Shown piece after piece: positions 1 to 64,000 of a DNA stretch of 64,000 nucleotides. Position 1 is the first letter of the stretch. Every line of letters starts with the position of its first letter. The notes beneath the pieces were generated by a model. The model was not told where the DNA came from. It did not search any database and saw nothing but the letters and a program-made list of their open reading frames with translations. The translations under genes and the position numbers were made by a program. The DNA is from an uncultured delta proteobacterium. GTDB lineage: Bacteria > Desulfobacterota > Binatia > UBA9968. The stretch spans positions 320,001-384,000 of the forward strand of contig CAVUZH010000016.1 in the NCBI GenBank assembly GCA_963745835.1. The letters run 5' to 3'.

Positions 1-84
1 TATGGAAATCACCACCGAGTTGCGGCCAAATTCGACGGCAAGATTATCGCTTGACAATACCTAGTTGCTCCCTAATAAAGACGT

Positions 85-1920
85 ATGACGCAAACCCAGA
101 ATCGTCGCGATGACCTTCGCAACATAGCTATCATCGCTCACGTCGATCACGGCAAAACAACTCTCGTAGACGCGATGTTGCATCAAAGCGGCATCTTCCG
201 GGCCAACGAACACGTGGCCGAGCGAGTGATGGACTCCATGGACCTGGAGCGCGAACGCGGCATCACGATCATGGCCAAGAACACGACAATCCATTACGGC
301 AATACTAAAATCAATATCGTCGATACCCCGGGCCACGCGGACTTCGGCGGCGAAGTCGAGCGCACCTTGGCAATGGTCGACGGAGTGATGCTGTTGGTCG
401 ATGCCTCCGAAGGGCCGCTGCCACAAACCCGTTTCGTGTTGAAGAAGGCGCTCGAATCCAAGTTGCCCCCGATTATCTGTATCAATAAGATCGATCGTCC
501 GGATGCGCGTGTTGCCGAGGTGCTCGATGAAATTGTCGATTTGTTTATCGACTTGGATGCAACCGAAGATCAACTCGACTTTCCGGTGGTCTATACCAAT
601 GCGCGGGCGGGCACAGCCACGCGCGATCTGAAGCGGCCCGGCGAAACTCTGAAACCTTTGTTTGAGTTGATTGTGCAAGTCTTACCGGGACCCAGCGTCG
701 ATCCCGCAGCCGTCACACAGTTTCAAGCCAACAACTTAGATTATAGCGACTATGTCGGACGCCTGGCGGTAGGCAGGGTCAAAAACGGCACGTTGACTCC
801 GGGTCAGTATACGCTTTGCCGGGTAGACGGCAAGCAAGAAATCGTCAAGGTGACTCAGGTTTATGGCTGGCAAGGATTGAAGCGGGTCGAGATTCCAAAA
901 ACGGAAGGCGGCGATATCGCTGCCGTCGCCGGCATTGAGGACATCGGTATCGGTGACACGATCACCGATCGCGAAAACCCCCATCCGCTACCGCCGCTGC
1001 GCATCGACGAACCGACGATCGCCATGGTTTTCAGCGCCAACAATTCGCCCTGGTCCGGCCGGGAGGGCGAATTCGTGACGTCGCGCAAGTTGCGCGAACG
1101 ACTTTTCTTCGAGCAACGCCGCAATGTCAGCCTTCGGGTCGAAGAAACGGACGTACCCGACGCATTCAGAGTCACTGGTCGCGGTGAATTTGCCCTGGCC
1201 ATTGTCATTGAAACAATGCGTCGTGAAGGATATGAGCTCCAGGTCTCAAAACCTACGGTTGTCACTCGAGAAATCGATGGCGTCACCCAAGAACCGATGG
1301 AGCTGCTGGTCATCGACGTACCAGAGGACTTTATCGGCGTGGTATCGCAGCTGCTTGCTGTTCGGAAAGGCAAGATGACCAAAATGATTCACGCCGGATC
1401 GAGCCGCGTGCGTTTGGAATTCGCCGTTCCGTCGCGCGGTCTGATTGGATTTCGCTCCCGTTTTTTAACCGACACTCGCGGCACCGGCATCATGAACGCG
1501 CTCTTCAATGGTTGGACGCCGTGGCACGGCCACATTCAATCGCGGACCAATGGCGCCATGGTCGCGGACCGCGAAGGCCCAACGACCCCATACGCCGTTT
1601 TTCACCTGCAGGAACGAGGCGTGCTTTTTATCGCGCCCGGCACAAAGGTGTATGAAGGTATGGTTGTCGGCGAGTATTCACGGGAGAACGATCTCAACGT
1701 GAATATCTGCCGCGAAAAGAAACTCACGAATATCCGAGCCGCCGGCAAGGATGAAAACATCTTGATTTCACCGCACCGCGAAATGGGTTTAGAAGAAGGA
1801 ATCGAATGGATCGCGGATGATGAACTCGTCGAAGTGACCCCGGAATCGATCCGCCTGCGCAAGAAAATCCTCAGGCAGACCGATCGACCCAGGCGCCGAC
1901 AGGAAAAAGACGACGAATGA
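85..1920 (+). CDS. typA: Translational GTPase TypA/BipA
   Basis: 611 aa; [40 protein letters not shown]; BipA-type C-terminus ([13 protein letters not shown]). Confidence 0.97.
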
Positions 1921-1933
1921 TGCCGATGTAAAG

Positions 1934-2296
1934 TTACTCGGAGTGTAATGCGACACGGTTCCCTTCGCTGTCCAAAATAACACATCGGAATCCGAACGGT
2001 CCGATGGCGTGTTTCGGTTGAAGGATTTTGCCGCCGTTAGCAGTCACCGCTGCAATCGCCTCGTCCAATCGTCCGGTGGCATCGAGATAGATCATCACAC
2101 CCTGCGCTGACGGCTTCTCTTCCGGACTTTGAAGTAAGCACCCACCGACCTCCCCGTCATTATGCGGCAGGACAGCAATGGTCATTCCCGGGAGATTCTG
2201 CTTTTTAACTTCCGTGCCTAGTACCGCCGAGTAGAACCTCACCGCCCGGTCCAGTTCGGAAACGGGAATGTCACACCAAACTATTTGATTGGCCAT
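1934..2296 (-). CDS. VOC/glyoxalase family protein
   Basis: MANQIVWCDIPV..LDRAVRFYSAVLG...DSEGNRVALHS; start moved to ATG 2296 behind the GGAGGAG SD. Confidence 0.88.
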   Translation of the reverse strand: MANQIVWCDIPVSELDRAVRFYSAVLGTEVKKQNLPGMTIAVLPHNDGEVGGCLLQSPEEKPSAQGVMIYLDATGRLDEAIAAVTANGGKILQPKHAIGPFGFRCVILDSEGNRVALHSE

Positions 2297-2447
2297 GGGC
2301 TCTCCTCCAAACAAGCTCTGGGCAAAGTCGTTCGCAAACAATATTTAATGCGAAGGCTCGTGTCGAATCCTGTATACCCTGCACTCGCACCAGATGAAAC
2401 GCTGCGGCCATCTGCCAAACCATCGCACGAGATTCAAAGTGCAGAGA

Positions 2448-2696
2448 TCAGAACCAAGTCGTTTTCAATCTGGCCGCTAATTGCCTCGCGCTCAGCCGGT
2501 ATTTGAATGCTTTGCGGCCGTTGATGAACAACACCGGAACCTCTTCTCCATACTTCTGCTTCAGATCAGCGGAGCTATCGATGTCGATCTCCTCAACGTC
2601 TACCGGAGTTCTCTGGGCTACTTGCCGGATGACGGTTTTCATCTCGTCACACAGGCAACAGTCGACTCGAGAGTACAAGACCAATCGATGCCTCAT
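2448..2696 (-). CDS. Glutaredoxin-like protein (DUF836 type)
   Basis: LYSRVDCCLCD CxxC motif, EEIDID, VPVLFING; start overlaps the stop of the upstream AsmA gene. Confidence 0.85.
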   Translation of the reverse strand: MRHRLVLYSRVDCCLCDEMKTVIRQVAQRTPVDVEEIDIDSSADLKQKYGEEVPVLFINGRKAFKYRLSARQLAARLKTTWF

Positions 2697-5600
2697 CTTG
2701 GCGCTGCCTTACTATCCTCCCGTTTTTGATTGTCGCCCAAGCCAATCGCGTTCTTCGGTATTCCGAGAACCCCCCAGAACCATTCGGATAAGGTGCCGAG
2801 CGGTGCCGGCGTAATCGTCGGCTCCTCAATCGGACCCTTGATATTGAAGCTCGCGACTAAGAAGGAGTTCTTTATGGCGGCGATACCACGGCCAAGAAGA
2901 GGTATGTTATTAATCGCTGAATCGATGCCTGCAAACGGTCGCACGGCGATGATAAAATCTATGTCATCTTTCGGCACGTCAATTCTACCGGTGCCGGTCA
3001 TGCGCAGATCATCGCTATCGACGACAAGATTTTGGGTGAAATAAACGCCTTTGTTCACTTTGAAATCAGCGGCGATGGAACGAAAGCGGATGCCGTCTTT
3101 GGTCAAGTCGGGGAGTTGCAACGTAAACCAGCGGGACAGATCGAGTAGATTTAAAATCTGCACCAGAATGCGCATTCGGTGAATAATCCCCTCCTCGATC
3201 TTGAGATTAAAAGCGCCGTTCAGATTCCTTTTGCGTTCGGCATCGTCGTTGCCGGCGGTCTCAAGGTTTCCTGTCAGGTTTACCGTTCCACTCATTTCGG
3301 TCGTGGTCATGTCGAACCAGCGAAGAAACGACTGAACCGGGACCCCTCGAATCTGAGAATCCGCGTCTATGCTCAAGGTATCGGGACGATCCTCAATGCT
3401 CGCCTTGGCCCGCACGGTTCCCCCTGCCGCGCGCGCTGTAAGATTTGACAGACGCCACACCCGGCGATCAATGGTGACGTCACTTTTTAAATCGCCGAAA
3501 TCGATGGCCCTTATTTTTCCATTAGCTACGGCGATGCGGCCTCGGGCCTGCAGATTAGCGTAGAACTCACTCGATTCGGCATCGACCTGGGATAACAGGT
3601 AAGTGAGATCCAAACTCGGCGCCGTGAAGTCGAAAACCAGCTGCGGCCTTTCCGCGTAACGCCATCGGCCACTGACCGCGCTGGGGAATCCAACGAGCAC
3701 GCCCGTGATACTCTGGAAATCAATTCCGCTCTCGTCGAATTTTATGTTTCCATTTAATGCACGGATAGGCTGCAATAACGGCTGAGTGGCGAGCTGAACA
3801 TCAACTAGATCCAAATTGCCGGTAAAGCTCCGTTTGTCCTTGTTGGTCAACGATCCGTGGTACCGGAGCGAGCCGCGCACGATCCCTGGATCGTTGGCCG
3901 ATCCGGACGAAAGTAACAGCCGGGTAATTATCCCGGATTTCATCCCGGTCGAGTCGACGTTGATATCGAAAATGCCCTCTGGCGAGGCGTAATCCCTCAC
4001 TATCAAACCGATCTGGATCGGCGATTCAGAAATCGTCGCGCTTATTTTCTCGGCTTTGATCTCTGTTCCGGTGAAATTGATATCGCCTCGCATCTGGCTC
4101 AAAAGAAAATCGCCCCTGCGCAACTGCGCGTTATCCAAAGTGAGGGTTCCAGTGATTTGCGGCGGCGCCTCTTCGAGTCGCTGTAAAAACAGCTCAGCGC
4201 GAGCCCTGCCGTTTAGTTCTTGAGTATCAGCAACCATCTTAGCTTCTATCGGAAAGACTCCCAGGATCAGTTGCTCTCGTACCTCCGCAAGATCCAGGTC
4301 GCCGCGAGCTTGCAAATTGAGCGCGCGCTCATGGACTGCGTACGTCCCGGCGACCTTGTTCAGCCGTGAATTACCGTAACTTCCATTGATATCGGTCAAC
4401 ATGATCAGATTGTTGTCTAGAGTTATATGGCCTTGAACCAAGCTCAGCGGTAAAGCTCCATCACGGTTGAGCTTCATGCCGAGATTACGCAGCTCCGCCG
4501 CCAACCAGACGCCTTCACCGATGCCGGTCACGGCCCAACGGCGCATCTGTGCAAGAGTCGCATCGATACCGGCCTTCTTAATGATCACTTCACCTTCTTG
4601 AATGCTTGCGAGCAGGCTCTCGACTTGGGGCGCCATGAGCTTTGTTGGAAGAAACTTTCGCACTGCCGCAATCGGCAGCGGCGAGGCCGATAATTGCAAA
4701 TGAAGATGAGAATCATCGTCGGTCGATCGAACTTCGCCCGTAATTGAAACCCTGGTATCACTCGATAGAATATTGAGCCGGGAGAATGCGAGCCGGCGCC
4801 GAGTCCATTCGGCTGCAAAACTCACTTTCGCATCGCCGACGCTCAAAGGCGCAGCAAACAGCTCCGGTTCATCGAGCTCCAGCTGTTTGAATTCGAGATC
4901 ACCGCTGATCTGCAACCGCTCGGACAGGCGACCCTCAACGTGGAGTTGCTGCGCCAGACGCCCGCTCATGGACTTGAACGGAATGCGCCCGCGCCCATAT
5001 TCGATCAATAGATTCGCCGGTAAATCGTTAAACTTTATATCGGCGCTCCACCATGCGTTGCGGAATTCGAAAGCGTCTTGTGGCAAAACCAACTTTCCTT
5101 GCAAGCTCAAGGAGCTGTTCTGGGAATATTTCTCGAGGGTGCCCGTCAACGCAACCTGCAGCGCAAGTCCAGGCGGAAGTTTCTTCGCGCTCTTCAGCAG
5201 ACCTTGGATGAGCTCACTAAGTTGTTGCCCGTCGACACGCTCAATTTCCGCGTCGAAATCGCGCAGGCGTAAGCTGACCGGATTTTCATCCGGAAGCCGA
5301 TCAATCCATTGGAGTTGTGCTTGTTGAATTTTGATGGACCGCAGATCGAACTCGTAATCACGGCTTTTCTGCTGCAAAAAAGGAAGAGCCAGAAGTTTAT
5401 CGAGTAGCGGAATGCGGCCGTCGTTTTCGCGCACGATTTGCGCCACCGGTTTAAGCAGACGAACGTCATAAAAGATGAGCTTTCGTTGCAACAGCGGCAA
5501 CAACGCGACGCGGGCTGTAATCCGTTCAGCAGTTAACAGTGGGTTAGCTGCAGCGGGTTCCGACAATTTCAGATCGCGAAATCCGATTCCCGCAATCCAG

Positions 5601-5782
5601 CCAATATCGAAGTCTGCTGCGCCGAGTTGAACTTCTAATCGGGTCTCCTGCTCGATCTGGCTAATCAGGAATCGGCGAAACTCGCCGATGCGGAGTAGAT
5701 GATAAAACGCCAGACTGCCGATGATCACGAGGAAAATGGATGTCGCCGCAAAGAACACGCAGAGCTTGAGGAGTCTTTTCAT
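2693..5782 (-). CDS. AsmA-like/YhdP-like protein
   Basis: 1029 aa; N-terminal TM anchor, long beta-rich repeats, C-terminal AsmA_2-like signature (IPLLG...FNIKGPIEEPTI). Confidence 0.85.
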   Translation of the reverse strand: MKRLLKLCVFFAATSIFLVIIGSLAFYHLLRIGEFRRFLISQIEQETRLEVQLGAADFDIGWIAGIGFRDLKLSEPAAANPLLTAERITARVALLPLLQRKLIFYDVRLLKPVAQIVRENDGRIPLLDKLLALPFLQQKSRDYEFDLRSIKIQQAQLQWIDRLPDENPVSLRLRDFDAEIERVDGQQLSELIQGLLKSAKKLPPGLALQVALTGTLEKYSQNSSLSLQGKLVLPQDAFEFRNAWWSADIKFNDLPANLLIEYGRGRIPFKSMSGRLAQQLHVEGRLSERLQISGDLEFKQLELDEPELFAAPLSVGDAKVSFAAEWTRRRLAFSRLNILSSDTRVSITGEVRSTDDDSHLHLQLSASPLPIAAVRKFLPTKLMAPQVESLLASIQEGEVIIKKAGIDATLAQMRRWAVTGIGEGVWLAAELRNLGMKLNRDGALPLSLVQGHITLDNNLIMLTDINGSYGNSRLNKVAGTYAVHERALNLQARGDLDLAEVREQLILGVFPIEAKMVADTQELNGRARAELFLQRLEEAPPQITGTLTLDNAQLRRGDFLLSQMRGDINFTGTEIKAEKISATISESPIQIGLIVRDYASPEGIFDINVDSTGMKSGIITRLLLSSGSANDPGIVRGSLRYHGSLTNKDKRSFTGNLDLVDVQLATQPLLQPIRALNGNIKFDESGIDFQSITGVLVGFPSAVSGRWRYAERPQLVFDFTAPSLDLTYLLSQVDAESSEFYANLQARGRIAVANGKIRAIDFGDLKSDVTIDRRVWRLSNLTARAAGGTVRAKASIEDRPDTLSIDADSQIRGVPVQSFLRWFDMTTTEMSGTVNLTGNLETAGNDDAERKRNLNGAFNLKIEEGIIHRMRILVQILNLLDLSRWFTLQLPDLTKDGIRFRSIAADFKVNKGVYFTQNLVVDSDDLRMTGTGRIDVPKDDIDFIIAVRPFAGIDSAINNIPLLGRGIAAIKNSFLVASFNIKGPIEEPTITPAPLGTLSEWFWGVLGIPKNAIGLGDNQKREDSKAAPR

Positions 5783-6006
5783 AGAGATGCGGGGTCAAGA
5801 TCAGTCAATCTCGTTGGCCTTAGTAGTTCACCCGGGGAAGATCCGATCATGCTAGTGGAACTCCACCTGGGGCGCAAGCAAACGGGAGCCAGTGCGAACT
5901 GCTGAAACGTGTATAGATACAACGTCCCCAGTCGAATCATCCAGTTTTGAGACTGATGCGGCAGCTTCTTTGAAGCCTTTCAAGCTCGCATACTAAGCTA
6001 CTCTCC

Positions 6007-6035
6007 TTGACACTCTCTAGTGAACTTGTTAGAAA
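6007..6035 (+). promoter_or_regulatory. Putative sigma70 promoter
   Basis: TTGACA (6007-6012), 17 bp spacer, TAGAAA (6030-6035), upstream of the SD and ATG at 6084. Confidence 0.5.
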
Positions 6036-6083
6036 AAAAGATCCCCCGCGAAGGCAACTGAACATCAACCTCGGAGGAAACAG

Positions 6084-6278
6084 ATGCTTGAGAGAGATGA
6101 GGAGCTGTTAAACAGCAAGCAAGTTGCCGTGATTCTCGACATGAGCCCGGACACCGTGAATGAGTTCGCGCGTAAAAACATTCTGCCTGCCTTTAAGAAA
6201 GGCAAGCAGTGGCGCTTTCGCAAAAGAGATATTTCCGTGTTTTTTAAAAAACAGTCCAGAGATATACGTGACGCCTGA
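6084..6278 (+). CDS. Excisionase-like helix-turn-helix DNA-binding protein (HTH_17)
   Basis: LLNSKQVAVILDMSPDTV...LPAFKKGKQWRF; GGAGG SD. Confidence 0.85.
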   Translation: MLERDEELLNSKQVAVILDMSPDTVNEFARKNILPAFKKGKQWRFRKRDISVFFKKQSRDIRDA

Positions 6279-6307
6279 CATGTACATCTTGGCAAGGGGT
6301 ACTAACA

Positions 6308-6979
6308 ATGGCTGAAATCGAGGCGCATGAAAGCAAAATCTACTCAGAATTTGCTCCACTCTACGACAAAATTTTCGGTAAGATCTTCTACTCTCGCTTG
6401 GAACGCGTCATTGAGGATCTAGAGATTCCGCCAGGCGCAAAGGTTCTCGAGGTCGGTGCCGGAACCGGCACTTCTTTCCCTGCTTATCCTAGTCACTGCG
6501 AAGTTATCGGAATCGATCTGGCGCCCGACATGTTGGTCCGGGCCCGGCAAAAAATCGAGGATCATGGCTGGACCCATCTCAGAGTGATGGAGATGAACGC
6601 ACTCAGCCTTGATTTTCCGGATAACACCTTCGACTACGTGATGGCCTTTCATGTGGTGACCGTTGTCCCCGATCCGATCCAGATGATTTCTGAGGCTAAA
6701 AGAGTCTGCAAGCCCGGCGGATCGATCGTCATCGTTAATCACTTTACCAGCGATGTACCGGTATTGGGCTCGATGACGGAGGCTTTGGATCCGCTCACTC
6801 GCAAACTGGGATGGCGCACCAACTTACGGTTAAAGCCGTTTATTGAGGCGGCGGATTTAAGCGTACAGCGAGCCTACAAGCTTTCAAAAACATCCCTCTA
6901 CACTGTTGTGTTAGGCAGCAAAAGCCGCAACGGCCGCCGTTTTACTAATGGCGCTGCAGCCAAAAACATTCATCACTGA
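6308..6979 (+). CDS. Class I SAM methyltransferase, PmtA-like (phospholipid N-methyltransferase)
   Basis: APLYDKIFG, VLEVGAGTG, GIDLAPDML, VVTVVPDP, RVCKPGG..IVNHF. Confidence 0.8.
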   Translation: MAEIEAHESKIYSEFAPLYDKIFGKIFYSRLERVIEDLEIPPGAKVLEVGAGTGTSFPAYPSHCEVIGIDLAPDMLVRARQKIEDHGWTHLRVMEMNALSLDFPDNTFDYVMAFHVVTVVPDPIQMISEAKRVCKPGGSIVIVNHFTSDVPVLGSMTEALDPLTRKLGWRTNLRLKPFIEAADLSVQRAYKLSKTSLYTVVLGSKSRNGRRFTNGAAAKNIHH

Positions 6980-7102
6980 GTTGTTCAAAGCTGTATTCAA
7001 ACGCGCTCGCTGACCCTATCGGGCCGGGCACTGTCCGATATCCACTAGAAGAACCGAGAGGGGCAACAAGGCTGGAGCAGCAGAACCGCCATTGCCGGAC
7101 TG

Positions 7103-7300
7103 CTAACGATGAAAGTCTTTGGAGTTTTCGTCCTTAGGCTCCTTGACGGAATCCTCACTGTCATCGCTGCTCACCCCTTTTTTGAAGTCCCGAATGGCTT
7201 TGCCTAAGCCACTACCGATCTGAGGCAGCTTGCTGGGGCCGAAGACGACCAGCGCGATAGCCAAGATAATTAACAGCTCTTGCATACCGAGTCCGAACAT
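7103..7300 (-). CDS. tatA: Twin-arginine translocase TatA/E
   Basis: MFGLGMQELLIILAIALVVFGPSKLPQIGSGLGKAIRDFK. Confidence 0.95.
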   Translation of the reverse strand: MFGLGMQELLIILAIALVVFGPSKLPQIGSGLGKAIRDFKKGVSSDDSEDSVKEPKDENSKDFHR

Positions 7301-7308
7301 AAACCCTC

Positions 7309-8745
7309 CTAGTTCTTACGCCTCAAAGCGAAGAATACAGCGTTATCTCCTCGTTGAACAAGAAGCAAGATGCGCTCCCCACGCCTGCCTTGACGCACGG
7401 CGCGTTCGAAATCTTTGACATTGTTGACCGGCTTCTGATTAACCTCCCGGATTACATCCGCAGGCTCCAAACCTACCTGCTCCGCAGGGCTGCCGGATTG
7501 TACTTCCAGAACCAGAACCCCCTTGATAGAGCTCAGTCCCAGACGGCGGGAGCTCTCCGGTGTGATACGTTGAACTCGTAATCCCAGCTCCGGGTCACGC
7601 GCTTCCACCTGCTGGCTGCCATCACCATCATCCGGCAACTCGCCGATGCGAACCGAAACAATTCGCTCGAGTTTCTCGCGTACGATCTTCAACGTGACCT
7701 TATGGCCGGGCGCGGTGTCGGCGATCATAGTGCGAAGATCGGGATTTTTCGAAAGCGGCTTGTTGTTAAATTCAGCGATTACGTCGCCAACCTTGATGCC
7801 CGCTTCTGCGGCTGGGCTATTTTCCGTCACTTCCGTCACTGTTTGTATCTCCCCGGCAAAATGGGACAGTCCCAATGCGGACGCCGCTTGTTGTGAAACG
7901 GCTCGCGCCCGGATACCAAGCCAGCCGCGCACCACTTTGCCGTTCTTTCGGAGTTGATCGGCGACCTTTTTGGCCAGGTCGATGGGAATTGCAAAGCCGA
8001 TCCCGACGTTGCCGCCACTCTGGCTAAAGATAGCACTGTTCACTCCCACCACTTCGCCGACAGCATTGATCAGTGGGCCACCGCTATTGCCGGGATTGAT
8101 CGATGCGTCGGTCTGAATGAAATTATCGTAGGGTCCAGCGCCGATGACCCGGCCTTTGGCGCTGACGATTCCCGCCGTTACTGTATGTTCCAAGCCAAAC
8201 GGATTACCGATCGCCATGACCCAATCACCGACATCCAATTGGCTCGAGGTGCCCAGCCGGGCGAAAGGTAGAGGAACATTGGTCTTCCGAATCTTAATCA
8301 GAGCTAAATCCGTTCTGTCATCCTTGCCGACCAGACGAGCCTCGTATTCAGACTGATCGGCGAGCTTTACTTTAATCGCGTCGGCATTCTTGACGACATG
8401 ATAGCTGGTCAGAATCTCCCCGTCCTTGCTGATTAGAATACCGGACCCGAGACTCCTCTGGCTGGTGTCGCGAGGCTGAGACTCGCCAAAGAAACGATTA
8501 AAGAACTCATCAATCGGATCGCCGGAACCGCCGCGCGGAGCGCGTTGTGCGGTCGTCGAAATATTGACGACGATGGGCATGGTCCGTTTGGCAACAGTGG
8601 CAAAAGTCGGAGGGCGATTTTCCAGCGCCGCCAAAGTAGCCACCGCAGCGCTAGACGACCCATTGCTTTGCGCGGCAATGGCCGGCAGGAAATACCCTAG
8701 TGCCAGGCCAAAGCCGAGCCGATAGACGGATTTAAACGGCGACAT
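7309..8745 (-). CDS. htrA: HtrA/DegQ (Do family) serine protease with two PDZ domains
   Basis: Signal peptide, SLGSG, QTDASINPGNSGGPL, two PDZ domains. Confidence 0.93.
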   Translation of the reverse strand: MSPFKSVYRLGFGLALGYFLPAIAAQSNGSSSAAVATLAALENRPPTFATVAKRTMPIVVNISTTAQRAPRGGSGDPIDEFFNRFFGESQPRDTSQRSLGSGILISKDGEILTSYHVVKNADAIKVKLADQSEYEARLVGKDDRTDLALIKIRKTNVPLPFARLGTSSQLDVGDWVMAIGNPFGLEHTVTAGIVSAKGRVIGAGPYDNFIQTDASINPGNSGGPLINAVGEVVGVNSAIFSQSGGNVGIGFAIPIDLAKKVADQLRKNGKVVRGWLGIRARAVSQQAASALGLSHFAGEIQTVTEVTENSPAAEAGIKVGDVIAEFNNKPLSKNPDLRTMIADTAPGHKVTLKIVREKLERIVSVRIGELPDDGDGSQQVEARDPELGLRVQRITPESSRRLGLSSIKGVLVLEVQSGSPAEQVGLEPADVIREVNQKPVNNVKDFERAVRQGRRGERILLLVQRGDNAVFFALRRKN

Positions 8746-8892
8746 GCTTAGTCTCCCGCTTGCGCGGCCAAAGTGAAGCTCACGATAACAGATTTTTATC
8801 CTGCCTATAAGGGCGCCAATTGGTTAGAATCATTTGCAAATCACCATACCAATGGTTAAGAAGAGACGCGAAGTCGCGCTCCCAAGGACATA

Positions 8893-10245
8893 ATGAAATC
8901 CACTCCCATCGATTACGATACAGTTCGAGAAATGTTGCGCACTGCGACGCCGGATCGCATATTGCGCTTCATCGGCAAAAGCCATCCTGCCGACATTGCG
9001 CTCCTCTTCAAGGGACTGGACCCGACCGAGGTGCGACAATTTTTCGACATCCTCTTCTCCGCTCGTCGAGCCGCCAAAACTCTCACCGAACTACCGCCTG
9101 AGTTGTTGCCCGACATCCTGGCGCTGATCGACGATGAGAAAATCGCCCGTGTCATTGTGCGCGCCGATCCCGACGATGCCGTGACGATTATCGACAGCTT
9201 AACGGAAGAGCGCCGTGAATCTGTTTTGTCGTTACTGGATCCCGAGCGCCGCGAGGAAGTGCGCGAGCTGATCAGCTATCCCGAAGGCACCGTTGGCAGA
9301 ATCATGAACACGGAATTTATGGCTTTGGCGCCCACCACTACGGCTCAAGGCGCCATTGATAAAATCCGTGAACGCGGCGAGCTTGAGAGTTTTTTCTATC
9401 TTTACGTCGTCGACCACGAGAACAAGTTAGTCGGTGTCGTGCCGATTCGCAATTTAGTCATCGCACCCCGTGATCGCACATTAAGCGAGATGATGATTGC
9501 GGACCCGCTAAAAGGCGATGTCTTCATGGACCAGGAAGAAGCGGCCCGCATCGTCGCGAAATACGAGCTTTTAGCCTTACCGATCGTCGATGAGGGCGGT
9601 CGATTGGAAGGCATCATCACGGTCGACGACGTCATCGATATCATCAACGAGGAAAGCACCGAAGACATGTACAAGATGGCCGGCTTAGCCGAGGAGGATC
9701 GAGTTTTCACGCCGATCTCCCGGTCGGTTAAGATGCGGCTCCCATGGACGATGCTGAATTTGCTGACGACGGGGTTGGCAGCGTCAGTAGTGACGATCTT
9801 CCAAGGCACGATCACGGAACTTGTCGCCCTGGTAACGTTTATGCCGATTGTCGCGGGAGTTGGCGGCAACGGCGCGACTCAAACCGCGACGGTAATTATT
9901 CGTGGCATTGCGCTTGGCGAGCTTGAATTCTCGTCCGCGTGGAAAGCGATCGTCAAGCAGGTTTCCGTTAATGTTTGTCTCGCTGTTGCGGCGGGCGCCG
10001 TGATCGCTCTGATTGCGGCCTTGTGGCAGGGGAATCCAACTCTGGGATTCGTGCTCGCCGTTGCGATGATACTGAATCTGGGCCTGGTCGCCGGGCTCTC
10101 GGGAGCAGTCATCCCGCTGCTGTTAAAAGCGATGAAATTCGATCCGGCGCTGGGTTCCGGGATCGTGGTAACCGGCCTTACCGATGCGTTTGGCTTTCTT
10201 TCTTTCCTCGGCCTAGCGACGTTGTTTATTCATTACCTGACTTAA
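8893..10245 (+). CDS. mgtE: Magnesium transporter MgtE
   Basis: HPADIA N-domain, CBS pair, MPIVAGVGGNGATQ, DPALGSG. Confidence 0.95.
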   Translation: MKSTPIDYDTVREMLRTATPDRILRFIGKSHPADIALLFKGLDPTEVRQFFDILFSARRAAKTLTELPPELLPDILALIDDEKIARVIVRADPDDAVTIIDSLTEERRESVLSLLDPERREEVRELISYPEGTVGRIMNTEFMALAPTTTAQGAIDKIRERGELESFFYLYVVDHENKLVGVVPIRNLVIAPRDRTLSEMMIADPLKGDVFMDQEEAARIVAKYELLALPIVDEGGRLEGIITVDDVIDIINEESTEDMYKMAGLAEEDRVFTPISRSVKMRLPWTMLNLLTTGLAASVVTIFQGTITELVALVTFMPIVAGVGGNGATQTATVIIRGIALGELEFSSAWKAIVKQVSVNVCLAVAAGAVIALIAALWQGNPTLGFVLAVAMILNLGLVAGLSGAVIPLLLKAMKFDPALGSGIVVTGLTDAFGFLSFLGLATLFIHYLT

Positions 10246-11216
10246 ATCTCAGCGCTGACCGTGCTTGCGGGCGCGGAACCTTTCTTGACCAGAAAGAGTA
10301 CTCCGCCAATCAAACTATCCACCGCGACGATGAGGAACAATAATAAGCCGAAGGCGATGCCCTGTTCGGAGTTGATACCGATCAATGCAAGCAGAAAGAT
10401 ATATCCGCCCTCGCGCAAGCCAAAACCGTTAACGCTGATCGGCAGCGCCGAAAAGGTTCCGACCAAGGGATAAACGATGATGCAAAAAGATAGCGGCAGA
10501 CTCAGGTGAAGGGCCCACCCCATGATCACATGCAAATAGGCTTGAACCAGGTGAACCATGAACGACAGAGTGATCGCTTGGGGAATGACGCGCCAGCCCC
10601 TGCGGTAGCTTGTCAGAATCATACGCAACTTGGTAACCCACGGATGCGCATCCCCGGGCAGCACGCGCCGAACCAGAGGCAGGAGCAAGCCAACGATCAA
10701 AAAGCCGGCCGCCAAGGATAAGGTCAGTGCGCGTATCGGAGGAGGAACTCCATATTGAGGGAATAAGAGAAGACCAACTGCGCCAAGCCAGATAAGCACC
10801 ACCATGCCGATGGCGCGGTCCATCAACACCGAAACTGCGGCTTGAATGGTGCTTCCGGATGCGTGCTTCTGGTGGTCTTTGTTCTGCTCCCTGGCAAGAT
10901 AGTAGACACGGCTGACGTCTCCGCCCACCGTGCTCGGCGCGAATAGATTGAAAAACATGCCGATAAAATAGTAAGCGGCCAGATCCTTGTACGGGGTGCT
11001 GATGCCCAGCGGGCGGGTCAACACGGTCCATCTCAGAGCGCTAACTATTTGGGTGCCAAGATATATCACCAAGGCCAAGGCGATATAGGAAAAGTTCGCT
11101 GACGCCAGCGTATGGGCAAATTGTTCGCCGTCAATGCGCGTTACCAAATAGCCCAGCAGCCCGACGCTGACCAAGAGCTTGAGGGAAAACAACAGGATGC
11201 TCTTGCGGTTTTTCAT
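10242..11216 (-). CDS. Lysylphosphatidylglycerol synthase TM-domain (UPF0104) flippase-like protein
   Basis: ALRW, GMFFNLFAPSTVGGD, LPISVNGFGLREG; multiple TM segments. Confidence 0.88.
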   Translation of the reverse strand: MKNRKSILLFSLKLLVSVGLLGYLVTRIDGEQFAHTLASANFSYIALALVIYLGTQIVSALRWTVLTRPLGISTPYKDLAAYYFIGMFFNLFAPSTVGGDVSRVYYLAREQNKDHQKHASGSTIQAAVSVLMDRAIGMVVLIWLGAVGLLLFPQYGVPPPIRALTLSLAAGFLIVGLLLPLVRRVLPGDAHPWVTKLRMILTSYRRGWRVIPQAITLSFMVHLVQAYLHVIMGWALHLSLPLSFCIIVYPLVGTFSALPISVNGFGLREGGYIFLLALIGINSEQGIAFGLLLFLIVAVDSLIGGVLFLVKKGSAPASTVSAEI

Positions 11217-11869
11217 ATTTGAGGTTGGATAAGAACCTGCTCCTCGTCCTTCGAGAGATCATCCACCATCACTCTACGGCCGACAATATGAAGTTTTCGT
11301 TCGGCGTAAAGCTGAATCGCCCGCGGATAAATCTTATGTTCTTGCTTGAGGATGCGGGCCGCGAGAACGCTTTCGCTGTCGTCCGGAAAGACCGGCACCA
11401 CCGCCTGCATAATGATCGGGCCCTCGTCGCATTCATCATTGACAAAGTGAACCGTACAACCGGAGAATCGCACACCATGATCGAGCGCTTTTTTCTGCAC
11501 GCGCAGGCCGGGGAACGCCGGCAGCAATGCCGGATGAATATTCATGATGCGATTGGCATACGCTTTGATGAATAGCGGTGACAACAGCCGCATGAAACCG
11601 GCCAGCACGACGAGCTCAACGTTGCAGCGCCGGAGAATATCCACCACCGCCTGGTCGTAGGCTTCACGGCTGGAAAACGATTTATGATCCAACATTGCCG
11701 TGTAAAGATTGTGCTTCTGAGCTCGCCCCAGGCCATAAGCGTCCGCTTTATTGCTCAGCACGACCTCGATCTTAGCATCGAGGGCGCGCGCTTCGATGGC
11801 ATCGATGATGGCTTGAAGATTGGTGCCATTGCCTGAGATGAGAACGCCTATCGGAAGCTGCCGTGCCAT
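11213..11869 (-). CDS. purN: Phosphoribosylglycinamide formyltransferase
   Basis: VLISGNGTNLQA, LAGFMRLL, NIHPALLPAFPG, SGCTVHFV. Confidence 0.96.
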   Translation of the reverse strand: MARQLPIGVLISGNGTNLQAIIDAIEARALDAKIEVVLSNKADAYGLGRAQKHNLYTAMLDHKSFSSREAYDQAVVDILRRCNVELVVLAGFMRLLSPLFIKAYANRIMNIHPALLPAFPGLRVQKKALDHGVRFSGCTVHFVNDECDEGPIIMQAVVPVFPDDSESVLAARILKQEHKIYPRAIQLYAERKLHIVGRRVMVDDLSKDEEQVLIQPQI

Positions 11870-11879
11870 AAGTTGTGCC

Positions 11880-12920
11880 TTAGATGATGTCTGCGCCGCG
11901 CCGGCCCTTGCGGATCTCGCCAATCACAATCGGCTTTTCTCCGCTTTGCTTAAGCGAGCGCATGGCTCCGTCGGCAGCTTTTTTGCCGACCACTAGGATC
12001 ATACCCAAACCGTTATTGAAGGTCCGGTCCATCTCCTCGCGAGGTACCGCGCCTATCTTTGCTATCATGCCAAATATCGGCGGCATCGGCCAGCTGTCCC
12101 TGTGGATAAGCGCGCGCGCGCCGGGTGGCAGAACACGCGGCAGATTTCCGACGATTCCACCACCGGTTATGTGCGCCGCGCCTTTGATAGGCCACTTAGC
12201 CAGTAGAGCGCGCATGGTCTTGGCGTAAATGCGCGTCGGCGTTAGCAGCTCCTCGCCCAGAGTTCGGCCGAGCTCGGGCAACCGTTGGCTCAGTTTTAGA
12301 CCACCGCGCGAAAGCAGGATCTTGCGGGCCAATGAATAGCCGTTGCTGTGAAGCCCACTGGAACCGAGCCCGATGAGAACATCGCCTGGAATAATCGCCG
12401 CAGGACTGAGAATTTTCTTTTTTTCTAACACCCCGACTACAAATCCCGCCAGATCATACTCTCCATCCCGGAAATCGCCGGGATGCTCAGCAGTCTCGCC
12501 ACCGATCAATACGCAGCCCGATTGCTGGCAACCTCGAGCGATGCCACGAATAACGGCCTCGGCAATACCGACATCGAGTTTGCCGCACACGAAGTAATCC
12601 AGGAAAAACAGCGGCTCGGCACCCTGCGTCAAAATGTCATTGACACTCATCGCCACCAGATCGATGCCGACCGTCTCATGAATACCGGTGGCGAAAGCAA
12701 TCTTGAGCTTAGTGCCGACACCGTCGGTTGAGGAAACCAGAACAGGTTCACGGTAGCGGCGAGCTTGCAAATCGAAAAGCGCGCTAAAACCGCCAACACC
12801 GGCCAGCAATCCCGGCATTTTGGTTTTCTTGGCAACACGGCCGATGCGGCGCACCAGCTCATCGCCCGCCTCGATGCTGACACCCGCCGCAGCGTAGGTC
12901 ATTGCTCGTTGTTTGGCCAA
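11880..12920 (-). CDS. purM: Phosphoribosylformylglycinamidine cyclo-ligase
   Basis: DGVGTK, GGETAE, SSGLHSNGYSL, HITGGG. Confidence 0.97.
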   Translation of the reverse strand: MAKQRAMTYAAAGVSIEAGDELVRRIGRVAKKTKMPGLLAGVGGFSALFDLQARRYREPVLVSSTDGVGTKLKIAFATGIHETVGIDLVAMSVNDILTQGAEPLFFLDYFVCGKLDVGIAEAVIRGIARGCQQSGCVLIGGETAEHPGDFRDGEYDLAGFVVGVLEKKKILSPAAIIPGDVLIGLGSSGLHSNGYSLARKILLSRGGLKLSQRLPELGRTLGEELLTPTRIYAKTMRALLAKWPIKGAAHITGGGIVGNLPRVLPPGARALIHRDSWPMPPIFGMIAKIGAVPREEMDRTFNNGLGMILVVGKKAADGAMRSLKQSGEKPIVIGEIRKGRRGADII

Positions 12921-12996
12921 AGAATTATCGTCCGTTCTGTGTCGATTTGGAGGTAAGTGTGATTCGCCGAATGAGGACGCAGCAGCGGATGCAAAT

Positions 12997-13791
12997 TCAT
13001 GCCGTGGAACCGGAAATCGCCGCCGGTGTACCCATCGTGGAGCCTAGCAGACTTCTGATTCTCAGGGTGTATTCACCGAACCCCACGCTGCTCATCATCT
13101 CCAGAGTCCGCGGTCGGGGAAGATCAATCGACAGCACTTTCAGCAGCCTGCCGGGCCTCGCAGACATAACGAATACGCGGTCCGACAAGAACACCGCTTC
13201 CTGGATGCTATGCGTAACGAACAAAACGGTTTTCTTCTTTTCTTCCCACAATCTCAGTAGCTCGAGATCCAACTCGTCGCGGGTCATTGCGTCGAGCGCT
13301 CCAAAAGGCTCGTCCATGAGCAGCAGTTGCGGATCGGTCACTAGGGCGCGACAGAGTGAAACTCGCTGCTGCATGCCGCCGGAGAGCTGATGCGGGTACA
13401 TCTCCTCGAAGCCGTCCAGCCCGACCAACTTGATCAAAGAACGAGCCCTCTCTATATGGTTGGCAACATTGCGCTTGGCGAACTCCACTGGCAATAGAAT
13501 ATTTCCCAAGACGGGACGCCATTTCAACAATACCGGAGCCTGAAACACCATGCCGACATTCTCTAGAGGTTCCTTGACAGCTTTGCCATTGATGGCAATT
13601 TGTCCCGATGACGCAGGGATGAGTCCCGAAAGAATTTTCAGCAAGGTGCTCTTGCCGCAGCCGCTGGGTCCTACGATGGAGACAAATTCGCTGGTGTTAA
13701 TCTCGAAAGAAATGCGCTCCAAGGCATTGACCATCTTGGCGCCGTTGGTAAACACCCGGCAGACATTGTCAACGGCAATTAGGGGTGGCAT
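12997..13791 (-). CDS. ABC transporter ATP-binding protein (NitT/TauT family)
   Basis: GPSGCGKST, LSGGMQQR, LLMDEPFGALD, VTHS. Confidence 0.92.
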   Translation of the reverse strand: MPPLIAVDNVCRVFTNGAKMVNALERISFEINTSEFVSIVGPSGCGKSTLLKILSGLIPASSGQIAINGKAVKEPLENVGMVFQAPVLLKWRPVLGNILLPVEFAKRNVANHIERARSLIKLVGLDGFEEMYPHQLSGGMQQRVSLCRALVTDPQLLLMDEPFGALDAMTRDELDLELLRLWEEKKKTVLFVTHSIQEAVFLSDRVFVMSARPGRLLKVLSIDLPRPRTLEMMSSVGFGEYTLRIRSLLGSTMGTPAAISGSTA

Positions 13792-13930
13792 TGGACCCAA
13801 ACTGAGCCATACAATTTTCTTGGTAAACTAATCGGTACAAAACCCCTTCAACGGCAATTAGAGGTGGCATTGGACCCAAACTGGCCGATACGATCATCTC
13901 TTGGTAAACTGATCGGTACAAACTTTCAAC
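13771..13930. repeat. Degenerate ~79 bp tandem duplication of the SBP-end/ATPase-start junction
   Basis: AACGGCAATTAG(G/A)GGTGGCATTGGACCCAAACTG...TTGGTAAACT(A/G)ATCGGTACAAA at 13771 and again at 13850. Confidence 0.85.
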
Positions 13931-13969
13931 TGCGATAAAAGCGGCACTGCGGAGTCGAAGTAGAACGCT

Positions 13970-14992
13970 TTATCTCTTGATAAACTGGTTGGTGAAAACT
14001 TCCTTCGAGGTAACCTTGCGCGCCACGTCGAAATAATCGTTGGTGATGCGGACCGTCTTTTCCATAATATCCGGTTTCATGTACCCCAAGCCGGACTGCA
14101 CCGATTCCGGCGGCAACATGACCTCGTATAGAGCGTTCCTCAGCTGCAGCATGGTGAGAGCTTGATCCAACTCGGGTTTTTGCTTCAGCAGGATCTGCAA
14201 TGCCTCCTCCTGGTTATCACGGGTGTAGCGCAGTCCTTCCATGGTACCTTCAACATAGGCCTTGACGAAATCGGGGCGTTTCTTGATATCCTCTTCCTTG
14301 GCCACCAAACCGCTACCGTAAATGTCGAGGCCAGTATCCTTCATGAAAATCCGCTTCAACTTACTCCCAACCTTGGATGCTGCCAGTTCCGCCACCTCAT
14401 CATTTGAAGCGCGGAACATGATAATAAAGTCCGCTTTCTTGGTCGCAAGCGCCGCCGGTTGGATTGGCGCCGCGGTCTCCTGAATCTTGATGGATTTAAA
14501 ATCGATGCCGTTGATCCGAGAGTAAGCCGGCATCAAAAACCACTGCGCCTGCCCGGGACTGATGGCCCATGATTTGCCTTGCAGATCCTTAAGTCCTTTT
14601 ATGGCAGAATCTTCGCGCCACAAGATGGTAGCGGCGACATAACCAAGCTGTCCTACGACCTGAACCCCGGTTCCGCGGGATCGCGCGACAATCGCCGTAG
14701 AGATATCGGCAAATCCAAAATCGGCGCCCCCGGCCGCAATCGTCCGCACAGTATCCGCCGAACCCGAGCCCGCCTGAATGGTCGCCGCCAAACCGCGTTT
14801 GGCGTAAAAACCTTTTTCCTGCGCCACGTACCATGGCGCATGTTTGCCGCCAATGATGAAGTCCATTCTAATGTTGGCTGCTGTCGGTTGCGCGGCCACG
14901 GCGCTGAAGGTGAAACTGGTCATCGCTATGATCGCGCTTAGGACCACCGCGGCAATGCGGCCGATGCTGAATCCGATGCCAACCTTCCTCAT
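13970..14992 (-). CDS. ABC transporter substrate-binding protein (NMT1/THI5-like)
   Basis: Signal peptide; HAPWYVAQEKGFYAKRGL..GSGSADT; GGAGG SD before ATG 14992. Confidence 0.9.
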   Translation of the reverse strand: MRKVGIGFSIGRIAAVVLSAIIAMTSFTFSAVAAQPTAANIRMDFIIGGKHAPWYVAQEKGFYAKRGLAATIQAGSGSADTVRTIAAGGADFGFADISTAIVARSRGTGVQVVGQLGYVAATILWREDSAIKGLKDLQGKSWAISPGQAQWFLMPAYSRINGIDFKSIKIQETAAPIQPAALATKKADFIIMFRASNDEVAELAASKVGSKLKRIFMKDTGLDIYGSGLVAKEEDIKKRPDFVKAYVEGTMEGLRYTRDNQEEALQILLKQKPELDQALTMLQLRNALYEVMLPPESVQSGLGYMKPDIMEKTVRITNDYFDVARKVTSKEVFTNQFIKR

Positions 14993-15009
14993 GAGCTCCA
15001 CCTCCGAAA

Positions 15010-15786
15010 TCAAAAAGAACCTTCCACCTGACGCACCTCAGCGCTCCACGGCGCCAATTTTCTTTGGATAATTTCAACCAGCCAAAAAAGCCCCAGGGAC
15101 AGCACGGCTAGAATCAGCAGAATCACCAGCGCAAATGCTGTATCCAAGCTGTAGTTCGCTTGCAAAACTAAATAGCCCAAGCCTTCGTTTGCGGCCACGA
15201 ACTCGGCGACAATCGCGCCAGTGACCGATAGTACGATAGCCACTTTGATCCCGGCGAACATGTAGGGTAACGAGTTAGGCAGACGAATTTTTTTGAAAAT
15301 ATCGAATTGAGAGCCGCGATTGATACGTGCCAACTCCAACAGTTCGGGCTCGACTTCTTTTAACCCGACGACGGTATTCACCACGATCGGGAAAAACGCG
15401 ACAAGAAAGGCAATCGCAATTTTAGACACAAGCCCATAGCCGACCCATATGACCATCAATGGCGCGAACGCGCTTTTTGGCATCGCATAAAGAATCACGA
15501 TGAGCGGATAAATAGTATTCTGTAGATGGGGCGAGTAGACGACCGCGACAGCGAAACCAATCCCCAAAAGTAAAGACAAGGCGAAGCCGCCGAAGGCTTC
15601 AATAAAGGTGATCCAGGCATGATGGCCAATAATCGGCAGCTTGTTTATGAAGGCGATCCAGAGATCGCGCGGCGGCGGCAAAATGAATGAAGGAACCTTG
15701 ATGATCTCGACCAAAATTTCCCAAAGAATTAGGAGAGCCAGGAAAAAAACTATCGGTTCGATGATGTTCCTCGTGCTAGCCTTCAC
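15010..15786 (-). CDS. ABC transporter permease (NitT/TauT family)
   Basis: LPPP, PKSAFAPL, RLPNSLPYMFAG, GAIVAEF. Confidence 0.92.
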   Translation of the reverse strand: MKASTRNIIEPIVFFLALLILWEILVEIIKVPSFILPPPRDLWIAFINKLPIIGHHAWITFIEAFGGFALSLLLGIGFAVAVVYSPHLQNTIYPLIVILYAMPKSAFAPLMVIWVGYGLVSKIAIAFLVAFFPIVVNTVVGLKEVEPELLELARINRGSQFDIFKKIRLPNSLPYMFAGIKVAIVLSVTGAIVAEFVAANEGLGYLVLQANYSLDTAFALVILLILAVLSLGLFWLVEIIQRKLAPWSAEVRQVEGSF

Positions 15787-15872
15787 GTCCCAACTCCGAA
15801 GCAGACGTTAAAGGAAAGCTCCTACCCTGTCAAGGAAACGGCCCGAACTAACCGGTGGCTGGAAATGTGGTT

Positions 15873-15999
15873 GCAGGCTCCTCAAAAAGACTCAGATGCG
15901 AGGCGCGAGATGTTCGATGAGCTGAGGCATACGCTTCAGTACGTTTGAAGCGAGGCGGAACGAGCGCAACAAGCATATGAGGCCTTTTCAGCAGCCTGC
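15873..15999 (-). mobile_element. ~127 bp MITE-like element, copy 1
   Basis: Terminal inverted repeats GCAGGCTCCTCAAAAAG / CCTTTTCAGCAGCCTGC; reverse-complement homolog of 17749-17874. Confidence 0.7.
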
Positions 16000-16004
16000 T
16001 AAGG

Positions 16005-17159
16005 CTATTCGAGTTCACGCTTGAGCTGGCTGCGCTCAAGCAGTACATCGCGTTTCTGGCGAATCAACTCCCGCTCTTGTTTTAGAAAGCGCTCGACTGC
16101 GCGTCGGAATCTGCCGTCGACGATGTAATGCATGCTGGTGGTGTGCTCGGGATCCAGACCACGAAGTTGCTTGAAGCTGCCGCCGGCGCCGGCTTCAAAC
16201 CGTTGAAGTCCCATGTTAATGCAGTGCTCGATGGCTGAGTAATAGCAAACATTGAAGTGGAGAAAAGGCTGATCCCGGAACGCGCCCCAGTATCGCCCGT
16301 ACATGGCCGTATCATCTCTGATGTTAAAGGTTCCGGCAATAATCTTGCCGTCGCCTTCGGCCAGCATCAAGCAGACATTGCTCGCGAACCTTCGTTGAAG
16401 TTGGTGAAAGAACTCCTCCGTGAGATATTGGCGGCCGTAATAGAGTCGATCGACGTGACCCTTGTAAAGACGAAACATGGTGCGCATATGTTTCTCAGTC
16501 AGCTGTTCGCCCTCCACCGCACCAATTGAGATTCCCTGCTGGGCGATTTCTCTCCGTTCGCGCTTGATCTTGTTGCGCCGATCGCTGCGGAAGCTGCCGA
16601 GATAATCATCAAACGAGCTAAAATCGTGGTTCTGCCAGTGAAACTGGATGCCCCGCCGGGGAATAAAGCCGATTTCTTCGAGAGCGGTGACTTCATCGTC
16701 CAAACAGAAGTTAACGTGAACTGAAGAAATTTTGTTGTCCGCCGCAATCTTGGCCAAGGCCTGCCCCATGACCGTGATCAAGGCGCTTCGATCGGCTCCC
16801 ACGCCGGTCAAAAAGCGAGGACCCGTTACCGGCGTAAAGGGCACCCCAACGAGCATCTTGGGATAATACTGAATGCCGACATGATGGGCCGTCTCAGCCC
16901 ACTCATAATCAAAGACGAACTCTCCCATACTGTGGAGCTTGAGGTACATGGGGCACGCCGCAACCACTTTTCCGGCGCGTTCCACCACCAGATGATGAGG
17001 CAGCCAACCGGTTTCATCGTTGACGCAGCCCGACCCCTCCAAGCTGTCCAGCCAATGCCACTTCAAGAAAGGCGAGCCGTTGACCAGCAGGGCATCCCAT
17101 TGCACTTGCGGGATTTCCGAAATCTTGCGAATAGCCTTAATCGAGACGTCGGTGCTCAT
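16005..17159 (-). CDS. FemAB-like GNAT family protein (DUF482/COG3146)
   Basis: YLKLHSMGEFVFDYEWA, YYPK..VPFTPVTG, YGRYWG, LHFNVCYY, FEAGAGG. Confidence 0.9.
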   Translation of the reverse strand: MSTDVSIKAIRKISEIPQVQWDALLVNGSPFLKWHWLDSLEGSGCVNDETGWLPHHLVVERAGKVVAACPMYLKLHSMGEFVFDYEWAETAHHVGIQYYPKMLVGVPFTPVTGPRFLTGVGADRSALITVMGQALAKIAADNKISSVHVNFCLDDEVTALEEIGFIPRRGIQFHWQNHDFSSFDDYLGSFRSDRRNKIKRERREIAQQGISIGAVEGEQLTEKHMRTMFRLYKGHVDRLYYGRQYLTEEFFHQLQRRFASNVCLMLAEGDGKIIAGTFNIRDDTAMYGRYWGAFRDQPFLHFNVCYYSAIEHCINMGLQRFEAGAGGSFKQLRGLDPEHTTSMHYIVDGRFRRAVERFLKQERELIRQKRDVLLERSQLKRELE

Positions 17160-17305
17160 CAAGGCGACTCTATCATGATTGCAAGGACCGGCAAGATTTC
17201 GGATAATTCTAAGTAGACGCGATGAATTCCCGTTGATGCCAGGCGGGCTTGACTTCATCCCGAAAGGTTCTTAAATGGTTATTCCTCAGACGGTGGACTT
17301 AACTT

Positions 17306-17749
17306 ATGGTGATCTACAACCTTCTCTGCAAAAAAAAACACAACTTTGAGGGCTGGTTTCCGAGCTTCGAGGAGTATCAGAAACAAGCCGAACAAAGCCT
17401 GATTTCCTGCCCTACCTGCGGCACGACAAAAGTTGAGAAGGTACCGCATGCCTGCGCCGTACATGTAAAGAAGGAGCAGCCAGCTCCGCCTGCAAAGACA
17501 GCGAGCCGAACACCGCCGGCACCGCCATCTCCGGCTGAATTTAAGGAAATGCTACTTAAGGTTCACCATTACGTTAAGCAGAATTTCGAAGACGTCGGAT
17601 CTCGGTTTGCCGATGAGGCGCGGCAGATTCACCGCGGAAAGGCTGAAGAGCGGCCGATTCACGGCACTGCGACGGCTAGTGAAGCAGCTGAGCTTGCCGA
17701 TGAAGGTGTCCCCCATGTAGTTCTTCCTAAACCCGATTTGGACAGCTAG
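17306..17749 (+). CDS. DUF1178 family protein
   Basis: MVIYNLLC..HNFEGWF, CPTCG, FEDVG.RFADEAR.IH.G...R.I.G.A. Confidence 0.9.
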   Translation: MVIYNLLCKKKHNFEGWFPSFEEYQKQAEQSLISCPTCGTTKVEKVPHACAVHVKKEQPAPPAKTASRTPPAPPSPAEFKEMLLKVHHYVKQNFEDVGSRFADEARQIHRGKAEERPIHGTATASEAAELADEGVPHVVLPKPDLDS

Positions 17750-17874
17750 CAGGCTGCTCAAAAAGTCGCATATGCTTCGTTCCGCTCGCCCGACTCGCTC
17801 TCAACGTACTGAAGCGTACGCCTCAGCTCATCGAACTTCGCGCGTCTTGCCTCTGAGTCTTTTTGAGCGCCTGT
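17749..17874 (+). mobile_element. ~126 bp MITE-like element, copy 2
   Basis: GCAGGCTGCTCAAAAAG...CTTTTTGAGCGCCTG; begins in the TAG stop of the DUF1178 gene. Confidence 0.7.
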
Positions 17875-18055
17875 AATCCTGCCTCCATTTCCGCTTGACA
17901 AACCCGTTCCTCGCAGAAAGCTGAAAGCGGAAATCTGAAAATCCGGAAGTCAGTTTAAGCTTTCATAATTCATTTTTTTGCAGTCTGACTGCCCTTGCAT
18001 TGTCAGAGCTTCTGCGAAATAGAGGAAGCTTGTTCCTTGAACGACAGGAGGCTCC

Positions 18056-19138
18056 ATGCTGCTGATTAATAATCAAACCGTCGAACAGATTCTCGACATG
18101 AAAGGTTGCATGACCGCGTTGGAAACCGGCTATCGCGATCTCATCAATGAGCGCGCAGTCTACCGCGGCCGTTACGACCTATTCGTGCCCAACGACGATC
18201 CAAAAATAATGTATCGCTGGGGCACCATGGAAGGAGCCTCCAGAAGCTTCGAAACTTTCGCCATTCGCATGAAGTCAGACATGCTGGAATGGCCTGAGGG
18301 AAAGACGGTGGAAAAATATTGCATCGAGCCAGGAACCTTCTGCGGCATCGTCCTGGTATTTTCCACCCGCAACGGCGAGCCTTTGGCAATCATCAATGAC
18401 GGCATCATCCAGCATATGCGCGTCGGTGGCTGCGCCGGTTTGGGCGTGAAATATCTATCGCGTGAAGATTCCCACGTGGTCGGTATCTTCGGCGCAGGCG
18501 GAATGGCGCGCACTTATCTGCTGGCTTTCAACGAGGTCAGGAAAATTACCGAGGTACGGGTTTACAGCCCGACAAAAAAGAATCGTGACACTTTTGCCCA
18601 AGAAATGGGTGAGAAGTTAGCAATCAAAATCATACCCGTAGAGCGCCCAGAGGATGCCGTGCGCGGTTGCGACATCATCGCCACCTGCACCGATTCCATT
18701 CAAGTCGTCGTCGATGATCATTCGTGGATCGAGCCCGGCATGCACCTCACCTGTGTCAAATCCAACGAATGGAACCCCGAGATCGTCAAGAAATCCGATC
18801 TCGTCATCAAAATGGGCCGGGCCACGATGAATCTCGATGTCGGCATGCGCCGCATCGGCGGCGAAGCGGCCGTGGTCGCCGGCAACGAGGAGGAGATCAA
18901 GAGAATCGCCAATCCCCGGGTCGACATTTTTTCCAGCGACTTCCCCCTGCTCACCGATATCATGTCCGGCAAACTCAAAGGTCGAACAGATCGCAATCAG
19001 GTTACCTTTTTTGCCAACAGCGGTACTCAAGGTTTGCAATTTGCGTCGACTGCCGGCTACGTCGTTCGTGAGGCAAAACGGCGCGGCCTCGGCCAAGAGA
19101 TACCTACCAACTGGTTTCTACAGGACATCAGAGACTAG
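18056..19138 (+). CDS. Ornithine cyclodeaminase/mu-crystallin family protein
   Basis: NGEPLAII.DG..QHMRVG, GIFGAGGMA, DIIATCTDS; AGGAGG SD. Confidence 0.88.
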   Translation: MLLINNQTVEQILDMKGCMTALETGYRDLINERAVYRGRYDLFVPNDDPKIMYRWGTMEGASRSFETFAIRMKSDMLEWPEGKTVEKYCIEPGTFCGIVLVFSTRNGEPLAIINDGIIQHMRVGGCAGLGVKYLSREDSHVVGIFGAGGMARTYLLAFNEVRKITEVRVYSPTKKNRDTFAQEMGEKLAIKIIPVERPEDAVRGCDIIATCTDSIQVVVDDHSWIEPGMHLTCVKSNEWNPEIVKKSDLVIKMGRATMNLDVGMRRIGGEAAVVAGNEEEIKRIANPRVDIFSSDFPLLTDIMSGKLKGRTDRNQVTFFANSGTQGLQFASTAGYVVREAKRRGLGQEIPTNWFLQDIRD

Positions 19139-19489
19139 CATCTACAGCGGACAGACGACTGGCGATCAATTGGGCGCCCCGGTAAGCCAATATTTTCGCC
19201 CCGACTTTAGTTCATCAATCGTGGAGTCGAAAATTTAGATCATATTAACTCTTCTTTTATCTTACCGTCCTCTCGATTGATAAAGTCGCGAGCGAAAACG
19301 AGATGGCGTATGGAATAAGAGTAGCGATTTGGAGAAGTTGGAAAAACTCAGATTCGGGACGGCGGCCGACGCGATGCCGCCGTATACAGGTCTATGTCCT
19401 CCTTTGGAGTGCTGATGGTAAAGGACGGTGTTTTCTTCGGCAGCCGCTAGAAGCCAATTATTTTCGAGGAGAGAGATTGTTTTTCGGAG

Positions 19490-20881
19490 TTAAACTCTGG
19501 CAAACCGCCGGCAAAAATCGGCTTTCAGCTCTTCGTCAGATATCGTTTTGCTAAGAGACTCGACCAGCTCTGTAAGCCGCGCCTGTGGAAATTCTTCCAT
19601 GGATTCCCCAAAGGCCCTCACCTGATCACGGATAATCAGGGATGCGATGCTCCCCATCACATTGCTGAGCTCGCTGAACTCAGTGATCATACGGTCGAAA
19701 GCGTATTGCGAGACGGTTTGCGAAGCGGCTTCCGATACCATGGGCATGACTGTCGCAGCCTGAAATTGGACGGCAGTGGATTTCTCTTCGCCGTTTTTTG
19801 ATTGTTCGCGTTCGACAGGTGTTCCAGGAGCTTGGGCCTGAGTATCAGTCAAAGCTTGTGCTTCACTGTGGTTCCACCCGTTTCTGTGGGGGTCCAACTC
19901 GGTGTTTAGAACGAAGGCCTGGCCATTTCGCTCTTGGCCGAGTTCTTTGATGGGCGATTCCGAAGCTAGCAATCTACTGTTCTCAACAAGTCCGCCGACG
20001 ATCTGCTCTGTCTGGCTAAGTTGGGCTTGCAGCGCTGCGATCTTCATCTTGAGACCGTCAATGACCTGCTCGGCATGTTGGGCCTTGCTCGACGCCACTT
20101 CTTTTGCGTGCCCGTTCGCCAACTGCAAATGCGTTACCTGATCTATCATGGCATCCAGTTTTGATTTCAAATCGGTTACTTCGGATTCTCGAGTCTCGAG
20201 AGCTTCTTCTTTCTTCTTCACTGTGCTCTGTAAATCGCGAATTTCGACGCTAAGATTTTCTTCCAGCTTTTGGCTGGCAACGTCTTTCTGATGTATGGTT
20301 TGTTCCGTCTCTCTAAGTCTAACCTCCAGCGCGGCAATGTTTGTCTTGAGACCGTCGATAACCTGCTCGGCACGTTGCGCCTCACTCGCCGAGTCTGCTT
20401 TTGCGTGTTCGATCGCCGATTCCAAATGGCTTACCTGTACGGTCATGACATCTATTTTTGACTTGAGAACGTTCATCTCGGATTCTCGAGTCTCGAGAGC
20501 TTCTTCTTTCTTCTTCACCGCGCTTTGTAAATCGCGGATTTCGCCGCTAAGATTTTCTTCCATTTTTTGGCTGCCAGCCTCTTTTCTACGGAGAGTGTCC
20601 TCGGTCTCTCGAAGCTTAGTCTCCAGCATGGTGATATTTGCTTTAAGACCTTCAATGACCTGCTCCGCATGTTGCGCCTCACGCGCCACCACAGCTTGGT
20701 CGTCGCTAACTGCCGCTTTCAAACTACCGATTCGGTCGACTAAGAGTTTCTCAAGCTCCTGTATTGCATCATTCAAACTGCTGTCACTATCTTTTACCCG
20801 CGCGGAAATCATGAGGTGCGGTTTCCGGCGATGAAGAGTCCCCTGCACTACGCCTCTGACTGATTGCATTACTTTGGTCAT
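19490..20881 (-). CDS. Coiled-coil protein with ~99 aa internal repeats and a helical C-terminal domain
   Basis: 463 aa; AQ(H/R)AEQVI(E/D)GLK three times; EIRDLQS.VKKKEEALETRESE twice at 297 bp spacing; GGAGG SD. Confidence 0.8.
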   Translation of the reverse strand: MTKVMQSVRGVVQGTLHRRKPHLMISARVKDSDSSLNDAIQELEKLLVDRIGSLKAAVSDDQAVVAREAQHAEQVIEGLKANITMLETKLRETEDTLRRKEAGSQKMEENLSGEIRDLQSAVKKKEEALETRESEMNVLKSKIDVMTVQVSHLESAIEHAKADSASEAQRAEQVIDGLKTNIAALEVRLRETEQTIHQKDVASQKLEENLSVEIRDLQSTVKKKEEALETRESEVTDLKSKLDAMIDQVTHLQLANGHAKEVASSKAQHAEQVIDGLKMKIAALQAQLSQTEQIVGGLVENSRLLASESPIKELGQERNGQAFVLNTELDPHRNGWNHSEAQALTDTQAQAPGTPVEREQSKNGEEKSTAVQFQAATVMPMVSEAASQTVSQYAFDRMITEFSELSNVMGSIASLIIRDQVRAFGESMEEFPQARLTELVESLSKTISDEELKADFCRRFARV

Positions 20882-21913
20882 ATGTCCTCCGACCTAAGTG
20901 TCCAAACTTTTGTCACTGCTTGTCAATAAAATTCTGTACGCTACAACTAGACAACCGAATTTTCTGGGATCAACTGGATTATCTCTCATAGTGACGCTAT
21001 GGCATTTCTTGATGCCCTTTGTTCATTTAAGCCGTCGTGTTGCCATATCACCGATGCCGATGACACGAGACGGCATTACAAGCAGTTCACCATACTCTTT
21101 CGGATTCCATGGGATTCACGCCGTCTCTTCCAACATCACGGGTATCAGCGTCGCGCTCTTGTATGGACAGCACGAACCAACCGCCAAGCAGGAAGATAAA
21201 ACCGGTTAACGAAACCGAGCTCGACGATCAAAACCTTTCAATCTGAGCAAACACGGCAGGGCTTCAATCGCGGATTACCGGAGCCGACAACAGAACGGGA
21301 ACACAGGGCGGCAAATTCCTCCGGGGAGTATTGGCTGAAGTGTTGATGGTCTTATGGACGCGGCGCAGCTTATATCGGTAAGGAGTGTCGGGAGTCAGGA
21401 CACCTGACAGCGCTGGGACTGCAACTAATTAGCCTTAATTCATGCCACCGTCCCGATTGGTGACCGAAAGATTAAACTACCGCCAGTATACAGGCTGGGT
21501 ATTTACGGTACGCGACGGCGTTGCTCCGCTCTCATCTTCAACGTGAAGCTGTCGTCGATGAGTCGGCGACTATTTTCGACAGTATCGCGGTATTCTTGAA
21601 CGATGCGCCTGCTGTTTTGCAAGAGCTTTTCAGATAAAACTCTCGCCTCCATGAGTTCGGATTCATGCGCATGATTTATTGTTGGTTTAGAATCGCCATG
21701 TCTAAATCCTATATTGGGATTAGCAAGAACTCGACTGATTGGTCAAGATAACCGCCGCCTTAACGTCGGCTGGGTCGCCCCTGGTTTTTGTTGACGATCT
21801 AGAACGTGGATACCGTTTGCTATTCCATTCCAATAAGCCTAGCGTGATCATCTAAATCATATTTGAGCTTAACGGGGCGACAGGACCGCAAGCGCGAATA
21901 GGGAGGTCCTGCG

Positions 21914-22486
21914 ATGAATAATAAGAATGGACCCACCACTCCGCATATAAAGCCCCTTCCACCGGCTGACGCGTCTCCGGAAGCAAGAGATACTTACGAG
22001 GAATTTCGCTGCAGGATGGGCTTTCCCTCGCCTCCCAATTTCATCACGACGCAGGGGCACTCGCCCACGGTAGTTAAAGGGAGTTGGGATCTTGTCCGCA
22101 ACGTGCTCCTGACCGGCAAAATAGAGCGCTGGGTAAAGGAAATGCTTTTTGCGGCGATTTCAAAAGATCGTAATTGTCACTATTGCGCGGCGGCCCATAT
22201 CGCTTGTTGCCGAATGCTTGGTCTAGATCCCGAAATGCTGAATGCTTTAGTTCGGGACGTCAATTCGCTTAGCAATCCAAAGCTGCGCGATATGATTCTG
22301 TTTGGCCTCAAGTGTTCCAAAAACCCACAAGGGATATCTGAAGCCGATTACGAAAAGCTGCGCCACCACGGACTAAATCAGCCTGAAATATTGGAATTGA
22401 TCGCAATGTCCGGCTTGGCTGTGTATGCGAATATTATGGCCGACGCGACAGGCATGGAAGCGGATGCCATATTTGTCACTCGTTAG
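21914..22486 (+). CDS. AhpD/CMD-family peroxidase-related protein
   Basis: KEML..AIS..RNCHYCAAAH (CxxC..H), ILELI; GGGAGG SD. Confidence 0.85.
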   Translation: MNNKNGPTTPHIKPLPPADASPEARDTYEEFRCRMGFPSPPNFITTQGHSPTVVKGSWDLVRNVLLTGKIERWVKEMLFAAISKDRNCHYCAAAHIACCRMLGLDPEMLNALVRDVNSLSNPKLRDMILFGLKCSKNPQGISEADYEKLRHHGLNQPEILELIAMSGLAVYANIMADATGMEADAIFVTR

Positions 22487-22865
22487 TAACATGGCGTATC
22501 CTCTCGCCAACTATACCCGTGCGGACCAGCCCATAAGGAGACCGCTGCGCCAGTGGAGTGCCGGGCAAACCGTCTCTCTTTCAGCCTCGCAATACGTTCT
22601 TACCGCATCCGTTCCGGTGTAAATCCGAGTATGCGGAGAGCTGCATCCCAATCTCGCCCGTTTAGCCAAAGCCCTTCTACATAACGGGGCGAAGATAGAT
22701 GCCGCGACCTCAGGTGCGGCTAAACTCAGCGCCCGGCGAGATCGACGCCTCATCCCCTGGCGCACCCTGTACGGCGTTCGGAAAGCGCGTTCAAATACTT
22801 GTCGCAACACTATCCAGCATATTTTCCTGGAGGTAGGTTCGATAACGGGAGCCGAAGGAATCGTA

Positions 22866-23300
22866 ATGGAAATACTTACTCCGCAAAGCATCGGCGGCGA
22901 GAGTCGGGACCACAGCGGGACTACAAATCCGGCTCTCAAGGCGGCTGTTACCAACGGCGTGCTTAAGCTTATCAAGCGCGACATCAACAGCAGCGCGGAT
23001 GCCCGACGTTGGCGCGACATCGTTCTCAACCTTAAGCAGCGTGTTGGCTAAGAGAAGTTCAAGCGCGAGTCGATGCGCGTGAAAATCGTCGCTATCGCTA
23101 ATCTAACGCTCTCACTCGAAAGGGAGACGGAAGGTGGTATCGAAGACACGCACGGTAAGCTCCTACGAAAAGCTGATTATGATCGAAACGTCCACCCGCA
23201 CACACTGCTATATAGGGAAGGAAACGTTGAACGAACGATACACATCATCGGCCAGATCTCGTCACTGTTGAAGTCGATCGGCATCAACGATGAAAAATAG
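22866..23300 (+). pseudogene. Hypothetical gene interrupted by an in-frame TAA (23049-23051)
   Basis: ORFs 22866-23051 and 23073-23300 are in the same frame, separated only by one TAA and 7 sense codons. Confidence 0.4.
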
Positions 23301-23471
23301 CTGGACGCTGCTGGACAATTTCGCGTGCTATGTCGACGCATTCAAAAAAGAGTGCCCCTATGATCAACCCACGAAAAACGTGCAGAGTTTGCAACCATCG
23401 CAGCCGCAGAGGTGGGGCTCAGTTTCTAATTTGTGATTAAATTATTTCTCCTTCAAAAGGAGTTCTGCAGC

Positions 23472-23600
23472 GGCTTGAACTGAAGCGTCGTATAGTTCAA
23501 TGCTGGATGTATTCAGCACACGTGCCCCCGCTGTAATGGTTACGTTGCCATCGTCTTGCGAGAGCCAGAGCGCACTGCCTTTACAGGCGGTCAATGGGTG
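23472..23600 (+). pseudogene. Remnant of a small CxxC protein gene
   Basis: Reads RLELKRRIVQ / IQHTCPRCNGYVAIVLREPER / LQAVNG across frameshifts. Confidence 0.4.
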
Positions 23601-23663
23601 CATTTACACTTTGCGGAGCAACGTTATTGACTTAAAGTTTTTGAATTGTTAGGTCATACCCCT

Positions 23664-23981
23664 GTGAAGCGGTCGATCCTGTCTACTTTGTTGCTTTTCT
23701 TTGTCGCGCTGGGTCTCACCGGTACGCAAGTATTCGCGATCGTGATCACGGCGGCACACGCGGCCGAGCAGGAAGCTGCTGAGGAACGAGAAGAACAGGT
23801 TTCCAGGAAGTCCTCCCGGCGACCTCAGACTCGTGGTAAAAAACTTCAGCCGCCTTCCGTCAATCCCTCGATATTTTTCGGCTTAACATCGAACGCACGG
23901 ACCGATCTGCGTTTGCGCTTTTTTCTTCAGTCGAACCTCCCCCCGGGTAATCTCCGCCTTCTTCAGGTCTATCGCGTTTAA
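23664..23981 (+). CDS. Small exported or membrane-anchored leader protein upstream of terC
   Basis: GTG start; KRS plus hydrophobic stretch (signal-like), charged linker, C-terminus ...LRLLQVYRV-stop. Confidence 0.65.
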   Translation: MKRSILSTLLLFFVALGLTGTQVFAIVITAAHAAEQEAAEEREEQVSRKSSRRPQTRGKKLQPPSVNPSIFFGLTSNARTDLRLRFFLQSNLPPGNLRLLQVYRV

Positions 23982-23982
23982 G

Positions 23983-24057
23983 ATTTCCGTTCTCGTAATG
24001 TTTTTGCTCGCGTGACGTGTGCGCGGTGGTTTCGCTTGCAAATAGGAGAATGGAAAT
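23983..24057 (+). promoter_or_regulatory. SD-sequestering RNA hairpin between the leader and terC
   Basis: ATTTCCGTTCTC (23983-23994) pairs with GAGAATGGAAAT (24046-24057), 12 bp with one G-U pair; inner TTTGC/GCAAA; covers the AGGAG SD. Confidence 0.65.
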
Positions 24058-24059
24058 TT

Positions 24060-25211
24060 ATGGAATCAGAACGCTTATTTCTTTGGATTGCTTTTAACGT
24101 TTTTGTCTTGGGGATGCTCGCCCTCGATCTCGGGGTCTTTCACCGCAAGGCTCACACAGTCTCAATTAAGGAAGCCTCCATCTGGAGCGTGGTATGGATC
24201 ACGCTGGCGATGGCGTTCAATCTCGGCATCTACTTCGCTTGGGGGCAGGAAACGGCGCTTGAATTTTTGACCGGCTACGTGATCGAGAAGTCACTCAGCG
24301 TCGACAACTTGTTCGTTTTCCTAATGGTTTTCCAATATTTCAATACTCCGAGCGAGTACCAGCACCGCGTACTTTTTTGGGGCATTCTCGGGGCCTTGAT
24401 TCTGCGCGCCATTTTCATAGCCACAGGCTCCGCCCTGCTAGCCAACTTTCATTGGATGGGTTACGTCTTCGGCGCGTTCTTGGTCATCACCGGGATCAAG
24501 ATGTATCTTCAGGGGGGCGAGAAGATCGAGCCCGAGAAAAATCCTGTGGTTAGGCTTTTCGAGCGCTGGGTACCGATAAGCAGAAGTTATGATGGTCAGA
24601 AATTTTTTGTCCGGCGCGACGGCAAGACTCACGCAACGCTCTTAATGCTCGTGCTCCTCGTCGTTGAAACCACCGACGTGATTTTCGCGGTCGACTCGAT
24701 TCCGGCCATTTTTGCGATCACTCAGGATCCGTTTATTGTTTACACGTCGAACGTTTTTGCGATTCTCGGGCTGCGCGCGCTGTATTTCATGCTTGCGGGA
24801 GTCATGGAAATGTTCACCTATCTCAAAGTCGGGCTATCGGCGGTGCTGTGCTTTGTCGGCGCCAAGATGATGCTCGTCGACATCTATAAAATTCCGATCG
24901 GCGCTTCACTCTCGGTCATCGGCGGCGTGTTGCTCTTGTCGATTCTCGCGTCGTGGGCGTTTCAGCCCAAAAAGGCCGGCGTGCAATCGCACAAGCCCGA
25001 CGGCGCTCCGCGCTCGAGCCCATCACGCACGAGCGGTTCCGTCAACCCGGCAGTGATCGGTTGGATAGCATTGTTTTTAGTCACGGCGTATTTGATTCTG
25101 GCGACCATGGGACTCCATCGCCGGTGGTTGGACGAAAGAAGAATCGATCATCGTAACGGATTGGTCGAGAGTAACCCCGCGGACGCGAAATGGCCGCATG
25201 GAAGGAATTAG
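24060..25211 (+). CDS. TerC/Alx family membrane protein
   Basis: EKSLSVDNLFVF, QHRVLFWG, ETTDVIFAVDSIPA, TSNVFAILGLRALYF. Confidence 0.93.
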   Translation: MESERLFLWIAFNVFVLGMLALDLGVFHRKAHTVSIKEASIWSVVWITLAMAFNLGIYFAWGQETALEFLTGYVIEKSLSVDNLFVFLMVFQYFNTPSEYQHRVLFWGILGALILRAIFIATGSALLANFHWMGYVFGAFLVITGIKMYLQGGEKIEPEKNPVVRLFERWVPISRSYDGQKFFVRRDGKTHATLLMLVLLVVETTDVIFAVDSIPAIFAITQDPFIVYTSNVFAILGLRALYFMLAGVMEMFTYLKVGLSAVLCFVGAKMMLVDIYKIPIGASLSVIGGVLLLSILASWAFQPKKAGVQSHKPDGAPRSSPSRTSGSVNPAVIGWIALFLVTAYLILATMGLHRRWLDERRIDHRNGLVESNPADAKWPHGRN

Positions 25212-25542
25212 AAGCGATTACGATCGGCACAGATCCGAGTCTCGCTCAGGCGTGAGCGCAGTTTGCGTTATTCGAAGGCGGACTTTGCCCAGCTTCTGTT
25301 TCTTGCCGATGCTGCCCCGAGTCCGAAGACCTGTGCAGGTCCTGTGTCGTATATGACGGCAGAGCCATATCACACTGCCGCCATTAATCCTGATGAACGC
25401 GCTCTGTCGGCCTTTTATCCGTACAGCAGAAACAACAAGCCCCAAGAACTCCCATACGTGGCAGCGCTCAGGGCTTGGTTTTGTTGGCCTTTGACGGTGC
25501 GTTTAGACTCTAGTGTACTGTAACAGCAGATTAACGTCCGTG

Positions 25543-25571
25543 GTTCATGCTTCGAGGACCTCAACACGAAC
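25543..25571. repeat. REP-like short imperfect palindrome
   Basis: GTTCATGCTTCGAGGACCTCAACACGAAC: GTTC(A)TG...CACGAAC arms; single copy in this window. Confidence 0.35.
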
Positions 25572-25789
25572 GACTTGTGCCATCTTTCGAGGCTTCCAGC
25601 ATGATCTGAGGCCAACCCCAGGAACCCCAAACGTTTCCCGGAGGGGAAATACATAGAGAGTTTAAGGCCGGGCGCTCTGGCGCTTTTTGATCGCGAGGGT
25701 GCGCCGGCTTTTTTAGTGCACAGATTGGGTAATGGAGAGTCACTGGAGCCGACACGGAAAAGTTTGGTTCATACAAAGTGGGAGAGCGT

Positions 25790-26070
25790 ATGGCAACCGA
25801 ACAAAAGCCACGAACAGCTGAGATCAATGCGCGGCTATGGGGCGCACGCGCTACTGATTGGGCGGAAATTCAGGAAGGAACGTGCCGACCGGTGTATCTC
25901 GCCATATTCGAGCGGGCGCGGCTCAAGCCCGGAATGGCCTACCTTGACGAGGTGATGAGGTCTTCGGTCTCGATGCGGCTCCCAATCTTGTGAAGATCGC
26001 ACGCGCCCGTGTCCCGGGGGGCGAGTTTCATCTTGGAGATCTGGAGAGCCTCCCTTTCCGGACATTAGGA
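25790..26070 (+). pseudogene. Truncated class I SAM methyltransferase
   Basis: MATEQKP..LWGARATDWAEIQE...PGMAYLD, GxGxG motif lost, then KIARARVPGGEFHLGDLESLPF in another frame; ends at the attC-like site. Confidence 0.7.
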
Positions 26071-26077
26071 CGGGTTC

Positions 26078-26163
26078 GTCTAACGAGATGCCGCTGAGCC
26101 GCTAACGCAAAATAGATCATTTCATCACCTTGTGTCGCTCTCGACTCAAGCGGCGGGTTATGC
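26078..26163 (-). mobile_element. Integron attC-like site
   Basis: Minus strand: GCATAAC-CCGCCGCTTGAG...GCTCAGCGGCATCTC-GTTAGAC (RYYYAAC-like ... GTTRRRY), 10 bp after the stop of 26174-26641. Confidence 0.75.
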
Positions 26164-26173
26164 CTCTTGGGTG

Positions 26174-26641
26174 CTACCCCTTCTCTGGCATAGCCGAGGA
26201 ATGGTGGCTGGTGATGAGCCACTCTGAACCGTTCCAGCGATAGGTGTAGGTGTAGCGTCCGCTCACCTTTGCCCCCGTCTTAGCAAACGTGAATGTGTAA
26301 AGACCAGCATCAACCGCCGTGTTGCAACCGAGCTCGATGGTGCGCAAGTCGATCCTGCCAGAGGGGCGGTTCTCTAAGAAGTGATGGAAGTAATCCTCCT
26401 TCTCGGCTGGAGTGAGACGCGGCTTGTTTGAAACAGTGGGCAACAGGATAGATCGCTCTGCGTAGTTGGCGACTACTTTGTGCGGATCACCAGTTTGTAA
26501 CGACTGATTCCAGCGATCGAATAGCGAGGCGATTTCCTGTTCTGTAGTTGCCTTACAGGACTGCACGCGCGCACCTTGCGTACTGGCACAGCCGACAAGA
26601 GTTCCGGCAATCACAAACAAACTTAAAAAATTTAATTTCAT
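26174..26641 (-). CDS. SgcJ/EcaC-type NTF2-like lipoprotein (CaMKII association-domain-like)
   Basis: Lipobox LVGC; IASLFDRWNQSL.TGDP, LLPTVSN, DAGLYTF, HHSSAMPE. Confidence 0.88.
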   Translation of the reverse strand: MKLNFLSLFVIAGTLVGCASTQGARVQSCKATTEQEIASLFDRWNQSLQTGDPHKVVANYAERSILLPTVSNKPRLTPAEKEDYFHHFLENRPSGRIDLRTIELGCNTAVDAGLYTFTFAKTGAKVSGRYTYTYRWNGSEWLITSHHSSAMPEKG

Positions 26642-26901
26642 TTACGCGTTCCTTTCAGCGTGGGTAGCAGAGCCTTGAGGCGTCACCAATAGAATCTGGT
26701 TCCGTATAGAACTTCCTAGTTTCCGTATAGCACGGGTGAATCAACGCCAATGTTGCTCGCTTTTACATCTAGAACAGGTCTTTGTAAAGCCCGGTAAAGC
26801 TCCGCGGCCGAGACGTTGGAAGCACCGTTTGCCGGAGCGTGCAGCGCATTAGTGCTTTGTGTCTTGAGAGAACCCGGGTTTTCTCTTCAATGACACACTC
26901 A

Positions 26902-27030
26902 CTACTGCGCGGCGGGATTTCCCGGCGGGGCCACAGTGACTCCGCGCGGGCCAGCACGGTCGATGGCCTTCTGCACCGACCCCGAAGCTTTGGCATCCTC
27001 GACAAACCCATTAACCCTCGCGAGTTCACA
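26902..27030 (-). pseudogene. C-terminal remnant of a family-3 substrate-binding protein
   Basis: LARVNGFVEDAKASGSVQKAIDRAGPRGVTVAP resembles the C-terminus of the 27574-28319 product (LAYISEFIEEAKASGLVQRAINDSGWRGVRVA). Confidence 0.65.
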
Positions 27031-27116
27031 GACCAAGTGACCGGCAGTTGAATAGGTTCGATCTAGTCGGGCCACGTCTGCGGCGTTAAAGTTCGCCAAT
27101 TGCTCACCTCGGGATT

Positions 27117-27539
27117 TTAGCCAGCCACTGGTGAAAACGGCAGCGCGGCTTCCATTGTGCGGAACGGGACCGACATGTAATCGAACTCTGAGCACGTGGC
27201 TTGAACGAGTAGGAACAATGTCTCATCGGTTTTGCTCGGATTCGATAGCTCATGCCGCACACCGGGCGGCACTCGACAGAACGCGCCAGGTTTGAGAACG
27301 AACACGCCGTTCCCGCATTCGCCCTCGTACCGAATTTCAAGAACTCCCTTCAGGCCGATAAAAAGATCGTAAACTTGAGCATGCTCGTGCGTTGGAACAC
27401 CGCTGCCGGGCTGTACTCGGTACAGTGCCGTCTGCACCGGCGCATCGTCATGCAAGGTACCTTTCTCGCAACCCGGCCTACGTTCCTTGAGAGCGATAGC
27501 TGTAATGTCTTTAACCGTGATGACGGATTTTTGGTCCAT
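27117..27539 (-). CDS. Cupin domain protein
   Basis: PTHEHAQVYDLF...G, PGAFCRVPPGVRH. Confidence 0.85.
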   Translation of the reverse strand: MDQKSVITVKDITAIALKERRPGCEKGTLHDDAPVQTALYRVQPGSGVPTHEHAQVYDLFIGLKGVLEIRYEGECGNGVFVLKPGAFCRVPPGVRHELSNPSKTDETLFLLVQATCSEFDYMSVPFRTMEAALPFSPVAG

Positions 27540-27573
27540 GGGAGTGTCCTTTCGGATCATTGTCAGTAACTCT

Positions 27574-28319
27574 CTACGCTCCCTTCCCTTTCGCTGCCAC
27601 GCGGACGCCTCGCCAGCCAGAATCGTTGATTGCGCGCTGCACTAACCCCGAGGCCTTGGCCTCTTCGATGAACTCGCTGATATAGGCAAGCCTTCCGGAC
27701 TGCCCCTGCGGGACCGCCATCGCTGTAAAGTTCGCTCCAAAACAGTCATCCAGCACCCGCGAACCGGACAATCTGGCGGAGAACTCTAGAAGCGCGGGAC
27801 GGGTGGATGCCCACGCGTCCGCGTCTCCACTACGCAGCAGGTCAAAAGCAAGGTCCGGCGTCTCCGCGCTAATTAGTTCGGCATGTTTCCGTACGCGGTT
27901 CAGACACAACGTCGAGGCGTGGTTGCGCACAACGGCGATACGGGTACTCGGGCAGTCGGCATCGGCGGCACTTTGAATTGAGGAGTCGACCGTCACCAAA
28001 TAGGTAAAATCAAATTGAAGGACCGCGGGTGAGAAATCCATCTCCGAGATCCGAGATTCATCCATCGCCCCAAACCCCATATATCGCATGCGCCGGCTTT
28101 GAGGCCTTCCATCGCCCTAGGAGGAGTTTGATATTCGATCGGCATGAACTCAACCCCGATCCGCGCCGCTAGCGCGCGAGCGAGTTCGATCGTCCACCCG
28201 CGCAACTCGCCGGTTGCCAGATCCTTCGCATATTGCGGTGGATAGAGCGCGACCCGGATTTTGCCGGCTCGCCTGAGATCCGCGATTCGTGGGTCGGGCA
28301 CCTGTTGGATATCGATCAC
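27574..28319 (-). pseudogene. Family-3 (amino-acid type) substrate-binding-fold protein, frameshifted
   Basis: N-half (DPRIADL..AGKIRVAL) and C-half (DFSPA..FDFTYLV) are joined if one AT of TGCGATATATGGGG (~28080) is removed. Confidence 0.8.
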
Positions 28320-28358
28320 AACACCCTCGTTTTCGCGTTCATACACATTCCTGCTAGC

Positions 28359-28417
28359 GTTCAACGTTACGCTAAGCCGGCCCTCTTGGCGGTCGGTCTG
28401 AAGCGGCCCAGTTAGAC
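28359..28417 (-). mobile_element. Integron attC-like site
   Basis: Minus strand: GTCTAAC-TGGGCCGCTTCAGACCGACCGCC-AAGA-GGGCCGGCTTAGCGTAAC-GTTGAAC, 59 bp. Confidence 0.75.
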
Positions 28418-28453
28418 ACTCCGTTTTGCAAAACACTAGCCCGTGGAAAAATT

Positions 28454-29248
28454 CTATCCTGCCGGTACTACCCCGCGCACTGCCCAAGCCTTTGCACGAA
28501 GTTTAATCGATCCGTCAGGGCCGTTATCAAGAATGTCTGTGCGTAGTCGCTCCTTCAATACCTGTCGGCGATCCTCGGAGAGACTACTGATATAAGGTTT
28601 AGGCGGTCCCTGGCTATTTGACAGGAGGCTCCAGAAATCGTCAAAGGAACTAAACTCCATAGGAATAACCAGCGCCCTTGTTTCAACATTCGCAAAACCA
28701 GTGGCGATCCACAGCTCTGAAAGCGCGCTTGCTGATCCATAACGCCTATTCCCAGGTCGTTTAGCTCCCGGGTCAACAGCAACGGCCGCATCCCAGAATC
28801 TTTCCGATAACTCCATGCCTCCACTGTTGTCCCATACACAAGTTGCAACACTTCCGCCCTTTTTTGTGACGCGCCTCATTTCTCTTGCTGCCGCGTGTGC
28901 ATCCGAGACAAACTGGATCATCAATGATGATACGCAGCAGTCGAAAGAGCCATTGTCATAGGGAAGTTTCTGAGCTTCCCCGATTTCAAAAGCAACATGC
29001 GGATGTGAATTCTGTGCACGAGCATATTCTACGTAGCCAACTGAAGGGTCAATGCCGACAACCGTTGAAGCTTTTGTTGTATCAGCGATGGTGAATGTAA
29101 GTGAACCCGTACCACAGCCTACATCCAATACCCGATCCCCTTCTTTGATACCGTCTATAAATTCGATGAATAGAGGAGCAAGGGTTTTAGTCCAGCTTCC
29201 CATTCCGGCCTGATACTTATCAGCATCCGTGTGCAGGTTGGGTTCCAT
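28454..29248 (-). CDS. Class I SAM methyltransferase (cassette gene)
   Basis: VLDVGCGTG, GIDPS, EMRRVT..GG; AGGAGG SD; flanked by attC-like sites. Confidence 0.9.
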   Translation of the reverse strand: MEPNLHTDADKYQAGMGSWTKTLAPLFIEFIDGIKEGDRVLDVGCGTGSLTFTIADTTKASTVVGIDPSVGYVEYARAQNSHPHVAFEIGEAQKLPYDNGSFDCCVSSLMIQFVSDAHAAAREMRRVTKKGGSVATCVWDNSGGMELSERFWDAAVAVDPGAKRPGNRRYGSASALSELWIATGFANVETRALVIPMEFSSFDDFWSLLSNSQGPPKPYISSLSEDRRQVLKERLRTDILDNGPDGSIKLRAKAWAVRGVVPAG

Positions 29249-29281
29249 AGTCGCCTCCTAACCGTGTTGACTAGGACTGAG

Positions 29282-29337
29282 ATCTACGTGAAGGCTGAGC
29301 CGCGCTCTGCGCGACGGCCTCAAGCCGACTGTTAGGG
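29282..29337 (-). mobile_element. Integron attC-like site (R' box degenerate)
   Basis: Minus strand: CCCTAAC-AGTCGGCTTGAGGCCGTCGCGC-AGA-GCGCGGCTCAGCCTTCAC-GT(-)AGAT. Confidence 0.7.
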
Positions 29338-29420
29338 GCTACACCGCGATTGTGAAAGAAGCGCGTCACAATCCCAATGTGAACCAGACGACGTCGTCGC
29401 CTTCGATGCCTCCCGCTATC

Positions 29421-30353
29421 TCACAGCCGCCAAAGGTCGCGGAATTGGACAGCCACCATCTGCTCGTAGGCTACCGGTTCAGCGAGCAAGCCGACCGATT
29501 GAGTGAAACGGTTTAGCCCATTTACGGCTTCCTCAGATATGGCAGCATCGTAGAACGGCAAGTCCCGTTCAATAATTGTGGCGATCAGTTCTGCAGCATC
29601 CGGGGGAAAACGCCGCTTTCCCACTTCAGCAGCTCGTGTTGGATCCGCCCGAAGTGCTTTGTGGGTTTTGACAATAGCCCGCACAGTAGCCGCGATTCGT
29701 TCCGGGTCTCGACTGATTAAAGAATCAGTGGTCACAAGGCCAGTGAAGGTGAAATTCCGAGCGGCAGGGGGACCATCGCCGCGGCGCACATCTAACAAAA
29801 CTTTTCCCACGCCACGCCGTATTGCGATCTGTGTTGCCATGGCATTAGCCCAGAAGGCATCAATTTGGCCTGCCTCAAGTGCTTTGGCTGCAGCCACTCC
29901 AAAGGAGGCACCAGGGTCCCCGGCGCCCGGAACGGGCACGATCTGCACTTTGTCACGTTCAATGTCGAGTCCGGCCGCTATTAACAACTGCTTGAGCGCC
30001 GCATCTGGTCCCTGATCTCCACCAATCCGCAACCCCTTCAAGACATTCATGTCTCCGCGCTCTGCGCGGAGGTCGGAACGCACCACTAAAAGCCAGGGAA
30101 TCCCTTGAGAGAGTGCAGCAATAAGCTTGACCCCTTTCCAGCGTGGAAAGGATCTCAGGACAGTATGGACAGCGCCACTTACATAGGCATCTGTGGCGCC
30201 TTCACGTAACGCGGAAACTGCTTTAGCCGTAGGGGTAATCAATTTGATCTCCGCATCGAGACCCTCGGCCTTGAAAAATCCTAACTCCTCTGCAGCGAGT
30301 ACGGGAAAGCATGTGTTGGTCACGAAGTCGAGGACTGCAATTCGCATTTGCAT
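29421..30353 (-). CDS. NMT1/SsuA-like substrate-binding-fold protein lacking a signal peptide (cassette gene)
   Basis: FPVLAAEELGFFKAEGLD, LKGLRIG, GQIDAFWAN; starts 9 bp after the attC R' box, which overlaps the GGAGG SD. Confidence 0.85.
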   Translation of the reverse strand: MQMRIAVLDFVTNTCFPVLAAEELGFFKAEGLDAEIKLITPTAKAVSALREGATDAYVSGAVHTVLRSFPRWKGVKLIAALSQGIPWLLVVRSDLRAERGDMNVLKGLRIGGDQGPDAALKQLLIAAGLDIERDKVQIVPVPGAGDPGASFGVAAAKALEAGQIDAFWANAMATQIAIRRGVGKVLLDVRRGDGPPAARNFTFTGLVTTDSLISRDPERIAATVRAIVKTHKALRADPTRAAEVGKRRFPPDAAELIATIIERDLPFYDAAISEEAVNGLNRFTQSVGLLAEPVAYEQMVAVQFRDLWRL

Positions 30354-30361
30354 CGCATCCT

Positions 30362-30421
30362 CCCTAACTTGCGGGTGAGAGGCGCGGTCCCGCCGCGTCC
30401 TTCTCAACACAATAGTCAGCA
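30362..30421 (-). mobile_element. Integron attC-like site (R'' box degenerate)
   Basis: Minus strand: TGCTGAC-TATTGTGTTGAGAAGGACGCGG-CGGGA-CCGCGCCTCTCACCCGCAA-GTTAGGG, 60 bp. Confidence 0.7.
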
Positions 30422-30467
30422 ATTTTGTGGGTAATTGAACTCATGCCTTCTTCTCCGCCGTAGGTAA

Positions 30468-31301
30468 TTACTTTATCCCGACGCCAATAAGTACCTCACC
30501 GGGAACCTCAAGGCCGTTAGGCCCTTCAAAGCGCCTAAGTTGCTCTTCAATTTCGACCCAGGCTCTCTCACGTTCAGTCTCGTTTAATCGGTTCATGAGT
30601 TCCCTCATGTCACCGGCACCATTTCTCATTCTTCGAATAGCGTCAGCCGCAGATGGGAAACGTCGCTGTATAGGAATCGTATGAACAGACACATTGAGAA
30701 AACCAGTCCGCCTAAAGAGGTCTTCAAGTGCCCCTGGATCTCCGAGTGCGAACATCCAGGGTTCTCCTGGCGATGGAGGGGGTATGTTTCCTAAGCGCTG
30801 AACGATTGCGAAGACGATTCCTTGGTACGGATTCTTTTCTAAGGCGGAGAACACAATCACTGCGACTTTTCCTTCAGGCTTCACAACGCGCCGCATTTCT
30901 GTGAGCCCTTTCGCTGGGTTCGGAAATAACATCAGAGCTTGCCGACATATCACAGCGTCAAATGAGTCAACATCGAGTTCAAGATTCTCTGCGTTCATTA
31001 CGCGGGTTTCTACGTTCATGCGGCTCTCTTTACGGGCCACTTCGGCAGCTACACTTAGCATGCTAGAAGAATGATCCGTCGCCAATACGTACCCTCTTCC
31101 TCCAACGCGCTGAGCTGCCATAAGAGTTGACTCACCCGTGCCTGCCGCAACGTCAAGCACTCGGCTGCCTGCTTGGACACCGGCCAAGTCAAGCATCTTC
31201 TCCGTTGCAGCTCCGATAATTTGCTGCCGTGCCGCTTGTCCAGCTCTCCACCAATCGGCGCTCTCTTTGAGTTCCCATTTTTCACGTGGAAGAGTCGTCA
31301 T
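30468..31301 (-). CDS. UbiE-like class I SAM methyltransferase
   Basis: VLDVAAGTG, FDAVICR, EMRRVVKPEG; AGGAGG SD. Confidence 0.9.
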   Translation of the reverse strand: MTTLPREKWELKESADWWRAGQAARQQIIGAATEKMLDLAGVQAGSRVLDVAAGTGESTLMAAQRVGGRGYVLATDHSSSMLSVAAEVARKESRMNVETRVMNAENLELDVDSFDAVICRQALMLFPNPAKGLTEMRRVVKPEGKVAVIVFSALEKNPYQGIVFAIVQRLGNIPPPSPGEPWMFALGDPGALEDLFRRTGFLNVSVHTIPIQRRFPSAADAIRRMRNGAGDMRELMNRLNETERERAWVEIEEQLRRFEGPNGLEVPGEVLIGVGIK

Positions 31302-31348
31302 ATGTTGTCCTCCTATTTTGCGCGGGTCGATTGAAACCGATAAGTTTT

Positions 31349-31453
31349 CTCAGATGCCCGTTTATCCTCCCTCAACCCAACAAACTTGGAATGCCTCAAA
31401 TGACGTCCGGCGTCCATTCGGCGAACTCGATCTAGGCGACCAGCTCCGGTTCG
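31349..31453 (-). pseudogene. C-terminal fragment of an ATP-dependent (LigD-type) DNA ligase
   Basis: EPELVA*IEFAEWTPD/HLRHSKFVGLREDK with an internal TAG and a 1 nt deletion. Confidence 0.75.
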
Positions 31454-31508
31454 GATGATAACAACATGACTAGGTTTGATAGATGGAGAATACAGTTCAA
31501 TCCTGGGG

Positions 31509-32491
31509 TTACTGGATCACCTTGTCCGCTCTCGCCAGCATCTTCTGTGGAATTGTGAGGCCGATCTGCTTGGCGGTTTTGAGATTGATCACCAGCTCGA
31601 ACTTTGTCGGTTGCTCGACCGGCAAGTCGCCCGGTTTGGCGCCTTTGAGAATTTTGTCGACGTAGACAGCGGCGCGGCGGTACAACTCGGCAATGCTCGC
31701 GCCGTAGCTCATGAGCCCGCCGTCCTCAACATATTCCGGATTCATGTACATCGCCGGGAGGCGGCTCTTTGCCGCCAGCGCGGCAATTTGTGATCGGTGA
31801 GAGTTGATCAGCGGAGTCTCGAGCACGACGATCGCGTCGACGTTCCTCTTGCCGGTACTTCGGAATGCGGTCTCGATATCCTTAGGACTTTGCACCTTTA
31901 GGAAATGAGACTTCACTTTTAACGCTGCCGCCGCGAGCTCTACCTCTTTCAATATTTGTGCTTGTCCCGGGAGAGCCGCATCGCCAAGCACGCCGACGCG
32001 CAAAAGCCTGGGTACGGTCTCCTTCAATAGCTCCAGTTGCTTGCCGCTGATCTCAGGAGCTAGCCTGGACAAACCAGTGATGTTCCCGCCGGGCCGAGAA
32101 AGACTTGCGACGAACCCATTGCCGACGGGATCCGGATCCTGCGCCATCACGACCGGAATCGTGGCAGTCGCTTCCTTGGCGGCGCTCGTGACGGTCGTAC
32201 CAGCCGTGACGATGACATTTACCTTCAGACGCACAAGCTCCGCGGCATGCTGCTTCAGCCGGTCCAAGTTTCCCTCTGAATATCGCCATTCAATGATGAT
32301 GTTTTTCCCCCCGATATAGCCAAGCTCGCGCAAACCATGGCGAAATGCGTCGGTACGCGCCGAGATTGGGTAGCGGAGCCGCCGGTTAGAAATCCAATCC
32401 TGGGGATTTTCGTTGGCTGCTGCGCCGCGGCTACGACTGCAACAGCAAGCCCTACTACGACAAACAGGATTGATAAGACCGGTTTCCTCAT
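31509..32491 (-). pseudogene. ABC transporter substrate-binding protein (COG2984 type), frameshifted near the N-terminus
   Basis: Signal peptide plus AQQPTKIPRIGFL in one frame; AFRHGLRELGY...SLSRPGGNITG...LPVEQPTKFELVINLKTA in another; shift at ~32375. Confidence 0.85.
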
Positions 32492-32767
32492 TGCACACAT
32501 GCATTCGCTATGTATCACGCGGGCGGTAGTAGAGAAAGGTGAGATTTACGACGCAAGGCGACAGGGATTCGTTGACTGGGAAGACCAGATATAGTCTAGG
32601 ATTGAACTGTACGACGCTTCACTTCAACTGGAAAGATTGGTGGTAGTTCTGCCAATCTCTCCGCTTCGCCCCGATTCACCGACGATGTAACTTTAAGATC
32701 GGGTAAGCGATACCGTAAGGCTTCTGAATACAGGGGAAAGACAAACCAGCCGCCGTCCGCGATGGCG

Positions 32768-32976
32768 TGTGTAGTTGTGTAGTGCCTGGTGTTAAACTTT
32801 TTCTTTTCTCCACATAATAACTACCCCCGATCTCAACACTTTTCCCTTTATTCTCGAAAAACTATACACACCTATACACAGCCGGCGCGAAGCCGTACCG
32901 GGCGCGGGCGAGCGCATGTGTATACATTTCGGAACCGAGCCTTGCACGCCTAGTCACACCCGTCACGCCTGTATAC
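32768..32976. repeat. Cluster of short direct and inverted TGTGTA(G/TA) repeats (iteron-like)
   Basis: TGTGTAG x2 (32768, 32776), CTATACACA x2 (32862, 32872), TGTGTATA (32917), TGTATAC (32970) around a pyrimidine/AT-rich spacer. Confidence 0.55.
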
Positions 32977-33340
32977 GTATCGCTTTAACCTGATGTGCGC
33001 CTGTATCATCACCTTCCGTAAATCCGGTAGTGGCCCCAAGCGAGTTTTAGAACTGGCTTTCCCTTGTTCGGTGCGGCGTCTGTTGAACGCCGCATAGTCT
33101 TAACGCCCTAGGACAGACTTCTCATGACAATGACGCGGCGCGTCATCATTGCCGTCGCGCGGCATTTTTACCGGTACGACCGCGCTCCTTCCGACTCCCG
33201 TCTGTTCTTCTCGTTTTGCTGGCACGTCGCTTGAAGATTTCCGTGGGTAAGGGGGGAACAGATGAAAACCCGGAAAGAACTTCGGACCTGCACAGAATGT
33301 CATAAGGATTACTCGATCCATCAGAACCACCTCGGCGGAA

Positions 33341-33718
33341 ATGCCGCTGATGGCTCATGGCACGAAGGACTCAATTAGTTCGGTGGCGAAAGCAAAATCG
33401 GTTTACGCTAAACGCGGTGATGCGAATTCTTGTGGCGACTCGCTCGCACTCGCGCTTAAGGAACATTGCCATAGCGAGGATGGCTTCGACGTCGGCAAGT
33501 TCGAACGTGTGCTTAAGGGAAATGACATTGATTTGGAACATCGACCGGCAAACTCACGGTTGGATCGGAAGGTTTCGTATGAACGGAGGCCAAAAGGTAG
33601 CAGCAGCCGCGCGAAAAACGGATACATTTTAGTCAGTGGTGAAAAGGTCCGAGCGCCCGGAGCGAAGAGCATGGACGAAAGTCAAAGCGGTTGTAGTCGA
33701 GAGTTAAAGCCGCCTTAG
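33341..33718 (+). pseudogene. Degenerate phage-like hypothetical gene, copy 1
   Basis: YAKRGDANSCGDSLALAL...FERVLKGNDID / THGWIGRFRMNGGQK / GYILVSGEKVRAPGAK across two frameshifts; homologous to 40320-40489. Confidence 0.55.
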
Positions 33719-34063
33719 TAAAAGATAGGTTGCCCGCTTAATTGGTCCCCTTGCAGACGAATAGAAACAGCGCTTGTGAAAGGTATGTATGGGCTAGCTT
33801 AAAAAGATATCCATACCTCGATCGCTCCAGGTTATCTTAGGCTTAGGATGCTCTCTTTCTTCCTCGGAGAGTCTTTGATCAGTGAACTCTCATTAAAGCC
33901 ATCTGTCTTGACCCAATCCGCGATCGCTTCGACGACACGGATATCGCAGTACGAAGAGCTGTGAAACAGCTTGCCTGAATCAACGCTGAACACCGGGTCG
34001 AGCCACTGCTTTGGAGACCCACACGACTTGCAAGGCAGGGATAAAGTGAGGCTCCGATGTAGC

Positions 34064-34465
34064 CTATAATTCCTTATCGGTGACTGCTCGGTGAATTATT
34101 TCCAGCAGCTCACTCGGCATGAAAGGCTTTGTCAGGACTCGTAATAGTTCGGGGCGCGGTATGACCTCCATCATTGCCGTCGGATCACCGCTTATAAGCA
34201 CTATCGGAATGCCTTTTAACTTGTGGCGTATGCGCTTCACCAACTCCACACCATCCAACCCTGGCATTCTGATGTCGGATACAACAACATTGAAACGGCT
34301 GTTATCGAGCTGTTTGAGCGCCTCAAAGCCGTCGTGGGCTTGTTCTACTTCAAGTCCCATTAGTCTCAGGTAGATAGTTAGTGCTTGGAGATTATTTACG
34401 TCGTCTTCGACCAACAGGACCTTTGTGACCACAAAAAACGCGTCCGCAATATTCGGACCGTACAA
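34064..34465 (-). CDS. Single-domain response regulator (REC); true start probably a few codons downstream
   Basis: KVLLVEDD, SDIRMPGLDG, ISG, KPF. Confidence 0.88.
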   Translation of the reverse strand: MYGPNIADAFFVVTKVLLVEDDVNNLQALTIYLRLMGLEVEQAHDGFEALKQLDNSRFNVVVSDIRMPGLDGVELVKRIRHKLKGIPIVLISGDPTAMMEVIPRPELLRVLTKPFMPSELLEIIHRAVTDKEL

Positions 34466-34534
34466 AGGACATCGGAATGCTTCTTCATGTCAGAATTACG
34501 TTGCATAACTGGGATAATCTTCTTCGGCCATGCG

Positions 34535-35722
34535 TCACGGGTGAGATAACAAACGGTCACGTAATGACGGAGGGTACGCCGCGTGATGCTCGGTCCCGGC
34601 ACAAGGCAGCCGTACCTCGAACGTGGTCCCCTCCTGCGCAGTCGAAGTGACGCTTATCTTCCCGGCGTGCGCTTCAACGATCTTCCCCGTGATATAAAGG
34701 CCAATTCCTAAATGGCCGAGTTCAGTCGTCATGCCTCCATTCTCGGTTCGTCTCTGGGCGGAAAAATCAAATGTTGTCGGAATTTTGGACGCCGCTATAG
34801 GCGGACCATCATTATGTACTTGAATCACGATTTCACCGCCCGCTATCCAACTAGCGATGCCTATTGGGCTTGTTTCAGCCCCATGCTGAATCGCATTGGC
34901 GATCAGGTTCGATAGCATCTGTCGAATACGAACCTCGTCAACAGCACATTGAGCTTCTTCATTGCAATTGAGTTCGATAGTCCGGTTCGGGTGTGCTGCC
35001 GAAAACGATGCCACAGTCGATTCAAGAATCGGGCGAAGGCACATAGGCTCCCGTTTTACTGAAAGCGAGCGGCCCAGTCGTGTGCCAGTGAAGTCGAGCA
35101 ATGTGTCTATCAACTTGCTCATCTGCATGCCGCTGTCAAAGATAATAGAGCTAAGCGTTGCGATCGTCTCGTCATCACGCGCTTTCGCTATCTTGAGGCA
35201 TTCTGCCGACGTTATCACCGCGTTTAGTGGGTTGCGTAAGTCATGGGCTAGAACGGCGAGGGCAAAATCTCGGGCTGCCTCAACTTCCTGCATAAAGCGC
35301 ATGGTCGACTCACCAAGAGCTTGATCAAGTCCTTCATTGAACCGGGTTAGTTGATAAAGATCGGATGCGTCAGGCTGCGGTGAGCTGGCGAGCCAGAGTC
35401 GAATGACAGATGCGCGGAGGGCGCGGTATTCGGAAACGACTTGTACTTGGTTGAAACCCGTCCGAAGACGCTGGGTACTATGAGTTTCTGCGGCAGTTTC
35501 CGGGTCTCTGATAGGTGCGAGACCCTTCGACTTTTCGGCCTGCTCTAAGTCCGTTTGCGTTGTTTCCATGTCCAAGGCGATAGCCTTTAGGATTTCCGGC
35601 GCATGATCACGCAACGCAAGTTTATCTAAGTTCGTCGCGGGAAGGATCGTTCCCGCAAAAGATTCCCATTCAGCGAGAATCTCGGCCATATTCGACAGAA
35701 TAAATTCTGATAGACGCACCAT
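34535..35722 (-). CDS. Cytoplasmic sensor histidine kinase with an RsbRD_N-like N-terminus
   Basis: RLSEFILSN..ILAEWESFA, EYRALRASV, AHDLRNPL, NLIANAIQH, LGIGLYI, GTTF. Confidence 0.9.
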   Translation of the reverse strand: MVRLSEFILSNMAEILAEWESFAGTILPATNLDKLALRDHAPEILKAIALDMETTQTDLEQAEKSKGLAPIRDPETAAETHSTQRLRTGFNQVQVVSEYRALRASVIRLWLASSPQPDASDLYQLTRFNEGLDQALGESTMRFMQEVEAARDFALAVLAHDLRNPLNAVITSAECLKIAKARDDETIATLSSIIFDSGMQMSKLIDTLLDFTGTRLGRSLSVKREPMCLRPILESTVASFSAAHPNRTIELNCNEEAQCAVDEVRIRQMLSNLIANAIQHGAETSPIGIASWIAGGEIVIQVHNDGPPIAASKIPTTFDFSAQRRTENGGMTTELGHLGIGLYITGKIVEAHAGKISVTSTAQEGTTFEVRLPCAGTEHHAAYPPSLRDRLLSHP

Positions 35723-35980
35723 GTCTCCTTGCAACTAATTATGTATGAATGGATTAAGAGCTGATCCCTAATGCCCTTTAGCTATAACATGCGAGTGAAT
35801 CCATCGCTACGACTTCGCCGTCGAGTAGTGTACGCGGCGGAAGCTGTTCCACATGCTTTGGCAATGTTCGGGAATTGCGACGGCGTTCGAGCAGACGGTA
35901 TATCGGAGTTATTTTGGTTCAACTCGACGTGATTCCAAATTCACTTGCCCGCGCTGGCTCGTTTTTATGCTTGGTATTTC

Positions 35981-36916
35981 TCACGACAGCTGCTGGTTGT
36001 GGTCATAGGCTTTGCCGGGGACGGGTCTGAGGTCCCAGATGAGTCCAATGGCGGCGAAAAACTTAAGAGCATAGTACGTCAAATCGATTTCCCACCAATA
36101 AAATCCTTGTCGGGTACAACTCCTAAACTTGTGATGGTTGTTGTGCCAACCTTCGCCTAGGGTAAACAAAGCGAGCATAAAATTATTGCGGCTATCGTCA
36201 CCTGTGTCATAGCGGCGGCGGCCGATCAGATGCGCCAGCGAATTGATGCTCGCCGTGGCATGAAACAACATTATCGTACTAACCACGAAACCCCAGACTA
36301 CTAGCTGCCACCCTGTAACTCCCAAAGATGGAGCGGCGTAATGAAGCAAACGACCGACGAAGTAAAGCGTCACTGCAAGAATGATTGGAACGATCACGTC
36401 AAAACGATTCAACCATCGCAACTCGGGGAAGCGGGCAAAGTCCTGTACGCGGCGATAGTCCGTTAAGAAATGCCGATTGGTCATGAACCATCCGATGTGT
36501 GATCGCCAGAAACCATGTCGAATCGGTGAGTGGGGATCGGGTTGCATATCGGAAAATTTATGATGACTCCGATGATGCGCGGCCCACCACAGCGGCCCAC
36601 GTTGCGCTGACGATGCACCTAATAACGCAAACACAAATTGCATCCATCGCGACGTCCGGTATGTGCGGTGCGAAAAGTAACGATGGTATATACCTGTGAT
36701 AGCAAACATGCGTACTACATAAAGGCCCAGCGCAGTGCATAAGGCGAAGCCACTCCATCCCACCCACCACACGGCGAGACACGCCAGATGAAGCAGCAGA
36801 AACGGTAAGCAGCGGCACCAATTGATGCGATCTACATTAGAGGCGTCTGTCGCGGGCGCCGAAACATTTTGTTCAGAATCGATCCATTGGGAAAAGTAAC
36901 TGACTAAATTATGCAT
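35981..36916 (-). CDS. Acyl-CoA (delta-9 type) fatty acid desaturase
   Basis: His boxes HRYFSH, HRSHH, GEGWHNNHH; WWEIDLTYY. Confidence 0.92.
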   Translation of the reverse strand: MHNLVSYFSQWIDSEQNVSAPATDASNVDRINWCRCLPFLLLHLACLAVWWVGWSGFALCTALGLYVVRMFAITGIYHRYFSHRTYRTSRWMQFVFALLGASSAQRGPLWWAAHHRSHHKFSDMQPDPHSPIRHGFWRSHIGWFMTNRHFLTDYRRVQDFARFPELRWLNRFDVIVPIILAVTLYFVGRLLHYAAPSLGVTGWQLVVWGFVVSTIMLFHATASINSLAHLIGRRRYDTGDDSRNNFMLALFTLGEGWHNNHHKFRSCTRQGFYWWEIDLTYYALKFFAAIGLIWDLRPVPGKAYDHNQQLS

Positions 36917-37002
36917 ACACCTTTCTTAAACGCACGCACAGCAACACTGCCGTTAGTCGTTCATCTAGTTAATGAGTTAATTGAAGGAGCACGCAGGACA
37001 GC

Positions 37003-37017
37003 GCAATTGATGTGCCA
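37003..37017 (-). promoter_or_regulatory. Sigma54 (-24/-12) promoter for the desaturase gene
   Basis: Minus strand TGGCAC-ATCAA-TTGC, an exact TGGCAC-N5-TTGC match. Confidence 0.65.
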
Positions 37018-37369
37018 GAATTATCTGACGTGATAGTTGCTGCATCGTGCCGGTAACGCAACGATTTGATGTGTTGTGTGTCAGATCAAACCCGCGGTCT
37101 CACTAAGGAGCAAAAAAATTCTTGACCCGAAATCTGGGCAGGACCTAACTGGAGCGCGAAGGTTTAGCTGATCTCTTACGTCGGTTAGCATCTGACGTTC
37201 ACGGGCTATAAAGAGGCCACTCGGATAGTGACTGCTGAGTTTTCATTTTCAACTGTCGCTGTCCTGAATATAGCTCGATTGCTTCGTAGCTATTCTTAAC
37301 CGTGAAACGTTTTTGAGGCACTCGCGTATCGAAGAGTAATGTTTTAACGCAAATGCTGGCCACGCTCCT

Positions 37370-37384
37370 TGGCACGTGGCTTGC
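37370..37384 (+). promoter_or_regulatory. Sigma54 (-24/-12) promoter for the general stress protein gene
   Basis: TGGCAC-GTGGC-TTGC, exact consensus. Confidence 0.65.
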
Positions 37385-37560
37385 GCTACAGTAATCGTAG
37401 GTTAGTCCTCTTCTCGACAGTCAATCCCCAAACTGGCCGCGCATCGTTCTAAGCCGAAGAGAAATCGCCGGCGATTTTGTCGTTTAACACGCAGCGGATG
37501 TAAGAAGGTGAGGAGTAAAATTGTTTCATCAACCTAAGAATCATAAGAAGGAGAATCAGA

Positions 37561-38686
37561 ATGCCGAATGTTGTTGGTTTGTTCGATAGCCGATCCGAAG
37601 CACACTCCACAGTGCAGCAGCTGGTAAATTCCGGTTTCGACCGCGAAGATATCAGCCTCGTTTCCCAAGACACTGATAGAGAGTCAAACGAAGGTAAAAC
37701 TCATCCGGGAATTAGTGGGTCGGATCTCTCCGATACCGAAGGATGATACCAGCGGAGCTCTCAAGGGCGCGGGCATCGGTGCCGCTCTGGGTGGAATTGG
37801 TGGACTACTGGCGGGAATTGCTGGGCTTGCTATTCCCGTTATCGGACCTATCGTCGCAGCCGGACCGATTGCAGCTGCACTGACCGCCGCCTTGGGTGGC
37901 GCGGGAGTCGGTGCCGCCACAGGCGGTTTGATCGGCGCCTTGACCGATATGGGCGTCCCTGAACACGAAGCCAAGCACTATCAAGATCAGGTCGGACGTG
38001 GAAAAACACTCGTGATAGTCAGAGCAAGCGACGACGATTCCGCGGAGCGTGCGGCGGATATCTTGGAATCTTGCGGCGCTGAGAAAATTGCTGGGCGCGA
38101 GACTGATACTGATTACAGCGCTGATCGTCCAAGCGCATTCGGCGGAGAGACCCAGTCCCGTGATGATGAGTTTAGCGAACGCCAGACACTCCGTGATGAC
38201 AGGTCTGAAGTTAATCCTGGCGAGCGCGACATTAACTACCGAACGGCGCGAGTAGACGAATCAGGAGTAAGAGCCGGTCAAGAGAGCTTCAGCCCGGAGG
38301 ATCGAGTCATTCCAGTGACTGAAGAACAGTTGGTTGTTGGAAAGCGGGCTGTGCAAAGCGGACGCGTACGTATTTACGGCCGTGCCACTGAGAAGCCGGT
38401 CGAACAATCAGTGCAACTACAGAGTGAACGGGTAACGGTTGATCGACGTGCGGTAGATCGGCCTGTTGGCGCCGGCGATAAAAAAGATGACGTTGTAATC
38501 GAGATTACTGAAACGAAAGAGGAGCCGGTTATCGGCAAACAAGAACGCGTCGTTGAGGAAATCGTTATTGGCAAAACGACAGAGGAACACACCGAAACGG
38601 TGCGCGACACCGTGCGTCGTAAAGACGTCGAAATAGAAAGAACTGGTAATGAGGAAAGATTGAGAGAAGAAGACAACCGACGTTAA
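37561..38686 (+). pseudogene. General stress protein (YflT-like N-terminus, glycine zipper, YsnF/DUF2382 domain), frameshifted
   Basis: MPNVVGLFD..EA...L..SGF..EDISLV in one frame; GAGIGAALGG...IPVTEEQLVVGKR..ETVRDTVRRKDVEIE in the next; 1 nt shift at ~37740; AAGGAG SD. Confidence 0.82.
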
Positions 38687-38705
38687 TTCACTTCACTGGA
38701 TTGAA

Positions 38706-38750
38706 TGGTCGCCCCTCTTGCATCAAAGAGGGCGACCAACAATTCTTCTT
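38706..38750 (+). terminator. Probable intrinsic terminator
   Basis: TGGTCGCCCCTCTT / AAGAGGGCGACCA hairpin 20 bp after the stop at 38686, followed by a T-rich tail. Confidence 0.55.
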
Positions 38751-38793
38751 TCCCGCCGTACAGGTTCAAAAAGCTAAGTATCGAGGAGATGTC

Positions 38794-38919
38794 ATGGCAC
38801 TCCCAGTAACCGCCAGTCATTGCATCTGCACGCATCGCGATCATCAAGGCAGACCATGTCCGAATACCGATTTCGATGCCCAAACATTACTCTGTTCAAC
38901 TTGCAAAACAGGCCATTGA
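38794..38919 (+). CDS. 41 aa Cys/His-rich microprotein
   Basis: GAGGAG SD; MALPVTASHCICTHRDHQGRPCPNTDFDAQTLLCSTCKTGH. Confidence 0.5.
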   Translation: MALPVTASHCICTHRDHQGRPCPNTDFDAQTLLCSTCKTGH

Positions 38920-39273
38920 AAAACCAGTCGCTTTGTTTTCAGGATATTCCCAAGAGCACCTGCCTGGTTTAATTTCGCATTGACGCCATTATACCGGCCG
39001 CAATGGTCACGAATGAAACACGCTGGGGCGCAGGGTATTTTCTTTACAATCGATCAGCAGTTTAGACGGACGGGGAAGCCGTTGCGATCTGTTGGACGTC
39101 GGTGAATGTGAGCAAACGACAGTAAGCAATTGAGATTGAGAGACGGTGAGTTTTCCGGTTTGGAGCGGCAAAGAAACTGCGGGAGAAATCGATGCGCAGA
39201 ACTTGCTCGTCGAGATCGGCAGCGAGCCGCTCGAAGGCTCACGCTTCGAGATTGAGCCTTCGAGGTTACCTAA

Positions 39274-39804
39274 GTGATGATATTGCTGGATAGGTTGGAT
39301 GCGTTCGATGGTGAAGAGCTGACCGTCATCATCGAGACGCCCAAAGGCTCCCAGAACAAGTACGCCTACGACCCGCGGTTTGGAACCTTCGTGCTTGACG
39401 GTGTATTGCCCGCTGGCGCCGTCTTCCCTTTTGACTTCGGCTTCGTGCCGTCAACGATTGGGGATGACGGTGATCCCCTCGACGTGCTGGTTCTCATGGA
39501 TGCCGCCGCGTTTACCGGCTGTATCGTTGCGTCACGGCTGATCGGCGTCATCGAGGCTGAGCAGACGGAGAACAGCAAGACCTTTCGGAACGACCGGCTG
39601 ATCGCAGTTGCAGCGAAATCGATCACGCATCGATCGCTTGGCGACATCAGTGATGTAAGCGACGACTTGGTCGGCCAAATCGAGCACTTCTTCATCTCCT
39701 ACAACATGGCAAAGGGCAAGACGTTCGAGCCGAAGGGGCGTTCCGGACAGGAGCGGGCGTTGGCGCTCGTAAGGACGGGCATGGCGCGAGCCGACAGAGC
39801 TTGA
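39274..39804 (+). CDS. ppa: Soluble inorganic pyrophosphatase (family I)
   Basis: IETPKGSQNKY, FGFVPST..DDGDPLDVLV, IEHFF..YN. Confidence 0.92.
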   Translation: MMILLDRLDAFDGEELTVIIETPKGSQNKYAYDPRFGTFVLDGVLPAGAVFPFDFGFVPSTIGDDGDPLDVLVLMDAAAFTGCIVASRLIGVIEAEQTENSKTFRNDRLIAVAAKSITHRSLGDISDVSDDLVGQIEHFFISYNMAKGKTFEPKGRSGQERALALVRTGMARADRA

Positions 39805-40319
39805 TCGAGGTGGGCATTCCGATCTCGGCCACCCGATAATGCATCCCGCTGCAAACTCTCGCTTCGTTTAAACTTGGTAGTAAACGGATTGCATAACGAT
39901 CCGGCGGATCCGGACGACGAAGAATCCGCGCCGTCTCGATGCACAGATTGGGAGCCTTAGGAACGAACAGCACATAGTGCAGGACAAGAGGGTAGAACCC
40001 CTTGATGTGCGTTCCGTATCATTCTTAACACCTAGTGAATTCGAGTCTCAGTTATTAAATGAGTTGCTCTGTCGAGTGGCGGTGTCCGTTTGAAGGTAAC
40101 CAATTTGGTTATCCGAGTTCCTTTAGTTGCGTAATCCTCTCATTACCTTCGTTGGTGCCCGGTAGTAGTCCTCAACTGAGTTTTAGAACTGTCTACCCCG
40201 CGTTTGGTTCAGCGTTCGTCAGATGACGTGGTTCTTTTGTTGCTGTCACATTGAACATCTCAAAACAAAACGCTCCGCAATGAAGGCTCCGGCAACAATA
40301 AGATCCGGCATCCGGTACT

Positions 40320-40489
40320 GCTCAACCGGGAAACTCACGGTTGGATGGGACGGTTCCGTATGGACGGGCGCCAAAAGCTGGCAGCGGACGCCCGAAACCG
40401 GATACATTCTAGCCAGCGGTAAAAAGGTCCGAGCGCCCGGCGCGAAGAAACGCGGTCGAAAGCCAAAAATGGTTGAAGCGGCGAGTTAA
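40320..40489 (+). pseudogene. Degenerate phage-like hypothetical gene, copy 2 (3' part)
   Basis: THGWMGRFRMDGRQKLA / GYILASGKKVRAPGAKKRGRKPK; DNA homologous to 33540-33710. Confidence 0.55.
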
Positions 40490-40608
40490 AGCGCGCCGCT
40501 TGGAAACGAAGTAAAACAGCGCCCGTGCGAAAGTAACCCATTCGCAAACCGGCGCCGATGCGTTATGAATTAGATTCTTGCGCTTAGGATGAGAAATATT
40601 CGGAGATC

Positions 40609-41772
40609 CTATTGCTCATTTTCGACTTCCGGCAAGTTTGGATAATACTCCCGCACAAAGTCGCTCTGTCTCGGTACGCACGTCACTCTGACGTCCGCGG
40701 TTCGAACGTGCGCGAAAAGCGGTCCATCTAAACTTACCAAGGAGAATGTCGGCTCCTTCTGTTCATTATCCAATAACCCAAGCAAACCGCTTGGTTGAGA
40801 AGGAGTTACCCGGCACCGAATTGATTCTCCCCGATTTAGAGTCCTGACCACTATCCGGTCAGTGGGACTAAACGGTCCAGTCTGACGATCACTCCATAGC
40901 TCGACTCCGTCCGTGATGGCCTCAATTTTGTGCTCGTATAACAAATCGAAATCGATAGCACCGGGGATCCATTCTGCATGCTGAATGCATAGCGCAATAC
41001 TAACGAAAGTCGTCAAGCAGAACTGAGCGGCGGAATCGTGCCAGTTGCCCGGATGCCCAAATCGCGCTTGATTCCATTTGAGCGACGGTTCCCCATCTGC
41101 GGTCTCAACAACCCGTGGCAGGAACTCCTGAAGCGTTAAATAGTCATTGCCGTTAACACCAAATGCAGACAATTTTATCGCATCTTCAGCTTTGGCCACA
41201 CCGGCCTGCAGCCCTCTAAGGGCGGAATTATCAAGGAAAAGGCTATGTGCTGCCAGCGCGAGGTGCTCCAGAACACTTCGAGGATTGTTGTCCCGGTAGG
41301 CAACCATGGCATTATCGTAATGTCGTTTGACGTCTTCGTTCCCGATAAGACTTGCTTCATCGAGTTCGTCGAGAGGCAACCCTAAGTACTCTTCACACCA
41401 GCCGGATACGTAGGAGTAGGCGTTCTCTCCAACGCGATACCACTGGTGCGGATCGGGAAATATGCCGTAGTGCTTGATATTCGTGCGGACGCGATTCAGT
41501 TGGTTGAAGTAGTCGCGCCCATCAACCTCCCGCTCGGGATGTCCCGCGCGAATAGCGGGAAAATAGTCCATAAGATAGGTCTGCGCTGATTTTGGCAACC
41601 GCCCAAGATGACGCACAACGGCAGCAAGCGCCAATTCTGCAGCATCATGAGCAGTCAAAATATGACTGGCGAGAGTCTGTCGATCCGATCGTGGTACACC
41701 GGAGAAGCGAATGCGACCGAGTAGGTCCTTGGCGAGCAGTAAACGTTCGATTACGTGTTGAGCCAAAGCCAT
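40609..41772 (-). CDS. Hypothetical protein with a putative N-terminal HEPN-like domain
   Basis: 387 aa; HDAAELAL helix and LNRVRTNIKHYG (Rx4H) motif. Confidence 0.65.
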   Translation of the reverse strand: MALAQHVIERLLLAKDLLGRIRFSGVPRSDRQTLASHILTAHDAAELALAAVVRHLGRLPKSAQTYLMDYFPAIRAGHPEREVDGRDYFNQLNRVRTNIKHYGIFPDPHQWYRVGENAYSYVSGWCEEYLGLPLDELDEASLIGNEDVKRHYDNAMVAYRDNNPRSVLEHLALAAHSLFLDNSALRGLQAGVAKAEDAIKLSAFGVNGNDYLTLQEFLPRVVETADGEPSLKWNQARFGHPGNWHDSAAQFCLTTFVSIALCIQHAEWIPGAIDFDLLYEHKIEAITDGVELWSDRQTGPFSPTDRIVVRTLNRGESIRCRVTPSQPSGLLGLLDNEQKEPTFSLVSLDGPLFAHVRTADVRVTCVPRQSDFVREYYPNLPEVENEQ

Positions 41773-41903
41773 TTATTCTTTCCTCGTGAGCAATTTGGGC
41801 ACCACCTCTAAGTTCGTCTGAGATATAAGAGCGAGATCAACTTACCGTCTCGCGACGCTCCTCCACGTGTAGTCCTGGTGTACTCCCCGAACCTTTAATC
41901 ACT

Positions 41904-42166
41904 CTATTTCTGCCGTTGCTTGATCCTCTGATTCAAGGACTGCAGAACTCCCGCATCCACGGCAGAAATCACATCCACTGCGGCATCCAGCTCTTCTTCG
42001 GTCATCCCGCTTTCCTTGCGTCCGCAAGGCGGCGCTCCACTCACGGATCGCAAAGCCGCATCATCGCTACGGCCAGGCCCATGAGCATTTTCTCACGCTC
42101 GGTTAAACATTCGACTGCATGGGCATCGCGATAAAATGTGCGAAATCGGCTTTCTTCATTGTCAAT
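41904..42166 (-). pseudogene. AhpD/CMD-family CxxU selenoprotein gene with a 1 nt frameshift
   Basis: LTEREKMLMGLAVAMMRLCDP-TGA(42043-42041)-VERRLADARKAG / MTEEELDAAVDVISAVDAG...; SECIS-like hairpin 11 nt after the TGA. Confidence 0.7.
42014..42029 (-). promoter_or_regulatory. Putative bacterial SECIS upper stem-loop
   Basis: CCTTGC-GGAC-GCAAGG beginning exactly 11 nt after the in-frame UGA. Confidence 0.6.
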
Positions 42167-42201
42167 AACCTCCCTCAGTGAACCCCGCTCGCCGGCGAAG
42201 C

Positions 42202-42319
42202 CGTTCCAATCGTTCCAGTTGTTCCAAATCGTTCCAATCGTTGAACTCGACGATCCTTCGAGCAGTTGAATCTTAGATCTTTACATTGGAACTTTTGGAA
42301 CGGCTGAAACCATTGGAAC
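42202..42319. repeat. Palindromic array of ~9 bp GTTCCA(A/G) units
   Basis: Four GTTCCA units, a spacer, then TTGGAAC-type units in inverted orientation. Confidence 0.75.
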
Positions 42320-42331
42320 CAGGTTTCATCG

Positions 42332-43324
42332 TTATTCCGGCTTTACGCCCGTAATCAGCGCATAAGAAAAAGTTCCCTTCACGTGAGCGTGGTCGTCGTG
42401 CGCGTGCCAGGTAAAATAATTTTTCTTCATGCGTTGAGCCAGCTCCGGCGCTTCCTTTTCGAGCTCCAACGCCGCTTCCAGCCAATGACGGCCGGTCGGG
42501 ATTCCGTCCATTCCTTCCTGGTTGAACGAGTAAGACAAAATATTGGTGCGTGGAATACGATAGCCGGCTTTAGACAGCAAACGTTGAATGCTGCTCGCGG
42601 TGTGAAAGCGAAACTCCGGGCCGTGCGTGCGCCGGAAAACCTGATTGATTTTCGCCTCCAGTGCCGCATCCACCGCGTCTTTGGCTTCTTCGATAATTGG
42701 ATCGAGCACAACGAACCTGCCGTTGCCCTTCAGCACTCGCATCACTTCTTTGACCACGCCTGACGGATTGCCGAAGTGATGCAAGCTGAACGAGACAAAC
42801 GCCCGATCGAAGGAATTGGATTTCAACGGCAAAGCATCAGCAGCGCCGCCGCTTTGAAAGTACGAAGATATCGGCTCTTTGTGCTGGTGACCGACATCGA
42901 GCATCGCCAAAGCCTGATCGACACCGACAATGCGACCGGTCTTGATGTGCTTGGAAACCGGCCGGGCGACGCGCCCAGTTCCGGTAGCCAAGTCGAGCAC
43001 CCATTCGTTACCGCTAAGGGCTAGCATCTCGATCATCTTGATCGTCAACGAACCGCGGATCCCCTCCATGGTAGAACGGCGGTCAAATTCCGCCGCGTGC
43101 GCCGGATCGTGGAAGCGGGTCTTATGATCGTGCCCATGGCTGTGACCGTGCTCGTGGGAATGACCGCGATCGTGAGAGTGCTCGTGATCATGTGAGTGAC
43201 CATGATCCGAGTGATCGTGTGCGCGATGCTGACCGTGGGAATGATCGTGCTGATCCTCGTGTTTATGATCGCCTTGATGATGATCGTGATCGTGTCGGTG
43301 GTCGTGTTTGTCTTGTTCCGCCAT
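42332..43324 (-). CDS. Class I SAM methyltransferase with a long His-rich N-terminus
   Basis: MAEQDKHDHRHDHDHH...HGHSHGHDH (~70 aa), then VLDLATGTG, SLHHF.NP, RVLK.NG. Confidence 0.88.
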   Translation of the reverse strand: MAEQDKHDHRHDHDHHQGDHKHEDQHDHSHGQHRAHDHSDHGHSHDHEHSHDRGHSHEHGHSHGHDHKTRFHDPAHAAEFDRRSTMEGIRGSLTIKMIEMLALSGNEWVLDLATGTGRVARPVSKHIKTGRIVGVDQALAMLDVGHQHKEPISSYFQSGGAADALPLKSNSFDRAFVSFSLHHFGNPSGVVKEVMRVLKGNGRFVVLDPIIEEAKDAVDAALEAKINQVFRRTHGPEFRFHTASSIQRLLSKAGYRIPRTNILSYSFNQEGMDGIPTGRHWLEAALELEKEAPELAQRMKKNYFTWHAHDDHAHVKGTFSYALITGVKPE

Positions 43325-43352
43325 TGTGTTAGTTCCTATTTTCTTGTCCGTA

Positions 43353-43382
43353 CTGTTGCCTGGTGCCTGTCGCCTCGTGCCT
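43353..43382 (-). repeat. Heptamer tandem repeat (AGGCRNN x4)
   Basis: Minus strand AGGCACG AGGCGAC AGGCACC AGGCAAC directly after the EVE stop codon. Confidence 0.6.
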
Positions 43383-43794
43383 ATTTGCTCTTGGCCATTC
43401 CTTCCATGATTTCCCACTGCTCGTCCGTCACCTTCATGATCGACAAACGGGAGTTTCGCACCAGATCGAAATTCTTTAACTTCGGATGCGCTTTCACCTC
43501 GGCGAGAGTGACAGGTTTCGCTAGCGGCTTCCCTGCTTCGACATCGACCACCAGCAGCTTTGGATCGTTTTTACTGGGATCCGGATAGGCGCCGCCCAAG
43601 GCTTTTGCCACACCAACCGCCGCCTTTTCATCCCCGGTGTGATAGATGAAAATCAAATCGCCTTTTTTGATATCTCGGAGATTCTTCAACGCTAAATTGT
43701 TGGCCACCCCGTCCCAAACCGTTTTTTTGTCTTTCTGCAATTGTTGAAACGAATAAACGCTTGGCTCTGTCTTGAACAACCAGTGATTTGGCAT
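43381..43794 (-). CDS. EVE domain protein
   Basis: WLFKTEP..YS, WDGV.N, FIYHTG, RNSRLSIM; GGAGGAGG SD before ATG 43794. Confidence 0.92.
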   Translation of the reverse strand: MPNHWLFKTEPSVYSFQQLQKDKKTVWDGVANNLALKNLRDIKKGDLIFIYHTGDEKAAVGVAKALGGAYPDPSKNDPKLLVVDVEAGKPLAKPVTLAEVKAHPKLKNFDLVRNSRLSIMKVTDEQWEIMEGMAKSK

Positions 43795-44019
43795 TGAACT
43801 CCTCCTCCATGGATTTATAGAACAGCAGATGGCTCCAATACAAACAGGCACATGACATTCGCGACAGAACGCGAAACCATGGCCACGGCTCCATCTCACT
43901 ATTGTTTTTTGGTTCTCAGCCCGATGAAGTTTAAAGCTACGCCCTCCGTGCTGCGCTTCACGAATCCATCCATAGTCTCGAAAATTGCGCCGCATCCATT
44001 AAGATGATACTTCCAATCC

Positions 44020-45627
44020 ATGCCTAGTTTCGTTGATTTCTGCGCTGAGTATTTCGAAAAATACTTCCGTCTTCATCCCGCTGAAGCGATCTACTACGGC
44101 GTGACCGGTTACGATCATCTGTTGAACGATTATTCCGATGAGACCTACGCCGCGCAGAAGAGGCTGGTTAATGATTCGCTGGAGACCTTGCGGCAGATAT
44201 CAATCAAAGATTTGAATGCCGATCAGGCCATTGATTACGCTCTCCTGGACGGGCGCTTGAGCATCCAAAAGTATGAGCAGGAGAGAGAGGATTACCGGCT
44301 GAAGTGGCCCGATCACTATCTTGCTACAGATGCCATCTATATCCTGACAGTCCGGGAAACCGATGATCTCGAAAAAAATCTTTTAAGCCGTCTGCAGGGC
44401 ACGGCCGATTTGGTCCGTCAGGGAATCAGCAATCTAAGCCGGCCGGAAGCCAATCCGCCTCGGCTGTGGACCGAAATGTCCATTCAAGCGGCTAAAGGGG
44501 GCAGTACCTTTCTGGAAACGCTGCCCAGCCATCCGAAAGTTCAGGCAACCATCAAAGATAGCGCAACACTTCGAGCTGCGATTGAGCGGGCAAAGAGCGC
44601 AATCGATGATTATGCGGGTTTTCTGACGGGGGATCTTCTGCCCCGCAGCCGCGGCGTTTACGCCGTCGGAAAAGAGCATTACAACTTGCTGCTCAGGAAA
44701 AAACACTTTCTCGATCTGGACGCGCAGGCGCTTCTCACTTTGGGTGAAAATCTTTTCTCTCAAACCCGGCAGGAGCTGCTGGCGCTCTCCGAGGAGGTGG
44801 CGCCGGGTAAAGGCATCGAGGAGGTGGCGCGAAAGATTCAGGATGACCATCCGAAAAGCGAGGAGATCCTTACGGCTTATCAGAAAGCCATGGAGTCTGC
44901 CCGACAGTTCGTCAAAGATAAAAGCCTGGTCTCTTTTCCGCCCAGAGAAGAACTGCACGTGGTCCACACCCCGGAGTTTCGCCGCCACGAAATTCCCTTT
45001 GCCGCGTATCTCTCGCCATCGCCCAAAGACCCCAACCAGGTCGGCTACTACTACGTCACACCTGTCACCGATGACGATCTCTTACGTGAGCATAACTGGG
45101 TGGGCCTCGAGAATACCTCGGTCCATGAAAGCTATCCCGGTCATCATCTTCAATTCTCGGTCGCCAATTCAATACCGGCAGCATCGACCTTGCCGCGGCT
45201 CATGAACGAGTCCTCGGTTTTCTACGAGGGATGGGCGCTGTATTGCGAGCAACTCATGCAAGAGCAAGGTTTTTTAAAGAGCAGGGAACATCGGTTTGTT
45301 ATGCTCAAGGATCGGCTATGGCGTGCGTTGCGCATTATCATCGATGTCAAAACACAAACCGGCAAAATGACTTACGAGGAAGCGGCGGACTTGATGGTGC
45401 GCGAGCTGCATTTCCCGCGCGCGCAGGCCTGCGGTGATCTCAACTGGTACAGCCAATCGCCGGCGGTTCCGATGGGCTATGCTTTGGGTTGGTCGATCAT
45501 CAATCGCATGCGCCAGCAAGAGACCACACGACTTGGCGCCAAGTTCGACTTGCGCAATTTCCACGATCGCCTGCTCGGCGCCGGCAGTATTTCCCTGCCG
45601 CTGGTAGAACGAAGACACTTCACGTGA
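44020..45627 (+). CDS. DUF885 family protein (putative metallopeptidase)
   Basis: HESYPGHHLQ, FYEGWALYCE, RALRIIID, FHDRLL..G. Confidence 0.9.
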   Translation: MPSFVDFCAEYFEKYFRLHPAEAIYYGVTGYDHLLNDYSDETYAAQKRLVNDSLETLRQISIKDLNADQAIDYALLDGRLSIQKYEQEREDYRLKWPDHYLATDAIYILTVRETDDLEKNLLSRLQGTADLVRQGISNLSRPEANPPRLWTEMSIQAAKGGSTFLETLPSHPKVQATIKDSATLRAAIERAKSAIDDYAGFLTGDLLPRSRGVYAVGKEHYNLLLRKKHFLDLDAQALLTLGENLFSQTRQELLALSEEVAPGKGIEEVARKIQDDHPKSEEILTAYQKAMESARQFVKDKSLVSFPPREELHVVHTPEFRRHEIPFAAYLSPSPKDPNQVGYYYVTPVTDDDLLREHNWVGLENTSVHESYPGHHLQFSVANSIPAASTLPRLMNESSVFYEGWALYCEQLMQEQGFLKSREHRFVMLKDRLWRALRIIIDVKTQTGKMTYEEAADLMVRELHFPRAQACGDLNWYSQSPAVPMGYALGWSIINRMRQQETTRLGAKFDLRNFHDRLLGAGSISLPLVERRHFT

Positions 45628-45640
45628 TTATCCTCAATGT

Positions 45641-45728
45641 TTGGAACATCTTGAACGATTGGAACGGCTGCAATCGTGTCGCGCCACGAATTCGTTCCAC
45701 TCGTTTCAATTATTCCAGATGTTCCAAT
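45641..45728. repeat. Palindromic array of ~9 bp TTGGAAC/GTTCCA units
   Basis: TTGGAACATCTTGAACGATTGGAACGGCTG...GTTCCACTCGTTTCAATTATTCCAGATGTTCCAA between the DUF885 gene and nfo. Confidence 0.75.
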
Positions 45729-46680
45729 GGTTACTAAGACGAAAACGAAACCGCGCCGTCCGTTACTCGGCGCTCATATGTCGATTGCCGGCGGCGTCGG
45801 CAACGCGCTGCTGCTCGGCGCGAAAGTTCAATGCGATGCGATTCAGATCTTTACCAAGTCGTCACGGCAGTGGGCCGGTAAGCCTTACACGCAGGAAGAG
45901 ATTACACAGTATCGCGAGAATCAGAAAACAACCGGGATCAAGAAGGTCATCGCCCACGACTCTTATCTATTGAATCTTGGCTCGCCCGACGGCGTGTTGC
46001 GGCAGCGTTCCATTTTGGCCTTCATCGATGAGATGGAGCGTTGCGAGACATTGGGCATTTCGAATCTGATCGCCCATCCCGGTTCCCACGTCGGCTCGGG
46101 AGAAGACCAAGGCCTTAAGACCATCGCCAGTTCTCTCAATGAAGTGCACCAGGCTTGCCCCGGCTACAAGGTGAACGTGACCCTGGAGATCACAGCGGGC
46201 CAGGGATCGAATCTCGGCTATCGTTTCGAGCACATCGTTAGAATGTTCGATGCCACCCGAGAAAACGAGCGCCTGCGGGTGTGCTTTGATACCGAGCATG
46301 CTTTTGCCGCAGGCTACGATATTCGAACAAGAGAGGGCTACGAACGAACATTCACGGAATTCGACGAAACCATCGGTATCGAACGGCTGGCCGCGTTTCA
46401 TCTCAACGATTCGAAAAAAGAATTTAACTCGCGGGTCGATCGGCACGAGCATATCGGCAAAGGCCACATCGGCGTGGAGGCTTTTCGATTGCTGATGAAC
46501 GATAAGCGCTTTTGGGGTGTGCCTATGTGTCTCGAAACACCGAAAGGGCTGGATTTGGCGGAAGACCGCGAAAACTTAGGTTTGCTTCGCAGCCTATTTA
46601 TCCCGAGTTCGGTCGTTCAAAGCGATACCGCGCTACTGGCGAGCGCGGCGGAGCGAACGCAACCCAGCGGTCCCGTCTAG
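45727..46680 (+). CDS. nfo: Endonuclease IV
   Basis: LGAHMSIAGG, HDSYLLNL, EITAGQG, CFDTEH, HLNDSK, DRHEHIG, LETP. Confidence 0.95.
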   Translation: MVTKTKTKPRRPLLGAHMSIAGGVGNALLLGAKVQCDAIQIFTKSSRQWAGKPYTQEEITQYRENQKTTGIKKVIAHDSYLLNLGSPDGVLRQRSILAFIDEMERCETLGISNLIAHPGSHVGSGEDQGLKTIASSLNEVHQACPGYKVNVTLEITAGQGSNLGYRFEHIVRMFDATRENERLRVCFDTEHAFAAGYDIRTREGYERTFTEFDETIGIERLAAFHLNDSKKEFNSRVDRHEHIGKGHIGVEAFRLLMNDKRFWGVPMCLETPKGLDLAEDRENLGLLRSLFIPSSVVQSDTALLASAAERTQPSGPV

Positions 46681-46823
46681 AGATCTGCAATCTCCCCGGT
46701 TGGTGCACACTGAAGTCCCGGCAAAAGTATCAGCCCTGATCCAACACCGTAAAGACCGTTGGAATTTGGTTTCTATCTTGGCTCAGGTGCAGGAATACTT
46801 ACGGTGAACTTTGAGGCAGAAGC

Positions 46824-47555
46824 TTATGCCGGAGGAATCTCAACTCCGGGAAAGAAGTACTGCACAACCAAGCCGATCAGATATCCCGCCCCGGCGGCGC
46901 CGACCGCCACCAGGAAAAATTCCAGACCGCCGAGTGTGAGTGACTTACCCGCGAGTTTCCCCTTTAATGCGCCGACGCCAAAAAGTGTTATGCCACCAAG
47001 CAGAGCCGAAATATAAAAGGCCGTCAGGCCCGATGCGATCATGTAAGGAATAATCGGCACGATCGCGCCGACAATAAAGGACAGGCCCATCACCAGCGCA
47101 GCCTGCACCGGCTGATTGATTTCAGCACTGCCCAGCCCGAAGACTTTTTCCTGGAAGGTCCGCATAAAGACGTTACGCTCTTGGCTGAGAACCTTCACCA
47201 TCCGGTAGCTCTGTTCCTTGCTTAGACCCTCTTCGCCCAGCGCTCTCAGTAGTCCTTCAGCCGCCATATAGGGCTCTCGTTCAGCCAGCGCTTCGGCCTC
47301 GCGCAACTCCTTGTCGAATATTTCCTTCTGCGCGGCGGACGAGAGATAGGAGCCCGCGGCCATCGAAATCGCGCCCGAAAACATCGCGGTAAATCCCGCT
47401 ATGATGACCACCAACCGGTTCTCGGTGGCGCCGTGAATACCGGCCAGGAGACCCACCGTGCTGATCAACCCATCTTGTATGCCGAAAACAAATTCACGAA
47501 TGCGCGCGCGGCTTTCAATAACCTGTTTCTTCTGCTGTATAACTTCCAGGACCAT
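46824..47555 (-). CDS. VIT1/CCC1 family metal transporter
   Basis: REFVFGIQDGLIS, SGAISMAAGSYLS, GAIVPIIPY. Confidence 0.92.
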   Translation of the reverse strand: MVLEVIQQKKQVIESRARIREFVFGIQDGLISTVGLLAGIHGATENRLVVIIAGFTAMFSGAISMAAGSYLSSAAQKEIFDKELREAEALAEREPYMAAEGLLRALGEEGLSKEQSYRMVKVLSQERNVFMRTFQEKVFGLGSAEINQPVQAALVMGLSFIVGAIVPIIPYMIASGLTAFYISALLGGITLFGVGALKGKLAGKSLTLGGLEFFLVAVGAAGAGYLIGLVVQYFFPGVEIPPA

Positions 47556-47648
47556 GGGGAATTAGCACTGATTCAAATCAGAATCTGCATTGTCATAACC
47601 AGAAAAGAGCGAGCAGAACGAGCGCCAATCTGGAAACATGGAGCCAGC

Positions 47649-48182
47649 TCAATATTTGCGGTCGAGACCGCCGGTGGCCTCGCCAGGCTTCCATTCCGAC
47701 GGGCAAAGGCGCTCGGTGCGCAGCGCTTTGAGAACGCGCAGAGTTTCCTCGACGCTGCGCCCGACATTTACGTGGCTAATTACCAGGTAACTCACCTCGC
47801 CATTGGGATTAATGATGAAAGTAGCTCTTAACGGGACTCCCTCCCTCTCATCGAGAACGCCGTAGGCTCGGCTCAAAGTTTTCTCTTCGTCGCTAAGCAG
47901 GGGATAATCGATGCCGCCCAGTTCATCCGCCCAGGAACGATGGCTATCCAGAGAATCAACGCTGACGCCAAGAATTTCGGCCTCTTGGGCGGCAAATTCC
48001 TTGGCCAGCTTGCTGAAGCCAACGACCTCGGTTGGACAGATAAAGGTAAAATCGGCCGGGTAAAAAAATAACACGAGCCATTTGCCCGTATAGCGAGATA
48101 GGGAGTACTCCGAGACTCTGTTCTGGTGCACTCCTTTAACGGCGAAATCCGGCGCTTTATCGCCGAGTCTCACTAGACTCAT
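47649..48182 (-). CDS. 2-Cys peroxiredoxin (AhpC/Prx1 type)
   Basis: FFYPADFTFICPTE, GRSVEETLR, CPSEWKPG. Confidence 0.93.
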   Translation of the reverse strand: MSLVRLGDKAPDFAVKGVHQNRVSEYSLSRYTGKWLVLFFYPADFTFICPTEVVGFSKLAKEFAAQEAEILGVSVDSLDSHRSWADELGGIDYPLLSDEEKTLSRAYGVLDEREGVPLRATFIINPNGEVSYLVISHVNVGRSVEETLRVLKALRTERLCPSEWKPGEATGGLDRKY

Positions 48183-48206
48183 TTTTGCTCCTCGCGGCTA
48201 CCCTGT

Positions 48207-48887
48207 CTAAGGAATATTCTGCCAAAGCGAAAAGGTATCTTTCTCTCGGCTCGGGTTCGAAATAAACCAACGCTCATCGATCTGTCCTGCTTTCAACACT
48301 CCGAAAAAGAAAATCCGCAGCATCTGCTCGATCAACTGAGGCAACGGCAAATCGCGCTTGGCTTGATACCAGGTATAGGTCCAGTTCATCATGCCAAAAA
48401 GAGAAAAGGTCGCGACCCGCAAGTCCACTCCTTTGCCACCTTCTTGCTGCTGCCATTCCTCAACCAGATCCATAAGAACCTTTACGTAACGGCGCTTGAG
48501 CACCAGAATCTTATCGGCGAACTCGCCGTTCAATGACTCGTCTTCGTGCGCCATCACTTTCATCTCGTGCGTGTTATGCCAGAAAAAGCTCAGGTGATTT
48601 GCGGCGAAGAGTCCAATGCGAGCGCGCACATCCATCTCCGCGCCGGAAGCTTGTTCCCAGCGCTGTAACAGAGTCAGAAAACAGCGCTCCTGGATCAGGT
48701 AAAGGAGCTCCTCCTTGGTCGTAAAGTAATAGTAGAGACCCGCCAAACTCATCTTTGTGGCGCGCGAGATGTCGCGCACCGAGGTGCGATGAAAGCCTTT
48801 TTCGGCAAAGATTTTCGCTGACGTTTTAAGGATGTGTTGCAGCTTTTCATCGTAGTGACGGGTAGCGGGCTCCAAGCGGCTGGACAT
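48207..48887 (-). CDS. TetR family regulator (PaaR/KstR2-like)
   Basis: FAEKGFHRTSVRDI, GLYYYFTTKEELL, GMMNWTYTWY; divergent from the paa-like cluster. Confidence 0.88.
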   Translation of the reverse strand: MSSRLEPATRHYDEKLQHILKTSAKIFAEKGFHRTSVRDISRATKMSLAGLYYYFTTKEELLYLIQERCFLTLLQRWEQASGAEMDVRARIGLFAANHLSFFWHNTHEMKVMAHEDESLNGEFADKILVLKRRYVKVLMDLVEEWQQQEGGKGVDLRVATFSLFGMMNWTYTWYQAKRDLPLPQLIEQMLRIFFFGVLKAGQIDERWFISNPSREKDTFSLWQNIP

Positions 48888-49163
48888 AAGGCAACGATAC
48901 TTGCAAATCGCCGGAGACCTGTCAATTGAGCTGGTTAGCGATAGCCCCGGAACGCAGCCTGGTGGAAACCGCGCCGCGCCGCAATTCGTCGTCATTGATT
49001 AAGGCGGCCGAAAACTTCTCAGGAGGCGCGATAATCTATACGCTGATAGGGCTTGGCGCACATCAACAGTTGGCTGTTTTCGCAGCTGTTCCAATGGGAG
49101 CGGCGCGGATCGTTTCTTGAATCGACTTAGGCCATGGTGTATGTCTTAAAGTTCAAGCTACTC

Positions 49164-49937
49164 ATGGACTTCGAGAACGTCACCGTTGAAATCGATGGGG
49201 TCATTGCCGTTGTAACTTTGAATCGGCCTCAACAGCTCAATTCGCTCTCCTATGATCTGGTCAAAGACTTATCCTTGGCAATGCAGGCCCTGGATGAGGA
49301 TGAAGCCATTCGAGTTATCATTCTCACCGGTGGAGAAAAAGTATTCGCGGCCGGCGCAGACATCAAAGAGATGGCCGAGCTCGGCCCCTTCGCCGAGCGG
49401 GTGCAAGGACGTCTCGCATATCGGGATAAGATCAATAAGATATCAAAGCCCGTCATTGCCGCTGTCAGCGGCTTCGCCCTGGGCGGCGGTTGTGAGTTGG
49501 CCATGAGCTGCGACATCATCGTCGCTTCCGAAACGGCGCGCTTCGGTCAACCGGAAGTAAATTTAGCGATCATCCCCGGCAGCGGGGGCACTCAGCGGCT
49601 GACTCATTTAATCGGCAAACACCGCGCCATGGAACTGGTGCTCACCGGAGACATCATCGGCGCCGCCGAAGCTGAACGTATCGGCTTGGTCAATCGGGTG
49701 ATTCCGGTCGAATTGATGCTTGAAGAGGCAAAGAATATCGCCATGAAGATCGCCGCTAAGCCAGTATTGGCGATCACAGCAGCGAAAGAGGCCGTGCTCA
49801 AAGCGGCCAACACCGCGCTCGACGAAGGTCTCGACTTCGAACGAAAATCCTTTTATATGCTGCTCGCGTCCGAAGACCGCAAGGAAGGCATGAAGGCGTT
49901 TCTGGAAAAGCGCAAACCCCAATACAAAGGCAGATAA
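49164..49937 (+). CDS. paaF: Enoyl-CoA hydratase (PaaF-like)
   Basis: FAAGADIKEM, ALGGGCELAM, FGQPEVNL..PGSGGTQRL. Confidence 0.8.
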   Translation: MDFENVTVEIDGVIAVVTLNRPQQLNSLSYDLVKDLSLAMQALDEDEAIRVIILTGGEKVFAAGADIKEMAELGPFAERVQGRLAYRDKINKISKPVIAAVSGFALGGGCELAMSCDIIVASETARFGQPEVNLAIIPGSGGTQRLTHLIGKHRAMELVLTGDIIGAAEAERIGLVNRVIPVELMLEEAKNIAMKIAAKPVLAITAAKEAVLKAANTALDEGLDFERKSFYMLLASEDRKEGMKAFLEKRKPQYKGR

Positions 49938-49952
49938 GGCGACTCACCTCTG

Positions 49953-50732
49953 TTGGCTTACGAAACGATCATTTACGAAAAGGAAAGCGGCGTTGCGACG
50001 ATTACGCTCAATCGTCCCCAGGCGCTTAATGCGTTCGTGCCGCAAATGAATCAGGAAATCATGGACGCGCTCAAAAGCGGCGAACGCGACCAAGACGTGC
50101 GTTGTTTCTTGATCACTGGGGCTGGCCGTGCTTTTTGCGCCGGACAAGATCTAAAGGGACGAACCCCGGATCAGAAGGGATCGTTGGGCGCTTCGTTGCG
50201 GGAAAAATATAATCCGATGATCCGGCAAATCCGCCAGATGGAAAAGATCGTCATCGCCGCGGTCAACGGGGTCGCGGCCGGAGCGGGTTGCAACTTTGCT
50301 TTGGCCTGCGACCTGCGCGTCGCTTCGGAGGAGGCGAAATTTATTCAATCCTTCGTGCGCGTCGGCCTGGCCCCGGATTCCGGCGGCAGCTTCATCCTGC
50401 CCCGGCTGGTCGGCCTTAGCAAAGCCATGGAGCTACTGCTTCTGGGCGAGACAGTCGATGCTCACGAGGCCCAACGGATCGGGCTGGTCGCCAAAGTATT
50501 TCCGACCGCTGAGTTTGCCGATTCAGCCAGGAAATTAGCTGGGAGAGTTGCCGCCGCGCCGCGCGGCATCGGCCTGATCAAAAGAGCGGTGAATCATGCC
50601 AATTTGCCAACTCTTGAAGCCGATCTCGAGTATGAAGCCTGCTTGCAGGAAATCGCCGGGCGAAGCTCCGACTACGATGAAGGCGTACGCGCGTTCTTGG
50701 AGAAACGCGCGCCGACGTTTACGGGAAAATAA
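49953..50732 (+). CDS. paaG: Enoyl-CoA hydratase/isomerase (PaaG-like)
   Basis: FCAGQDL, YNPMI, AAGAGCN.ALACD, GLAPDSGG. Confidence 0.78.
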   Translation: MAYETIIYEKESGVATITLNRPQALNAFVPQMNQEIMDALKSGERDQDVRCFLITGAGRAFCAGQDLKGRTPDQKGSLGASLREKYNPMIRQIRQMEKIVIAAVNGVAAGAGCNFALACDLRVASEEAKFIQSFVRVGLAPDSGGSFILPRLVGLSKAMELLLLGETVDAHEAQRIGLVAKVFPTAEFADSARKLAGRVAAAPRGIGLIKRAVNHANLPTLEADLEYEACLQEIAGRSSDYDEGVRAFLEKRAPTFTGK

Positions 50733-50786
50733 ATCTTCTGTGCGGCCGGGTGAGCGGTTCCAAGCCGCACTGAATTATCAAAGCGC

Positions 50787-51653
50787 ATGACCAATCCAAC
50801 AGAAAAGATTGCCGTGCTCGGCGCTGGGACTATGGGGGCCGGGATCGCACAGGTCGCGGCGCAAGCAGGATTCGACACTCTGCTGTATGACATTAAACAG
50901 GACTTCATCGAAACCGGCCTGGGTCGTATTCGCGGCTTTTTAAAGGGTAGCCGCGAGCGCGGAAAACTTTCTGCGGAGCAGGAGCAGGAGATTCTCGATC
51001 GCTTGCGCAGCACTACTCAGCTTGAGGACTGTCAAGGAGCCGCGCTGGTGATTGAGGCCGCGCCGGAAAAGTTGGAACTCAAGCGCGACATCTTTAAACA
51101 GCTCGATTCGATTTGCGGCCCGGAAACGCTCCTGGCAAGCAACACATCTTCGTTTAACGTCACCGCTATTGCGGCAAACACGCAGCATCAGGAGCGAGTG
51201 CTGGGTCTGCACTTTTTTAATCCGCCACCGCTCATGGCATTGGTCGAAGTCGTGCAAGGGGATCGGACCAGCCCGGCTGTCATCGATAAGGCCACGGATT
51301 TAATGCGCCGCATGGGCAAGACGCCGGCGCGCGCGAAAGACACGCCCGGCTTCATCGTCAATCGCATTGCCCGCCCATTTTACAACGAAGCATTGCGTGT
51401 CCTTGGCGATGGCGATGCCTCGGTGGAGACTATCGATCGCGTGATGAAGGAGGCGGGCAATTTTCGCATGGGGCCTTTCGAGCTGATGGATTTGATCGGC
51501 AATGACATCAACTTTGCCGCCACTGACTCGCTCTATCAATCATTTTTCCACGATCCTAGATTTCGTCCGAGCCCAATCCAGCAGCGTATGGTGATGGGCG
51601 GCAACTTGGGCCGCAAGACCGGCCGAGGGTTCTATGTCTACGACAAAAAGTAG
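50787..51653 (+). CDS. paaH: 3-hydroxyacyl-CoA dehydrogenase (PaaH N-terminal half)
   Basis: [39 protein letters not shown]. Confidence 0.8.
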
Positions 51654-52383
51654 CCTGGCGATCCTCGGCAACAACCGGCTGGCGCAGGACTGGATTGCGC
51701 TCAGCAAGGTTAAGGGTCTGGACGCGGAGTTAGTGAGCGATGCCGCACACGTTCAAGCCAACTCATCCTTGGTGGTCGATACTTTAGCCGGCGATGAGGC
51801 AATGAAAAGGCGTACCCTAGAAAAGCTCGACACCGAGTTAGCGCCGTCTGCGGTGATCATCACGTCGTGTCTGGTCGGCTCAACCACTTTGATGGCCTCT
51901 TGGACAGAGCGGCCCGAGCGAGTAGTCGGCTTTGCGACTTTCTACCCGCTTGCAGACAGGAAGATCATAGAGATAGCGGCCGGACTTCGAACCTCTGGCA
52001 GCTCGATGCAGCGAGCGCAAGATCATTTTAAGTCGCTAGGCAAGGAATCCGTGAGGGTGAAGGATGCCGCCGGACTGACTTTTCCCCGGATTCTGAGTTT
52101 AATTATCAATGAAGCTGCGCGCAGCCTCGAAGAAGGCGTGGCTAAAGCTGATGAAATCGACATTGCGATGCGCCTGGGTGTAAATTATCCGATGGGGCCG
52201 TTGCGGTGGGCGGATCAGATCGGCTTAGATGAAGTGCTTGCCGTGCTCGAAGGTCTCGAGCGCGAAACCGGCGACGACCGGTATCGCCCCGCACCCCTCA
52301 TTAAAAAGCTTGTTGTGGCCGGCTTCCTCGGCGAAACCACCGGCAGAGGGTTCTACTCTTACGAAGAGCAGATGAAATCATGA
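51634..52383 (+). CDS. 3-hydroxyacyl-CoA dehydrogenase-like protein (PaaH C-terminal half)
   Basis: Degenerate Rossmann part, [36 protein letters not shown]. Confidence 0.8.
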
Positions 52384-52452
52384 AAGAATTCGTAGTTAGA
52401 TGTCGCACGCACCCCGGGGCCGTCACACCGGCATCCTGTAATGAAGGTCGGG
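52373..52452 (+). repeat. Degenerate duplicate of the 5' end of the thiolase gene (80 bp period)
   Basis: TGAAATCATGAAAGAA...CGCACGCACCCC...CACACCGGCATCCT versus TGAAACCATGAAAGAA...CGTACGCACGCCC...CACAGTGGCATCCT. Confidence 0.7.
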
Positions 52453-52459
52453 TGAAACC

Positions 52460-53662
52460 ATGAAAGAAGCTGTCATTGTCGAGGCCGTACGCACGCCCAT
52501 GGGGCGACACAGTGGCATCCTTAAAGACATGCGTACCGATGATCTCGGCGCATACATCATCGCCAAGCTCGTCGAAAGAACCGGCGTCAACAAGGAAGAA
52601 ATCGAAGACGTTTATTTCGGCTGCACCAATCAAGCGGGAGAGGATTCGCGCAATGTCGCCCGCAATGCTTCACTCTTAGCCGGCCTCCCCTATACCATCC
52701 CCGGCGCAACGGTTAACCGTTTGTGCGGCTCGGGCTTGGAAGCGATCAATCAAGCCGGCCGTGCCGCCGAAACCGATCATGGAGACTTGTTCGTCGCCGG
52801 CGGTGTCGAAAGCATGACGCGCGGCCCCTGGGTGATGGGAAAGCCCACCAGTTCTTTTCAACGCGGCGATGTGACTATGTATGATAGCTCGCTGGGCTGG
52901 CGCTTTCCGAATAAGCGGATGGGCGAGCTTTATTCCCTGATCAATAACGGCGAGACCGCCGAGAATGTTGCCGAGAAATACCAAATCAGCCGCGAGGACC
53001 AAGACGCATTTGCGTTATCCAGTCACAAGAAGGCTTTAAAAGCGCAAGATCAAGGGCTGCTTCGAGACGAGATCATTGCCGTCGAGATTCCACAGAGAAA
53101 AGGCGCGCCGATGGTGCATGAGAAAGACGAAGGACCCCGCGCCGACACTTCATTGGAAAGGCTCGCGGCTCTGCAACCCGCCTTCAAAAAGGGCGGCTCG
53201 GTGACGGCTGGCAATTCCTCGCCGCTCTCCGATGGCGCAGCGGCTTTGCTGATTGCCACCCGTGAAAAGGCCGAGCAACTGCGGCTCAAGCCGATGGCCC
53301 GTATCATCGCCTCGGCGGCCGCGGGCGTTCATCCTAACTACATGGGCATCGGGCCGATTCCAGCGGCTCAGAAAGCCATGAAACGCGCCGGACTCACTAT
53401 AGATCAAATCGATTTAGTCGAAATTAACGAAGCCTTTGCTTCACAGGTGCTCGCCTGCGCGCGCGAGCTCGGCATCGATCTAAATAAGTTAAACGTCAAT
53501 GGCGGCGCCATCGCTCTCGGACATCCCCTCGGATGTAGCGGCGCGCGCATCATGACCACGCTGGTTCACGAGATGAAGAGACGCGGCAGCCGCTATGGGC
53601 TGGCCACAATGTGCATCGGCGTCGGTCAAGGCATCGCGACGATTGTGGAGCGGATCAACTGA
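52460..53662 (+). CDS. paaJ: Beta-ketoadipyl-CoA-type thiolase (PaaJ/PcaF-like)
   Basis: [39 protein letters not shown]. Confidence 0.82.
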
Positions 53663-53764
53663 TTGCCTGTCAAGCTTCCGGGCAAGCTAATGGGGCGCAG
53701 CCAGCCGAGAAAGCTCGCTGAACACCACTGCCGTTCTTGCTAGCTCGCTCATCCCTCGCAGCGC

Positions 53765-56428
53765 ATGAGATTGTCGAAAAAATCCATTTCGCTTGCGCTG
53801 GGCGCGGTCATCTTCGCCGCCGTCGCGCTGGTGTACTGTGTCAATCTTCTCGTCGCTACCAGGCGCGATCTCGTCTACGAGGAGCTCCAAAGGTTCGCCG
53901 GCAAAGACATCGCTTTCGACGAATTCGAAGTGACGTTGCTGACTGGGCTCGGTTTTTCCGCAAAAGAATTCCGAATCGCCGACAGCCCGGTTTTTGCCGC
54001 AACTCCATTGCTACGAGCAAAGGAACTCAGGATGGGTGTGAGCCTGCTCTCCCTGATGCTCGGCAGAATCGTTATCAATAAACTAACCTTCATCGAACCG
54101 GAATTTCAGATCATCACCAACGAAGAAGGTGTGATAAATATCTCATCGCTCGAAGACCGGAGGAGAGAGCTTGTCGACTTGCCCAAAGCACGCTCGTCCG
54201 CTTCAAAAAGAGAGCTCAGCTCAGTCAATTTTGTTGTTACCAACTTCCAAATTAAGAATGGTCGCATAGACTTTATCGATCGTTCGGTGCGTGCGCCGGC
54301 GGAAATGCAGATCAAGCGCGTCGACATAAATCTCCAAGGAATCAACCCCAATGGCCGAGCGAAAATGACCTTGGCCGCGTCGTTAAGCGAAAGTTTAGGT
54401 CAGGACGTGCGAGTAGCCGGATATTTAGGACCATTCGCTCGGGGCAAAGGATGGAAAGAACAGCCCGTCGAAGTCAATGTGGAGTTCGACTCGTTATTCG
54501 TGCCGCTACTCACCCGGGCCGTTCCTTTCTTCCGAGACAAAATTCCGCCGGAGCTCGATATCGCCGGGCCGCTATCGTTGCGCGCCAAGCTGGCCGGCGT
54601 TCTGGCTCGCCCCCAGGTTTTGGACTTTATCGTCAAAGCGCCGATCTTGGGCTCTTTAGACTATAACGCGGTCCTGAACGGCTCGGTGGATCTTTCCGCA
54701 AACGGACTCTGGTCAGAAGCTCAACTCAAGGGCAATCTTCGTCTGACTTCCATCGATATCACCCGTCTTCAAGGCACGAGCATGCTTCAGGACCTCTTGC
54801 CTATTGCTCTGAGCGGAGATGGTGAGGTCAGCGTCGAGAGTGTCATCGAAGGAACATGGAATAGGTTGCGCTTGGGGACAATAGTGCGGGCCCGGAACAG
54901 TGAGATTCGCTACGGCACTTGGCTGCGCAAGCCAAGAGGAATCGCCGCTGAATGGTCATCGAAAATTTCACGGCAGGATAACAGATTTGTTATTCACGAA
55001 TCGGTTCTGACATTGGGCAGCACCAGAACAAACCTCTCAGGCGTTTATGAATATGGCTCGAGAGCTCGCCTGCAACTCAGAGCCCGCGCCGATCGGTCCG
55101 ATTTGTCTCAGGTGCTCGAGTTCTTTCCAGCGCTGCAGGCGTTTCGAGCAACCGGGAACTTGCACGGTGAAGTTCTCGCTTCGAAAGTGATGATCGGCGA
55201 CTCGTCCTGGAGTATGAACGGCAAACTTGAGATCAGTGAAGCGGAGTTAAGAAATGAGAACAGCAGGCGTAAGCTGGAGCGCCTAAGTGTCAGCCTTCTC
55301 TTACTTGGCAAGCAGGCCCGCATCGAAAACGCCGCGTTTCGGGTCAGGTCTTCTGACATCGCAATGACAGGAGCAGTGGCCGACCTGGCGACTCCCACGC
55401 TAACCTACGAGCTTCGCTCAGCGAATTTACATCTGGCCGATCTTGCCGATTTTCCAGTGGCGAAATCGGATCGCCTGCAAAACGTCAGATTGAGCGGCAA
55501 GCTCACGTTGGAAGACGGGACGCCACGGATGCGAGGCACGGTGTCGTCGTCGCAGGGTACGCTGCACGATGTCCCGTATCTCGACCTGCGTAGCGCGATA
55601 ACTTGGTCGGCAGCAGAGATCAGCCTCAGAGATCTTTCTTTTCGCGCTTTAAACGGGAGCTGGCGCAGCCGCGAGGTGTCAATCACCGAGACCGGCAAAT
55701 CTCAACGCCTGGAACTCTCCTCTCAATTGACCTCGGTGGATCTAACGGCTTTACTCACAAGCAAACTGCCGGCGTCCAAAGATCGCATAGAGGGTCGGCT
55801 GAATTTTCAAGGAGAATTCAGTGCTGAGGCGCACAACGGCGGAATGAAACCCGGCTCCTTGCAAGGCTCTGGAGAAACCCGGATTCCCGGCGGAACACTC
55901 AAAAATTTCAATTTGATCGCGCTCATGATCTCTCGAATCGGCAGTTCTGGGTCGCTGATCTCGCTTCAGCTATCGCCGAGTTTAGCCGAGTTGGCGAAAT
56001 CCAAGGACACCCCATTCGAAAATATCGAGGCGGAGGTCTTATTTAATCAAGAAGTGATTCGCACCGAAACTTTACAGTTTACAACCGCAGACTATCGGAT
56101 CAAGGCAGCGGGATGGATGATGCTTGACCAGGTAACCCGATGGAACGGAATGTTGGTCTTGTCGCTCCGAATCAGTCAGGAGCTCTTGCGCGAGAACAAG
56201 AGTCTGCGCTATCTCATAGACCGGAGCGGTCAAATCAATTTGCCATTCCGTGCCGAAGGCACTCTGGCGAACTTGCGAGTACGACCCGACACCCGCATCA
56301 TCGCGCAGATCGTCCGGCGCGGCTCTCTGCCGAAAACGATCGAGCCACCGCCAATCGACAAACGACCGGAGGCGCAAGAACAGAAAGAATCCCTCCCGGC
56401 AGAACTCGAGCAATTTTTGAGCCGCTAA
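53765..56428 (+). CDS. AsmA family protein
   Basis: 887 aa; N-terminal TM, FIDRS motif, beta-rich body, C-terminal LPF..EGTL. Confidence 0.82.
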   Translation: MRLSKKSISLALGAVIFAAVALVYCVNLLVATRRDLVYEELQRFAGKDIAFDEFEVTLLTGLGFSAKEFRIADSPVFAATPLLRAKELRMGVSLLSLMLGRIVINKLTFIEPEFQIITNEEGVINISSLEDRRRELVDLPKARSSASKRELSSVNFVVTNFQIKNGRIDFIDRSVRAPAEMQIKRVDINLQGINPNGRAKMTLAASLSESLGQDVRVAGYLGPFARGKGWKEQPVEVNVEFDSLFVPLLTRAVPFFRDKIPPELDIAGPLSLRAKLAGVLARPQVLDFIVKAPILGSLDYNAVLNGSVDLSANGLWSEAQLKGNLRLTSIDITRLQGTSMLQDLLPIALSGDGEVSVESVIEGTWNRLRLGTIVRARNSEIRYGTWLRKPRGIAAEWSSKISRQDNRFVIHESVLTLGSTRTNLSGVYEYGSRARLQLRARADRSDLSQVLEFFPALQAFRATGNLHGEVLASKVMIGDSSWSMNGKLEISEAELRNENSRRKLERLSVSLLLLGKQARIENAAFRVRSSDIAMTGAVADLATPTLTYELRSANLHLADLADFPVAKSDRLQNVRLSGKLTLEDGTPRMRGTVSSSQGTLHDVPYLDLRSAITWSAAEISLRDLSFRALNGSWRSREVSITETGKSQRLELSSQLTSVDLTALLTSKLPASKDRIEGRLNFQGEFSAEAHNGGMKPGSLQGSGETRIPGGTLKNFNLIALMISRIGSSGSLISLQLSPSLAELAKSKDTPFENIEAEVLFNQEVIRTETLQFTTADYRIKAAGWMMLDQVTRWNGMLVLSLRISQELLRENKSLRYLIDRSGQINLPFRAEGTLANLRVRPDTRIIAQIVRRGSLPKTIEPPPIDKRPEAQEQKESLPAELEQFLSR

Positions 56429-56431
56429 GGC

Positions 56432-56698
56432 ATGACCTTGGTTCCCATCTACTTGGAAATTTGCCCTTCAGATATCGCGTATATCAAATTCATTTTAGAG
56501 TCCTATGAAGAAGTCGGCATCATTCGCACGATCGATCGCAAGAAGGCCATCATCGTGCTTTTAGCCGTTTCAGACTTTATCGAGGTTGCCCGCGCGATAG
56601 TAAAATCACTGCAGCAGGAAGTCACCTTGATCGAAATCCCGCCTCCGCCGGACCTAAGCGATGACTGGCTGATGACGGAGCTTGCGATTGATCCGTGA
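56432..56698 (+). CDS. DUF4911 family protein
   Basis: DIAYIKFILESYEEVGIIRTID. Confidence 0.8.
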   Translation: MTLVPIYLEICPSDIAYIKFILESYEEVGIIRTIDRKKAIIVLLAVSDFIEVARAIVKSLQQEVTLIEIPPPPDLSDDWLMTELAIDP

Positions 56699-56766
56699 CG
56701 GACGTGATCATCAGTTCAGTCAGAGCTGATTGCAAACCGTCAGGTTCCATTAGATCTTGAAATTAT

Positions 56767-58941
56767 ATGACGCGCAGATCCGCAACCGCAGCGACAGAAT
56801 CGCCGCAGGTACTAGAAAAAATTTCCAATCTCTTCAAGGGAAAGCCGCGCCTGCGCTTAACCCCGGTAGAAATTTCCCGTAGGGCCGGCTTCAAACAGGA
56901 CGACCTACAAACCATCATCGATTCCTTGCGCCGGTTGGTGCGCGAAGGAAGATTGGTCCGACTAAAGAAGAACCACTACGGATTACCCGATTGCGATAAC
57001 CTGATAACGGGCAGAGTCCACGCCCATCCCGACGGCTACGGCTTCCTCATTCTCGACGAAAAGAGCGCTGTGGATCTCTACTTAAATCGGCGCGAGATGC
57101 GTCGTGTCATGCATGGCGATCGCATCATGGTACGGGTCGATCGGAACAAACGCGGCGGCTTGGAAACTCACATAGTCCAGGTGCTCGAAAGGGCTCACAA
57201 ACGTCTGATTGGTACTTACGAAGAAATCGAAGGTCACGGCTACTTAGTCCCGATGGATCCGAGAATCGCTCCGGTGATCCCGCTAACTCGAGGACATGAG
57301 CGGCCCGAAAAGGGCAAGATCATTGCTGCTGAAATTTCTCGCTACGGGACCGCGACGTCGCCGCCACAAGCCGAGCTCCTGAAAGTCATCGGCAATCCGG
57401 ACGATCCCGAGGTGCAGGTGCAATCCATCGTGTTCCGTTATGGACTGAGCACCAGCTTCCCGCCCGAGGTCCACCGAGAGACAAGCAGCGCCTCCTTTGT
57501 TGTCAGTGCTGATGAAATCGCCTCCCGTACAGACCTGCGTGGTTTGCCGATTGTCACCATCGATGGTGAGCGGGCACGCGATTTCGATGATGCCGTTTAC
57601 GTGCGCAAGACCGACGAAGGTTATGAGCTCTACGTTTGCATTGCTGATGTCGCGTATTATGTCAGCCCCGCAACCGCCCTGGACCAGGAAGCTTACAGCC
57701 GGGCCACCAGCGTCTATTTTCCCGACCGTGCCATCCCCATGCTTCCGGAGGCGCTCTCCAACGGCATCTGCAGCCTCAATCCCCATGAGGACCGGCTGAC
57801 GAAAACCGCGTGCATTGAATACAGCGCCAAAGGCGAAGTCATAGGCAGCCGCTTTTTCAATTCGGTGATCCGCAGCCGAGAGCGCATGACCTATACCGAC
57901 GTGCGCCGAATCCTGGTAGATCGTGATCCCGCAACAATCGAACGCTATGCCGATCTCGTGCCCCAGTTTGAATTGATGGAAGAGCTCACATTGCTGATTT
58001 TTGACAAACGCAAAGCGCGGGGCAATCTAGATTTCGATCTACCGGAAGCGGAGATCATTCTCGACATTCAAGGAGTGCCGGAAGACATTATCCGGGCCGA
58101 GCGCAACATCGCTCATCGCATCATCGAGGAATTCATGATCGCCGCTAACGAGGCGGTGGCGCGTCATTTAACCGCAAAGGAGTTGCCTGCGCTTTATCGC
58201 GTGCACGAGGGACCGGAGAAAGAATCTCTTGAAGCGGTGGCGCCCTTCCTATTGAGTCTAGGATACCGGCTGCCGCTGAAGAAAGACAAAATCGCGCCCC
58301 TGGAAATGCAAAACCTGCTCGAGGCTGCTCGCGGCAAGCCCGAGGAGAGAGTGCTCAATCGTGTTCTCTTGAGAGCAATGAAACAAGCGCTGTACCAACC
58401 CGAAAACATCGGCCACTTCGGACTAGCCTCCAGATGCTACACGCATTTCACTTCGCCGATCCGGCGCTATCCCGATTTGATCGTGCACCGGATGCTCGAC
58501 AAAGCGCTTCGAGGCGAGAAATTGACAAGTGCTGGGCGTGAAGATCTCTCGTCCGATCTAGTAGAAGCCGGCAAGCACACTTCCGACAGGGAGCGAAATG
58601 CCATGGACGCCGAACGAGAGATGGTCGCGCTGAAGAAAACCCAATTCATGATGGATAAGATCGGTGAGGAGTTCAGCGGCTTCATCACCAGCTTGACGAA
58701 CTTCGGATTTTTCGTCGAGCTCGACAGCTATTTCGTTGAAGGGCTAGTGAAAATCGCATCGCTTACCGATGACGATTATTACTATTACGAAAAAGAATAC
58801 CTGATTAAAGGCTTGCGTCACGGGCGAAAGTTCCGTTTGGGCGACAACGTGACGGTCAAGGTCGCGCGCATCAATGCGTTCCGGAACGAGATCGATTTTG
58901 AATTAAGTTCACTCGTAGCGCAGCGCGTCGATGGGATCTAA
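56767..58941 (+). CDS. rnr: Ribonuclease R
   Basis: HPDGYGF, TIDGERARDFDDAV, EEFMIAANE, HFTSPIRRYPDL, S1 domain. Confidence 0.96.
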   Translation: MTRRSATAATESPQVLEKISNLFKGKPRLRLTPVEISRRAGFKQDDLQTIIDSLRRLVREGRLVRLKKNHYGLPDCDNLITGRVHAHPDGYGFLILDEKSAVDLYLNRREMRRVMHGDRIMVRVDRNKRGGLETHIVQVLERAHKRLIGTYEEIEGHGYLVPMDPRIAPVIPLTRGHERPEKGKIIAAEISRYGTATSPPQAELLKVIGNPDDPEVQVQSIVFRYGLSTSFPPEVHRETSSASFVVSADEIASRTDLRGLPIVTIDGERARDFDDAVYVRKTDEGYELYVCIADVAYYVSPATALDQEAYSRATSVYFPDRAIPMLPEALSNGICSLNPHEDRLTKTACIEYSAKGEVIGSRFFNSVIRSRERMTYTDVRRILVDRDPATIERYADLVPQFELMEELTLLIFDKRKARGNLDFDLPEAEIILDIQGVPEDIIRAERNIAHRIIEEFMIAANEAVARHLTAKELPALYRVHEGPEKESLEAVAPFLLSLGYRLPLKKDKIAPLEMQNLLEAARGKPEERVLNRVLLRAMKQALYQPENIGHFGLASRCYTHFTSPIRRYPDLIVHRMLDKALRGEKLTSAGREDLSSDLVEAGKHTSDRERNAMDAEREMVALKKTQFMMDKIGEEFSGFITSLTNFGFFVELDSYFVEGLVKIASLTDDDYYYYEKEYLIKGLRHGRKFRLGDNVTVKVARINAFRNEIDFELSSLVAQRVDGI

Positions 58942-60126
58942 ATTCGCCGCTTTTCTGGCGGGATAGAAGCCGAAGAATACTCCGACGGCGCCGGAAAAGA
59001 AAAAGGCGATGGCAATGATGGTGGTGCTGATGTGAGTGGGCCACTGCGCCCAGTCATTGAGGATCTCGGAGCTGCCGATACCGAGCAATATCCCGATACA
59101 GCCTCCGGTTGCCGCCATGACCACGGCCTCGACTAAAAATTGCAGCATGATGTCTTTGCGGCGGGCTCCCACTGCCATGCGAATGCCAATTTCACGAGTG
59201 CGCTCGGTCACCGAAACCAGCATGATGTTCATGATCCCAATCCCGCCGACCAGTAGAGAGATCGAAGCCACGGTGCCGAGCAGCACGGCCATGACCCGCG
59301 CGCTGCTTGAGGCAGCCTCGGCGATGTCCGAGAGATTACGAATGTAAAAGTCGTCTTCACGATCCGGCCCGATGCGGTGTCGCTGGCGCAATAGCGCGGT
59401 GATCTGGGCTTGCGCTTCCGGCAGGCGTTCGGCATTGATAGCCGAGGCAACGATACTTTGCACGAACGTGATGCGCATCAAACGTTTTTGCATGGTCGTA
59501 TAAGGAATGATGATCGTGTCATCTTGATCCGTCCCTTGGCTCGTTTGCCCTTTGGTGGCAAGCACACCGACAACCCGAAAGGGGATGTTTCTGATGCGAA
59601 TGACGGCATCGATGGGATCGTCACTCCCAAATAACTGATTAACCACGGTCTCGCCGACAACCGCTACCTTGGCGGCGCTCTCGATATCGCCATCGTGAAT
59701 AAATCGTCCTTCGGCGACCTGCCAATCGCGAATCTGCTGGAATTCCGGCGCGACTCCTTGTGTGAGGGTGAGCCAGTTAAGATTGCCCGCCACCACTTGT
59801 TCGGGACGACGCAAAGCTGGGGAAGCGAAGGCGACGGCGGGGAGCTCTCGCATCATCGCTTTGGCATCCCCATCGACGAGTGTATTGACACCTCCCGACC
59901 CGGTTCGTACTCCGCCCTGCACTGACGTCCCCGGCAAGATGATCAAAACGTTGGTGCCTAAACTGGCGATCTGAGACCGAATGGTTGCCTTGGCTCCTTC
60001 ACCAATCGCTACCATTGCGATGACAGCGCCGACTCCGATAATGATACCAAGCATCGTGAGAAAAGCCCGCAGCTTGTTTCTCATTAGAGCACGGAGCGCG
60101 ATCCGCAGTGTCATGAACAACATCAT
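58909..60126 (-). CDS. MacB-like ABC permease
   Basis: LTMLGIIIGV, VGGIGIMNIMLVSVTERTREIG, YPARKAA.LDPIDALRYE. Confidence 0.93.
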   Translation of the reverse strand: MMLFMTLRIALRALMRNKLRAFLTMLGIIIGVGAVIAMVAIGEGAKATIRSQIASLGTNVLIILPGTSVQGGVRTGSGGVNTLVDGDAKAMMRELPAVAFASPALRRPEQVVAGNLNWLTLTQGVAPEFQQIRDWQVAEGRFIHDGDIESAAKVAVVGETVVNQLFGSDDPIDAVIRIRNIPFRVVGVLATKGQTSQGTDQDDTIIIPYTTMQKRLMRITFVQSIVASAINAERLPEAQAQITALLRQRHRIGPDREDDFYIRNLSDIAEAASSSARVMAVLLGTVASISLLVGGIGIMNIMLVSVTERTREIGIRMAVGARRKDIMLQFLVEAVVMAATGGCIGILLGIGSSEILNDWAQWPTHISTTIIAIAFFFSGAVGVFFGFYPARKAANLDPIDALRYE

Positions 60127-60840
60127 TCAGAGTCCCATCGATGATCGACGTGATTCGGTCATTTGATCGGAAATGATCAAGCCGTCCTTGAAATGGATTT
60201 GACGCTTGGCGTACTCGGCGATATCGACTTCGTGAGTCACCAAAACGATGGTAATACCCTGATCCCGATTAAGTCTTTGAAACAGACTCATAATTTCGGC
60301 GCTGGTGACGGAGTCGAGATTTCCGGTGGGCTCGTCGGCGAGAATCAACGACGGCCGGTTGACTAAAGCTCTGGCGATGGCCACCCGCTGCTGCTGCCCG
60401 CCCGAAAGTTGATTGGTCGTATGATTAAGACGCTCCTCGAGACCGACCAGCCCGAGCACTTCAAGAGCTCGCTGATGCCGTTGTCTGCCGCTACAGCCGC
60501 TGTACATCATCGGCAGCTCAACATTTTCCAAGGCGGTGGTGCGTGCAAGCAAATTAAAGCCCTGAAACACGAAACCGATACGTTGGTTGCGAATATCCGC
60601 CCATTGATCCGCAGTCAATGCGCCGACTTCATCGCCGTCAAGAAAGTACTTCCCGCTGGTCGGGCGATCGAGACAGCCGAGTATATTCATAAAGGTCGAC
60701 TTGCCCGAGCCGGAAGAACCCATCACCGCAACGAACTCGCCAGTTCCCATGGCCAGAGTCACACCGCGCAACGCCGGCACCTCCATGTCACCCATGCGGT
60801 ATTTTTTCACCAAATCTCTGACCCGGATGAGCTCGGTCAT
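60127..60840 (-). CDS. MacB/LolD-like ABC ATP-binding protein
   Basis: [33 protein letters not shown]. Confidence 0.93.
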
Positions 60841-62132
60841 CGGAAGCCGAAACCGCGAGACGGCTGCGGCTGAAATGGATTGGCCACCGCTGGACCGCTA
60901 GAATCAGTGCTGCTCATGCCGATGATCACCGGATCATTTTCTTTGACATCGCCGCTTCTAACTTCGGTTCTCGATCCATCGGTAATGCCTAGCTGAATTT
61001 CCACTGGTTGAGCTTTATCGTCCCTGAGGAGATAGATACGCGCCCGCCTGGTTCCCCCGCCCGCAGCGCCACTTCCACGCGCGGCGCTTTGACGGCTGGT
61101 CCGCCTCTCTCCGACCTTTGGCGCGGTTCGGCTCTGTTCGCGGCGCAAAAGTTCCTGCGCTTCTTCTTTCTCCTCAGGCGGTTTGAAGCGCATTGCCATA
61201 TTCGGGATGGTCAGGACATCTTCTTTTCGGCTGACCAGAAATTGCACATTGGCAGTCATACCGGGTTTGAGCAGCAACTCTTTATTGTCGATGCGGACGA
61301 CCGCGACGTAGGTCACGACATTTTGCACGACAATGGGCGCATTGCGCACCTGATGTACGCGCCCCCTAAAGCGTCGCGACGGAAAGGCGTCCACTGTGAA
61401 CGTGACTTCCTGCGCTTCTCTAACGTTACCGACATCCGCCTCATCGACATTGGTATGAACTTCCATTTGCGCCAAGTCGTTGGCAATCGTAAACAGCGTC
61501 GGCGCCTGAAGTGAAGCCGCCACCGTTTGACCGACATCGACGTTTCTTGAGATCACGAGTCCGTCCACAGGCGAGCGAATCACCGTGTTATTGAGATCTA
61601 CTGTCGCTTGCGTCACTGAGGCTTGAGCCTGCGCCGCCTGCGCCCGGTTCACCTCCACCTGGGCAACGGCGGCGTCGTACGCCGCCTGCGCGGCGTCAAG
61701 ATCGCTTTGCGCCATCAAGTCTTTCGTTCTCAGCTGCCGGTTGCGTTCGAGGGTACGCAACGTATCGGCCACGCCAACCTTACTTTTCTCGATATTCGAC
61801 TGCGCCGCGAGCAAATTCGCGCGCGCCTGATCTTCGGCAGCCCTAAATTTGTCCTGATTCAGTTGGGCAACAATCTGCCCGGCTTTTACTTTGGTGTTGA
61901 AATCGGCGAAGAGCTTTTCGATGGTTCCGGAAACCTGGCTGCCGACTTGCACAGTGACCACCGCCTGCAGAGTTCCGGTTGATGAGACCACCTGGGTGAT
62001 ATTTGCCGTTTGTACCGGCGTGGTGACGTATGGAGATTCTTTGGGGCTATCGCTTAGCTGCCACCAGCCGGCGACACCCAGCCCAATGACGCTTGCCGCT
62101 GCGATCCAGGCGATGGCTTTTTTGCGATTCAC
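60837..62132 (-). CDS. MacA-like periplasmic adaptor (membrane fusion protein)
   Basis: VGSQVSG, IRSPVDG, GQTVAASLQAPTLF, LKPGMTA. Confidence 0.92.
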   Translation of the reverse strand: MNRKKAIAWIAAASVIGLGVAGWWQLSDSPKESPYVTTPVQTANITQVVSSTGTLQAVVTVQVGSQVSGTIEKLFADFNTKVKAGQIVAQLNQDKFRAAEDQARANLLAAQSNIEKSKVGVADTLRTLERNRQLRTKDLMAQSDLDAAQAAYDAAVAQVEVNRAQAAQAQASVTQATVDLNNTVIRSPVDGLVISRNVDVGQTVAASLQAPTLFTIANDLAQMEVHTNVDEADVGNVREAQEVTFTVDAFPSRRFRGRVHQVRNAPIVVQNVVTYVAVVRIDNKELLLKPGMTANVQFLVSRKEDVLTIPNMAMRFKPPEEKEEAQELLRREQSRTAPKVGERRTSRQSAARGSGAAGGGTRRARIYLLRDDKAQPVEIQLGITDGSRTEVRSGDVKENDPVIIGMSSTDSSGPAVANPFQPQPSRGFGFR

Positions 62133-62605
62133 TATTTTTCTTTCAAGCCTCGAAAAACTTTCGCGGCAAAATCGTTGGGATCACGCTGAGTCATTCGGCG
62201 GTAAGTTAATCCGGTAGTTATCTCGGCATTGGGTTCCTGATCCTCGATCACCTGCTCCAGAGTCACGCGAAACCGTGAAACCGCAGGAGTGCCGGACATT
62301 TCAGCTTCGGTCTGGCTCACCGTTCCCTTGAGATAATAATTCAGCGCGTGATCGGCGATCATCAAGGTCACCTTACCGCTTTGCCTGAGATTATTAGCCG
62401 TTGAGCTGTTCTTCCACAGCGCCATATCGATAGTACGTGGATTCTTGGCCACCATTTCGTAATACGACAGCAAAGCCGGATGAGGCCAGCCGTATTCATC
62501 CACCGTGAAAATCGGGATGATCTTACCTTCATAGGATTCCACATCCCGTCCATCCAATCGGCTCAATAGCTCTAGGGTCAACTCATTGCCCAATACTTGT
62601 GACAT
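62132..62605 (-). CDS. Pyridoxamine 5'-phosphate oxidase-like (split-barrel) protein
   Basis: TVDEYGWPH.ALLS, STANNL...GKVTL; start set at ATG 62605. Confidence 0.75.
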   Translation of the reverse strand: MSQVLGNELTLELLSRLDGRDVESYEGKIIPIFTVDEYGWPHPALLSYYEMVAKNPRTIDMALWKNSSTANNLRQSGKVTLMIADHALNYYLKGTVSQTEAEMSGTPAVSRFRVTLEQVIEDQEPNAEITTGLTYRRMTQRDPNDFAAKVFRGLKEK

Positions 62606-62618
62606 TGTCCATCCTTTG

Positions 62619-63098
62619 CTATGCCTGCTCCCTGAACTGCAACTCCTGCCGTTTGCCGAAACCCTGCTCGTTATCGATGAAATATATTTTTTCAGGAACG
62701 ACGCAGTAAAATTTGACTTTAAGAAAGGCCTGGTAAAAAACTCCGCTGCCGGGGGTCGTGAAAAGCTTAATAACCTCAGGATACTTGCGCGCATAAACGG
62801 CCATCGCCTTGGTTTTCTCCAGAGTTGAATCCACCAGCAGCCCTTTTCCTTCCAGCTGAATTCCTTTAATCCGGCGCCAATCCTTGTAATCCTCTTGGAT
62901 CGTGACTGCAACTCGAGCGTTGACAGCGAGATTTTGACAATGGCGCGATTGCGGCGCCGAAAAAAAATAGAGCTTCCATTCTTCACTGGCGTAAAACACC
63001 GTGGCTGCCCACGGCACCTCGTTGGCGCAAGTCGCCAATGTCATGGTGTTATGAGTCTGGAGGTAGTGGATAACCTGCTGCTCTAGATCGTCAGGCAT
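62619..63098 (-). CDS. Pyridoxamine 5'-phosphate oxidase-like protein (YhbP/UPF0306-like)
   Basis: MTLAT, PWAATVFY, SRHCQN, IKGIQLEG, FIDN..GFG. Confidence 0.8.
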   Translation of the reverse strand: MPDDLEQQVIHYLQTHNTMTLATCANEVPWAATVFYASEEWKLYFFSAPQSRHCQNLAVNARVAVTIQEDYKDWRRIKGIQLEGKGLLVDSTLEKTKAMAVYARKYPEVIKLFTTPGSGVFYQAFLKVKFYCVVPEKIYFIDNEQGFGKRQELQFREQA

Positions 63099-63156
63099 AA
63101 AAGCCACCGGCACCAAATAAGCTTAGGATTTATAGATCGAACTGAGATCGAGACGC

Positions 63157-64000
63157 TCACAGGGATTGCCGCAACAATGGAGTTCTACGTAGAGCGCCAA
63201 GATCACGAGCGCCGACACACAACATCGCCACCTTGATCTCGTAGATAATCGAACGCAGCGATTTTACCACCTTTTCGGCGGACTCTAATGCCGGCGCCAG
63301 CAGCGGTTGACCTAAAGCGGCCATGTCGGCCCCGAGAGCTATGGCTTTCGCCATGTCCAAGCCGGAGCGAATGCCGCCGGAAGCGACCAGGGTCATTTCC
63401 GGGAGGACTTCCCGTACCGCAATCAGCGATTGATCTGTTGGAATACCCCAGTCGGCAAACGAGACATCCACCGGTTGCCCGGCCTTGGCAGCCCTGGAGG
63501 CTTCGACCGCGTACCAAGAAGTGCCGCCCTTGCCCGCGACATCGATGGCTTTGACGCCCGCGCGCGCAAGCCGCACGGCAACTTCGGCCGAGATGCCGCT
63601 GCCGACTTCTTTGGCGACCACCGCTACCTCCAGATCACGACAAATCGCCGCTATTTTAGCCGTCAAGCCGGAAAAATTGCGGTTGCCCTCGGGCTGGACA
63701 GCTTCCTGGAGAACGTTCAGATGTAAAATTAGGGCATCGGCACCGATCATTTCCACGGCGCGTCGACACTGATCCAGACCGTAACCGTAATTGAGTTGAA
63801 CAGCACCGAGATTGGCGAGCAGGAGGATGTCCGGGGCAACTTCCCTGACTTGAAAAGATTCTGCGGCGGATGGTTCTTCAATGGCGACGCGCTGCGACCC
63901 GACCCCCATCGCCAAACCGAGCTCTTGCGCCGCGGCAGCAAGATTGCGGTTGACCGTTCGCGCCAAGCTGAAGCCGCCAGTCATCGAGGAGATCAGTAAA
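63157..64000 (-). CDS. fni: Type 2 isopentenyl-diphosphate isomerase (5' end outside the window)
   Basis: ISSMTGG, GVGSQR, HLN.LQE.VQPEG, KEVG.G, GGTSW, ASGGIR. Confidence 0.95.

Follow-up and report, generated by a model that had tools for sequence, protein, structure and literature searches.

A small conserved leader and an RNA clamp around its stop codon precede terC in an uncultured bacterial lineage and look like a new secretion-monitor-type translational switch

The window analyzed here is a stretch of 64,000 nucleotides, and all coordinates below are positions within it. It carries a terC/alx gene whose product matched PF03741 (180.8 bits, cutoff 27.8, 2.6e-53) and TIGR03718, "R_switched_Alx" (435 bits, cutoff 246.4, 1.6e-130). 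A small ORF, hereafter the leader, lies directly upstream, with a gap of 78 nt between its stop codon and the terC ATG at 24060. A preliminary description of the window had proposed this 105-residue ORF, ending in LRLLQVYRV and the stop codon, as a secretion- or metal-monitoring leader peptide. We confirmed both the ORF, running from GTG 23664 to TAA 23979-23981, and its C-terminal sequence. The longest reading frame reaches a TTG at 23646 (111 aa), and the homologues begin at a M/V-K-R-S position that corresponds to GTG 23664. The flanking genes (CMD-family, SnoaL/CaMKII-AD-like, cupin and coiled-coil) showed no functional link to the pair. The features of the locus are the following.

23627..23655, + strand: promoter-like block, TTGACT (23627-23632), a 17-nt spacer with TGT at its end, and TAGGTC (23650-23655)
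23664..23981, + strand: leader ORF, 105 codons plus TAA (ORF list, homologues, kept 5' of terC)
23676..23765, + strand: uncharged hydrophobic N-terminal segment, aa 5-34, following K2 and R3 (hydropathy, AlphaFold2 helix)
23766..23843, + strand: acidic block EQEAAEEREEQ, aa 35-45, then basic block RKSSRRPQTRGKK, aa 48-60 (alignment)
23958..23978, + strand: C-terminal motif L-L-Q-V-Y-R-V, aa 99-105 (family consensus L-L-Q-V-(F/Y/L)-R-(I/V)-stop)
23974..23979, + strand: 5' strand of helix P1 at the leader end; its partner is terC codons 4-5, 24069-24074 (minimum free energy fold; weak in the window)
23979..23981, + strand: leader stop codon TAA
23983..23994, + strand: 5' arm of helix P2 (anti-SD arm), beginning one base past the leader stop (fold, inverted repeat, covariation)
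24046..24057, + strand: 3' arm of helix P2 over the terC SD, ending 2 nt before the ATG (fold, inverted repeat, covariation)
24060..25211, + strand: terC/alx gene, 383 codons plus stop (PF03741, TIGR03718)

The 8 nt that separate the promoter-like block from the first codon of the leader contain no visible SD, and the transcript may therefore have little or no 5' untranslated region. All 17 leader-bearing sequences conserve the block (ATTGACTT...AATTGnTAnC), and the DNA farther upstream could not be aligned. The block may act as a promoter. A consensus promoter scan made no call there because its -10 rule was not satisfied.

The leader family has no Pfam or NCBIfam match and is named only "hypothetical protein" in the databases. 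The searches returned 26 homologues at 53-98% identity and 17 cluster representatives, and a profile search extended the family to 36 clusters. At the DNA level, we found 58 related terC loci and examined 57 of them; a leader ORF preceded terC in 16, giving 17 loci together with the window. Only one locus (L058) was clearly matched by tblastn with the window leader, the distant leaders having been found by position and ORF inspection. The DNA-level tests (covariation, stop codons) cover 17 loci, with about 50 further family members being known only as proteins. The family belongs to an uncultured lineage, with record titles being mostly Candidatus Binatia, and all 15 leader-linked terC genes placed in a tree formed one clade (support 98/94). 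The leader dN/dS was 0.24-0.62 in 8 of the 12 computable pairs, compared with 0.04-0.09 for terC in ten pairs; in three close pairs, with 10-20 substitutions each, the leader values scattered (0.41, 1.10 and 3.03). We consider it almost certain that the leader is a real, translated gene.

We then looked at the RNA around the leader stop codon. The preliminary description had placed a 12-bp stem over the terC SD (AGGAGA, 24044-24049), and this helix, P2, was recovered with one G-U pair (23983-23994 / 24046-24057). An inverted-repeat search lengthened it to 15 nt with 87% complementarity (23983-23997 / 24043-24057). The duplex between the post-stop segment and the terC initiation region had an energy of -20.6 kcal/mol, against -7.0 +/- 2.0 kcal/mol for shuffles (0/500 as good), and the post-stop segment was the best partner of the initiation region in the whole leader transcript (0/348 windows better). 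Across the 17 loci the 5' arm begins 1-8 nt past the stop, and the duplex ranked within the best 0.016 of 500 shuffles, or better, in 12 of them, being not significant in L003, L004, L005, L022 and L055.

The prediction that this hairpin would covary was borne out. In an alignment fitted to the structure model and comprising 17 related sequences from about a dozen lineages, 10 of the 12 P2 pairs changed on both sides, 79.2% of the cells paired, and the covariation score was 0.313, compared with 0.209 after shuffling (0/500 shuffles reaching the score) and at most 0.173 when the arms were slid. Cross-pairing of arms between loci did not discriminate, since all 3' arms carry the SD and all 5' arms the anti-SD. 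RNAalifold on a plain MAFFT alignment missed P2, since the arms are out of register there, and returned eight invariant-type pairs near P1 with no compensatory change.

A second helix, P1, absent from the preliminary description, forms in most loci between the end of the leader coding sequence and terC codons 2-5. The pairing between the last 18 leader nucleotides and terC +1 to +21 beat at least 95% of 500 shuffles in 13/17 loci, the exceptions being the window (0.096), L058 (0.248), L022 and L055. At least one of the two helices was significant in 15/17 loci, with L022 and L055 having neither. Together, P1 and P2 constitute a clamp that closes the terC ribosome-binding site, with their 5' strands flanking the leader stop codon, and only a ribosome positioned at that codon covers both 5' strands at once.

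The computed opening costs described the effect of this arrangement. Opening the terC initiation region (-14 to +3) of the native window sequence cost 14.3 kcal/mol. The cost was 8.2 +/- 2.2 kcal/mol when the leader end and post-stop segment were shuffled (0/100 as high) and 4.2 kcal/mol when a ribosome footprint reaching to stop+13 was imposed. A ribosome at the leader stop lowered the computed cost from approximately 10-20 to approximately 3-9 kcal/mol. The median opening energy was 14.4 kcal/mol for the 17 leader loci and 6.4 kcal/mol for 39 leaderless terC loci (Mann-Whitney p ~9e-7, with no phylogenetic correction). It is probable, on these grounds, that terC depends on leader translation through the clamp.

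Other RNA elements and outcomes were sought at the same place. No yybP-ykoY riboswitch was found, either as an Rfam match at E <= 10 between positions 22500 and 25500 or at the gathering score over the 58 loci, in which Rfam recovered only tRNAs and one FMN element elsewhere. The permissive scan of 22500-25500 also returned a Na+ aptamer inside terC, with 17.6 bits against a gathering score of 40.5, which we took as chance. No terminator-like site was seen between leader and terC, and an attenuator was rejected. In the window, leader and terC share a reading frame and the TAA alone separates them. Stop readthrough producing a leader-TerC fusion was likewise rejected, the gap being a multiple of three in 7/17 loci, as by chance.

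These results bear on the possibility that the locus combines a chance ORF with a chance hairpin, or that it works purely as RNA, for example as a riboswitch or an attenuator. The 121-nt fold taken alone would be compatible with this, being only modestly unusual (-34.6 kcal/mol, z = -1.91, 9/200 shuffles as good). The in-frame ORF is conserved, however, over 66 distinct proteins and 17 DNA loci, no Rfam family reached threshold and the leader is not followed by a terminator-like site. Moreover, the interior of the intergenic gap (72-99 nt across the 17 loci) varies in length and sequence and is therefore not a conserved aptamer. The comparative sequence data thus already contradict such a reading, which we regard as extremely improbable.

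The leader protein itself begins with K/R residues followed by an uncharged hydrophobic run of 13-33 residues, as judged by a heuristic hydropathy criterion. The expected conservation of an export-type N-terminus was found, the maximum of an 11-residue Kyte-Doolittle window being 2.3-3.5 in 62/62 family members. AlphaFold2 modeled residues 1-20 of the leader as a helix (pLDDT 84-90) and the remainder with pLDDT 49-65 (pTM 0.23), with no globular fold. From its hydrophobicity and modeled helix, the segment of aa 5-34 is a putative signal peptide or N-in signal anchor. A comparison with ribosome-bound arrest peptides and other solved structures gave a best E-value of 1.6, at chance level.

The stretch that follows had been described as a low-complexity linker, which was only partly correct. 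In its first part, conservation extends to an acidic block (EEREEQ, aa 40-45) and a basic block (aa 48-60), which are recognizable in most of the distant family members, with E40, E41, R42, Q45 and K59 invariant in a 27-sequence alignment and a regional pN/pS of 0.44. The stretch after these blocks is truly variable and near-neutral (pN/pS 0.73), as had been anticipated for a linker. Despite this, the leader length is 105.6 +/- 2.8 aa and the C-terminus lies 85-94 residues (about 89, sd 1.9, 62 sequences) beyond the hydrophobic window.

The C-terminal motif had also been expected to be conserved, and 63 of 66 distinct proteins indeed end in R-(I/V)-stop, the remaining three being two that end in Q-(I/V) and one aberrant fusion. 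Gln replaces Arg at position -2 in one locus and two proteins, and six family members, ending in ...NLRLRI, lack four of the motif residues. By codon position, pN/pS fell from 0.84 (-25 to -13) and 0.80 (-12 to -8) to 0.56 (-7 to -4) and 0.22 (-3 to -1), with pS staying between 0.70 and 0.81 over these bins. In the last three codons pS was 0.81 and pN 0.18; their synonymous sites are hence unconstrained. The Arg at -2 is encoded by five different codons (CGC, CGG, CGA, CGT and AGA). These patterns suggest that the C-terminal heptapeptide is under selection at the protein level.

The motif could instead be a shadow of RNA pairing, with the last leader codons kept to pair with terC codons 2-4, the peptide having no role and the ORF merely bringing ribosomes to the clamp. 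Such a view draws on the significance of P1 in 13/17 loci and on the reverse complement of GAT-TCG-GAA, TTC-CGA-ATC, which reads Phe-Arg-Ile. In addition, the last residue is solely I or V, as wobble-tolerant pairing predicts, and synonymous change is depressed in terC codons 2-5 (pS 0.40 vs 0.70-0.77 deeper in the gene). Since P1 overlaps the final three codons of the leader, and G-U-tolerant pairing with terC codon 2 would permit just I or V as the last residue, an RNA constraint contributes at this end. It would not by itself account for the motif, however. With the pS and pN just given, the last three codons are as free at synonymous sites as anywhere, the Arg codon ends in a mismatching C or T in 11/17 sequences, and L015 keeps Arg through AGA, breaking a pair. 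L-L-Q-V (-7 to -4) lies outside the P1 core, yet it is conserved with varied Leu codons (CTT, CTC, CTA and TTG), and the motif is intact where P1 is weak, as in the window and L058. We therefore hold this explanation to be very improbable, and selection on the peptide itself is preferred.

The absence of a RAPP/RAGP motif, claimed previously, was verified: no R/Q/H-A/G-P-P/G occurs in the last nine residues of the 66 distinct sequences, nor in the alignments. L-L-Q-V-(F/Y/L)-R-(I/V) contains no proline and is unlike any known arrest motif. The stop codons following it in the 17 sequences were TAG (14) and TAA (3), with no TGA, compared with about one third each in a crude long-ORF background, the sequences not being independent of each other.

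Based on the clamp and the conserved C-terminus, we propose the following mechanism. With the clamp being opened by a ribosome at the leader stop, terC output would follow the frequency and duration of ribosome occupancy on the last leader codons. A ribosome at the stop would hold L-L-Q-V-(F/Y/L)-R-(I/V) in the tunnel beside the peptidyl-transferase center, where the motif, together with an RF1-readable stop (TAG or TAA, never TGA), would most likely slow termination and create a programmed pause or arrest. The export signal some 89 residues away would most likely let the Sec machinery, once engaged, relieve the pause by tugging at the nascent chain, and more TerC would thus be made when export is impaired.

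The steps of this proposal are not equally probable. Judging from conservation, a motif-dependent pause or arrest at the leader end has an even or slightly better chance of being real, and its release by export is a tentative suggestion that we consider rather less probable. Whether leader and terC form a two-gene unit acting like a monitoring substrate-type translational switch is evenly balanced. The complete version, a new class of monitoring substrate in which the motif imposes arrest at an RF1-read stop, pulling that depends on Sec and the proton motive force relieves it and TerC comes under secretion feedback, is speculative and fairly unlikely as a whole. In that version, the acidic and then the basic block would be in or near the translocon at arrest and work as an electrophoretic force sensor. 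Ribosome arrest, export release and any metal sensing are properties that we infer from comparison of the leader-terC sequences, an analysis that gave no evidence specific to metal sensing.

The main rival, which we judge somewhat unlikely, is unregulated hairpin coupling, in which the leader, exported or anchored in the membrane, is a small protein with a function of its own and the clamp ties terC to it stoichiometrically with no programmed pause. The leader could then be a TerC accessory or metal-handling peptide, or its hydrophobic-x-hydrophobic C-terminus could be bound by TerC or by a PDZ protease in the periplasm. For coupling, the clamp by itself is enough, the pair is inherited as a unit within one clade, and the motif has no resemblance to known arrest motifs. 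Conservation of the EEREEQ and basic blocks, not obviously needed by a pure sensor, suits a functional mature peptide no less than a sensor. On the other hand, overall constraint on the leader is weak next to that on terC (the dN/dS ranges given above), and the N-terminal helix is the only fold predicted for it. Constraint instead climbs steeply toward the final residues and stops exactly at the stop codon, and the leader keeps a fixed length despite the near-neutral linker sequence. The gap of 72-99 nt is also far from the overlapping or adjacent layout usual in stoichiometric coupling, and no leader-TerC fusion was present among longer proteins, although this is weak evidence.

An arrest of the TnaC or SpeFL kind, in which the motif would block termination only with a ligand bound to the ribosome and the export signal would be secondary, was also considered, with Mn2+ or a pH-related signal as candidate input. 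According to the portions of the literature drawn on here, and in keeping with the TIGR03718 model name, Mn-sensing yybP-ykoY riboswitches control TerC/Alx genes in other settings. These are missing from the window and all 58 related loci, so another input to terC would be expected, and the conserved C-terminus ending at an RF1-read stop would fit such a device. The sequence indicates no ligand, however, and ligand sensing offers no reason for the constant spacing, about 89 residues, from the hydrophobic N-terminus. To our knowledge, the ligand-sensing arrest peptides described so far are short and have no export signals. Altogether, we find cofactor sensing quite improbable.

Returning to the proposed secretion-monitor-type switch, its layout resembles SecM-secA, MifM-yidC2 and VemP-secDF2 (for SecM, as outlined in the part of PMC7897499 used here). 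In each case, a short reading frame lies directly 5' of a membrane-biogenesis-related gene and encodes a signal for export or insertion at its N-terminus, then a spacer of low conservation, then a C-terminal segment that is conserved. The SD of the downstream gene is held in a stem that a ribosome at the ORF end would melt. Unlike in those systems, the downstream gene here is terC rather than sec or yidC, the motif has neither RAGP/RAPP nor proline, the clamp consists of two helices flanking the stop, and arrest is only inferred. The motif also ends exactly at the stop codon, so any stall would occur at termination and not, as in SecM, MifM and VemP, during elongation. The arrangement differs from the yybP-ykoY (Mn2+) riboswitch as well, which likewise acts post-transcriptionally in the 5' region of alx/terC but is an RNA aptamer and not a translated ORF. 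In classical hairpin-mediated operon coupling, upstream translation likewise melts a structure masking the downstream SD; here, in contrast, there is a 72-99 nt gap, a structure centered on the stop, a C-terminus conserved at the protein level and an export signal.

Control of a downstream gene by a nascent chain that blocks release at a stop codon is established for TnaC and SpeFL. The same is described for PepNL in the portion of PMC11890864 consulted. These three differ from the leader in being short, cytosolic and devoid of export signals; they respond to small molecules and have motifs unrelated to that of the leader.

The criteria by which monitoring substrates have been screened for, in the part of Fujiwara et al. 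2024 (PMC10987492) used here, include a signal or TM segment at the N-terminus, conservation of the C-terminus and more than 30 aa of spacer. The leader has a signal/TM segment by the hydropathy heuristic, its C-terminus is conserved, and its spacer exceeds 30 residues (85-94 to the hydrophobic window). An SD-sequestering stem is computed for it with P2 in 12/17 loci and with P1 or P2 in 15/17. The leader departs from one further criterion in that part of the paper, being small and unannotated but followed by terC. The same text reports signal-bearing uORF peptides that stall with the stop codon in the A site and have their motif at the very C-terminus. The leader resembles them in carrying a signal and in the place of its motif. 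They differ, as described there, in having Pro or Lys motifs, in lying 5' of secA/secDF in Bacteroidota and Firmicutes, and in the in vitro demonstration of stalling. RAPP/RGPP arrest peptides 5' of non-Sec genes, including Cu-related and TonB-dependent receptor genes, are reported in the portion used of Fujiwara et al. 2025 (PMC12992588). By that account, arrest peptides bearing localization signals can control genes outside Sec/YidC, metal-related ones included; the peptides are defined by the RAPP/RGPP motif, which the leader lacks. The word "TerC" occurs 0 times in the text obtained from PMC10987492 and 0 times in that from PMC12992588. The searched literature tied no arrest peptide to TerC and held no earlier description of the leader. 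From its sequence features, the leader-terC arrangement thus looks like a new secretion-monitor-type translational switch.

The arrangement bears on the function of TerC proteins and on the signal that sets their level. Work in Bacillus has linked TerC both with the Sec translocon and with the loading of Mn into exported enzymes, and TerC proteins co-purify with SecY and SecDF, their loss having been proposed to jam translocons (PMC10550928, in the part drawn on here). A secretion-monitor-type leader before terC, if true, would be an independent evolutionary argument for the link between TerC and secretion. Acting as a Sec-feedback monitor, it would be independent evidence from outside Bacillus that TerC, as a component of the secretosome, is under homeostatic control. 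The arrest peptide field would likewise gain a motif with no proline or RAPP-like core, a probable termination-stage stall and a two-helix clamp centered on the stop. If no stalling takes place, the pair would still be a clean case of translational coupling through a long-range hairpin, involving a conserved small peptide predicted to be exported. The leader-terC unit would also offer a handle on which condition induces TerC, be it export stress, membrane potential or pH, or Mn.

The leader ORF precedes terC/alx in the window and encodes a peptide with a basic, then hydrophobic N-terminus, a charged middle and an LRLLQVYRV end. The elements of the region are listed below, P2 being the helix that pairs the post-stop segment with the terC Shine-Dalgarno (SD) sequence.

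Elements of the leader-terC region
23627-23663 region, + strand: promoter-like block (TTGACT, 17 nt with a TGT end, TAGGTC), 8 nt before the leader GTG
23664 (GTG) to 23979-23981 (TAA), + strand: leader ORF, 105 aa, C-terminus LRLLQVYRV
23983-23994, + strand: P2 5' arm, starting one base after the leader stop; 12 bp with one G-U
24046-24057, + strand: P2 3' arm, covering the SD AGGAGA (24044-24049) and ending 2 nt before the terC ATG
24060 (ATG), + strand: terC/alx gene (PF03741, 180.8 bits; TIGR03718, 435 bits)

A word-indexed search returned 26 leader homologues (53-98% identity, 98-109 aa) out of 39 candidates, exhaustive comparison with 1.84 billion cluster representatives gave 17 relatives at E <= 0.001, and a profile search gathered 36 clusters out of 6378 candidates. 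None of the homologues or clusters retrieved carried a Pfam domain or a name other than "hypothetical protein," and Candidatus Binatia was the sole organism named among the homologues. We have also collected 58 terC loci through a TerC-protein scan (one genome per species) and checked upstream ORFs at 57 of them; L057, a partial match, was left out, and L008 had no upstream DNA. At 16 loci (L001-L007, L009, L010, L012-L015, L022, L055 and L058), an ORF 103-110 codons long stops 72-99 nt short of the terC ATG. With the window peptide as tblastn query only L058 was clear, most other leaders being too diverged, though of the same overall plan. In a maximum-likelihood TerC tree of 42 of the 59 sequences (L010, L058 and 15 others were omitted as near-duplicates, fragments or for size), the 15 leader-linked terC genes formed one clade (support 98/94), with L011, which has no leader, as sister. 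The leader and terC thus form a conserved unit, as documented by 17 related sequences, all from metagenome-assembled genomes (MAGs).

The record titles of these loci are mostly Binatia or "delta proteobacterium," and the few other labels may be binning errors. The MAG labels for L002, L022 and L055 are Verrucomicrobiia, Limnocylindrales and Chloroflexota; the terC genes at these loci are nested within the otherwise Binatia/"delta proteobacterium" clade, and L002 hardly differs from the Binatia locus L001. This points to either mis-binned contigs or a recent transfer of the gene pair. Other upstream ORFs were seen elsewhere. In a neighbouring terC clade of Syntrophobacter-like records (L016 3663-4004, L017 3660-4004, L018 3636-4004, L019 76-495), a different upstream ORF of ~113-140 codons, encoding a small multi-pass hydrophobic protein, runs a few bases past the terC start, apparently an alternative partner coupled via overlap and not via a hairpin. 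At L053 (3668-3907), in a Hyphomicrobiales MAG, a ~76-aa ORF with a signal-peptide-like N-terminus stops 93 nt short of a distant terC (47% identity) and could be an analogue of the leader that arose independently. The genes flanking the pair in the window are unrelated, with no functional relation to leader-terC found; one of them (19490-20881, - strand) encodes a 463-aa protein of long internal repeats with sub-threshold coiled-coil matches (crescentin rod, intermediate filament, tropomyosin), possibly a bacterial cytoskeletal or coiled-coil repeat protein.

The promoter-like block just upstream of the leader start was common to 17/17 sequences, and the DNA further upstream was not alignable. 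Since the block ends 8-11 nt ahead of a start codon with no SD seen in between, it suggests a self-contained, possibly leaderless or near-leaderless two-gene transcript; the promoter scan of the window did not call the block.

We have then analyzed RNA pairing over the terC start. The ORF and the SD-covering stem of the preliminary description were confirmed in coordinates and length (12 bp), and a repeat search extended the complementarity to 15 nt at 87%. The 121-nt fold by itself was moderately unusual (z = -1.91, 9/200 shuffles equally good). The post-stop × terC-start duplex reached -20.6 kcal/mol, a value that none of 500 shuffles equalled (-7.0 +/- 2.0), and the terC start region was the best partner of the post-stop segment in the entire window leader transcript. 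A weak Na+ riboswitch match (RF03071, 24459-24526, inside terC; 17.6 bits vs. gathering 40.5, E = 1.8) was treated as chance.

At 17/17 loci the post-stop sequence is pyrimidine-rich and could base-pair with the SD region of terC; this arm begins 1-8 nt past the stop, and its partner finishes 0-10 nt before the AUG. The P2 duplex outperformed 500 shuffles (fraction <= 0.016) in 12/17 loci, the exceptions being L003, L004, L005, L022 and L055, and was the top window of the transcript in 7/17. When all 17 sequences were realigned with a covariance model from eight of them, 79.2% of cells paired, and in 10/12 pairs both partners had changed (21 cells). Covariation scored 0.313 vs. 0.209 +/- 0.023 for shuffles (0/500 as high) and fell to <= 0.173 with partners slid 1-3 columns. 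The hairpin therefore covaries as anticipated, within an alignment fitted to P2 and built from related sequences. A second helix, P1, pairs the last ~15 leader nt and the stop with terC +1..+21; it surpassed at least 95% of shuffles in 13/17 loci, among them L003-L005, where P2 is weak, and was weak in the window itself. P1 or P2 was significant in 15/17 loci, and their 5' strands, sitting before and after the stop, flank the leader stop codon.

Opening the terC start (-14..+3) cost 10-20 kcal/mol in 12/17 native sequences, and in 11/17 loci <=2/100 shuffles of the leader-end segment attained the native cost; L058 (0.06), L004 (0.14) and L022 (0.13), at 10.8-11.7 kcal/mol, did not pass this shuffle test. 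Imposing a ribosome footprint up to stop+13 lowered the cost to 3.0-8.8 kcal/mol. The median was 14.4 kcal/mol for the 17 leader loci vs. 6.4 for 39 leaderless terC loci (Mann-Whitney p ~9e-7, ignoring kinship and with leaderless start codons approximated). In these computations a stop-centred RNA clamp sequesters the terC start, and a ribosome at the stop relieves it. A second ATGGAA lies within the SD arm (24050-24065), 10 nt upstream of the true one. Its ATG is out of frame in the window itself but in frame in L006, L007 and L010 (+4 codons), and the L009 copy meets a stop after three codons.

Leader dN/dS was 0.24-0.62 in 8/12 computable pairs, and that of terC 0.04-0.09 in ten (WIN-L058, the pair with the window copy, was unusable for terC because the L058 contig stops after 50 codons). 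Three close pairs gave leader values of 0.41, 1.10 and 3.03, a scatter from just 10-20 substitutions each. By these estimates the leader as a whole evolves fast. The L007 and L010 leaders differ by 1 synonymous and 9 nonsynonymous changes (dS 0.013; terC dS 0.238), which could reflect leader-region recombination or fast peptide evolution, on very few differences. The constraint was unevenly distributed along the peptide.

Leader pN/pS by segment (codons counted back from the C-terminus; 14-locus set: all pairs of 14 non-redundant loci, pS 0.70-0.81 throughout)
Hydrophobic N-terminus: 0.55 (nine locus pairs)
Acidic and basic blocks: 0.44 (nine locus pairs)
Linker: 0.73 (nine locus pairs)
Codons -25..-13: 0.84 (14-locus set)
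Codons -12..-8: 0.80 (14-locus set)
Codons -7..-4: 0.56 (14-locus set)
Codons -3..-1: 0.22 (14-locus set)

The C-terminal consensus is L-L-Q-V-(F/Y/L)-R-(I/V)-stop. The final two residues are R-(I/V) in 63 of 66 distinct family sequences and Q-(I/V) in two; the remaining sequence is an aberrant fusion. The conserved motif and the variable linker that had been predicted were thus both borne out. Six clusters (P0007, P0011, P0014, P0016, P0017 and P0019) lack L-Q-V-Y and end in ...NLRLRI, keeping just L-R-(I/V), a natural deletion series for the motif residues. Leader length is constant (105.6 +/- 2.8 aa) although the linker is near-neutral, with 85-94 residues between the hydrophobic window and the C-terminus (sd 1.9, 62 sequences). 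The stop is TAG in 14/17, TAA in 3/17 and TGA in none (counts not independent), so every stop is readable by RF1. Given the family alignment, AlphaFold2 predicted a confident helix at residues 1-20 and no fold outside it (mean pLDDT 60.8, pTM 0.23). These features bear on the rival in which a small exported peptide with a function of its own is simply coupled to terC; the conserved acidic and basic blocks would fit it. Against it stand the weak constraint on the peptide as a whole, the absence of a predicted fold, the C-terminal gradient in constraint and the fixed ruler, and we regard it as possible but doubtful.

Reverse-complemented, terC codons 2-4 (GAT-TCG-GAA) encode Phe-Arg-Ile, so an RNA-only origin of the motif needed testing. 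Several observations make it very improbable that the motif is just a shadow of RNA pairing. In the last three leader codons, synonymous sites are no more constrained than in other parts (pS 0.81). Five codons serve Arg -2 (CGC, CGG, CGA, CGT and AGA), its third base is mismatched in P1 in 11/17 sequences, and AGA in L015 retains Arg and breaks the pair. The L-L-Q-V residues, which are not part of the P1 core, are conserved even though their codons vary, and the motif persists in the window and in L058 despite a weak P1. Rather, it appears to be terC that has been shaped to pair with the end of the leader, because synonymous change is depressed in its codons 2-5 (M-[DE]-S-[ED]-R; 24063-24074 in the window, likewise in 16 loci), which are reverse-complementary to the last leader codons (pS 0.40 vs. 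0.70-0.77 elsewhere in the gene). Beyond the leader clade, TerC proteins do not conserve these residues (alignment consensus "x"). RNA constraint probably shapes the last leader codon, as I/V alone fits wobble pairing. We conclude that constraint works on RNA and peptide alike, with the peptide selected for its own sake; chance, or an element working through RNA only, is barely credible.

We propose that terC translation would be set by ribosome occupancy of the last leader codons, which the C-terminal heptapeptide would lengthen by slowing termination, possibly with the RF1-readable stop (TAG/TAA) as part of it. Stop-codon-stalling peptides of this type exist (PMC10987492, available text). 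A termination arrest depending on a ligand, Mn2+ or pH, seems improbable. Among the four screening features for monitoring substrates in the available text of PMC10987492, the leader shares the signal, the conserved C-terminus and a spacer >30 aa, and departs solely in the downstream gene, here terC; its narrow spacer distribution is like that of MifM and unlike that of SecM or VemP described there. The leader is not of a wholly new kind, because signal-bearing RAPP/RGPP arrest peptides already precede non-Sec genes, metal-related ones included (PMC12992588, available text). What appears new is the motif, the probable termination-stage stall, the terC target and the two-helix stop-centred clamp. 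"TerC" together with "arrest peptide," or broader terms, retrieved nothing relevant in the literature searched, and "TerC" occurs 0 times in the available text, supplements aside, of the systematic surveys PMC7897499, PMC10987492 and PMC12992588.

By analogy with SecM, Sec engagement of the export signal, held at a fixed distance, would end the pause. According to the available part of PMC10550928, TerC proteins co-purify with SecY and SecDF, and TerC loss is proposed to jam translocons. Given this tie, a secretion-monitor logic for TerC is plausible.
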